A stretch of 36,776 nucleotides of DNA from IMG/VR virus record IMGVR_UViG_3300045988_112955; one strand, 5' to 3'. The notes beneath the pieces were generated by a model, which did not search any database, was not told the DNA's origin, and saw only the letters and a list, made by a program, of their open reading frames with translations. Within the stretch, counting starts at the first letter, position 1. Every line of letters begins with the position of its first letter. The DNA comes from a virus. The translations under genes were made by a program, and so were the position numbers. This document shows positions 1 through 36,776 of this stretch, piece after piece.

Positions 1-119
1 AATGATAATTATAATGGCTACGTAATTTTGAGCATAAGTATATAAAATTTAATAAATTTGATTACAAAAATAAGCTATTTTATAGTAAAAGCATACTCAT
101 TTTAACCATTCTAATTTAA
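1..119. repeat. Terminal direct repeat, copy 1 (identical to 36658..36776)
   Basis: Read by eye: aatgataattataatggctacg...aaccattctaatttaa is identical at both ends. It is AT-rich, has no ORF and shows no tRNA-like fold. Confidence 0.95.
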
Positions 120-143
120 TTTGGGAGTTTTTTGGGAGTAAAA
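120..143 (+). repeat. GGGAGT direct repeats (TTTGGGAGT 120-128; TTTGGGAGTAAAA 131-143), candidate integrase arm-type sites
   Basis: The same 13-mer TTTGGGAGTAAAA occurs at 36608-36620, followed by AGGAGTAAAA at 36621-36630. The two pairs flank the 119-bp repeat next to the integrase 3' end. Confidence 0.35.
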
Positions 144-165
144 TTAATTTTATTCAATAATACCA

Positions 166-194
166 TTGACATATTAGTACCAATATGTTATTAT
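166..194 (+). promoter_or_regulatory. Sigma-A-like promoter of the left-end small-ORF operon
   Basis: TTGACA (166-171), 17-nt spacer, TATTAT (189-194), with TG at 186-187 in extended -10 position. It lies just upstream of the RBS of the 41-aa ORF. Confidence 0.6.
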
Positions 195-216
195 ATATAT
201 GTAAGGAGGGAACGAT

Positions 217-342
217 ATGGATAAGAAAACAATTAAAGACTTGCTAGAAATTCTAAGTTCTATAATCCAACTTGCTACGGCGGTTATAGTTCTTAAATCA
301 ACTACCAAGTCTAAGAAGTCCAAGAAACGCAAGAGGAAATAA
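217..342 (+). CDS. 41-aa membrane-helix peptide with poly-Lys/Arg tail (type I toxin-like)
   Basis: Not in the ORF track (too short); my own translation. ATG 217 lies 6 nt after AAGGAGGG (203-210). Product MDKKTIKDLLEILSSIIQLATAVIVLKSTTKSKKSKKRKRK; TAA at 340-342. Confidence 0.6.
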   Translation: MDKKTIKDLLEILSSIIQLATAVIVLKSTTKSKKSKKRKRK

Positions 343-349
343 TCCTCTT
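331..349. terminator. Stem-loop spanning the stop codon of the 41-aa ORF (possible bidirectional attenuator)
   Basis: AAGAGGA (331-337) pairs with TCCTCTT (343-349); the 5-nt loop AATAA contains the stop. It is followed by GGTTTCTT on + and GCGTTTCTT on -. Confidence 0.4.
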
Positions 350-367
350 GGTTTCTTACCCACTTAC

Positions 368-395
368 ATTATACCATAATTTAGAAAGGAGTAAA
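368..395 (-). promoter_or_regulatory. Antisense promoter pointing into the 3' end of the 41-aa ORF
   Basis: Minus strand reads TTTACT (395-390), 16-nt spacer, TGGTATAAT (376-368), which is a perfect extended -10. Confidence 0.55.
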
Positions 396-399
396 CATT

Positions 400-576
400 A
401 TGAATAACAAACAAAAGAAAAGCATTTCATTATTATTACTCTTATTATCTTCTACGACTTTAGCTACTTCCAACAAAGATACATTTTTAGGGATAACAGC
501 ATCTGCCCTTTCTATTGTTACTTTTATTATAAGTTGTATAACACTTAAAAAAATATCAAAGGAAAATTTAAAATGA
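400..576 (+). CDS. 58-aa small membrane/secreted protein
   Basis: Own translation: ATG 400 lies 8 nt after AAAGGAG (385-391). Product MNNKQKKSISLLLLLLSSTTLATSNKDTFLGITASALSIVTFIISCITLKKISKENLK, with a signal-peptide-like N-terminus plus a second hydrophobic segment. Its TGA overlaps the next ATG. Confidence 0.6.
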   Translation: MNNKQKKSISLLLLLLSSTTLATSNKDTFLGITASALSIVTFIISCITLKKISKENLK

Positions 577-791
577 GTGAAAAAAAATTCGATCAAACAA
601 AATATATAAACGAATGGGCAAAAGAAAACATGAAACAGGTTAAAGCTAGTTACAAAGCTGAATTTGTAAAAGAGTTCAAAGAAGCCTTGAAACTTTTGAA
701 TGATGGCAAACCTAAAGAAGAACAAATAAGCCAAAGTGATGTAATAAGAGAAGCGATGTTGCAAGTAATTAAAAAAGCGAAAAAAAAATAA
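573..791 (+). CDS. 72-aa basic protein, possible ribbon-helix-helix DNA binder
   Basis: ATGA overlap with the upstream ORF. The pattern is a short strand (MKQVKASY) followed by two helices (AEFVKEFKEALKLL; SQSDVIREAMLQVIKKA). A strong terminator follows. Confidence 0.6.
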   Translation: MSEKKFDQTKYINEWAKENMKQVKASYKAEFVKEFKEALKLLNDGKPKEEQISQSDVIREAMLQVIKKAKKK

Positions 792-794
792 AAA

Positions 795-835
795 AGAACA
801 CTACTCCCCAAGCGGATAGTAGTGTTCTTTTTATT
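795..835 (+). terminator. Rho-independent terminator of the left-end plus-strand operon
   Basis: Perfect 11-bp stem AGAACACTACT (795-805) / AGTAGTGTTCT (818-828), 12-nt loop, then TTTTATT. Confidence 0.8.
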
Positions 836-929
836 ATAGATTTTGACATAAGTATGTAATATAGATGTCTAATAAATTATACTCATTTGGATTGTATAAT
901 TTAGACAGATTATAAATATTTAACTCCAT
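834..929 (-). CDS. 31-aa ORF with strong RBS
   Basis: Own translation: AGGAGGTGA (943-935), 5 nt, ATG 929. Product MELNIYNLSKLYNPNEYNLLDIYITYLCQNL; TAA at 836-834. No family recognised. Confidence 0.4.
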   Translation of the reverse strand: MELNIYNLSKLYNPNEYNLLDIYITYLCQNL

Positions 930-1033
930 AATTTTCACCTCCTATTATTACTTACTGATAAAATTTTAAAATTACTTTTTATTTTTGAAATTTTTTTAAA
1001 AAAATAACAATAATAATATATAAAGGTGATTGA

Positions 1034-1207
1034 ATGAATCCAAAAGAGAAAAAATTAAACAAAGCGGTAGAAGAACTTAGAAAATACGATAAAATAATTA
1101 AAAGTCTTAGAAAAAGCGGAGATAATGAAAAGATACTATTTTATGAACAAAAAAGGAATAAACAGAAAGTAATAATAAAAAATTTAAGGAGTTATCTTAA
1201 TGAATAA
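1034..1207 (+). CDS. 57-aa highly basic coiled-coil protein
   Basis: Own translation: AAAGGTGA (1022-1029) then ATG 1034. Product MNPKEKKLNKAVEELRKYDKIIKSLRKSGDNEKILFYEQKRNKQKVIIKNLRSYLNE. A hairpin follows at 1213-1241. Confidence 0.5.
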   Translation: MNPKEKKLNKAVEELRKYDKIIKSLRKSGDNEKILFYEQKRNKQKVIIKNLRSYLNE

Positions 1208-1212
1208 ATAAA

Positions 1213-1241
1213 AAAGCCTAGATTACATTGTTCTAGGCTTT
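1213..1241. terminator. Bidirectional terminator between convergent units
   Basis: AGCCTAGA (1215-1222) pairs with TCTAGGCT (1232-1239), extendable by two A-T pairs, with a 9-nt loop. An A-run on the + side becomes a U-run for the minus-strand transcript. Confidence 0.65.
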
Positions 1242-1411
1242 AATATATATTTACATTTAATATATCTATAATGCACGTTAATAACTTTTCCATACCCAGC
1301 ATCTAAAACAAGATATGTAGGCATCGCAAATAAAATGGGATATTCCATTCGTGTGTCCAATTTATTCATGTCTAAATCAACTGCATTGCGTTTCAAATAT
1401 ACTTTATTCAT
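1223..1411 (-). CDS. Hypothetical 62-aa protein (doubtful)
   Basis: ATG overlaps the stop of the upstream ORF (TATTATGAATAA). The stop lies inside the terminator loop. No recognisable motif. Confidence 0.3.
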   Translation of the reverse strand: MNKVYLKRNAVDLDMNKLDTRMEYPILFAMPTYLVLDAGYGKVINVHYRYIKCKYILKPRTM

Positions 1412-1637
1412 AATAAATGCCTATCTGATTTTCTAATTCAGCTGATAATTCAGAATACTTTTTGTACTGCTTAAAATAATAATCTCTGTCATTTTGAGTA
1501 TCTTCTAATTCCTCGCTTATGCACTCGATTTTGATGTCTTGATTTCTTATTTCATTTAAAAGTCCAACACATACATAAATTAGAATAGCGATTACTAAAA
1601 ATAGTATAGCAATCGCTTTTTCGCTATTCTTTTTCAT
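1404..1637 (-). CDS. 77-aa N-terminally anchored coiled-coil membrane protein downstream of the endolysin
   Basis: TM segment AIAILFLVIAILIYVCVGLL followed by an acidic coiled coil. It starts 2 nt after the amidase stop. Confidence 0.6.
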   Translation of the reverse strand: MKKNSEKAIAILFLVIAILIYVCVGLLNEIRNQDIKIECISEELEDTQNDRDYYFKQYKKYSELSAELENQIGIYYE

Positions 1638-1639
1638 AA

Positions 1640-2569
1640 TTAATAACTCTTACCTGATAAAAAATATGGCCATGTTTTAGAACCAACTTCACCATCATCA
1701 TCTAAGCCACGATTTTTTTGGAATTTCTTAACTTTCTCTTTTGTGTTAGTTCCAAAATCTCCATCGATTGTTAAACTAAAACCTACGCTTACAAGACGTT
1801 TTTGAAGCAATCGAGTAATATTGCCTTTAGCACCTTTTTTAACTAGAGGACAAGCACTTTTTGTACGTTTCCCATCGATTCCATCAACAACTAAGGTTTT
1901 ACCCTCATAATCCCTAAAGCCTTGTCTATTTAATTCATTTTGTAAATCAGCTACCCATTGATCGTAATTAGATGGCTTTGATGCTGGTGTAGGGGTTGGT
2001 TGTGGGGTAGGTTCTACTGGTTTAGATGTTCCGTTTAATCCAAATCTTTCTACAATGCCATTTACAATAGCTTGTGCAATATCATTCTTATGTTCTTGAT
2101 ATGTTTTAATATCATTTGCATTATCAATAAAGCAAGTTTCTAATAATGCGCTTGATACACCTTTATTTCTTAATGTTTTAATAACTAAAAAATCACTTCT
2201 TTTTACTCCACGATTACTAAATCCAATACTAGCAATATTATTAACGATTGCTTGTTCAATTGAATATCCCTTTTCTGATTTAGTGATATAAATTTCAGTT
2301 CCTTTTGCATTTCCATCAAAAGCATTGAAATGAATTTCAAAAGCATAATCAATTTTATCAAACGCAATGGGTAAATACTTTGTAAATACCCCGTTTTTTA
2401 TGTCTTTATAAGCGTTTCTCTCTCTTGGGTAACGATATACCTTTGCATAGGTATTTAGCTTAGAAACAACTAAATCAGCTAATTCTCTTGTTAAATCAGC
2501 TTCCTTATATCCGTTTCCTAATGCGCCACTATCTCCAGCACCATGACCATTCAATAATAAGATATTCAT
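1640..2569 (-). CDS. Endolysin: N-acetylmuramoyl-L-alanine amidase (Amidase_3 type) with two PG_binding_1-like repeats
   Basis: MNILLLNGHGAGDSGALGNGYKEADL start; Pro/Thr linker PVEPTPQPTPTPASKP; repeats LQNELNRQGF..DGIDGKRT and LQKRLVSVGFSLTIDGDFGTNT..DDDGEVGSKTW. RBS GGAGG. Confidence 0.9.
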   Translation of the reverse strand: MNILLLNGHGAGDSGALGNGYKEADLTRELADLVVSKLNTYAKVYRYPRERNAYKDIKNGVFTKYLPIAFDKIDYAFEIHFNAFDGNAKGTEIYITKSEKGYSIEQAIVNNIASIGFSNRGVKRSDFLVIKTLRNKGVSSALLETCFIDNANDIKTYQEHKNDIAQAIVNGIVERFGLNGTSKPVEPTPQPTPTPASKPSNYDQWVADLQNELNRQGFRDYEGKTLVVDGIDGKRTKSACPLVKKGAKGNITRLLQKRLVSVGFSLTIDGDFGTNTKEKVKKFQKNRGLDDDGEVGSKTWPYFLSGKSY

Positions 2570-2589
2570 TTTTATTTCCTCCAGTTTAA

Positions 2590-2611
2590 AAGAGCAGTAT
2601 AAACTGCTCTT
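2590..2611 (-). terminator. Hairpin immediately upstream of the endolysin RBS
   Basis: AAGAGCAGT (2590-2598) pairs with ACTGCTCTT (2603-2611), loop ATAA. On the minus strand it is followed by TTTTAAACTGGAGG, and it overlaps the stop of the 108-aa ORF. Confidence 0.5.
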
Positions 2612-2936
2612 AAATAATTTTTAATGTTTTTATTTCTTTATCCATTCCTACGATCATTCCATTGCCGCCTAAATTAATATACGCAGTATACATCATATCC
2701 CAATTACTTAGAGCGTAAGACGGTATCGCGCTTAAAGCCATATAATGATCGTGGTATTCGATTAATTTAACTCTTAATAAACATACGATTCCATCACTTA
2801 TCGCCGATTCTTTTACTAGATTTTCTTCTTTTCGAGTATCTCTGATTTTTCTATTCTCTTTAAGTTGATTAGTAAGTAAAAAGACCAATACACCACTCGT
2901 TAGTGATGGAATGACACCTAACACTATTTCAAGCAT
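2610..2936 (-). CDS. 108-aa membrane protein between holin and endolysin (lysis accessory?)
   Basis: Single N-terminal TM (VLGVIPSLTSGVLVFLLT); position inside the lysis cassette; RBS AAGGA. Confidence 0.6.
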   Translation of the reverse strand: MLEIVLGVIPSLTSGVLVFLLTNQLKENRKIRDTRKEENLVKESAISDGIVCLLRVKLIEYHDHYMALSAIPSYALSNWDMMYTAYINLGGNGMIVGMDKEIKTLKII

Positions 2937-2941
2937 AATTT

Positions 2942-3214
2942 CTAATCCTTTTTAGGTTCGTTATATTCTAATGCATTTTGACTATCCGTAACACCTTTTG
3001 TTGTTGGGTCATTAATCGCTGACCACGCATTATATGCACATAAAACGAGTAAGTAGGGATTAGATACAATTCCTTTAAACAGGTTAAAAACACCTTGCCA
3101 TGTTGTCAAATCTTGCGGTTTAAGTCCGTTATATGCCAATGCTGCTAAAATAACGCCACCAAGCACTTGAACCCAAAAAATCGGGTTCTTAATTCTAACT
3201 TTCCAATTAATCAT
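2942..3214 (-). CDS. Holin (phi-LC3 / Phage_holin_1 type)
   Basis: MINWKVRIKNPIFWVQVLGG..., two TM segments, ...INDPTTKGVTDSQNALEY signature as I remember the family. RBS AAGGAG. Lies upstream of the amidase. Confidence 0.85.
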   Translation of the reverse strand: MINWKVRIKNPIFWVQVLGGVILAALAYNGLKPQDLTTWQGVFNLFKGIVSNPYLLVLCAYNAWSAINDPTTKGVTDSQNALEYNEPKKD

Positions 3215-3334
3215 TTTATTTTCTCCTTAATTAAATTTTCATTAATACAACTCTATATTGAACTGTATTAACATTCCCACCACTATTGTTAGCCAATTTA
3301 CTAAAATCAACACCAATATCAAATGAGCACCTTA

Positions 3335-3460
3335 TTATTTAATCAATTCTTCATGTCCTAGTTCAATTAAAATTCGTTTGACTTCCGCTTTTAACGCTTG
3401 AGGTACTTTGTCATACGTTAATTTTTCATCTAAGATTCTGTAAACTAAAAAATTCGCCAT
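3335..3460 (-). CDS. 41-aa conserved-looking small protein after the fibre genes
   Basis: Own translation: MANFLVYRILDEKLTYDKVPQALKAEVKRILIELGHEELIK. ATG 3460 lies 1 nt after the upstream stop. It resembles the short proteins (CD1375/XkdX-position) found between fibres and holin in Bacillota phages; this is from recollection only. Confidence 0.5.
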   Translation of the reverse strand: MANFLVYRILDEKLTYDKVPQALKAEVKRILIELGHEELIK

Positions 3461-3461
3461 T

Positions 3462-3833
3462 TTAATTACCACCCATCATTGTTAAAATTAAATCTTGAAC
3501 CGCTTGTGCGGTTACTTCCTGTTCTCGTTTTAATATTTCTAATTCACTTGGTTTATTCAATTCTTCAAGTTCTTCATCAGTATAAGGAATATAAACATAA
3601 ATATCTTCATATTCGTCATACTCTTCTTGAGGGGCTTGATAAGGAACGTCAATTATTTTTTCAACATCCTTACCACCGTTTGGATATTCCGCAATAGTTT
3701 CGTAGTGCCATTGCTCCTTAATTTCTTCTGCAGCTTCATGGTGCTTCACAAATAATTTATCCAGTTCTAAATGTCCTTTATTTAAATCATATTCTTTTAA
3801 TTCCTGTGTCTTATCTTCACTAAAAACTCTCAT
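3462..3833 (-). CDS. 123-aa acidic hypothetical protein (tail-fibre region)
   Basis: RBS AAAGGGGGA; intact ORF in operon context; no motif recognised. Confidence 0.6.
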   Translation of the reverse strand: MRVFSEDKTQELKEYDLNKGHLELDKLFVKHHEAAEEIKEQWHYETIAEYPNGGKDVEKIIDVPYQAPQEEYDEYEDIYVYIPYTDEELEELNKPSELEILKREQEVTAQAVQDLILTMMGGN

Positions 3834-3845
3834 ATCTATCCCCCT

Positions 3846-4514
3846 TTAAGAAACTCGTTTCCACATATAACAGGTTATATATGGCTGCAGGTTGTTATGT
3901 GGTTGGTTTCCACCTGTATTTTTTATAACATCGGTTTGTGTTCCTGCAATCATATAATAACCATAGTTCCCGCTCGACACTGGCATGCCTGTAAATTGTT
4001 GTCCGAAATCATGTTTATGGCTCGGCATTTCACCGACAGTTAATGTATGTTCTTTTTCTCCGCCCGTTTTTTCTACAGTTTTGAAATCACTATCGCTTGA
4101 ATTAATACCAATAGGTACTCTTCCACTTCCCCACTGTGTCCATGTACCACCAAATAAAGACGCGGGCGAAGTTGAGCTAACGCTCATATAGATAGCGCCA
4201 ACAGGGTAAATATCATCTTTAAGTGCTAGATCCTTAAACACATAGTTCGAACCTTCTTTGTATACCCATTGCGGCTTTTGATTCTTATCATAACCATACA
4301 AGCAAGCTACTAATTCATCAGAGCCCAGGGCCAATAAACCACCTCGTACAGTCCCAAATGCCTGTTTATATCCACTGGCAGTATTAATTTTAAAGTAAAG
4401 AGCATCTATATTAAAGTCACCCTCCATAGTACCGCCTTTAGTTGAAATGAATTTAGATTTCAGTGAATTTAAAGCACGTTTTAATTTGAGTGTACTTATA
4501 ATTTTATCGTCCAT
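3846..4514 (-). CDS. Tail fibre tip / tail-collar-like receptor-binding protein
   Basis: GAIYMSVSSTSPASLFGGTWTQWG and GGEKEHTLTVGEMPSHKH resemble the phage tail-collar (MdpB-like) pattern. ATG 4514 follows TAGGTG; the track start 4523 is a GTG directly after the upstream stop. Confidence 0.65.
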   Translation of the reverse strand: MDDKIISTLKLKRALNSLKSKFISTKGGTMEGDFNIDALYFKINTASGYKQAFGTVRGGLLALGSDELVACLYGYDKNQKPQWVYKEGSNYVFKDLALKDDIYPVGAIYMSVSSTSPASLFGGTWTQWGSGRVPIGINSSDSDFKTVEKTGGEKEHTLTVGEMPSHKHDFGQQFTGMPVSSGNYGYYMIAGTQTDVIKNTGGNQPHNNLQPYITCYMWKRVS

Positions 4515-4523
4515 ATTATTCAC

Positions 4524-5630
4524 CTACCCGAAAATTTCTGTAATTATAGCATCGATATCTGAATCAGTAGCATAACTCATGCCGTCTAATTTTGCTTTGT
4601 CATCTTTGCTCATTAAACCGTTTGCGGTAGAACTTGCTAAACCGTAAGTTGTATCTTGTGCGGGAATGCCTAAAGCCGTAATATCTGCTTTGGTAACCGC
4701 AGCAGCCTGGCTGATATGTCCCGTTGCATCTACAACAATCTTATATAATCCGCTTGCACGGCTTGTATAGGACGGGTGAGTATAGTTATTAAGAGATGCT
4801 AATTTATTTTTTTCAGCCGTAGTATAATCGTTTGTACTAAGCCCTTTACCGCTGACTGCATCAACTTTAGCTGCCAGCTTGGTATTCATTTCGGCTTCTG
4901 TGTAATAACGGTCATCATGCGTATGTGTACTTGGTGGAAATGTGCTCGGTTTCCCTGTAACACCGCTCCAAGGCACATTTGTGGCAGCACCAGCAGTATA
5001 GACCTCATATCCCTCATCGGTAGATAATTTTGTATCGTCTACAACGAAATACATCAGACCCGTAGCAGTGACCTTAACAGTATCGCCGACTTGTACTGTT
5101 GCAGTGGTTAAGGCTTTACGTGCGGTATCATCAGCAACAACTATACATCGTTCCAATGCCCCTTTTGGCATTCTTTCAATATCAATAACACCGCTTATAA
5201 TCTTTCCTGCATCAATACCCGTAATATCCGCATTCCCATGTTGATGTGTTTTGTTAGCTTTAGTATCTAAAGCCTTTTGGGCAGCAGTAGAAACAGGTTT
5301 GTTTAAATCGCTTGTATTGTCTACGTTACCAAGTCCCACTTCGCTTTTTGTTACATTCCCCCAGGCAATAGAGCCAGCGGCAGCACCAGCTTTTAAAACT
5401 TTCCCGTTATTTGTTGTTCCAGTCGCTGGAACATGCATATTCCCATCGCCGGTTGGATGTGTATAATTATTAAGAGAAGCTAATTTATTCTTTTCGGTAG
5501 TTGTATAATCATTTGTAGACAGCTGTTTCCCATCTACCTTATCAACTTTGCCATTAAGCAGTAAATCTTCTTTAGCGGCTAACTGCTGACCGAAATCAAG
5601 CAGATTATCAGTTGTAATAATTTTACTCAT
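4524..5630 (-). CDS. Tail fibre protein with two copies of the LSTNDYT..EKNKL repeat
   Basis: GKQLSTNDYTTTEKNKLASLNNYTHP (aa 34-59) and GKGLSTNDYTTAEKNKLASLNNYTHP (aa 261-286). This motif is common in Bacillota phage fibres. RBS GAGGAGGAAG. Confidence 0.8.
   Translation of the reverse strand: MSKIITTDNLLDFGQQLAAKEDLLLNGKVDKVDGKQLSTNDYTTTEKNKLASLNNYTHPTGDGNMHVPATGTTNNGKVLKAGAAAGSIAWGNVTKSEVGLGNVDNTSDLNKPVSTAAQKALDTKANKTHQHGNADITGIDAGKIISGVIDIERMPKGALERCIVVADDTARKALTTATVQVGDTVKVTATGLMYFVVDDTKLSTDEGYEVYTAGAATNVPWSGVTGKPSTFPPSTHTHDDRYYTEAEMNTKLAAKVDAVSGKGLSTNDYTTAEKNKLASLNNYTHPSYTSRASGLYKIVVDATGHISQAAAVTKADITALGIPAQDTTYGLASSTANGLMSKDDKAKLDGMSYATDSDIDAIITEIFG
4773..4850 (-). repeat. Intragenic repeat copy 2 (fibre aa 261-286)
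   Basis: In-frame 26-codon duplicate of 5454-5531 with 2 aa differences. Confidence 0.85.
5454..5531 (-). repeat. Intragenic repeat copy 1 (fibre aa 34-59)
   Basis: See 4773-4850. Confidence 0.85.
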
Positions 5631-5634
5631 TTTT

Positions 5635-6237
5635 TTATCTTCCTCCTCGAATATTTTCTATAATATTGTCTATATCTTCATCATTTGCGAAGTTATAGCT
5701 TGGTCTCAAATTTGGAGTTATAATTTCTTTGTATCTGTCGGTTACTTTTAATTTGTAAGTTTCAACATTATCCTCCACTACGTCAACAACTGGACTAAAA
5801 CCATCGAACTCCCCGCCATTTACTCTTTTCTCTAAATCTTCTATCGCATTAAGCATCTTATCATAAAGAAATTCTAAATTAGGGTCTATTGGAAGTTCTT
5901 GTACTTCGTTCGTAAAGGTCGCTTGAACTATTTCCAAATTAAAAGGATTCATGACTCTTACACGACCCTCATTATCCCTAATCACCAGTTGACAAGTATA
6001 CGTACCACTCCACTTTGTTAAGTCTTCTGTTACTATAAATTGATTTCCCCTAAGCGGTACATCTTTTATTGTCTTTCTTTGGTATGTTATTTTAAGATTA
6101 TATTTGTATCCCTCTTTAAATAAATCATCATTTAGAAATCTTACAATGGTAACTTCGTTATCATACTGGTTGGCGACTTTTCGCGTAGTTATAGTGGAAT
6201 GATCAATTTTTAAACTAATATCAATATAATTAATCAT
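5635..6237 (-). CDS. Baseplate/fibre-associated protein (BppU-N-like fold suspected)
   Basis: 200 aa; WSGTYTCQLVIRDNEGRVRVMNPFNLEIV resembles the BppU-type N-domain pattern. C-terminal NFANDEDIDNIIENIRGGR tag. RBS AGGAGG. Confidence 0.5.
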   Translation of the reverse strand: MINYIDISLKIDHSTITTRKVANQYDNEVTIVRFLNDDLFKEGYKYNLKITYQRKTIKDVPLRGNQFIVTEDLTKWSGTYTCQLVIRDNEGRVRVMNPFNLEIVQATFTNEVQELPIDPNLEFLYDKMLNAIEDLEKRVNGGEFDGFSPVVDVVEDNVETYKLKVTDRYKEIITPNLRPSYNFANDEDIDNIIENIRGGR

Positions 6238-6246
6238 ACATACCTC

Positions 6247-7113
6247 CTAACCAAAAACTTCTATAATCATTTCATCAATATCTGCATCAGTTGCATAACT
6301 TAGATTACCGGCACTTGGCATCGTAAAATCCAGTACGGGAGCTTCGGGAGTCCCACGTATTGTTACGTTAGGGTTGCCTAATGTAACATTTCCTATTGTG
6401 ATATTAGGGGTTGCACCCGTAGCACCAACAAAATCACCATTTAATAACTTGGTATTTATTTCAGTTACTTTATCATTACAACTTTTTATTGCTTTTGCGG
6501 TATCATTTTGTCGCTTTATCTCATTTGTTTGGCGGTTAGTTTCATTTTCATTTACAGTATTCTCTAATGTATTAAGTTCATTGAATTTGTTATCTAAGGC
6601 GGTTTGTTGTTCCGCTACCTTAGTCTGTTGTCTCACCGCTTCTTCAATAGCATTTTGGATATCTTTTTTCATTTTATCAAGATCGGGCTTAATGTTTTCA
6701 TTAGTCCAATCTTCACACAACTGTATAACAACTTGTTGCCAGCTTGGTTTATTGTCTAAAAATTCACCATCGCCAACACTTGCAGTTATTTTATATACTA
6801 TTGGGTTGGTTTGTATTACCTCACTATCACGCGCAAAAGAAAAAGCAATAGCGATATATCCATCTAATCTAAATGCTTCTTTAGGAAGTTTAAAAACCCC
6901 ATTGGAATCAATTGCAATAGCATTAGATTTTGTATTTCTATTACTTTCTAAAAATCTATTTTTAATATGTTTAAAAAATGGTGTACAAACATAATTATTA
7001 TATGTTGTATCTCTAATTAACTTCATCTCTATATCACCACTATACTGTGATGGTATTTTTTCTAAATCATACGTTAGTTCTAAACCTTTTTGTGTAATTG
7101 TACTAAATATCAT
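6247..7113 (-). CDS. Baseplate/fibre-associated protein with central coiled coil
   Basis: 288 aa; coiled-coil QQTKVAEQQTALDNKFNELNTLENTVNENETNRQ; C-terminal SYATDADIDEMIIEVFG tag. ATGA overlap with Tal. Confidence 0.55.
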   Translation of the reverse strand: MIFSTITQKGLELTYDLEKIPSQYSGDIEMKLIRDTTYNNYVCTPFFKHIKNRFLESNRNTKSNAIAIDSNGVFKLPKEAFRLDGYIAIAFSFARDSEVIQTNPIVYKITASVGDGEFLDNKPSWQQVVIQLCEDWTNENIKPDLDKMKKDIQNAIEEAVRQQTKVAEQQTALDNKFNELNTLENTVNENETNRQTNEIKRQNDTAKAIKSCNDKVTEINTKLLNGDFVGATGATPNITIGNVTLGNPNVTIRGTPEAPVLDFTMPSAGNLSYATDADIDEMIIEVFG

Positions 7114-9188
7114 TTTGCGCCTCTTTCTAACGCTTCAATACGCTTATTTTGTTCTTGTACACACTGTATAAGTGCATTTAATATATTTTGATAATCTACA
7201 CCGTAATAACCATTTCGATCTTCATGCAAAAAATATTTTGAATATGTTTTATCCGTGTAATAATTAGCAATTATACCTATTTTATTTTTATCACCATTAA
7301 TATAATCAAATTTCTTTATTTCCAAATCGTATATGAATGATGTATCTATATCATCAATATTTCTCTTCAATCGCCTATCTGACTGATTGAGTATGCTTCT
7401 TCCGTTCATATTTAGCGTTTCATAAAAATCTATACTGTTTTCCTCTATTCTTATATTGGAAAATGAAGAACTTCCTCCTCCAGGGGGATTTTTATAGAAT
7501 CCAATATCAATACGTCCGCCTTTTGCTCCAATAATTCCTAAAAAATCTTTTTTATCCGTATCATCAGAACTTCCAATTAAATCACCTACATATATTCCAT
7601 GATTGAAAGGATTATATATTCCGATGCCACCGTCAAACATTTTCGCACCTAAATAACCCGTTTCTTTGTTGTATGTGGATACACTTGGATCGCTTGAATC
7701 CAATATAATTCCTGTCGTGCTCCCACTTGACAATGATGTACTATCCATAGCCCAACCGCCAATCATTCCTAAATTAGCAATAATTTGAATACCTTGTAAA
7801 GTCCCAGCCGTTATATACTCCGCATTAAACGAACCGTCAAGAGTCCAAGCCGTCTTATATTCACCATTAACACCGTTAGAACTAAAGCCTATACCGTTTT
7901 TATTAAGTCTTAAAACTTTCGTTGCAGTTTTAACATCATCGGTATCCATAAACAACATATCAGTAGGTTCACCCTTATCATTAAAAATATAAGCGATATT
8001 TCCCCCACTTGCACCCGTTATTAAATCAGTCTGATGTTTTATTTGATCTAAAATAAACTGCTTATTAACAACTAATTGACTTGTAACGTTGTTTATATCT
8101 CTATTATTAGATATAGCAATATCGCTAGATGTTTTTATTGTTTTATCTAATGTCAGCTTTGATTTTGATGGGTCTATGTAATTTTTTTCTAAAACTGTAC
8201 ACATGAAATAATCATCTAATTTATGTGGTTGTGAAATACACTTAATCATATCACCCTTTTTAATTTTAGTTATGTTTACATCAATCAAGTTTAGATCAAT
8301 GGCGGTAATTGTAAGTGACAAAGACATTTTAGTTAATTCGGGTAAATCTTTTAAAGCACTTTCTTTTAGATTAGATGGTAATTTGGTATCTTCATATGTT
8401 TTAGTTCCAAATATCCAGCCATACATATTTACCGCTTTTTGATCGTAAACATAATTTTTACCATCATTGACACTTTCAATAGTGATTGGGAGTTCAGTTG
8501 CTTCATCTTTAGCGCCTAATGGGATCAAAGCAGTTATCAAATCAACCGATGTGATATAACGCTCCAAATCAAGAATATTTTTCTTAAACTCTATCTTTTG
8601 CGAGTTGTAACTGTCATAATCCTTAACGTAATCGATATAATTGTTCCCATTAAGTTCTTTATAGTCTAGATAACCACCTAATCTTTTTATTAGTTTTTCT
8701 TGTATGTTTGTCATAGTATTAGGATAATCATTGTCAATTCTATAAGCGTTATCGGTGTTATTCGTCACATTAACCGTGCCAATATAAAATTTTTTCTTAT
8801 CCTCAACAACACTGTTATGATAATTAATCTTATCTACCAAATAATCACGTATTGTTGTGTTGTGATACTCTTTTGGCGGCTGAATACTGTCGTTCAGATA
8901 GCCTAATACACTTTCACAATTAAAACACCGTATGCCGTCTATCGTATCGCTAGTATCAATCACACGTCCCTTAAACATAAGTAAATTGCTTTTATCGTCG
9001 ATTTCATATAAACGTAATATCGAGTTGAGTTTTTCTATACTGTCATACAACGGGTGATTAGGCAAAATAGAAAATGTTAAGGTATCCGCGGTATTTACCT
9101 TTTGTTTAAGTTTTAGCGTTAAACATCTAATATCTTGCGTTGTTGTATCATGTATTAATTCATCATCACAATATAATTTAATAATCAT
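7110..9188 (-). CDS. Tail-associated lysin-position protein (Tal) with C-terminal S74-type intramolecular chaperone domain
   Basis: 692 aa directly after Dit. C-terminal 90 aa SDRRLKRNIDDID...GVDYQNILNALIQCVQEQNKRIEALE (nt 7113-7382) match the self-cleaving chaperone signature (Ser-Asp-x-Arg-x-Lys). Confidence 0.75.
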   Translation of the reverse strand: MIIKLYCDDELIHDTTTQDIRCLTLKLKQKVNTADTLTFSILPNHPLYDSIEKLNSILRLYEIDDKSNLLMFKGRVIDTSDTIDGIRCFNCESVLGYLNDSIQPPKEYHNTTIRDYLVDKINYHNSVVEDKKKFYIGTVNVTNNTDNAYRIDNDYPNTMTNIQEKLIKRLGGYLDYKELNGNNYIDYVKDYDSYNSQKIEFKKNILDLERYITSVDLITALIPLGAKDEATELPITIESVNDGKNYVYDQKAVNMYGWIFGTKTYEDTKLPSNLKESALKDLPELTKMSLSLTITAIDLNLIDVNITKIKKGDMIKCISQPHKLDDYFMCTVLEKNYIDPSKSKLTLDKTIKTSSDIAISNNRDINNVTSQLVVNKQFILDQIKHQTDLITGASGGNIAYIFNDKGEPTDMLFMDTDDVKTATKVLRLNKNGIGFSSNGVNGEYKTAWTLDGSFNAEYITAGTLQGIQIIANLGMIGGWAMDSTSLSSGSTTGIILDSSDPSVSTYNKETGYLGAKMFDGGIGIYNPFNHGIYVGDLIGSSDDTDKKDFLGIIGAKGGRIDIGFYKNPPGGGSSSFSNIRIEENSIDFYETLNMNGRSILNQSDRRLKRNIDDIDTSFIYDLEIKKFDYINGDKNKIGIIANYYTDKTYSKYFLHEDRNGYYGVDYQNILNALIQCVQEQNKRIEALERGAK

Positions 9189-9628
9189 AATCTTTCCTCC
9201 CCCGTTATATAATGCTTTTTAAAAGGATTGCAAACAAATTTAACGGTTAACTTATTTACCAAATTATCATCACGTAGATTTGGTTCTATGCTACACCGAC
9301 CCGTATACCAATATTCACTGTCACTTGTAATAGAAAACATTGCTTTTTGCCCATGAAACAAATTAATTATTTCATCGATATACTTTTGCCATATATAAGT
9401 CGTTTCTATGCTATCTATCTCGATTTCTACATTACGCTGATTATATGTAGGCTTTCCATAAACTTCCGTTAAATCTACAAAGGTATTAGAATATGGAATA
9501 GATACAATGTTGGTAACCACTTTCGGAGGTGTAATACTAAAGCTAAGCACTCTCATATCGAATAGCTTAGCTAAAGAGTATTCTTCATCGCCTAATTTAA
9601 TTATTAGATCAACAATTCCATTACGCAT
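9185..9628 (-). CDS. Distal tail protein (Dit), short form
   Basis: 147 aa between tape measure and Tal, with overlaps on both sides. The call rests on position. Confidence 0.55.
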   Translation of the reverse strand: MRNGIVDLIIKLGDEEYSLAKLFDMRVLSFSITPPKVVTNIVSIPYSNTFVDLTEVYGKPTYNQRNVEIEIDSIETTYIWQKYIDEIINLFHGQKAMFSITSDSEYWYTGRCSIEPNLRDDNLVNKLTVKFVCNPFKKHYITGEERL

Positions 9629-11951
9629 TGTACCGCCCCTTTCTTGTTGTTTCCTTTCCTATTTCTTCGTCTACAGTTTCTGTTACAAGTCTACCAACTG
9701 GTTGTTTATCCATTTCAACCGACATATTTACTTTAGACATACTATTAGCTAAACGATCATAATCGATAAGATCATCACGTCCTAAAGTTGAAGTATTGGG
9801 AAGTGGCATAACACTGTCATACGCTACCTCTCCTCCTATTGTTTTTGCACTTGCTTTCAGCTTTTGAAAACCATCATCAGTAGTATCAATCATATCTTTT
9901 GTGGCTTCGGGCATAGCAACTTCATAACCCGTTGCAATACCGCTAGGCAAGAACTTACCAATTTCATCACGCATTTTATGTGATGGTGAGAAAATTGAAA
10001 AGAAATCTTTAACTGCATTGAACATAGACTTACAAGCGTTTACCGCTGCTTTTACTAAACCTTTTACACCGCCTACAATACCGTCAATTATCCCATTCAA
10101 AACATCTTTACCAAGTTGAACCCAGTTCATATTGGTAAAAGCATCTTTTATTTTATTTATTAGGTCTTTAGCAATACTCCCCATATTGGAAAACATGGAT
10201 TTTATACCACTGCCTAAGTTTTTAATTAAATTTTTACCCATAGACAACATATCAAGGTGCATTATCGTATTAAAAATAGCCGAAACAATCTCACCAGCAT
10301 TTACTATCAATGTCGGGATAGAACTTATGATCCCATTAATTAAAGTCATTACTATTTCTACACCAGCACCTAGAATTGTAAATAAGTTACTATCTATTGC
10401 AGCCCAAAAATCATTAATTATTTTTGGAACTTGTTCAATAAGCATAGGAATAGAGTTAACTATACCTTGTACTAAGCCAAGTAACAGTTTTACACCAGCA
10501 TCTACAATTTTATCTAAATTAGCAATTATTGTACTTGCAAAAGTTAATATTCCTTGAATCGCAACGGGTATTAAATTAGGTAATGACTCGCCTAAACTTG
10601 ATGCAAAATTAGAAATCAAATTAATTGCAGTTTCAGCCAATATTGGTAAATTGTCTATAATTCCCATTATTAGTGACCATAATATATTAGTCCCACATTC
10701 GCTTAAAGATGGTGCTAATTCATTTATGCTGCTTAAAACAGTATTTAATATTTGGCTTGCCATTCCTATTACTTCGGGCATAGCGCTTGCAATACCGTTT
10801 AATAGGTTTGTAACAAGTTGTGAACCAACTTTTAACATTCCCTCGATACCGTCTTTTTCAAACGCCTTTTGTAACTGTTCTACTGCTTTAATACCCTCGT
10901 CTGCGATGCCTTTTAATGGCTCTTGAATACCCTCATAAATTACAATACCGAAGTTTTTTGCATTTTCTTTTAAGATACCTATTTTAGCATCAAAGGTATC
11001 CATCATCTTGTCATAACCCTCTTCGGTTAAACCCGCTGAGTTGCGCATTGCATCTAAATTGTCAGTAAACATTTGTGCGCTTTCGCCCGACATTGTTAAA
11101 GCTGCTTTACCCGCTTCGATAGATGAGAACATATCTAATAAAGACTTACCGTTTTTACCAGCATAGCCACCCATTAAATCTAATATTTCATTTAATGGAA
11201 CACCTTGTTTCATTAAATCTTGGAATGATTTTCCAGCGTATTTAGTTCCTTTTGTTGCTTCACTAAATGCTTTATTTGCTTGTGTTCCGCTCTTACCCAA
11301 TTCAGCAAATAAACTGTTTAGTTGTGTAGTTGCTTGAGCAGTAGGCACCCCTTGCGCGGTCATTGTTGCTAAAGCTGCACTCACTTGATCAAAACCAACA
11401 CTCATAGCCGCAGCCGTAGGTGTAACTTGAGCCAAACTATGCGCTAGTTCATCCACTGTGGTCTTACCTTTATTTTGTGTTTGTAGCATCATGTCAGATA
11501 CGGCAGTGGCTTGATCAGCGGACATTTTATATCCGTTCATTACCGTTGTTAATGCATCCACGGCACTTTCGGTTGTAGTAAATCCAGCAGTTGCCAGCTT
11601 GCTTGACTGTTCAACAAACGATAATGAATTCCCGACATCTACCCCAGCACTTAGGGCACTGTACATAGCTTCGCTTAGTTCTACTGCACTTTTTCCCGTA
11701 CTGTTGGATAACTTAACAACACCATCGTTTAACTCTTGCATATTGACCTTATTTGTATCTACCATAGTAGACACCTTAGCCATGCTTGACTCAAACTCAC
11801 TACCAAATTTAATAGCCGCAGCCGTTCCAGCGGCCAAAGTAGCACCAATCGTAGCCATTCCCGTAGCTACTATCTTAGTCATGTTAGATAATCCGTTTTT
11901 TATGCCGCTTGCATCTAAACTTGTATCAAAAATAAGACTTCCATCAGCCAT
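9621..11951 (-). CDS. Tail tape measure protein (TP901-family core)
   Basis: GSEFESSMAKVSTMVDT...KSAVELSEAMYSALSAGV core; long Gly/Ala/Ile-rich helical C-half. ATG 11951 follows GAGGTGGA; the track start is GTG 11960. Confidence 0.9.
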   Translation of the reverse strand: MADGSLIFDTSLDASGIKNGLSNMTKIVATGMATIGATLAAGTAAAIKFGSEFESSMAKVSTMVDTNKVNMQELNDGVVKLSNSTGKSAVELSEAMYSALSAGVDVGNSLSFVEQSSKLATAGFTTTESAVDALTTVMNGYKMSADQATAVSDMMLQTQNKGKTTVDELAHSLAQVTPTAAAMSVGFDQVSAALATMTAQGVPTAQATTQLNSLFAELGKSGTQANKAFSEATKGTKYAGKSFQDLMKQGVPLNEILDLMGGYAGKNGKSLLDMFSSIEAGKAALTMSGESAQMFTDNLDAMRNSAGLTEEGYDKMMDTFDAKIGILKENAKNFGIVIYEGIQEPLKGIADEGIKAVEQLQKAFEKDGIEGMLKVGSQLVTNLLNGIASAMPEVIGMASQILNTVLSSINELAPSLSECGTNILWSLIMGIIDNLPILAETAINLISNFASSLGESLPNLIPVAIQGILTFASTIIANLDKIVDAGVKLLLGLVQGIVNSIPMLIEQVPKIINDFWAAIDSNLFTILGAGVEIVMTLINGIISSIPTLIVNAGEIVSAIFNTIMHLDMLSMGKNLIKNLGSGIKSMFSNMGSIAKDLINKIKDAFTNMNWVQLGKDVLNGIIDGIVGGVKGLVKAAVNACKSMFNAVKDFFSIFSPSHKMRDEIGKFLPSGIATGYEVAMPEATKDMIDTTDDGFQKLKASAKTIGGEVAYDSVMPLPNTSTLGRDDLIDYDRLANSMSKVNMSVEMDKQPVGRLVTETVDEEIGKETTRKGRYNA

Positions 11952-12000
11952 AAAATCCACCTCACTTAAATTTCTTTAAGTAAAGGCTCATTGGCTCAAT

Positions 12001-12162
12001 TTAAATTACTTTTCCATTTTTTATTTTTACGTTATTTTCATAACCACAATTTTTGCATTTTTCATATACCCCGTTGCAGTTAGCAATATTGGAATATAGA
12101 AACAATTTCTTATTACATTTTTTACACCTAAACCATACGCGCTTAGTTTCAATTTCTACCAT
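12001..12162 (-). CDS. 53-aa zinc-ribbon protein, Mu Com-like
   Basis: Not in track; own translation MVEIETKRVWFRCKKCNKKLFLYSNIANCNGVYEKCKNCGYENNVKIKNGKVI. Two CxxC pairs; the RCKKCNKKLF context resembles Mu Com. ATG 12162 overlaps the Gp15-like stop by 7 nt. Confidence 0.6.
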   Translation of the reverse strand: MVEIETKRVWFRCKKCNKKLFLYSNIANCNGVYEKCKNCGYENNVKIKNGKVI

Positions 12163-12710
12163 AAAGCGCCCCCGATGTCTTCATCGCTAAGCATATAATC
12201 ATCAAGTTTAAGTTCATTTTGAATTTTTCTTATACGTTTGCGTTCATCTTTGTCTTTAATAGTAGAGAGATCAACACTTCTATAATGTATTCTTTCGGTT
12301 AATTCACATTTATCAAGAGCGTTGAATAAAGCTAAAAATTTCCACCAATGAAGATCATCTTCAAAAAGATTAATATTGTACTGAATCAAAAATGCTGATA
12401 TAAAATATTCAGCATCAATTTTGAAATCATATACTTTCTTTGTCTTTTTTTCATCCTTTCCATTGCCCTTAGAATCTCTAACATTGCCATTAAAAAAGTC
12501 CATTATTGATAAAAATACATTATTACTAAATTTGGGTATTTCATCAGCAAATAAACCCATTAATACATTCGCTAAATATTCATTATCAACATTTGGATTA
12601 TTCAGCGCATCACTTAGCTCGATCCAATACTTATAATCAGTGTTAATTAAATAGTCCTTACCGTCAACTGTGATAGTATCGGGTAAGGACTCATACAACA
12701 AATTAATCAT
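12156..12710 (-). CDS. Gp15-family protein (tail assembly chaperone position)
   Basis: MINLLYESLPDTITVDGKDYLINTDYKYWIEL matches my recollection of the Phage_Gp15 family of A118-like siphoviruses. TAAATG junction with the upstream ORF. Confidence 0.65.
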   Translation of the reverse strand: MINLLYESLPDTITVDGKDYLINTDYKYWIELSDALNNPNVDNEYLANVLMGLFADEIPKFSNNVFLSIMDFFNGNVRDSKGNGKDEKKTKKVYDFKIDAEYFISAFLIQYNINLFEDDLHWWKFLALFNALDKCELTERIHYRSVDLSTIKDKDERKRIRKIQNELKLDDYMLSDEDIGGALW

Positions 12711-13064
12711 TTATTTTTGATTTCTTCGTTGTGCGCGATTTTTAGGTTGTACTTTCATACGTCTTGATGCCATTCGTTCATTTGTGCGTTCATTTTCTTG
12801 AATAAGTGTCATTAGAGTCTCTTCTAATAATCTGATATTGTTTTTGTTACCAAAAAGTTTATTAGATGCACCGTTCCCGAATATTTCATCAAAAAATTTA
12901 CGATAGTATTCACAAGTCTTTTTTAATTTTTCAATTACGTTTCCATCTTTTTTTATGCTTTTTATTCTATTATTAAATTTAGTGTACGCATTGTAATATC
13001 TTTCTAAGAAATCAATATCCTCAAAATCGATATCATATAATTTTTTTAATTCTTCTAGGCTCAT
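12711..13064 (-). CDS. Tail assembly chaperone-position protein
   Basis: 117 aa directly after the major tail gene; basic C-terminus; RBS AAGGAGTGA. Confidence 0.55.
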   Translation of the reverse strand: MSLEELKKLYDIDFEDIDFLERYYNAYTKFNNRIKSIKKDGNVIEKLKKTCEYYRKFFDEIFGNGASNKLFGNKNNIRLLEETLMTLIQENERTNERMASRRMKVQPKNRAQRRNQK

Positions 13065-13081
13065 AGGCTCACTCCTTTTTT

Positions 13082-13570
13082 CTATGCTTCTACAAATGTT
13101 AATGATTGTCTATCCTCGGCTACTGTTGCAATACCTTTTACTACACTTGACTTAGATTTAAATGTACCCGAATAGGTATACGCATCAGTTCCATCGCCGT
13201 CAGTTGATGGAATAACTGCATATTCACGTTTGCGCGCTTCAAATCCAGTTTTTTCGGTATCTTGTTTTGTAAAATCAACAATAACGATTTCACGTACTGC
13301 ATCACTTCCCATTAATTCATCTTCGGTAATAGCTACGATATCATCGTGAACTGCGTTGTTTTCATATTGATCAAAAGCATAATCAATTGACGGACTATAT
13401 CCCGTCACGTCTGTTACCTCACCATCTTCATCGACATACTGTCTAGAGTATTCTTTGGGATTTGAAGATTTAGACATGCTTGTAAATCCCGTCATTCTTT
13501 CATACTTATCGCCAACTTTATAAAATGCAACCTTTTTACTTCGTTGTACCAGCTTTTTAATATCAGCCAT
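13082..13570 (-). CDS. Major tail protein
   Basis: 162 aa; position between the connector genes and the chaperones; strong RBS AGGAGGGA. Confidence 0.65.
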   Translation of the reverse strand: MADIKKLVQRSKKVAFYKVGDKYERMTGFTSMSKSSNPKEYSRQYVDEDGEVTDVTGYSPSIDYAFDQYENNAVHDDIVAITEDELMGSDAVREIVIVDFTKQDTEKTGFEARKREYAVIPSTDGDGTDAYTYSGTFKSKSSVVKGIATVAEDRQSLTFVEA

Positions 13571-13573
13571 TGT

Positions 13574-13987
13574 TTAATCCCTCCTATATAAAATTCTTAA
13601 TTGTATTTGATACCTTGCGGTTTTACTTTCATTTGAGAACAGATAACCGCATGACATTACTTCTATTTCTTGTGGATCACCCAATTCAATATTTGGTAAA
13701 ATACCTTTTTCGTTTTGTTCTTCAATCCATGTGGCTAATTTTTCGTAGAAGTCGTTATTTTGTATGTTGTCTTTGTAATCACCACTATACTCATTTATTG
13801 AAGTAAAAGCAAACTGATACTGCCTAATTGTAGAACCATCGGTATACCGTTTTACAATTGGGTCACAAGGCAACAAATCAATTGAGTATTCAGTTGCATC
13901 AGTGCCTAAATAATCAATGTTCACGTGTCCTTTTTCTAGAAAAGGACATTTTATCATATAATCTCTAATTGCTCTTGTGGTACTCAT
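13574..13987 (-). CDS. Tail completion / tail terminator-position protein
   Basis: 137 aa, last of four overlapping connector genes (ATGA coupling). Confidence 0.5.
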   Translation of the reverse strand: MSTTRAIRDYMIKCPFLEKGHVNIDYLGTDATEYSIDLLPCDPIVKRYTDGSTIRQYQFAFTSINEYSGDYKDNIQNNDFYEKLATWIEEQNEKGILPNIELGDPQEIEVMSCGYLFSNESKTARYQIQLRILYRRD

Positions 13988-14337
13988 TTAATTTGCTCCT
14001 TTGCACCTTTTAATATATCTTTCTTGTTTGACACTTTCATTCTTTCAAACCACAAGCGCCCTCTTTGATTAGAAGCACGCCCCATATAATATTGAGTCCT
14101 TACATAAGGTGTCTTATAAATAACTTTTCCACTTCCCAACCTTGTATTAGATGATGAACTCCCCTCTAATGCTCCCGTTTTAAAAGGAACTAAGGGAGCA
14201 CATCTTCTAATAACCTCACTGTCTACATACTTTTGTGCTTTTTGAAACTGTTCATTTTTCTTTTTGGCGAAATTAGTAGCAAAAATTAATTTACCACCTT
14301 TGACCGTTTGGTTAGGTGGTTGTTTAAAAAAAATCAT
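13984..14337 (-). CDS. Head-tail joining protein (minor capsid family of A118-like phages)
   Basis: 117 aa, ATGA coupling on both sides; call by position. Confidence 0.5.
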   Translation of the reverse strand: MIFFKQPPNQTVKGGKLIFATNFAKKKNEQFQKAQKYVDSEVIRRCAPLVPFKTGALEGSSSSNTRLGSGKVIYKTPYVRTQYYMGRASNQRGRLWFERMKVSNKKDILKGAKEQIK

Positions 14338-14684
14338 GTTCCAAAAACCCTAATATGTTTCAGTGATCCCCGAGCGTTAATTGAAAAAGAAGTCACAATA
14401 AACGCTTCTCTATCTTTCATAATAGTTTTAGGGGTGTCGCTTTCCGTTATTTCAATATCGCCACGAACCACAATATCACCTTTTGATACTTTAATGTTGA
14501 TGTCTTCATCAAGAGGTATTCTAACTTTATATATATCGCCCGATTTCAAACCACTTTCACCAATGCTTGCTTTAAAATCAGCATACCAGCTTACACCTTT
14601 GATAACCTTTGCTATATATTTATCCTCTCTTGTCTCTTCATCAAATATTCTAGAAACAATAGTTATATTAGCGTTAGTTATCAT
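14334..14684 (-). CDS. Head closure / head-tail adaptor-position protein
   Basis: 116 aa, ATGA coupling; call by position. Confidence 0.5.
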   Translation of the reverse strand: MITNANITIVSRIFDEETREDKYIAKVIKGVSWYADFKASIGESGLKSGDIYKVRIPLDEDINIKVSKGDIVVRGDIEITESDTPKTIMKDREAFIVTSFSINARGSLKHIRVFGT

Positions 14685-15010
14685 TTAAACCCCACGTACA
14701 TATAACCCGTATTAGATAGGTAAAACTTGATAATAGAATAAACATTATTATTTAATTCTTCATTAGATTTAAAAGTTTGTGAAAAGCCGTCATTATTCTC
14801 ACTTTGTAAATTCTTATCAATCTTATCTTGTTTAAACAATTCATCTGCAACGGCACAAATACACATCTTTAAATCTTCATCAAGTTTTTTTGGTGCGCTT
14901 GGCGTGTAATACTTAACAACATACTTTGCATTCATAATGTATTTATTAAAACGTTCTGGAGGAATTTTATTTCCCCCAAAAACGTCCAAATAATAGTCTA
15001 AATTAGGCAT
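14681..15010 (-). CDS. Head-tail connector-position protein
   Basis: ATG 15010 shares one base with the capsid TAA (TAATG). The track ORF extends to 15046 inside the capsid gene. Confidence 0.55.
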   Translation of the reverse strand: MPNLDYYLDVFGGNKIPPERFNKYIMNAKYVVKYYTPSAPKKLDEDLKMCICAVADELFKQDKIDKNLQSENNDGFSQTFKSNEELNNNVYSIIKFYLSNTGYMYVGFK

Positions 15011-16113
15011 TACTCGGCTTTTACTGCAATTGTAGCAGTTCCGCATTTTAATGCTTTATTATCTTTATCAACTTCTACTACAACAATTTTATTACCATTG
15101 ATTCCATCAATATCACTTGTACCGTCCCAATTAGTATAGCCACTTGTGCATACTTGACCAAATTGTGGTTTTGTTGGGTTAGCTGCCATTTTGATTTTAT
15201 AACTGTTTCCCTCTCCTAATGCTGGTGTAACGGTTAATTTTGTCGCTCCCGTTTCCGTTCCAGCCACGGATTTTATTGTTAATTCACCTAATTGTGATTG
15301 TACTGTTTTTCTTAATAATGTTTGTTTCTTAGTTACTTTGTAGCCATAAACTTGACGTCCTTGTACTGCACTTGCACCGATGAAGTTACCCGATCCTTTT
15401 AAATCATTAACCGCAACTGGCACTTTCCAATCTTTAACCCTGTGGCACCAATTAGGATGACCGAAGATAATTTCAGTTGTTTCATCGGCATATGTACACT
15501 CAATAATGTTGTAACCAGCAATTTGACCGATAATTCCTTGTTTGATTAGTGTTTCGTTTAATTTATCCGCTGCTAAGAATTTTGGTTCATTTAATAACAA
15601 CTCATAAATTTCGGGTGTTACAATTGCAAAACGACCAATTTTAGGTACTCCCAATTTAGAATGTTTAGTACGTGCTTTAGTAAAAAATGAATAAACATTA
15701 TCATTTGTTAATGCAACAGTACCGCCAAATTCAGTGGAATTATCTTCTAATGTTTTCATACCTACACTATCTAAACTCAAAGCCAATGAATAGCCAGCAC
15801 TGTCTAATCTATCAGCTACTAAATTGTCGGGTACTGTTTGAGCGGTATAACCATCAATTAACTCATTTACTGCTTCATCTTGATTGATTAACATATCTTC
15901 GTAGGTTGTACTGCTCTCAGTTAAGCCAGCACCTTTTGAACGATCGTATCTATTCACTTCTACTTCTGTATCACGAACGGGGATTTTAACTGCACCAGCT
16001 TTCGGGTCACCCTCATAACGATTATTAAAAACAACTCCATCTTTTAATACTAATTCATTTCTTAATTTAATATCAATTAATTTCGAATATCTCACTTGAC
16101 TTTCATGTCCCAT
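15010..16113 (-). CDS. Major capsid protein with C-terminal Ig-like domain
   Basis: 367 aa after the scaffold gene. The C-terminal ~90 aa (LGELTIKSVAGTETGATKLTVTPALGEGNSYKIK...) are beta-rich and Big_2-like. RBS AGGAGGAAA. Confidence 0.8.
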   Translation of the reverse strand: MGHESQVRYSKLIDIKLRNELVLKDGVVFNNRYEGDPKAGAVKIPVRDTEVEVNRYDRSKGAGLTESSTTYEDMLINQDEAVNELIDGYTAQTVPDNLVADRLDSAGYSLALSLDSVGMKTLEDNSTEFGGTVALTNDNVYSFFTKARTKHSKLGVPKIGRFAIVTPEIYELLLNEPKFLAADKLNETLIKQGIIGQIAGYNIIECTYADETTEIIFGHPNWCHRVKDWKVPVAVNDLKGSGNFIGASAVQGRQVYGYKVTKKQTLLRKTVQSQLGELTIKSVAGTETGATKLTVTPALGEGNSYKIKMAANPTKPQFGQVCTSGYTNWDGTSDIDGINGNKIVVVEVDKDNKALKCGTATIAVKAE

Positions 16114-16124
16114 ATTATTTCCTC

Positions 16125-16646
16125 CTAAATTTCTAAGTCTGGGTTTAATTCTTTAAAACGCGCTTCAACGCCGTCATCTTTGCTACCAGCACCGCCTTGA
16201 AACCCACCCGTATTGATTTGACCATTTTGAACTTCATCAAATAAATAGCCATCACTTTCCTTTAATGCAGTTAACTGATCCTCAAGACCCGTTAATTTTC
16301 CATCTTCCAATTTGATGTTTTTAATTTCTAATAAGGCTTTTAATGCTTTTGCGTTCTTTGGATTAGATTTAGCAATAGCAACATCTAACTCTTTTTCAAA
16401 CATTAGGTTATTATATTTTTCCTCCCAATCACTGCCAGCTTTTTTTAACGCTTCAATATCAATATCTTTAAACTTAGCTAGATCATTTTCTAAAGTTGTT
16501 TTTTCGCCTTTCAAAGTATTAATTTCAGTGTCTTTAGCATTTAATTTAGCTCCCCAATCATTTGCATCGTTATTGTGCAGTTTCATGACTGCGTTTACTT
16601 GTTCTTCACTTAAACCCTCAATTTTTAATAAATCTTCTCTTTTCAT
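16125..16646 (-). CDS. Scaffolding protein (GP20-like)
   Basis: MKREDLLKIEGLSEEQVNAVMKLHNNDANDW start; acidic coiled coil; immediately upstream of the capsid gene. Confidence 0.75.
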   Translation of the reverse strand: MKREDLLKIEGLSEEQVNAVMKLHNNDANDWGAKLNAKDTEINTLKGEKTTLENDLAKFKDIDIEALKKAGSDWEEKYNNLMFEKELDVAIAKSNPKNAKALKALLEIKNIKLEDGKLTGLEDQLTALKESDGYLFDEVQNGQINTGGFQGGAGSKDDGVEARFKELNPDLEI

Positions 16647-16731
16647 TTTTCCTCCATTAACGCTTTATTTAACGTGTGAAGCGTACACGATGGTTGCTTG
16701 CCTTTTTAACGTCTTGCGCCATGACGAAGTA

Positions 16732-16755
16732 TAAAAAAACGCCCCTAGGGACGTT
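16732..16755 (-). terminator. Internal terminator-like hairpin between the Mu-F-like and scaffold genes
   Basis: Minus strand reads AACGTCCCTAGGGGCGTT (imperfect palindrome, one mismatch) followed by TTTTTTTAT. Confidence 0.45.
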
Positions 16756-16761
16756 TAATTA

Positions 16762-17781
16762 TTAAATTATAAATTCTCTTGTATAATCTCTTGTTAAGCC
16801 ATGTTCTTTAACAAAATCACTATTGCGTTTTTGCCACTCTCTAACCTTGTTTTTATAGAAAGTGTTATCTTGACCTAAAGTGTCTACTGCATTAGCTTTT
16901 TGTTTCCATTTTCTTATAGCACGCTCATTAGCACGTTGCTGCTGCTCTAATTTATAAAGCTTTTCATTTTCTTTAAGATCATATGTATCAAACGCTCTTT
17001 TATCCCCTAAGACATAAGGATAAAATCGATGTTTACAGTTCACACCTCCTAAACCGTCTACACTGCCGTATTTGGTAGCTTCATAAAAGTTTTGATACTT
17101 GCTAGTACTGCCCTCTAGCATATAAAGCTTACCTTGCCACAATGCGTGTTCGGGGCGAGCATTCGGGTGACTGGATACTTCTACATAGTTAGTACCTAAC
17201 TGCTTACATGCATTCAACGAATGATCATTGGCATTTTGATGCATAGTTGTTAATATATCCCGTCTTGCTACTGCTTCTAAAGACATATTAACGATAGAAC
17301 CGTCTTTTCTCACATACGTAGCACCCGTAAAGCCTTTGTCTACTAACTGTGTTATCGCTTTCTTAATCTCTATATCATACGTGGAAGTACCACTAATAAC
17401 ACTCGAATATGCTTGATTTAAAACATCTAAATAACCTTGTCTAAATGCTTCTAATGCGTTTGTTTTAACATTCCTCAAAATAGTTTTATCAACTTTTGGT
17501 ATATTAACAGTATCCTGGTATTTCTTTCTTAGATTGGCAAAAAATGAGTTCTTAATAGCATTGTTATAACTGCTACTTGGCATTGATTTAATAACACTAT
17601 TTGCAATACTGATTAAAGCACCCATCTTTAAGACTTTTCCCATGTACCAATCATCGTTAATATCATCATCGTTGTAGCCTTTAAGATCATTTGCTATTAG
17701 ATCAAACAACTGCCCCTCAGCTTCGATATAGTCATTAACAAATTGATTTGCTAAATAAAGCATTTGCTTATCACTTAACAT
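16762..17781 (-). CDS. Head morphogenesis protein (SPP1 gp7 / Mu F-like minor capsid protein)
   Basis: VSSHPNARPEHALWQGKLY and GGVNCKHRFYPY motifs; position after the portal gene. Confidence 0.8.
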   Translation of the reverse strand: MLSDKQMLYLANQFVNDYIEAEGQLFDLIANDLKGYNDDDINDDWYMGKVLKMGALISIANSVIKSMPSSSYNNAIKNSFFANLRKKYQDTVNIPKVDKTILRNVKTNALEAFRQGYLDVLNQAYSSVISGTSTYDIEIKKAITQLVDKGFTGATYVRKDGSIVNMSLEAVARRDILTTMHQNANDHSLNACKQLGTNYVEVSSHPNARPEHALWQGKLYMLEGSTSKYQNFYEATKYGSVDGLGGVNCKHRFYPYVLGDKRAFDTYDLKENEKLYKLEQQQRANERAIRKWKQKANAVDTLGQDNTFYKNKVREWQKRNSDFVKEHGLTRDYTREFII

Positions 17782-17782
17782 A

Positions 17783-19144
17783 CTATTCCTCTATTGGCGG
17801 TTCTTCTTGCGGTTTAGGTAATCTTTTTTGAATTTCATCAACATATTTTTTCGCTTGAACAACTGTCATTTTCTTCGTTAATACAAAGTATTCTACTTTA
17901 TCTATTAATCCAGCGTTATACTCAATTAGTGCTTGCTTTTTAATACTGTCGGTATCTTCAATTATGCTATCATCAAAATTGACACTAACGTTACAATCAG
18001 TGCATTTGTTTAAGAATAAGATAGCTTTTACTAAATCAATTAGTGGTGTTTCTAAAGACAGTTCATGTTTTTTAAGATTAGCGTATAAGTCGCTATCCTC
18101 GCTAATGACTTCCGTTGCAGTCTTAACACCACCTAAAGTAAATTCATATCTATTAGTACCCATACCGCACTTTTCACTTAATAAATTTAATTGAAACTGA
18201 ATTGCCTTGATATGATCATCGGCTCGTAATGCTGGTGAGTAGTCTTTTACTAACTCACCGTTATCTTCTTTGTCACCGATCCAGCGAATAATATTTTCTT
18301 TTCTAGATATAACGTCTTTTTTGTTACCTTTATCATCAAAACCGAATAATTGGTTTTTTAAGAATACCATTCGACGACCCGTTATGAAATCATTGTTAAG
18401 ACTGTCAAAAGCCATATCAATTTCTTTTAATACATCTATTGCATTTCCATATACACTAATCCCCATTGGACTATTAATATCATAGTTGTTAACAATATTT
18501 GGTGTAATAATTTGAAACATTGGATTTGTGGAATGAGTTTCCCATTTACCAACCATGTCTTTAATGTCTACTAATATTATTTCATCACCTTTAATTTTAA
18601 ATCGATAGTTTTCTACAACATAAGCACCGTTAGGTTTAGTATGTATTTGTAAATAATATATCCTTTCTTTATCAACTACTCCAACACTCCCGAAAGCACA
18701 TTCAGTAATAATACCGTTTTGCCAAGATAATGGATAAATCTTATCCGCAGTTATGTAATCTATTGCTGGTTTACCGTCTTTTATGAACTCTACAAAAGCT
18801 CCCGTACCAAAGGCAAAACTTGTTTCAATTAGCTGGTTAGCTTTCTTTCTAAAGTTATTGCTTTTCAATATTTCTTTAACTGTTATATCGCAATTCTCAT
18901 CATCTATCTTAAAATCAACTTTTTCGTTTAGAAGTAAGTTCGCCCAATCTTCACAAACAGTCTTTGCCATTCCTAACTGTAAAATATTGTTTTCTACTTC
19001 ACAAACCCCATTGTAAAAAGAGGATTTGTGAAATTCATCTATGTTGCATTCATACCAGTCTTTCCAATCGTCGATTTTACTATAAAAATCGGTCTCTACT
19101 GTTTGATAACCTTTCTTTTGTAAGAATGTAATAATCGCATTCAA
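17783..19144 (-). CDS. Portal protein
   Basis: 453 aa directly after TerL. TTG start 6 nt after GAGAGGAA. Confidence 0.85.
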   Translation of the reverse strand: MNAIITFLQKKGYQTVETDFYSKIDDWKDWYECNIDEFHKSSFYNGVCEVENNILQLGMAKTVCEDWANLLLNEKVDFKIDDENCDITVKEILKSNNFRKKANQLIETSFAFGTGAFVEFIKDGKPAIDYITADKIYPLSWQNGIITECAFGSVGVVDKERIYYLQIHTKPNGAYVVENYRFKIKGDEIILVDIKDMVGKWETHSTNPMFQIITPNIVNNYDINSPMGISVYGNAIDVLKEIDMAFDSLNNDFITGRRMVFLKNQLFGFDDKGNKKDVISRKENIIRWIGDKEDNGELVKDYSPALRADDHIKAIQFQLNLLSEKCGMGTNRYEFTLGGVKTATEVISEDSDLYANLKKHELSLETPLIDLVKAILFLNKCTDCNVSVNFDDSIIEDTDSIKKQALIEYNAGLIDKVEYFVLTKKMTVVQAKKYVDEIQKRLPKPQEEPPIEE

Positions 19145-19147
19145 ATT

Positions 19148-20479
19148 TTATTCCTCTCTTTCCGTTTTTGGTAAAAACATTTTAATGTATTTCCACAATC
19201 CCATAACAAGATATCTAAATCCGTCTTGGCAATGATCGTTTTCTTTTACAGGGACTTCTTTTCCTTTGTCTAGCAAATCTTTGTTCCATTCGTATAACGA
19301 CATTTCCCTTTTCAGATACTTTTGTCGCTTAGAAAACTTTACAATTTCAAATGTCATAATCTTTTGTACTCGGTTAATTCCTTTGATTACCGTATTATCA
19401 GCACCTATATAACTGATATCGGGGCATATCCGTTGTATTTCTTCTCTTAGTCCAGCAGCACTCGGATCTATGTAAACATAAATTAGTTTTTTACCCGTTA
19501 GATCCTCGCACTGTTTACGAAACTTTTTAAACTCTTTTGCATAATCGCTAGGGCTCTTTTGATGTCCGCTTTCTCGACCGCTATGGTAAAATTCATCAAC
19601 ACCCAATAACTGCTTATTAGCTATATCTAATCCGAAGCATTCAAATGTTGTTGCATTCATTTGTCCGTAGTCAATACCACAACCTAAAAAAGAGCAACTA
19701 CTATAATCGCTCTTTTCAAAATCGTACATCATACTGTCTTTAAACATATAATAAATAAGTTCATCAAGTCCCGTACATAGACCTAACCATAGCCAATTGT
19801 ACATCTTTTCATCAAGCAATTTTAATATTTCAGCACTTGCTATTAATTTCTTACCTAGCCATTTTACTGGAACGTCTCGATAATCATTATGAATATGTAC
19901 GCAGTCGGGGCGCTTTTTCATAGAATTAAGCCATTCCATAATAGGTGCTTTAGGATTACGTGGAGGATTGAAGTAGTATTCCATTGTAAATAGATCATCA
20001 TTTCCACGGATAAATGTTGCTTCAATGTTTGCTAACTCATCCGCTCCGTCTCCTTTATCGAAGAATTCTGTTAATTCATCAATTTGCACAAGTTTGATTG
20101 GTTTTTTTTCATCAATCATACCTTTAGTATCATCTATACTATCGTTTCCCGTGAAATAAATCGTATTGCCGTTAGGCAAGTATTTAATTTCCATTGGTGA
20201 CACTGTAATCTTAAAATCACTCTTATCTAACCCTAATCGAGTAATCGCTCTTAAAACTTCTTTAAATACTGTTTTCTTTAGTTTGTTATGAAACTTTCTA
20301 ATTACTACAACACTGCAATTATCGTCACTTACAATACTATTAACCGCTTTAATACCGCCCCTTGATGATTTAGTACCAGCTCGGCCACTTGTATATATCT
20401 TATGTGCTTCGCTTGTATTGAACGTACCGTGATACTTTGGAATTATAAGCTCACTTAATCTAATCTCTTGGCAAGTCAT
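19148..20479 (-). CDS. terL: Terminase large subunit
   Basis: 443 aa. Walker A-like SGRAGTKSS, Walker B LVQIDELTEF, C-terminal nuclease motif DHCQDGFRYLV. It overlaps TerS by 20 nt. Confidence 0.88.
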   Translation of the reverse strand: MTCQEIRLSELIIPKYHGTFNTSEAHKIYTSGRAGTKSSRGGIKAVNSIVSDDNCSVVVIRKFHNKLKKTVFKEVLRAITRLGLDKSDFKITVSPMEIKYLPNGNTIYFTGNDSIDDTKGMIDEKKPIKLVQIDELTEFFDKGDGADELANIEATFIRGNDDLFTMEYYFNPPRNPKAPIMEWLNSMKKRPDCVHIHNDYRDVPVKWLGKKLIASAEILKLLDEKMYNWLWLGLCTGLDELIYYMFKDSMMYDFEKSDYSSCSFLGCGIDYGQMNATTFECFGLDIANKQLLGVDEFYHSGRESGHQKSPSDYAKEFKKFRKQCEDLTGKKLIYVYIDPSAAGLREEIQRICPDISYIGADNTVIKGINRVQKIMTFEIVKFSKRQKYLKREMSLYEWNKDLLDKGKEVPVKENDHCQDGFRYLVMGLWKYIKMFLPKTEREE

Positions 20480-20849
20480 TTATAATAGTTACCTTTTCAT
20501 TTTGTTTATTAATATTGGCATTGCTATACTTATCTATCACTATACCTATTGCGGTAGCTAAATTAATAATAGATGTTTTCTCGATTTTCTCTTCTTTGCA
20601 CATTTCTTCAAATGCCTTATCGATGAATTTGAACGCCGTATCTCTTTTTTGATCAAGGTATTCTAACATATCCCTAGTATTTTGTTCTTTTTTCTCTTGC
20701 GCTTTTTTAACGATATCCGTACGATTGGATAGTCTCCTAACAGTATCTTTAGATACCTTATGTTTTCTTGCTACTTCCGAATAGTTTCCGCACTCAACGT
20801 AATCAGCTATTATTTGCTTTTTCTTCGCATCTGTTAAGTGTTTTGCCAT
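20460..20849 (-). CDS. terS: Terminase small subunit (HTH)
   Basis: MAKHLTDAKKKQIIADYVECGNYSEVARKHKVSKDTVRRL HTH; first gene of the late operon; RBS GGAGGTG. Confidence 0.75.
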   Translation of the reverse strand: MAKHLTDAKKKQIIADYVECGNYSEVARKHKVSKDTVRRLSNRTDIVKKAQEKKEQNTRDMLEYLDQKRDTAFKFIDKAFEEMCKEEKIEKTSIINLATAIGIVIDKYSNANINKQNEKVTIINDLPRD

Positions 20850-20925
20850 TCTTCAAGCACCTCCAATATATATCTATTACGTTGTCTAATTCTTCATCAT
20901 CGTCCATTTTCCCGCCCCCTTATAT

Positions 20926-20977
20926 TATCTAAAGCGATACTACTTATAGGGAGAGGTTGGTAATATCGCTTTAGATA
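20926..20977. promoter_or_regulatory. 14-bp perfect inverted repeat upstream of terS (late-activator site or pac-related)
   Basis: TATCTAAAGCGATA (20926-20939) pairs with TATCGCTTTAGATA (20964-20977), with a 24-nt spacer. Confidence 0.5.
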
Positions 20978-20978
20978 G

Positions 20979-21004
20979 TAAAAAAGCAGCCATTTGACTG
21001 CTTT
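20979..21004 (-). terminator. Terminator between the ArpU-like gene and the late operon
   Basis: Minus strand reads AAAGCAG-TCAAATGG-CTGCTTT followed by TTTTAC. Confidence 0.55.
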
Positions 21005-21143
21005 ATAAAAGGAAATGAGTATCATATAAAGAAAACTAAAACCATGTTGTAACTCTAACAATTAGTAGCTATTTTGTGGATTAACCATTTTTCCACAATA
21101 CAATAATAACATATAAATAGCCTATTTTAGTCTCAGTTTAGTC

Positions 21144-21599
21144 TCAATAGATTTCTTTATCATAATCATCAATCGTCATTATCGGGCTTAAACATAACAA
21201 CATATTAAGCTTAATGTATACATCATCGAGAATTCGATAAAACGTTGCTCGCGAATACCCGCGTTTAGATGCTAAAGCTTCCCTTAAATCTGAATTATCT
21301 GGGTTATTAGAAAATATAATGCACACTTCTTTTTCTTCTTCGTTTAAAACAGTTATCGCACGTTCCAGCGAATTAATAAGAAAATTATAATTGCTTATAA
21401 GAATATCGTATTGATCGCATTGTTCTATTATCTTTTGCATTTTGGCAATAACGCTACTGTGGTTCCCACCTGGCATATTATCACTTCCAATAGGAATAGC
21501 ACGTTTCATGTCCATTAGTTCGTCTCTAGTTTCTTCCAAAAGCTGAACAGTGCGTTTCCATTTCTTCCAATTTTGTAGATAATACTTGCTTTCTTTCAT
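21144..21599 (-). CDS. ArpU/RinA-like late transcriptional activator
   Basis: 151 aa, last gene before terS. C-terminal sigma region-4-like LNEEEKEVCIIF...SKRGYSRATFYRILDDVYIKL. Confidence 0.7.
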   Translation of the reverse strand: MKESKYYLQNWKKWKRTVQLLEETRDELMDMKRAIPIGSDNMPGGNHSSVIAKMQKIIEQCDQYDILISNYNFLINSLERAITVLNEEEKEVCIIFSNNPDNSDLREALASKRGYSRATFYRILDDVYIKLNMLLCLSPIMTIDDYDKEIY

Positions 21600-21964
21600 T
21601 ATGCTATGTCCTTTCTTATTAAATATCTGTTTTCAAGGAGTTTATTTGAGTATGTTGCCTTTTTTATATGTTCTAAAGTATATTTATCTTCAAAAAACTC
21701 TTCTTTAATATCTCGTAGGAAACCAATATAAATTAATTTTCCTCTTCTTATATCGTGAACCCCGTATTTTTTAAGTTTTCTATATCCATAATCTTCGAAG
21801 CCAAGTTCTTTTATAAAGTTTTCATAGCTTTTAAATAAACTGCATATGTAATCTAAGTCGCCTCCCTCACTGTAAAATGTACCGTCTCTAGGCACACAAC
21901 CGTATTTATCTACATAAGTATTTACAATCTCTATATTATTTTTTAATTTATCCGTTATTATCAT
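21599..21964 (-). CDS. Hypothetical protein, N-terminal homing-endonuclease-associated-repeat-like
   Basis: VPRDGTFYSEGGDLDYICSLFKSYENFIKELGFE resembles the HNH-associated repeat. The rest is unassigned. Confidence 0.55.
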   Translation of the reverse strand: MIITDKLKNNIEIVNTYVDKYGCVPRDGTFYSEGGDLDYICSLFKSYENFIKELGFEDYGYRKLKKYGVHDIRRGKLIYIGFLRDIKEEFFEDKYTLEHIKKATYSNKLLENRYLIRKDIA

Positions 21965-22163
21965 TTTTTGACCTCTTTCCTTGTGGATCTTCTCCTATTA
22001 CATATCCTCTAAGTTTAGGTTTAATTATTCCTGCTCGTACCTTGGTACAATGTTGTATAAATGTTTTCGATGATTTCTTTCCCATGTATGCAGCACATTC
22101 CTTAGAACTTCCAACACATACGGGAAAGTCGTTTTCATCGTATATTGCATATAACTTACTCAT
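21948..22163 (-). CDS. Hypothetical 71-aa early protein
   Basis: Intact ORF in operon; no strong motif. Confidence 0.5.
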   Translation of the reverse strand: MSKLYAIYDENDFPVCVGSSKECAAYMGKKSSKTFIQHCTKVRAGIIKPKLRGYVIGEDPQGKRSKNDNNG

Positions 22164-22166
22164 TTT

Positions 22167-22757
22167 TTAGCTCTCTAGATTAGCGCATTGCGCTGGAAAG
22201 AAGCGATTTTCTTCAAACGGACTATCTGATATAGTACCATCAATATATTTTCTATGAATTGCATTTTTAGAAATTAATTCGATTTGGCAAATAAGTTTTT
22301 CAATATCATCCCACACCCACATACCCTCTTTTAAATCTTCAAATTTGTATGGTTTGATATTTTCAATACAATTAACCAATTCATCATTAGCATGACTATC
22401 TAATATAATATTTTTAGCAGTAACCAACCCGTTATACAATCCAATCATATAGCTATCAGTTAAGTTATTTTTTTGTATTTCAATTACTTCATCTAAATTA
22501 TTGTTTAAATAAATATTTTGTAATTCCTTTTCATTCTTTACTCCAAAATGCTCACATAAGTTTCTTATTGTCATTTTCATACAGTGCGTTTCATACCTAT
22601 AATCATGAACATCATCAAGAATTTTTGAGTATTTTTCTTTAAGTTCAAAATGATCATCAATCAACTTCTTTAAAATATCATAACTATACCACTGAGTTTC
22701 TATATCAACTTGACTATGCATATTCTCTAATGCTCTTTTACATTCTTCTTTACTCAT
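22167..22757 (-). CDS. Hypothetical 196-aa early protein
   Basis: Start moved to ATG 22757 (MSKEECKRALE...), which overlaps the upstream stop (TATTATGAGTAA). The track ORF runs to 22862 inside the upstream gene. Confidence 0.6.
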   Translation of the reverse strand: MSKEECKRALENMHSQVDIETQWYSYDILKKLIDDHFELKEKYSKILDDVHDYRYETHCMKMTIRNLCEHFGVKNEKELQNIYLNNNLDEVIEIQKNNLTDSYMIGLYNGLVTAKNIILDSHANDELVNCIENIKPYKFEDLKEGMWVWDDIEKLICQIELISKNAIHRKYIDGTISDSPFEENRFFPAQCANLES

Positions 22758-23016
22758 AATAATCAAGCCACCCCTTAGCCACAAATATTTTAAATGCTTT
22801 TTTAGGCGATAAACATTGCTTCTTGCTCTCTTCGATTGCTTTATAAATATGGTTGCAATCAACGATACGACTTAATGCAAAATCACCCTTAAATAGCGTA
22901 CTTGCTATTACATATTTTTCCTCAACTCCTTTATACAACATACAATCAGGACATAATTTATCTAATAAAAGAATTAACTCTGTTTCTAATTTTAATTGCT
23001 CTTTTTTACTCAACAT
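22750..23016 (-). CDS. Hypothetical 88-aa early protein
   Basis: RBS AAAGGTGAAAG; intact ORF. Confidence 0.55.
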   Translation of the reverse strand: MLSKKEQLKLETELILLLDKLCPDCMLYKGVEEKYVIASTLFKGDFALSRIVDCNHIYKAIEESKKQCLSPKKAFKIFVAKGWLDYYE

Positions 23017-23209
23017 TTTCTTTCACCTTTAACAATCCTTGTTTATAATTTTTACTAAAACGTGATTTTCCATTATTAATCCATTTATACCCTTTTGGAT
23101 TAGTTGTTGCCCCTTTTATTATTTTCCAATCTTTAGGTAACTTGTCATAAACAATTACACCATTTTTACATAATTTTTCTAACACTTCATCAGCAACATT
23201 ATTTTCCAT
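23006..23209 (-). CDS. Hypothetical 67-aa early protein
   Basis: ATG 23209 lies in the junction GGGTGGATTTGATGGAAAAT. GTG 23218 is the alternative start used by the track. Confidence 0.5.
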   Translation of the reverse strand: MENNVADEVLEKLCKNGVIVYDKLPKDWKIIKGATTNPKGYKWINNGKSRFSKNYKQGLLKVKENVE

Positions 23210-23239
23210 CAAATCCACCCTAATTCCTCAAACATTTCT

Positions 23240-23602
23240 TTAGCGGTCATTTTCATCACTCCCTAAATACGGTTTTGGTAAAGGCATCCAAGCGATTACC
23301 CTATATTTATAATTATTCATTAACGGATATATCCACTCATGTGATTCATTAATATAAGCTAAAGATCTACGCGGAATAAAATCATTGTCTTCATATGTAA
23401 TCAGTACTTTCACAAACATTGGTGGCAGTTTCTTTTCAACTGGTATCCATGTTGTTTTATCAACTAATTCTTGTAGATTATCAACTCTACTTTTTGCAGA
23501 AGAGTTGCAAATACTTTGTATGTCACATTCATTACAAGCAACTCTTTTATTACAACTATTTTTTACAATATAATCTATCGCCTTTTGATATTTATTCTCC
23601 AT
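23240..23602 (-). CDS. DUF551-like protein
   Basis: WIPVEKKLPP...YRVIAWMPLPKPY is the DUF551 pattern. An N-terminal CxxC cluster is present. ATG 23602 shares a base with the upstream TGA (TGATG). Confidence 0.6.
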   Translation of the reverse strand: MENKYQKAIDYIVKNSCNKRVACNECDIQSICNSSAKSRVDNLQELVDKTTWIPVEKKLPPMFVKVLITYEDNDFIPRRSLAYINESHEWIYPLMNNYKYRVIAWMPLPKPYLGSDENDR

Positions 23603-23898
23603 CAAACCCACCCCAGTTCCTTACATTGTTGATTAATTGCTTTAAGCATATCTATATGCATTATTGTACTACCTTGTGGTTGATGGTCATTATATTCTTC
23701 GTATTCTTCTATAATAATTCGTTTTCTTACTTCAACAAAAGTAAGCATTGTGATATATCCTCCATCATCCATTTTATAGGCTAAACATGGTGCATTTTTA
23801 ATTAATTCAAATCCTAGTTTCTCGAACATTTCTTTAGCGGTCATTTTCATCATTTTAACTTCCTTTTTTCTTAATTCTCTTTCTTCATATTCATTCAT
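23602..23898 (-). CDS. Hypothetical 98-aa early protein (start uncertain)
   Basis: Intact ORF. Internal starts at MMKMTAKEMFE have RBS AAGGAAG. The N-terminal codons are duplicated at 23231-23258. Confidence 0.55.
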   Translation of the reverse strand: MNEYEERELRKKEVKMMKMTAKEMFEKLGFELIKNAPCLAYKMDDGGYITMLTFVEVRKRIIIEEYEEYNDHQPQGSTIMHIDMLKAINQQCKELGWV

Positions 23899-24208
23899 CT
23901 TTATCGCCCCAATCTAAAACTTGTTGACACTCTAAGCAACATTTATTTTTAATTTGATAGTCATAATCAAAATCATAAGGCAAAGGCTCTCCGCAATTAG
24001 GGCAATTATAAAATACCTCTTCTTTATCCCATTTTTCCTCTGGTTCGCAACGAATTTGTATGGGCTTCTTAGGTGCAGCTTTATCAACCAATTCTTGTAA
24101 TAATATACGATCCATTACAATTAGATCACAGTTACAATTGCCTTTTTCATCGAAATAATCATTTTTACAAAGCCTATCTAACGCTTCCTGATATTTTGAA
24201 TTACTCAT
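23891..24208 (-). CDS. Cys-rich zinc-finger-like early protein
   Basis: ATG 24208 follows GAGAGGTGGAAG. CxC, CPNCG and CCLECQ clusters. Confidence 0.55.
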   Translation of the reverse strand: MSNSKYQEALDRLCKNDYFDEKGNCNCDLIVMDRILLQELVDKAAPKKPIQIRCEPEEKWDKEEVFYNCPNCGEPLPYDFDYDYQIKNKCCLECQQVLDWGDKDE

Positions 24209-24343
24209 ACTTCCACCTCTCACAGTTTGCATATATGTTTATACATACAACAACTTTTTCTTAATCTAGAACATTTCTTTTTCTTAATTTCTTCTTTACA
24301 AAAATAACGACGATTACTTTTCATTGATAAAATATCCATTATT

Positions 24344-24799
24344 TTAAATATCATCTTCTGCTACCTCGCAATTGCTTAATATTTCATCGATGCTATAAGG
24401 CTCTTCGTCTTGCCATTTAACAAAATTAAATAAATTATTAAAATTTACTTTATTCCATTTTGCACTGGCGGTGCACCATAAAGTGTCGGTTTTATGTGGT
24501 GCAATATTGTAAATGCCAAGCGTTCCATTCTTATCTCTTGTAATAAAGTTGTATTCATTTTCCTTAGCAACTTTTAAATATTCATATTCAAATTTTGATA
24601 ATTTAACTGGTTCTTTATATTCTTCCAATAAATCCATAAGTGACAGCTTTAAGCATTTTGAGCAGTCTACATCACCTCTGTAACATTGAATACACTTGTA
24701 ATTCTGGTTTGTTGCAATCTGAGCTAAATAACACCGTAAGGTATTATTTTCGTCATTAAAATTTTTAATCTCGTCTTTAATCTTTTCTATCTTTAACAT
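24344..24799 (-). CDS. Hypothetical 151-aa early protein with Cys cluster
   Basis: RBS AAGAGG; YKCIQCYRGDVDCSKC cluster. Confidence 0.55.
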   Translation of the reverse strand: MLKIEKIKDEIKNFNDENNTLRCYLAQIATNQNYKCIQCYRGDVDCSKCLKLSLMDLLEEYKEPVKLSKFEYEYLKVAKENEYNFITRDKNGTLGIYNIAPHKTDTLWCTASAKWNKVNFNNLFNFVKWQDEEPYSIDEILSNCEVAEDDI

Positions 24800-24830
24800 T
24801 TCTAAATACCTCTTTTACTATATTCGTTTT

Positions 24831-25094
24831 CTATCTTAGCAAGTTAGCATCTAAATCTAACCTTTTTCGTGTTCCTAAAACTACGTAGCCATCTTTGCAA
24901 TATTCGGGGTTATTTAGAATACAAGTCACTTCTACATGGATAAAACGCCCCGTGTAATCTTTGTAAAATTCTTCTAAGCATAAAATATCGCCCACTTTAA
25001 AACTACGGTCATTTTTTCTAACCTCAAAATTCTTTTTATCAGATAGCTGCATTTCAAAATACTGCGGTTTTGTTTTTAATGGTATTGCTTTCAT
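24831..25094 (-). CDS. ASCH-like / DUF3850 protein
   Basis: LKTKPQYFEMQLSDKKNFEVRKNDRSFKVGDILCLEEF is the DUF3850 pattern. Confidence 0.65.
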   Translation of the reverse strand: MKAIPLKTKPQYFEMQLSDKKNFEVRKNDRSFKVGDILCLEEFYKDYTGRFIHVEVTCILNNPEYCKDGYVVLGTRKRLDLDANLLR

Positions 25095-25109
25095 TTATAT
25101 AACACTCCT

Positions 25110-25829
25110 TTATTTAAATTGAGTTAAAAACTCGTCTAACTCGTCCATATCAACATCATCATTGCTAACAAGTTCATTTTTAATTTGTGATTGTTGGTAA
25201 TCTTTATTTAAATTAGTTATAAGCGATGTTTTAAAGTATGATATACGATTAGCTACTTGCTTTGTACTCATTTGTTTTAGTACGTATTCGCTCTTTATCG
25301 CTACATCTACTGCGTTGTATAGTTCTAGACATTCTAGGATAACACTGTCTATCAATACAACTTCATTTTGATTAATAAGGTTGTTTTCAAACAATCTTTC
25401 TGTAATATAATGAATAGGCTCTTTTGGCTCTTGTTCATATATTTTTTTAACTACTTCGACCTTAACTTGTTTGTTTGTTGCTCTCTTTGTTGGCTTGCTA
25501 GTTGTTTCTTCACTACTGTTTTGTCGAACATCATACCCGACAACGGTTATAATTGTATATTTGTTTGTTGTTTTCTTTGTTAAATCATTTGAGTCTATTA
25601 ATTTATTAATAGCAGTTCTAATCTCTTGTGGTGACATTCCTAATTCTTCGCTTAATTTTTTATATGTAGTTACAAAACTTCCACGTCCAATAATTTCGCC
25701 TTTCCAATTTTTAGGTTTAAAGTTTGCTGAGAGTAGACAATGTAAATAAACATCTTTCACATTTCTATCACTATAAAACTGCCAATTCAGAAAACTTCTA
25801 TATAATCTTATGTATGTATCATTATCCAC
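25110..25829 (-). CDS. Replication initiator / replisome organiser (winged-helix N-domain)
   Basis: YIRLYRSFLNWQFYSDRNVKDVYLHCLLSANFKPKNWKGEIIGRGSFVTTYKKLSEELGMSPQEIRTAINKL is typical of phage replication proteins. GTG start 8 nt after AAAGGAG. Confidence 0.65.
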   Translation of the reverse strand: MDNDTYIRLYRSFLNWQFYSDRNVKDVYLHCLLSANFKPKNWKGEIIGRGSFVTTYKKLSEELGMSPQEIRTAINKLIDSNDLTKKTTNKYTIITVVGYDVRQNSSEETTSKPTKRATNKQVKVEVVKKIYEQEPKEPIHYITERLFENNLINQNEVVLIDSVILECLELYNAVDVAIKSEYVLKQMSTKQVANRISYFKTSLITNLNKDYQQSQIKNELVSNDDVDMDELDEFLTQFK

Positions 25830-25871
25830 TTCAACAACTCCTTTACTAATCAGATAAGAAAGAGTAATTTA

Positions 25872-26255
25872 CTACTCTTTCTTTAGATCAATCATTATTG
25901 GCTCTTTTGGTGGTTCAATTTCACCATCTATATTCAGTTGGCCCGATAATATGCTTGACGGTTCTTGAAGTACAAAGCCAATCACTTCACCGTCTTTATC
26001 ACGTTTAATTTGATTGTAAACATGAATATCATCAGTCTTTTTAGGGCTAACCTTAGAACTAATAATCGGTTTTATATCCATTTCTTTTTTATCGTTTTTC
26101 GGTGTGAACTTAAGTTTTAAGTTAATTTCTCTAGGTTTATCATCAGTTGCTACATCAGCTAGATTAACCATTACTTTAGCCAATTCGCGGTCAAGATCCC
26201 TAATGATTGAACCGTTATTTATATCTAAAATACTTCTTGTATACTTAGTCTCCAT
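25872..26255 (-). CDS. Hypothetical 127-aa protein
   Basis: RBS AGGAGGAG; intact ORF; no motif recognised. Confidence 0.6.
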   Translation of the reverse strand: METKYTRSILDINNGSIIRDLDRELAKVMVNLADVATDDKPREINLKLKFTPKNDKKEMDIKPIISSKVSPKKTDDIHVYNQIKRDKDGEVIGFVLQEPSSILSGQLNIDGEIEPPKEPIMIDLKKE

Positions 26256-26269
26256 TTGTTCCGCTCCTC

Positions 26270-27022
26270 CTATAATGCCAATACTACTTTTTCTCTAATT
26301 TCTTTTGGCAATTCAGCTTCTAAGAACTGCTTGATCAATCTTTGCACTTCTTTTTCGAAATATCCCGTATCAGCTACGAATAAAGCACATCTACCTCTAT
26401 CGTCTACACGTAAGTTAAATTTACGTTCTACTTGGATTAATTCGGGATATGTAGAAATTGGCACTAATTTAACAATCGGGTTAATAGTTACTTGACCCGC
26501 ACCGCCAGCGAAAGCATCACTTTCTACAATGATTTTTTTACCAATTCCATTATCTTCTTGGTGAACTGTTTTTGAATTATATAAATTACTAATTGTATTG
26601 ATTAAAGCATTAGAGTTTTCGGTAGCCTCATAGCAAGTATTAACATTAATAATCATGCGTTCGGGGTCTACAAATTCATTTAAAATTAATCTTGGCACAA
26701 TTGGTGTACATTCAATTAACTCTTGGCGTACGTATGTATCATCTACACTTGTTCTTACGATTATTTCATTTCCCGTAGCTTCTACAATCAATGGTAACTT
26801 AACATTTAAATAATCAGCTTCTACACTAATATAAGATTCGATCATTTCAACTAATCCATTCAATGAATGCACTCTTACTAAATCAATACTCGGCGTAACA
26901 ATCCTTTTTAAGTTACCACCAAATTTGTAATAATTCATTTTTTTAATCTCTACTTGTTCTAATTTGTTTTCTTCTCTTGCGTTCACTAATTCTTCAATTT
27001 TTTCAATAGCTTGTTTAATCAT
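26270..27022 (-). CDS. Hypothetical 250-aa protein
   Basis: RBS AAGAGGAAAG; intact ORF; no motif recognised. Confidence 0.6.
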   Translation of the reverse strand: MIKQAIEKIEELVNAREENKLEQVEIKKMNYYKFGGNLKRIVTPSIDLVRVHSLNGLVEMIESYISVEADYLNVKLPLIVEATGNEIIVRTSVDDTYVRQELIECTPIVPRLILNEFVDPERMIINVNTCYEATENSNALINTISNLYNSKTVHQEDNGIGKKIIVESDAFAGGAGQVTINPIVKLVPISTYPELIQVERKFNLRVDDRGRCALFVADTGYFEKEVQRLIKQFLEAELPKEIREKVVLAL

Positions 27023-27042
27023 TTTTTTCTTTCCTCTTCTTT

Positions 27043-27318
27043 CTATAAATAGTTTTTATAATATCGTCTAAACCACTCGGCTTGAGTGTGAGTTTCTAAA
27101 TATTTAGCTTGTGCTACACGCTTTAGTCTTATCCTAGTTTCTATACTCCTATGAGCAGAGTAAGGCGCTATGCGATGACAATTAGCGCATAGCCATACTT
27201 TTAGCCCATCTTCTTCACATTTCTTCCTATCACTCCCATTCAAACAATGGTGATCTTCTAAATTTAAAGTTGTACCGCATAAGTAACATACTTTAGTGTC
27301 TTGAATAACCGTTTTCAA
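27043..27318 (-). CDS. HNH-like zinc-finger protein
   Basis: CYLCG..(8)..DHHCLNG...WLCANCHR. TTG start 8 nt after GAGGT. Confidence 0.5.
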   Translation of the reverse strand: MKTVIQDTKVCYLCGTTLNLEDHHCLNGSDRKKCEEDGLKVWLCANCHRIAPYSAHRSIETRIRLKRVAQAKYLETHTQAEWFRRYYKNYL

Positions 27319-27673
27319 TTAACTCTACCTCAATTCTTGGATACTCCTTATCGACTTGTACATCATGCGAAATTTTATTTATATACTTTTGTCCATCATC
27401 AACCAAAATTCCTTGTTTGACTAACGCATCTTGAATAAATTTTGTTGCGAAAGTTATGTTATCTACATCACGCCGTTTATTTTTTTCATACCACGTAATC
27501 TTTAGTTTAATAGGATATTTTTTTATCTTTTTTAGTTGATATCTCTTTATAGCTTCTATTACGATAGATTCGTTTTTAAGCTTCATTTGACTGCCTTTGT
27601 AACGGTTAGACCGATTGGCGCTTGTATATTCGTTAAGTCCATCTAAACGCCCATAGATAATAAACTCACTCAT
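27293..27673 (-). CDS. rusA: RusA-family Holliday junction resolvase
   Basis: KRRDVDNITFATKFIQDALVKQGILVDDGQKYI (the D-x-D-N ... D-A-L ... DD pattern). Confidence 0.7.
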   Translation of the reverse strand: MSEFIIYGRLDGLNEYTSANRSNRYKGSQMKLKNESIVIEAIKRYQLKKIKKYPIKLKITWYEKNKRRDVDNITFATKFIQDALVKQGILVDDGQKYINKISHDVQVDKEYPRIEVELIENGYSRH

Positions 27674-27995
27674 TAAATAAATCCCTCATTATTACGGGTT
27701 TAGCTTTAGCGGTCAAACTCCTATAAAATTCTACTGCGCCTTGTTCAATCGATTTATTGCATCTATAAACCCTACATATATTTGGTCTATCTTCATAAAT
27801 ACGACAACGGCTATTGCTATCAAGCATAGGACACGTCATATCAAATCCATTCAACGGTATGTGATATGATGGTTTTAATTTTCTTTTCTTTATGATCTTC
27901 TTAATTTTATTTTTTTCATTGTCGGTAAGCGGTAGAATGTTTGAACAACATCCACCGCATTTACTGCAGCTCCCGTTTTTTAGGTTACATACCAT
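27666..27995 (-). CDS. YkgJ-type Cys-cluster (CxxCxxCC) protein
   Basis: GSCSKCGGCCSN...CPMLDSNSRCRIYEDRPNICRVYRC. RBS GGAGGGGG. Confidence 0.6.
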   Translation of the reverse strand: MVCNLKNGSCSKCGGCCSNILPLTDNEKNKIKKIIKKRKLKPSYHIPLNGFDMTCPMLDSNSRCRIYEDRPNICRVYRCNKSIEQGAVEFYRSLTAKAKPVIMRDLFNE

Positions 27996-28485
27996 ATATA
28001 TCCCCCTCCAATGTCGGTATATTTAACTCATTACACCAGCTTATTGCAGTATCAATTAACTTGTTCATTTCATCGGTCGTAAACGTAGATGAACCGTAAT
28101 AGCATTGGAAATAAGCATAATCTTTATTAACATCATATTTAATCAGCTTAACAACTCTAAAGCATTTCTTTAAATCATTCTCAGCTTCCGACAGTACTTT
28201 TAAAACCTCATATTTCGCTTTAGATTCATTCAATAGTTTTATGTATACGTCCAAATCATCCTCGTCCATTTTCAAGGCTAGTTCATGTATCAAGGACCAT
28301 AAATAAGCATTTTGGTTTAATGATCTTTTTGACCTAGGTTTTTTTATTTCAAGTGAATACAACTCTTTTTCCAATTCCTCGGTGTTAGCTTTAGAGTTGT
28401 AATCACTTATTGCAAAAGTTATTTCTAAATTGCCCGTATCGGGGTTGATTACTCGATGATGATATCTGGCTAAAAGTTTCATCAT
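27985..28485 (-). CDS. NinB/Orf-like or HNHc_6-like recombination accessory protein
   Basis: PRSKRSLNQNAYLWSLIHELALKM motif; located next to SSB. Confidence 0.5.
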   Translation of the reverse strand: MMKLLARYHHRVINPDTGNLEITFAISDYNSKANTEELEKELYSLEIKKPRSKRSLNQNAYLWSLIHELALKMDEDDLDVYIKLLNESKAKYEVLKVLSEAENDLKKCFRVVKLIKYDVNKDYAYFQCYYGSSTFTTDEMNKLIDTAISWCNELNIPTLEGDIYGM

Positions 28486-28934
28486 TAAAACTGTAGATCA
28501 TCTTCCATAATGTCATAGGTGTTAAATGAGTTATCAAACTCTTTTTCTAGGTTTATTTTGAAATCATCAAAACGTGGGTCTTTGACATCATATTTACTTC
28601 GAGCCTCTTCTTTTGGTTTAGTTTCTAAGAACTGCACACTATCGCAAATAACTTCAACTACATATACTTTTTGACCTTGTGAATTGTCGTAACTGCGTGT
28701 TTGTATTCTACCCTCTACACCTACCAAACTGCCTTTAGAGCAGTATTGATTTACATTTTCGGCTAACTTGCGCCATACAACACAATTAATAAAATCTGCT
28801 TGTTGTTGTCCGTCTTTACTTGTAAAACTACGATTTACCGCAATCGTGAAAGAAGTAACCGCATCACCTTGTTGTGTTCTTCTTAATTCGGGGTCACGTG
28901 CCAACCTACCAACTAAAACACTTCTGTTTATCAT
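28485..28934 (-). CDS. ssb: Single-stranded DNA-binding protein
   Basis: [37 protein letters not shown]-fold start and acidic tail MEDDLQF. Confidence 0.9.
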
Positions 28935-29485
28935 CTGATCGTCACCGCCTCTTCTTGATAAAATTCCACTCCATCTATTGCAAAATTTCCTTGATACACT
29001 TTTGCAATATCATTCAATACCGACATATTGATTTCTCTAATCACTGTTGCGCCAATTTTAACGGGGACTTTATCAGCATCAACAATTCTTGCTTTCCATG
29101 TTTTTCTAATATGAGTACCTTTTAATTTTGGCACTTCCTTAACCACTTCCAATGAAATACCGTATTTTTCTTCTTCCTCTTCGATTCTTTTTTCTTGTTC
29201 AATTCTTTCAAGTTTAATTTTCTTCATGTAGTCGCCAATAGCACTTTTAATAACTGTTTTAGCATTTTCATACGGCTTTAATGCATCTTTTTCTTTTCCC
29301 AAAATTTCTTTTTTTTGTTTATCTAAATCTTGTTTTTGTGGTTTATATTTTGCTTTGATTTCCTTGATTTGTGTGTTTGAGTATTTAGCTAACTCATTTG
29401 CTAATTCAAGTTGATTATCGCTATTGATAACCAACGAGTTAACAGTATGTATTTGTAATTCTAATTGCTCTCTAGTTAATTCCAT
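28931..29485 (-). CDS. Siphovirus Gp157-like protein
   Basis: Coiled-coil N-half. The C-terminus IVDADKVP...[15 protein letters not shown] resembles the Sfi21 gp157 family ending. Sits between the SSAP and SSB genes. Confidence 0.55.
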
Positions 29486-30263
29486 TTTGATTAGCTCCTT
29501 GTTGTTCCTTAAATTTTTTTATTAAACTTGCATATGTACTATTTAACTTGTCTATATCTTCTAAAGCTAACTCGGTTGTGTCTTGAGTTCGCAAACCTGA
29601 ATATTTAAATACCAAATTACTTAGCTTCCCTCTAAAATCGATTCCTAATGTATCCATTTCGCATACTAGACTAGCATTAATCTTCATTACATTCGTTATA
29701 TCTAATTGTGGCTTTATTTCTTGCGATTTAGTTTCTTGGATTGTCTTTTTATTCATTAAAAACCTAACATTTCCATTTTCATCAATTAATTCCAACTCAA
29801 CAATTTTTTTATTTTCATACTCGATTTTTGAAACTGAAAGCTTTAAATAAGTTGATGGTTTTCTACCTTGCGATGCTTTTGTAACTTCATTGTCTCTAAG
29901 GCTAACAAAAATAAACGGTGCAGTGTACAACTCTCTACCAATTCCCCAGTTAACACAAGCCCTCTTAAATGCATCACTTGCTTGCCCCTTTTCTTTTTCG
30001 GTGTTACTTTCTACCCCAACATCTTGCTTACTGATCCATTGACCGCTGGCATCATCAAAAATAGACACAGTACAAAATAAATTGTTGTTAACGACTTCAT
30101 GCTCTCTTTTCCATTTTAAACAACCAACCGTTTCATCAAGGATAGTCATATCGCATCGAGCATCTTTATATAACAAGAATATTGCATAATAGCCATTATC
30201 ATTTTGTCTCACTCTTTGAACTCGCACATCAATTTCATCAGCTTTTAATTCTCTAAATTCCAT
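29472..30263 (-). CDS. Rad52-like single-strand annealing protein
   Basis: KGQASDAFKRACVNWGIGRELYTAP motif; EIDVRVQRV...LLYKDARCDMTILDE N-terminus. Confidence 0.7.
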   Translation of the reverse strand: MEFRELKADEIDVRVQRVRQNDNGYYAIFLLYKDARCDMTILDETVGCLKWKREHEVVNNNLFCTVSIFDDASGQWISKQDVGVESNTEKEKGQASDAFKRACVNWGIGRELYTAPFIFVSLRDNEVTKASQGRKPSTYLKLSVSKIEYENKKIVELELIDENGNVRFLMNKKTIQETKSQEIKPQLDITNVMKINASLVCEMDTLGIDFRGKLSNLVFKYSGLRTQDTTELALEDIDKLNSTYASLIKKFKEQQGANQNGIN

Positions 30264-30265
30264 TT

Positions 30266-30607
30266 TTACCCCTCCAGTTCTTTAATGATGTTTTGATAAT
30301 CTTCTATGCCCTCTTGGATATCGTCCAACAGAGAGTTAAATACTTCTTTCAAATTTGTTGCTTTGTTGTTTCCGTAGCCGATATTTAATAAATCTTTAGA
30401 AATACTTGTCATGCAAGTTATTACATCGTCTACGGTTTCTTTATACTGTTCTAAATCGTAATACATCGCTTGTAGTTCAGCTAATTTCTCATTAGCGTTT
30501 CTAAGTTCTATAAACCTTTTCATATCACTTTGACTAGCGGTATTTTTTAAAGCGTATATATTTGCATCTTGTAATCTTGCTATATCGCTTGCTTGTTCTA
30601 GTTTCAT
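30266..30607 (-). CDS. Hypothetical 113-aa helical protein
   Basis: RBS GAAAGGAA; intact ORF. Confidence 0.6.
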   Translation of the reverse strand: MKLEQASDIARLQDANIYALKNTASQSDMKRFIELRNANEKLAELQAMYYDLEQYKETVDDVITCMTSISKDLLNIGYGNNKATNLKEVFNSLLDDIQEGIEDYQNIIKELEG

Positions 30608-30609
30608 TT

Positions 30610-30774
30610 TTATTTATTCCTTTCGTTATACATTTCTACTACCTTGTCACGATCCTTAGTTACAAGTTTTAGATTGCTTGTTAGATTTACGATTAAGCAA
30701 CTTTGATAAATAGCTAATGCAATCGACATAGCTAACATAACAATCAAAATTTTTATTAATGTTTTATCTTTCAT
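30610..30774 (-). CDS. 54-aa single-pass membrane protein
   Basis: Own translation MKDKTLIKILIVMLAMSIALAIYQSCLIVNLTSNLKLVTKDRDKVVEMYNERNK. RBS AAAGGAA. Confidence 0.5.
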   Translation of the reverse strand: MKDKTLIKILIVMLAMSIALAIYQSCLIVNLTSNLKLVTKDRDKVVEMYNERNK

Positions 30775-30885
30775 TTACCCATTCCTTTCGTATTGATTTT
30801 TAAAACGCACGTTAGTGCTTTTATCTTTTATCTTTATCTATATCATTTATTTAATTATTAGTATGCTTGTTGCAAATCGTGTTTT

Positions 30886-31007
30886 TTGTTTGTTGTTCGT
30901 TTGTTATACTCTTTGTTAGCAATTCATCAAACACTTACTCTCACTAAGGTTTCAGCTTGTTAATTTGTTTGTTAAAAATTAATAATTTTGTTTGTTATTT
31001 GTTTGTT
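30886..31007 (+). repeat. Iteron-like array of TTGTTTGTT
   Basis: Perfect copies at 30886-30894, 30965-30973, 30988-30996 and 30999-31007, plus 31135-31143 outside this span. Degenerate copies CGTTTGTTA at 30898 and CTTTGTTA at 30911. All share one orientation, in a 245-bp non-coding gap. Confidence 0.8.
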
Positions 31008-31020
31008 GCTATATTCGGTT

Positions 31021-31119
31021 TTACAGAAATATAGTTTCTATTATTCCGACAATAATATGTGATAACACGATTAATACTCCTACGATTGTAAAGAAGCCAC
31101 GTCCCGATAATTTATCCAT
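31021..31119 (-). CDS. 32-aa hydrophobic peptide
   Basis: Own translation MDKLSGRGFFTIVGVLIVLSHIIVGIIETIFL. RBS AAGGGGAAG 8 nt upstream. Confidence 0.45.
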   Translation of the reverse strand: MDKLSGRGFFTIVGVLIVLSHIIVGIIETIFL

Positions 31120-31167
31120 GTTTGACACTTCCCCTTGTTTGTTTTATAATTTTCTTGGTTTCATTAA

Positions 31168-31395
31168 TTAGGCGACTTTGGACGAGTCGTCTTTTTCTTT
31201 TCTAAATGCTAAAATCAATTTGGTTATATCATCGAAAGGTATACCATACTCTTCTACGATGATACCTATAGGAATTTCAGCGGTTTTATATTTCAAGTTA
31301 TATTTATCTTTTAATTTTCTAATCATCGCATATAAGGTGTTATTCGTTCTCTCTGGGAAAATAAGAGATAATATTTTAACGTTTAGCAAACTCAA
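31168..31395 (-). CDS. Hypothetical small early protein (start TTG 31395 or 31389)
   Basis: The TTG at 31389 has better spacing to GAGGTGA. No secure motif. Confidence 0.5.
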   Translation of the reverse strand: MSLLNVKILSLIFPERTNNTLYAMIRKLKDKYNLKYKTAEIPIGIIVEEYGIPFDDITKLILAFRKEKDDSSKVA

Positions 31396-31702
31396 TCACC
31401 TCTTTACTTCTATAGATTTTGCAATCTTCATAAATTTGATATGCACGTCTCATTAAATTATCGATTGTATCGTTAATTTCTTTATGTGATGTACAAGCGA
31501 AATATCCACCCGTTGATCCAGATACACTCCCGATAAAGATAGTAAATCGTGGATTACTTCTTATGTTTTGAATCACCTTTCGCATTGATTTATCGCTCCT
31601 TATTTGAGGGAAATAAATCCTTAGTTGACGATTTTTAATCATGTTTTCTTTACCTACATGGTTTGTAATAATGAAGTTATAGACTTTTTCTTCAATACTC
31701 AT
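31376..31702 (-). CDS. Hypothetical 108-aa early protein
   Basis: ATG 31702 lies downstream of GGGAGGGTG. The track uses GTG 31714, which has no spacer. Confidence 0.55.
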   Translation of the reverse strand: MSIEEKVYNFIITNHVGKENMIKNRQLRIYFPQIRSDKSMRKVIQNIRSNPRFTIFIGSVSGSTGGYFACTSHKEINDTIDNLMRRAYQIYEDCKIYRSKEVIEFAKR

Positions 31703-31706
31703 TTGG

Positions 31707-31835
31707 TTACTCACCCTCCCTTGTTTCTATTTCACAATCAAATAATATTGTTAATTCCGATACATCATCGGATCGTTTATTAACGGTCAATGTTTTTATG
31801 CCTTTTTCGTTAGCAACTAATATAACCTTGTTCAT
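31707..31835 (-). CDS. 42-aa early protein
   Basis: Own translation MNKVILVANEKGIKTLTVNKRSDDVSELTILFDCEIETREGE. RBS AAAGGAG. Confidence 0.45.
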   Translation of the reverse strand: MNKVILVANEKGIKTLTVNKRSDDVSELTILFDCEIETREGE

Positions 31836-31856
31836 TACTTACTCCTTTCTTTTTTT

Positions 31857-31873
31857 GTTACCAAATAGGTAAC
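31857..31873. promoter_or_regulatory. Distal operator (17-bp palindrome GTTACCAAATAGGTAAC)
   Basis: Perfect 6-5-6 palindrome just downstream of the Cro-like stop. Same half-sites as the operators at 32100-32209. Confidence 0.6.
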
Positions 31874-31876
31874 TTA

Positions 31877-32074
31877 TCACTCAAAAAAAATATTTGCACT
31901 TATATTTCTATCGTACTTTCTAAAATATTCTAAAACTTTAACTAATTCTACTTGTGTGAAAGTGCCATCATTGATTTTTGTACAAATGGTTTTTCGTGAT
32001 AATTCTAGATATTCCGCAAGCATAGCTTGTGTTACATCATATCTAACCATTAAACTTTTTAAAATCTTATTCAA
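31877..32074 (-). CDS. Cro-like XRE-family HTH protein
   Basis: VTQAMLAEYLELSRKTICTKIN HTH. TTG start 6 nt after GGAGGG. Divergent from the repressor. Confidence 0.75.
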   Translation of the reverse strand: MNKILKSLMVRYDVTQAMLAEYLELSRKTICTKINDGTFTQVELVKVLEYFRKYDRNISANIFFE

Positions 32075-32099
32075 TATGTGCCCTCCTTTCTTTTAAGTG

Positions 32100-32209
32100 G
32101 TTACCTAACAAGTAACTATACTTATATATTAATTACTTAATATGTAATTGTCAATAGTTTTTGAGTAAATAATTACCTTTTAGGTAACTTTTATTACTTT
32201 ATATGTAAC
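32100..32209. promoter_or_regulatory. Four operator-like 17-mers in the divergent switch region
   Basis: GTTACCTAACAAGTAAC (32100-32116), ATTACTTAATATGTAAT (32132-32148), ATTACCTTTTAGGTAAC (32172-32188), ATTACTTTATATGTAAC (32193-32209). Consensus RTTACY-N5-NGTAAY. Confidence 0.65.
32126..32154 (-). promoter_or_regulatory. Early lytic promoter
   Basis: Minus strand: TTGACA (32154-32149), 17-nt spacer equal to operator 32148-32132, TAATAT (32131-32126). Confidence 0.65.
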
Positions 32210-32253
32210 TTTTATGTGATTTATGTTATATTTTAACTAAGGAGGTGAAATAA

Positions 32254-32664
32254 ATGGATTTCGCTCAACGTGTTAAGCAATTGCGTAAAAATAAACATCT
32301 AACTGGTGAGCAATTGGGTAATATTTTAGGAATCACAAAAACGGGTATTTCATATTGGGAAAATGGTAGAAGTGTTCCCGATAATGAAATGTTATTAAAG
32401 TTAGCTGATTTTTTTGATGTTTCTATCGACTATTTGCTTGGCAAAACTGATATAGAAACAAAAATAGATAAAAGCACTTATTATGGAGACTATGACGAGG
32501 TAGTGGAATATCTTAAAGATAATCCCGAGCATCTTGACGTATATAAGAGAATTTTAAACGATGATCATTTTGCATTACTGTTCGACAAAACAAAGGACCT
32601 AACACCAGAAGAAATAGACGTTATCATTAGCGTTATTATTGGGTTACAAAACGGGAGAAAATAA
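32254..32664 (+). CDS. CI-like XRE-family repressor (ImmR-type)
   Basis: QRVKQLRKNKHLTGEQLGNILGITKTGISYWENGRSVP HTH. RBS AAGGAGGTG. Confidence 0.85.
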   Translation: MDFAQRVKQLRKNKHLTGEQLGNILGITKTGISYWENGRSVPDNEMLLKLADFFDVSIDYLLGKTDIETKIDKSTYYGDYDEVVEYLKDNPEHLDVYKRILNDDHFALLFDKTKDLTPEEIDVIISVIIGLQNGRK

Positions 32665-32680
32665 TAATGGAGGTAAAAAT

Positions 32681-33004
32681 ATGGAGGTCGACGAACTATT
32701 AAAGATGAATTTTGAGGACTTTTGTAGATTTAACAATATAATAATAAGTTTCGATGATATATTACCCACTAAGATAAAGGGTATGTGTGTACATAATGAC
32801 GAATACTACGAAATAATCCTAAATAGCAAGCAAGCAATAAACATACAAAAAGAAGCGTTACTACATGAATTAGTACACGTATTAAAAGACCATTTTTCGC
32901 ACGATTGTACACTTACGCCCGAAGAATGTGACAAAGAAGTAGATAAAATCATAGATAAATTTAAATTTGAAATAGCATCTTGTTTTGATTTATCTATGTT
33001 TTAA
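32681..33004 (+). CDS. ImmA/IrrE-family metalloprotease (anti-repressor protease)
   Basis: HELVHVL HExxH motif. ATG 32681 lies 7 nt after GGAGG. Directly downstream of the repressor, as in immR-immA modules. Confidence 0.75.
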   Translation: MEVDELLKMNFEDFCRFNNIIISFDDILPTKIKGMCVHNDEYYEIILNSKQAINIQKEALLHELVHVLKDHFSHDCTLTPEECDKEVDKIIDKFKFEIASCFDLSMF

Positions 33005-33051
33005 ATAAAAAGAAAGGATAATCATAATACTGATTAAAAGGGGATTTTAAA

Positions 33052-33789
33052 ATGGGATTTAAAGACAAACTTAATAATTTAGCAAGTAGCGGTAAAGAAA
33101 TGATGGCTAATGAAATGGCTATTATTAAAAAGCAAAAAAATGAGTTAAGTGTGGCACTAACTTTAAACGAAGGTAAAGAAATTACGGGAAATATGCTTTC
33201 TAATAATGTTAAACTATGGCGACAAAGTGATGGATTGGTATATTTTAATAATCGTGTTGAAAACCTGTATACTGTAGTTGATTACATTTGGGACGGTCCG
33301 ATAATTAAGACAATTACAAAAAGTGAAACTACTGGAACTGAAAAAGGTAGTAGCAAAAGAAAAGGTCGAGGAATTGGCGCAGTAGTCGGTACAATTGTCG
33401 CGCCTGGTATTGGTACAGTAATAGGTGCAGCACATGGTACGGGTAACAAAAAATCTAAAAAGAAAATCCAATCAAACACAATTACATATGATGAAGATAT
33501 AGAGGTAGATGCACAAGCAAGGTTAAAACTTTGTAATGTTGAAACGGGTGAAATTTCTACTATTGGATTTTTATGTAATAGTGAACTAAATTCTAAAATT
33601 ATCAATTTAATTCCAAACGATTTTAGCCAAAATAAGCAAATTGAAAATGATGGACCTATTGATATTGAGGTTGCCGAGGTTGTAAGCGATCCTTACGAGG
33701 AACTAAAAAAGGTCAAAGAATTATTAGATATGGGGATTATTTCTCAAGAAGAATTTGATGCAAAGAAAAAAGAATTATTAGGATTATAA
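33052..33789 (+). CDS. Glycine-zipper membrane protein with C-terminal SHOCT domain
   Basis: GIGAVVGTIVAPGIGTVIGAAHGTG GxxxG array; C-terminal DPYEELKKVKELLDMGIISQEEFDAKKKELLGL (SHOCT). RBS AAAGGGGA. Confidence 0.75.
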   Translation: MGFKDKLNNLASSGKEMMANEMAIIKKQKNELSVALTLNEGKEITGNMLSNNVKLWRQSDGLVYFNNRVENLYTVVDYIWDGPIIKTITKSETTGTEKGSSKRKGRGIGAVVGTIVAPGIGTVIGAAHGTGNKKSKKKIQSNTITYDEDIEVDAQARLKLCNVETGEISTIGFLCNSELNSKIINLIPNDFSQNKQIENDGPIDIEVAEVVSDPYEELKKVKELLDMGIISQEEFDAKKKELLGL

Positions 33790-33800
33790 AATAAAAAATA

Positions 33801-33813
33801 CCACTATTCGCAA
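33801..33813 (+). repeat. CCACTATTCGCAA, near-copy of 35389-35401
   Basis: 13-mer differing at one base from CCACTACTCGCAA. Both are preceded by an A-run and lie on either side of the DUF3800 cassette. Confidence 0.5.
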
Positions 33814-33956
33814 CAACAGTGTTCATAGCAGATTACATTAAACTACTACAGTTAAAAAATAGGATTAGCATACTATTTGAACAAAATTTAGACATATCAA
33901 CTGCGTTAAACACTACGAAGTGTGTTTATATAAAAAATTGAATGGAGAGATAGGAA

Positions 33957-34667
33957 ATGGAATATAATATATACTGCGATGAAAGTTGTCATTTACCAAA
34001 TGACAACAGTAATATAATGGTTATTGGAGCTATTTCTTGTCCTAAGAACAAAGCTTTTTTCATTAATCATGAAATACAAAATATAAAAAGAAAGCACGGT
34101 ATTTTTAAATTTGCTGAAATAAAGTGGACAAAAGTATCTCAATCAAAAATAGAAATGTATAAAGAATTAATAGATTTGTTTTTTGAACATAATTATCTAA
34201 ATTTTAGATGTGTAATAGCCACAAATAAAAATAAGCTAGATCCTAAAAGATTTAATCTTACTTATAATGATTGGTACTATAGAATCTATTATTTGGCTTT
34301 AAAAGAGATGTTAGATATCAGTAATTCTTTTAACATCTATATTGATATCAAAGATACAAATGGACAAGCAAAAATAGAAAAACTACAAGATGTTTTAAAT
34401 AGAACATTATATGATTTTTCTGATAGTACAGTGAAACATATACAAGAAGTTAAATCAGATCAAGTTCAAATTTTACAAATTACTGATCTGTTAATTGGAG
34501 CAATAGGATACTCTAATCGTGGCCTTTGCACTAGCGATGCAAAAGAAAGTTTAATTGATTATGTGTGTGAAAAAGCTCATAGACCACTTAATTACACTAG
34601 CCCTAAAAATGAATTAAAATTTAATATATTTAAATGGGCTCCAAGAGGTTATTACAATGACTTGTGA
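33957..34667 (+). CDS. DUF3800-like protein
   Basis: N-terminal YNIYCDESCH and C-terminal QVQILQITDLLIGAIGYS match the two DUF3800 signatures as I remember them. RBS GGAGAG. Confidence 0.7.
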   Translation: MEYNIYCDESCHLPNDNSNIMVIGAISCPKNKAFFINHEIQNIKRKHGIFKFAEIKWTKVSQSKIEMYKELIDLFFEHNYLNFRCVIATNKNKLDPKRFNLTYNDWYYRIYYLALKEMLDISNSFNIYIDIKDTNGQAKIEKLQDVLNRTLYDFSDSTVKHIQEVKSDQVQILQITDLLIGAIGYSNRGLCTSDAKESLIDYVCEKAHRPLNYTSPKNELKFNIFKWAPRGYYNDL

Positions 34668-35163
34668 TAAAGCACCAAAGATAGTTACTCTTGAAGATTT
34701 TAATGGCGATTATATAAGATATGAGCAAGAAATATATAACCTTTTTTCAAAAGATTTTATTAACAGAAATATATATTTTAAAGGTACTCAAATATCACAC
34801 AAAAAATATCCTAAACACAAAGGTATGTCAGCAACATTTTGGCATATTGTTACTAACGGCGATAACGAAACAAATAGAGAGCCAAACTTAAGAAGATATG
34901 AAACAATATGTTATCCTGCTTTTATTATTGAAGAATGTTCTAATTATTGTTCCAACGTACTAATTTGGGAGAATATTAGAAAGGGTAAAACTCGTATCTT
35001 AATTTACTGTACAACGCTTCGCTATTTAGTTGTACTAGATAAGCGTAGTGACTATATTTTATTTTGGACTTCATACCCAGTAGAATATAAAAATAGACAT
35101 GAAAAACTCATCAATGAATTCAATGAGTATAAAGCAAAAACTGCTAACCAACTTAATGACTAG
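34657..35163 (+). CDS. 168-aa orphan protein translationally coupled to the DUF3800-like gene
   Basis: ATG 34657 lies 11 nt inside the upstream gene, with AAGAGG 8 nt upstream. No family recognised. Confidence 0.7.
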   Translation: MTCDKAPKIVTLEDFNGDYIRYEQEIYNLFSKDFINRNIYFKGTQISHKKYPKHKGMSATFWHIVTNGDNETNREPNLRRYETICYPAFIIEECSNYCSNVLIWENIRKGKTRILIYCTTLRYLVVLDKRSDYILFWTSYPVEYKNRHEKLINEFNEYKAKTANQLND

Positions 35164-35389
35164 CAGTTTCGTTACTCCTTCAACCTATGAATGGTAGATG
35201 AGTTATTCAAAGGAGATTCAGCACTGAATTCCTAATTAATTATATTCAACTTACACCTATATTATACATATCTGTCGCAAATATGCAATACTTTTTCAAT
35301 AATATAAAAATCGAAAAATCATAAAAATCAATACTATAAATATTTAGTAGTGTGATAACGGTAATACCACAAAACAAAATTTAAAAGTC

Positions 35390-35432
35390 CACTACTCGCA
35401 ATAGTGAACTTTCGAGGTACTCGCAATACCTC
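35390..35432 (+). promoter_or_regulatory. Two tandem hairpins with identical heptaloop CTCGCAA
   Basis: CACTA-CTCGCAA-TAGTG (35390-35406) and GAGGTA-CTCGCAA-TACCTC (35414-35432). Equivalently, the 11-mer TACTCGCAATA is repeated at 35393 and 35418. Confidence 0.6.
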
Positions 35433-35487
35433 TTCTCAAATATAAAAGACTGATCAAAGCCTTTTACGTGCTTAATTATAACATTTG

Positions 35488-35527
35488 AACACGTCTAAGG
35501 CAAACAAAGAAAGGACGTGTTTTTATT
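35488..35527 (+). terminator. Hairpin plus T-tract abutting the integrase start and sequestering its RBS
   Basis: AACACGTC (35488-35495) pairs with GACGTGTT (35514-35521), 18-nt loop, then TTTTATT-ATG. The only purine-rich RBS candidate AAGGA (35511-35515) lies in the stem. Confidence 0.5.
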
Positions 35528-36592
35528 ATGGCAAAAGAATACAAAGTTAAAGAGCTTAAAAACGGTGAAAGAAGATACGTATTCGATGTGAATATAGGCT
35601 ATAGAGCGGACGGCAGCAGAATTAGAAAAACTGTTACATCCAAAACTATAAAAGACGGTAGAAAAAAAGTAGCTGAACTATTGCTAGATAGGACTAATCA
35701 AGTCGTTGTAGCTAAAGGACTACTTTTTAAAGATTTATATGATGCATATATTGCTGATTATAAAAATAAAGGACGTTCCCCCTCTACCGTTCGTAATATT
35801 GCTTTTTCTTATAGAAAAAAATATGCAAGATTTGAAAACGTAAGAATCACAAAAATAAATGATTATGATTTAATTGAATGGATTGAAGATTTAAAAAAAG
35901 ATTTATCACCTAATACGGTTAGAATTCGTGAGGGAGCATTAAGCGCATTCTTTAATTGGTGTATAAGAAAAAAGGCGCTTGATCGAAATTCCTTTGTTTA
36001 TATTGATAAAACTAAAACAACCAAGCCTAAACTTGAATTTTGGAACGAGGCACAGTTTAATCAATTTATTTCAAATGTTTCGAACAAAAAACACAAGATT
36101 GCTTTTTGCACCCTATTTTATACTGGATTGCGAAAGGGAGAATTTTGCGGACTTAGCCTATCCGATTTAGACGAAGATAAAAATGAATTGCATTTATCAC
36201 ATACAGTAAAAAATACTAGCAATGGTCTTGTTGTGTCTACAGAGTTTAAAAATGAGCAATCGCGGCGAATAGTACCAATTCCCGATTGGTTGACCCCAAA
36301 TTTAAAAGAAGTCTTAAAAAGCGGGGAATACCCCTACAGAGAGTATTATACATATTTAAACGTTTTGTTATCTAGATACAATGACCCTGCTCTACCAAAA
36401 ATAAGTATACACGGTTTTAGGCATAGCTATATATCTATGTTAATACATGCTAATGTTAATCATTATACTGTTTCTAAAATAGCGGGACATAGCAAAACAA
36501 GTACAACCCTAGATATCTATGGTCACCTCTATCCCGACGAACGTAGACAAGTAACAACAATTTTTAGTGAAAGAAAAAAGGTACTCGAATGA
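35528..36592 (+). CDS. int: Tyrosine integrase
   Basis: Catalytic region GLRKGEF...HGFRHSYISML...GHSKTSTTLDIYGHLYPDE (R..HxxR..Y) with a SAM-like N-terminal domain. Confidence 0.92.
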   Translation: MAKEYKVKELKNGERRYVFDVNIGYRADGSRIRKTVTSKTIKDGRKKVAELLLDRTNQVVVAKGLLFKDLYDAYIADYKNKGRSPSTVRNIAFSYRKKYARFENVRITKINDYDLIEWIEDLKKDLSPNTVRIREGALSAFFNWCIRKKALDRNSFVYIDKTKTTKPKLEFWNEAQFNQFISNVSNKKHKIAFCTLFYTGLRKGEFCGLSLSDLDEDKNELHLSHTVKNTSNGLVVSTEFKNEQSRRIVPIPDWLTPNLKEVLKSGEYPYREYYTYLNVLLSRYNDPALPKISIHGFRHSYISMLIHANVNHYTVSKIAGHSKTSTTLDIYGHLYPDERRQVTTIFSERKKVLE

Positions 36593-36599
36593 GTACCTT
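36578..36599 (+). promoter_or_regulatory. Perfect 9-bp hairpin enclosing the integrase stop codon
   Basis: AAGGTACTC (36578-36586), loop GAAT, GAGTACCTT (36591-36599). No U-tract follows. Confidence 0.55.
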
Positions 36600-36607
36600 A
36601 GAAAGCA

Positions 36608-36630
36608 TTTGGGAGTAAAAAGGAGTAAAA
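36608..36630 (+). repeat. TTTGGGAGTAAAA + AGGAGTAAAA tandem repeats (candidate arm-type sites)
   Basis: 10-bp-phased GGAGTAAAA copies. They match 131-143 on the other side of the terminal repeat. Confidence 0.35.
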
Positions 36631-36657
36631 TCCTCTCAAAACCCTTACGAACTATAC

Positions 36658-36776
36658 AATGATAATTATAATGGCTACGTAATTTTGAGCATAAGTATAT
36701 AAAATTTAATAAATTTGATTACAAAAATAAGCTATTTTATAGTAAAAGCATACTCATTTTAACCATTCTAATTTAA
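36658..36776. repeat. Terminal direct repeat, copy 2 (identical to 1..119)
   Basis: See copy 1. Confidence 0.95.

Follow-up and report, generated by a model that had tools for sequence, protein, structure and literature searches.

A two-gene locus in a prophage of Thomasclavelia ramosa belongs, by sequence, to the rlfA-rlfB family of phage P1 (rapA-rapB in phage P7), which is the PADLOC candidate PDC-M04, and together with a convergent small-RNA gene it makes up an accessory cassette of about 1.58 kb (about 33814-35388) that is optional cargo of the lysogeny arm. The window referred to below is the whole 36,776-nt stretch of viral DNA that was analysed (IMG/VR record IMGVR_UViG_3300045988_112955). 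As proposed in the first-pass annotation, two plus-strand ORFs (ORF 1, 33957-34667, 236 aa, rlfA-like, PDC-M04A; ORF 2, 34657-35163, 168 aa, rlfB-like, PDC-M04B) are found between the immunity genes and the tyrosine integrase (35528-36592), and from the repressor to int there are five genes, all co-oriented. Of the immunity pair named in that annotation, the XRE repressor (32254-32664) matches HTH_3 with E=2e-15, and the ORF at 32681-33004, the ImmA-like protease, contains HELVH but matches Peptidase_M78 weakly, below the cut-off (E=0.0014). A SHOCT protein is encoded at 33052-33789, and no promoter-like site was scored on the plus strand between it and rlfA. The segment had also been described as AT-rich, which is true yet modest (GC of 0.272 for the gene pair vs 0.322 for the window; 3.5% of equal-sized segments have a GC content as low or lower).

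The pair had been taken for an undescribed module with no named counterpart. Both proteins, however, match models of PADLOC PDC-M04 (Payne et al. 2024, 10.1101/2024.01.29.577857) at full length and in the same two-gene order: RlfA matches PDLC04353 (PDC-M04A) with E=7.8e-86 (residues 1-230 on profile positions 1-229 of 232), and RlfB matches PDLC04357 (PDC-M04B) with E=3.6e-56 (residues 1-161 on profile positions 1-159 of 162) as well as ten more M04B models. This assignment is made by protein models only; the PDC-M04 cassette order is FAM_00014>>FAM_00043 (A then B), and the window pair is adjacent in the same order with an 11-nt overlap. PDC-M04 itself is a computational candidate without a proposed mechanism, and the RNA gene lies outside the PADLOC protein models. 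Window RlfA shares 43% identity with P1 RlfA across 97% of its length (tblastn E=1e-57), and window RlfB shares 32% identity with P1 RlfB and P7 RapB (E=2e-13; 82% of length for P1). The names rlfA and rlfB date from the P1 genome annotation, in which the genes (51740-52444 and 52444-52908) have the same order as in the window and also overlap at their stop and start codons.

All full-length RlfB loci (53/53), from Firmicutes, Gammaproteobacteria, Desulfovibrionia and one Bifidobacterium phage, have RlfA as the next gene upstream, in the same orientation (gap -50 to +9 nt), so the co-occurrence of gene 2 homologues with DUF3800 genes that the first-pass annotation had put up for checking was indeed observed. 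Its claim of translational coupling is likewise borne out, since rlfB starts inside rlfA (11-nt overlap), AAGAGG lies 8 nt ahead of the second ATG (CCAAGAGGTTATTACAATG), and RlfB-like ORFs are always found behind an RlfA/DUF3800 ORF. The family, whose protein clusters come from many phyla, is represented in complete genomes of E. coli (at least 121, mostly plasmid-borne); no near relatives came up when the region was compared by megablast with the phage collection.

The product of gene 1 begins with MEYNIYCDESCH and also carries QVQILQITDLLIGAIGYS, as described earlier, and its assignment to DUF3800 holds: it matches PF12686 with E=1.1e-14 (55.8 bits, profile positions 1-148 of 149), above the curated gathering cut-off of 21 bits. 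According to its AF2 model (pLDDT 87.6), RlfA has a type-2 RNase H-like fold; the best Foldseek match is RNase HII 1eke (E=3.8e-5, probability 1.0, TM 0.47-0.49), human RNase H2A and RNase H3 are matched too, and published DUF3800 models agree with this predicted fold (PMC7736814, PMC10910872). The acidic active-site set appears intact by alignment. Residues D8, E9, D130, D133 and D177 are invariant in the homologue alignment, and Q163, S167 and D177 (inside QVQILQITDLLIG) are invariant across 60 RlfA homologues, such that RlfA has both the N-terminal DE (D8-E9) and the C-terminal QxxD-type motif of DUF3800 proteins. RlfA is a putative nuclease.

Gene 2 had been regarded as an orphan, which is incorrect: RlfB, the homologue of P1 RlfB, falls in a family that counts at least 1139 protein clusters and has the conserved motifs TFWH, PDLRRxERI, WxNxR and YLVVL..R..Y.L.WTAY (invariant residues from the alignment), and it matches phrog_16230 with E=2.7e-19. 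No Pfam or NCBIfam match was found for it, and a profile search against the PDB found nothing. Its AF2 model has a pLDDT of 93.9; a Foldseek search of this model against the PDB gave nothing significant (best E=0.13), and a structure search of BFVD returned a single uncharacterised family member. As modelled, RlfB shows no recognisable catalytic or sensor fold, and the fold has no characterised relative. The C-terminal YLVVL...TAY prompted us to consider a BECR/RelE-like RNase, a candidate that is unsupported, as RelE (E=0.24), colicin D (E=0.75) and HigB were matched only non-significantly (E 0.24-1.3, TM 0.2-0.4).

The two-gene composition given in the first-pass annotation overlooked a third conserved part, a predicted small-RNA gene on the minus strand (35133..35254, with inferred transcript ends) that is convergent to rlfB. 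Its parts on the minus strand would be a 5' hairpin at 35233-35213, then the core hairpin CUCAUCUACC...GUUGAAGGAG (35202-35175), which is conserved, and, after the linker UAACG, a terminator-like hairpin (35170-35137) with a U-run behind it; the conserved core reads AGCUCAUCUACC-AUGU-GUAGAAGGAGUAACG, and the MFE fold has three hairpins (z=-2.25). A sigma-70-type promoter is predicted from the sequence on the same strand (35261..35288), with a -35 TTGCAT (35288-35283), a 16-nt spacer and a -10 TATAAT (35266-35261), and the closest relatives (L011 and L012) have TTGCAA-16/17-TATAAT at equal distance from the RNA. Among family loci, 23/33 reach a promoter score of at least 10/12 on the RNA strand, as compared to 2/33 in the reverse-complement control.

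At the level of sequence, the RNA element clearly exists and is conserved. The covariance model has a single match in the window (35122-35215, minus strand, 66.1 bits, E=1.5e-20), and the element is present in 36 out of 37 assessable rlfAB loci across phyla, P1 included (just beyond rlfB, convergent as in the window), with constant orientation and spacing across very distant hosts and also in chromosomal loci adjacent to restriction-modification (RM) genes. Canonical pairs make up 95.5% of the pairings and 15 of the 21 pairs show compensatory changes; 0/500 shuffles reach 95.5%, and the slid controls give 41-54%. The strand is indicated by 96 G-U pairs on the RNA-sense strand vs 6 on the opposite one. 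An SD-like GAAGGAG, sequestered in a hairpin, is conserved from Bifidobacterium phages to P1. The small RNA is unannotated in P1 and RefSeq; a scan of the whole window and 17 related loci against Rfam 15 gave no relevant match at the gathering score, and no family of Rfam 15 matches the RNA locus (190-nt query) at any E-value up to 10. We also considered that the region might encode a small ORF and rejected this, as neither strand has a conserved start codon or reading frame.

The RNA is not confined to rlfAB. About 64 of 102 RNA-positive phage loci (~60%) have no RlfA/B within 2.5 kb; there the RNA is found beside Fic or Abi_2 cargo, to which it is convergent, and at module junctions, with terminase, endolysin, integrase, structural genes and regulators as neighbours. 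Because so many RNA-positive contigs are without RlfA/B, the RNA may be a general phage element. Taken further, these rlfAB-free loci and their neighbours, together with the resemblance of the second hairpin and U-run to a terminator, would fit an RNA unrelated to rlfAB, i.e., a generic phage small RNA or an insulating terminator at module junctions, leaving the cassette a two-gene system. We consider this unlikely: the nearly constant presence, orientation and spacing of the RNA at rlfAB loci (P1 and RM-adjacent loci included) argue against it, as do its gain or loss with rlfAB in this prophage lineage, its own promoter at a fixed distance, and the conservation of the core sequence and of C-G/G-C pairs in the "terminator" beyond what termination needs. 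At the other end lies the tentative reading, possible but still rather doubtful, that the RNA is a functional third subunit, an undescribed phage RNA family that would serve interchangeable effectors (RlfA-RlfB, Fic, Abi_2, DUF1828/1829). It could then be a shared sensor or brake, e.g. one that releases a silenced effector once infection perturbs the RNA, or alternatively a cofactor or substrate of the RNase H-like RlfA, and the SD-like GAAGGAG could contact a universal host component, e.g. the ribosome.

In the window, the 3' end of the RNA extends over the stop codon of rlfB and roughly its last 9 codons. Such a 3'-overlapping arrangement is known from type I toxin-antitoxin systems, and addiction modules are common on plasmid prophages, of which P1 is one. 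RlfA and/or RlfB might accordingly be toxic, with the small RNA as an antidote acting on the mRNA (type I) or on the protein (type III) and phage exclusion as a side effect of toxin release; two proteins and an RNA that are mobile as one unit, the convergent RNA whose 3' end overlaps that of rlfB in the window clade, and the presence of the same RNA convergent to the potentially toxic Fic and Abi_2 genes would all suit such a module. In most loci, however, the RNA ends 30-50 nt beyond the rlfB stop and hence has no overlap with rlfB, and therefore antisense control cannot be the conserved mechanism. The RNA is moreover conserved across phyla regardless of its neighbour, often beside non-toxic terminase, endolysin or structural genes. 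The tandem repeats of ToxIN-like type III systems are absent (a single RNA copy, and no tandem repeats in 33700-35600), and RlfB has no significant structural match to known RNase toxins. We regard a toxin-antitoxin-like module as quite improbable.

The borders of the cassette could be read from relatives of the prophage that do not have it. Near-identical 13-mers at 33801 and 35389 had been taken to suggest a cargo insertion; they are the sole two matches in the window with at most 1 mismatch (0.03 expected), a pattern that was picked post hoc and for which the cassette-less relatives provide an independent test. Three prophages (L180, L181 and L187) have integrases that are 98-99% identical and immunity arms that are 97-99% identical to those of the window, and rlfA, rlfB and the RNA gene are absent together from them. 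Their similarity to the window breaks off at 33805-33815 and is picked up again at 35376-35460, and their empty site holds a single hairpin copy, GATCACTG-CTCGCAA-CAGTGATC, containing the 13-mer, which supports the insertion. In the window, the left boundary is a degenerate copy of this backbone hairpin (33801..33820, CCACTATTCGCAACAACAGTG, including the first 13-mer), and the right boundary is an intact copy (35389..35406, C CACTA-CTCGCAA-TAGTG, including the second 13-mer). The cassette is thus mobile, with its three parts travelling together. The twin hairpins have identical CTCGCAA loops; read on the minus strand, they close into longer hairpins that have GCG triloops and a U-run behind them. 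Because the cassette-less relatives have CTCGCAA-loop hairpins too, we assign the twin hairpins to the phage backbone upstream of int; the idea that they are an "anticodon-loop mimic" was dropped for the same reason. For this lineage we rejected the idea that a mobile rlfAB had landed at a pre-existing RNA gene, as the empty site is without the RNA as well.

Our most likely reading, which we judge to have about an even chance of being right, is that this is a nuclease-based accessory defence or exclusion cassette of the lysogen with an RNA part. The lysogen would then draw anti-phage or superinfection-exclusion activity from the cassette. RlfA would be its effector, a nuclease with RNA or RNA-DNA hybrids as targets, RlfB the obligate partner of RlfA for specificity or sensing, and the small RNA a regulator or cofactor. 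The RNA may restrain the expression or activity of rlfAB via convergent transcription and its terminator, or it may bind the proteins; any protein-RNA contact is conjectural. In the lysogen, transcripts reading through from the immunity operon would probably provide for rlfAB expression, in keeping with the co-oriented genes from the repressor to int and the lack of a scored plus-strand promoter between SHOCT and rlfA. The contexts of the family make a defence role plausible, and from them we infer the function of the cassette itself: PDC-M04 was nominated, on independent grounds, because it occurs embedded within BREX, DISARM or type I RM loci (679 in its table row; 10.1101/2024.01.29.577857), a type IIG RM enzyme and also a type I REase are found among the neighbours of chromosomal rlfAB loci, and the same RNA accompanies Abi_2 and Fic cargo elsewhere. 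In loci L050 and L052, RM enzymes (assigned by ORF size) most likely end at rlfA. We found no published experimental test of PDC-M04 or rlfAB, and no paper mentions PDC-M04 in its main text.

P1 offers a different setting. There the pair lies beside the lytic replicon of an E. coli plasmid prophage, whereas the window prophage is integrated in a Firmicute and has the pair in its repressor-to-integrase arm; in P1, rlfAB is downstream of a C1 operator (Orlf) and beside kilA-repL, and is annotated as possibly tied to lytic replication. Being behind a C1 operator, P1 rlfAB should therefore be repressed in the lysogen, which is at odds with lysogen expression as a general rule. RlfA and RlfB could instead be lytic-cycle helpers that, during lytic growth, process phage transcripts or else the RNA primers or R-loops of the phage replication origin. 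The P1/P7 genes are directly downstream of kilA-repL/oriL, a P1 transcriptome study places rlfA/B among the early replication genes, and a type-2 RNase H fold would fit primer or R-loop removal; the RlfB family is also labelled "replication protein" by PHROGs, but the P1 annotation is the most likely source of this label. Yet rlfA and rlfB of P1 are non-essential for lytic growth by CRISPRi (a result that is silent on defence), other ORFs replace the pair in P1-like plasmids, and the pair is variably present among prophages that are 97-99% identical in this arm. The window pair is moreover outside the replication module, and at the chromosomal loci RM genes, but no phage genes, were detected next to the pair. 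On balance a role in lytic growth seems to us of low probability, and the lysogen-serving cassette is the reading that we retain.

Among named defence systems, DUF3800 is an accessory domain in type VII retrons and Cas12a2/Cas12a3 loci, and the DUF3800 proteins found there share with RlfA the Pfam domain, the predicted RNase H2-like fold and the N-terminal DE motif; these loci are also defence contexts associated with non-coding RNA, as with rlfAB. In contrast to them, this locus has no reverse transcriptase (RT), msr/msd, TPR domain, Cas gene or CRISPR array, RlfA retains the C-terminal Q..D signature (Q163, D177) that is absent from the retron VII proteins, and its partner is RlfB. In testing for a type VII retron, we scanned the ORFs next to the pair and found no RT domain; in the window there was no Rfam match to a retron- or RT-associated family, and the called genes of a near-identical copy of the prophage arm (L003) include no RT. 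The DUF3800-associated RNA motifs of Weinberg 2017 (DUF3800-I to XI, drum, skipping-rope; PMC5737381) are structured RNAs that adjoin DUF3800 genes in either orientation, several with an intrinsic terminator behind, like the window RNA. Unlike these motifs, the window RNA also occurs without any DUF3800 gene; it matches no Rfam 15 model (DUF3800-I and DUF3800-IX included), though one of the motifs II-XI that are outside Rfam could conceivably be identical to it.

The gene pair itself is not new, being a further member of the P1 rlfAB / PADLOC PDC-M04 family, which has no known function despite its place in one of the best-studied phages. What is new here is a strongly covarying small-RNA gene with its own predicted promoter, unannotated until now, and a testable anatomy in which an obligate pair of an RNase H-like protein and RlfB is accompanied by an RNA gene, with exact borders set by natural prophages with and without the cassette. 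The small RNA ties the rlfAB family to the puzzle of DUF3800 genes that are accompanied by structured RNAs (Weinberg 2017). If the RNA is a working part, PDC-M04 models and two-ORF cloning may miss a required component, and P1 genetics would be a quick route to the mechanism; were it a third subunit, rlfAB/PDC-M04 would be an RNA-dependent defence system open to direct study in phage P1.

Two plus-strand ORFs lie between the repressor region and the integrase of this Thomasclavelia ramosa prophage: gene 1 (33957-34667, 236 aa) and gene 2 (34657-35163, 168 aa), which overlap by 11 nt, with AAGAGG located 8 nt 5' of the second ATG, as the first-pass annotation had described. The pair and its neighbors, namely an XRE repressor (32254-32664), a small HELVH protein (32681-33004), a SHOCT-domain protein (33052-33789) and a tyrosine integrase (35528-36592), are all encoded on the plus strand, with divergent cro-like and lytic genes on the minus strand. 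Gene 2 has a 99%-identical copy in a T. ramosa chromosome, where the arm ends with the integrase and host genes lie beyond, so the window reaches the prophage end here. The pair is AT-rich, as had been noted (GC 0.272 vs 0.322 in the window; equal-sized windows reach a value this low or lower in 3.5% of cases). The HELVH protein (short, 107 aa counted from the ATG) had been called ImmA-like; the motif is present, but the Peptidase_M78 match is weak and below the Pfam cut-off (18.9 vs 22 bits), and its identity as ImmA is plausible from its position adjoining the repressor, though not established. Between the ImmA-like and SHOCT genes, two close relatives have an additional 168-aa ORF without a Pfam match (L004 7871-8377 and L005 2876-3382). 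This is a second variable cargo slot of the same lysogeny arm, and the ORF is missing from the window and from the compared locus L003.

Gene 1 is a DUF3800 protein (PF12686, E=1.1e-14), and the two products match the PADLOC models for the candidate defence system PDC-M04 over their full length (A, E=7.8e-86; B, E=3.6e-56). Among annotated phages, tblastn identified homologues in P1 (RlfA, 43% identity over 97%; RlfB, 32% over 82%), in P7 (RapA/RapB) and in Bifidobacterium phage Bbif-1 (both proteins). The earlier statement that the pair belongs to no named system is thus incorrect. Nor is gene 2 an orphan: its family comprises at least 1139 clusters at E<=1e-5, and no Pfam domain is assigned to any of them. 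In the P1 record, rlfA and rlfB are adjacent and overlapping, downstream of kilA-repL and a C1 operator, with the note 'possibly associated with lytic replication'. A genome-wide CRISPRi screen found neither P1 gene to be essential, and some P1-like plasmids have other ORFs in their place. The 145 PDCs are computational candidates, nominated because their genes sit inside BREX, DISARM or type I RM loci (Payne et al. 2024, bioRxiv 10.1101/2024.01.29.577857); the published table gives PDC-M04 as cassette CAS_00034, with 679 in its row. Our literature search found no experimental test of PDC-M04 or rlfAB. The cassette is thus a further member of a catalogued family without assigned function.

In all 53 loci with full-length RlfB (sampled across annotated phages, assembly look-ups, IMG/VR and a GTDB set with one genome for each species), the ORF immediately 5' of rlfB is RlfA-like and co-oriented, at a gap of -50 to +9 nt, which supports both the proposed translational coupling and the co-occurrence of gene 2 with DUF3800 genes; RlfA is absent upstream only at four RlfB remnants (truncated ORFs). 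Hosts include Lachnospiraceae, Clostridia, Erysipelotrichales, Legionella, Haemophilus, Orbus, Oleidesulfovibrio, Atribacterota, E. coli (P1) and Bifidobacterium. The settings are varied, many of them prophage arms adjoining tyrosine or serine recombinases. At 13 chromosomal loci, the neighbors include three integrases, two DUF3987 proteins, an HmaA/DrmD-like helicase, one type IIG RM enzyme and one type I restriction enzyme (these two assigned, by ORF size, to large ORFs ending at rlfA in L050 and L052); the remainder are housekeeping genes.

The RlfA model (pLDDT 87.6) matches type-2 RNase H (1eke, E=3.8e-5, probability 1.0) as well as human RNase H2A and RNase H3. Residues D8, E9, D130, D133, Q163 and D177 are invariant among 60 homologues, a set compatible with an active DEDD-type site, and an RNase H-type reading is in line with published statements on DUF3800 (PMC7736814, PMC10910872). 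The RlfB model (pLDDT 93.9) has no significant match among PDB structures (best E=0.13), a PDB profile search with RlfB returned nothing, and its sole match in BFVD is one uncharacterised family member; its invariant residues include H63, R79, E82, W104, R108, Y123 and T138.

Near-identical 13-mers around the pair had been taken as the borders of a cargo insertion, and comparison with relatives bears this out. Three loci (L180, L181 and L187) have an integrase 98-99% identical and a cI-immA-SHOCT arm 97-99% identical to those of the window prophage, and lack the segment ~33814-35388, i.e., rlfA, rlfB and a small-RNA gene. At their empty site, a single hairpin (GATCACTG-CTCGCAA-CAGTGATC) precedes a second one; the former occurs twice in the window, as a degenerate left copy (33801-33820) and an intact right copy (35389-35406), so the 13-mers are a duplicated hairpin flanking the insert. 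The SHOCT gene directly upstream is kept in the cassette-less relatives and is thus outside the insert; its 245-aa product combines a glycine-zipper-like stretch with a SHOCT domain at the C-terminus (E=8.5e-10), and matches PHROGs families without assigned function.

Two tandem hairpins, one of them that duplicated at the cassette borders, lie ~100 nt upstream of the recombinase gene (window 35370-35468, minus strand; L187 4855-4905; L010 ~1553-1600; L012 1634-1683), and since cassette-less relatives have them too, they belong to the phage backbone. Within a locus, the two hairpins share their central 7 nt and differ in their stems (CACTA-CTCGCAA-TAGTG and GAGGTA-CTCGCAA-TACCTC in the window; CTACCAA twice in L010; TTACCAG twice in L012, beside a serine recombinase). 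On the minus strand the window copies form a very stable fold (MFE -31.7, z=-5.1) ending in a U-run, with a good promoter match (35503..35475, TTGCCT-17-TATAAT with TG) directly upstream. Possible roles are a second small transcript from the minus strand, a tandem terminator that insulates int, or a hot spot for recombination. Downstream of rlfAB and the RNA in the relative L011, six 10-nt tandem repeats (GTAACGAAAA-like, 1668-1730) that look like iterons take the place of a recombinase gene. In viral contig L020, a group II intron domain (6793-6869; Rfam RF00029, 46 bits) lies ~270 nt past rlfB and the RNA.

Because structured RNAs are known to accompany DUF3800 genes (Weinberg et al. 2017, PMC5737381), we examined the 364-nt spacer 3' of gene 2, where an Rfam search found nothing. 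Across diverged loci, the block directly 3' of the rlfB stop is more conserved than the proteins. In 36 of 37 assessable loci, including P1 and Bbif-1, the strand opposite rlfB has the same layout: a sigma-70 promoter, AGCUCAUCUACC-AUGU-GUAGAAGGAGUAACG, a variable GC-rich hairpin and a U-run (the element is inverted in one locus, L027). Degraded rlfB remnants (L055-L058) still have the element next to them, and it is also retained at L059, which has just a short RlfB-like match. RNAalifold predicts two hairpins with compensatory changes in 15 of 21 pairs; canonical pairing holds in 95.5% of cells (41-54% in slid controls), and none of 500 shuffles matched the covariation on any of five measures. 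The transcribed strand is identified by its excess of G-U pairs: 641/671 pairs are canonical in the RNA sense, including 96 G-U, vs 551/671 in the rlfB sense, including 6 G-U. Promoter matches of at least 10/12 are found on the RNA strand in 23/33 loci vs 2/33 on the control strand, and the end of the -10 box is at a constant distance from the RNA core in 18 loci.

By covariance model, the window contains a single copy (35122-35215, minus strand, 66 bits, E=1.5e-20). The predicted RNA of ~120 nt runs from 35254 to 35133 on the minus strand, has an additional 5' hairpin in the window clade, and is preceded by a predicted promoter (35288-35261, minus strand, TTGCAT-16-TATAAT) further upstream than in other loci. 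In this clade the terminator hairpin of the RNA extends over the rlfB stop codon; most loci lack such an overlap, so antisense control cannot be the general mode. Conservation of the core, and of C-G/G-C pairs in the second hairpin, suggests that a protein or a universal host factor recognises the RNA. No Rfam 15 family, including the DUF3800 motifs in that release, matches the locus even at E up to 10, and no annotation is present at this position in the P1 record or in RefSeq (121 E. coli genomes).

Scanning IMG/VR with a pattern of the RNA core gave at least 120 stretches, nearly all full-length by the covariance model. Among the matches listed, ~40 loci have an adjacent convergent rlfB and ~64 have no RlfA/B within 2.5 kb; in the latter the RNA sits where modules meet, close to genes for terminase subunits, integrases, endolysins and regulators, and other cargo is sometimes convergent to it (Fic, Abi_2, DUF1828+DUF1829). 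rlfAB is thus nearly always found with the RNA, and the RNA is also found beside other genes. The RNA might be a pre-existing landing site for cargo, but in the window prophage lineage it is gained or lost jointly with rlfAB, which argues against this. Some phages have two RNA copies per contig (L074, L082, L084, L144 and L171, within L060-L179). In several loci a same-strand gene ends at the 5' edge of the RNA (e.g. a GH25 endolysin in L098 and an ASCH protein in L121), so the RNA there may be a 3'-UTR element instead of an independent gene.

The most likely reading is a three-part accessory cassette serving defence or exclusion, with RlfA as a putative nuclease, because of its cargo behaviour, its lysogeny-arm position, the embedding evidence behind the PADLOC nomination and the RM-adjacent instances, and because DUF3800 is used in retron VII and Cas12a2/a3 loci. 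The chief counter-evidence is the P1 pair, which adjoins the lytic replicon downstream of the C1 operator. The first-pass interpretation of a coupled pair inserted as cargo, with a plausible defence role, holds in part: it overlooked the PDC-M04/P1 naming and took gene 2 for an orphan. The conserved RNA gene is the part of the cassette that looks new, and it gives the rlfAB family experimental tractability.
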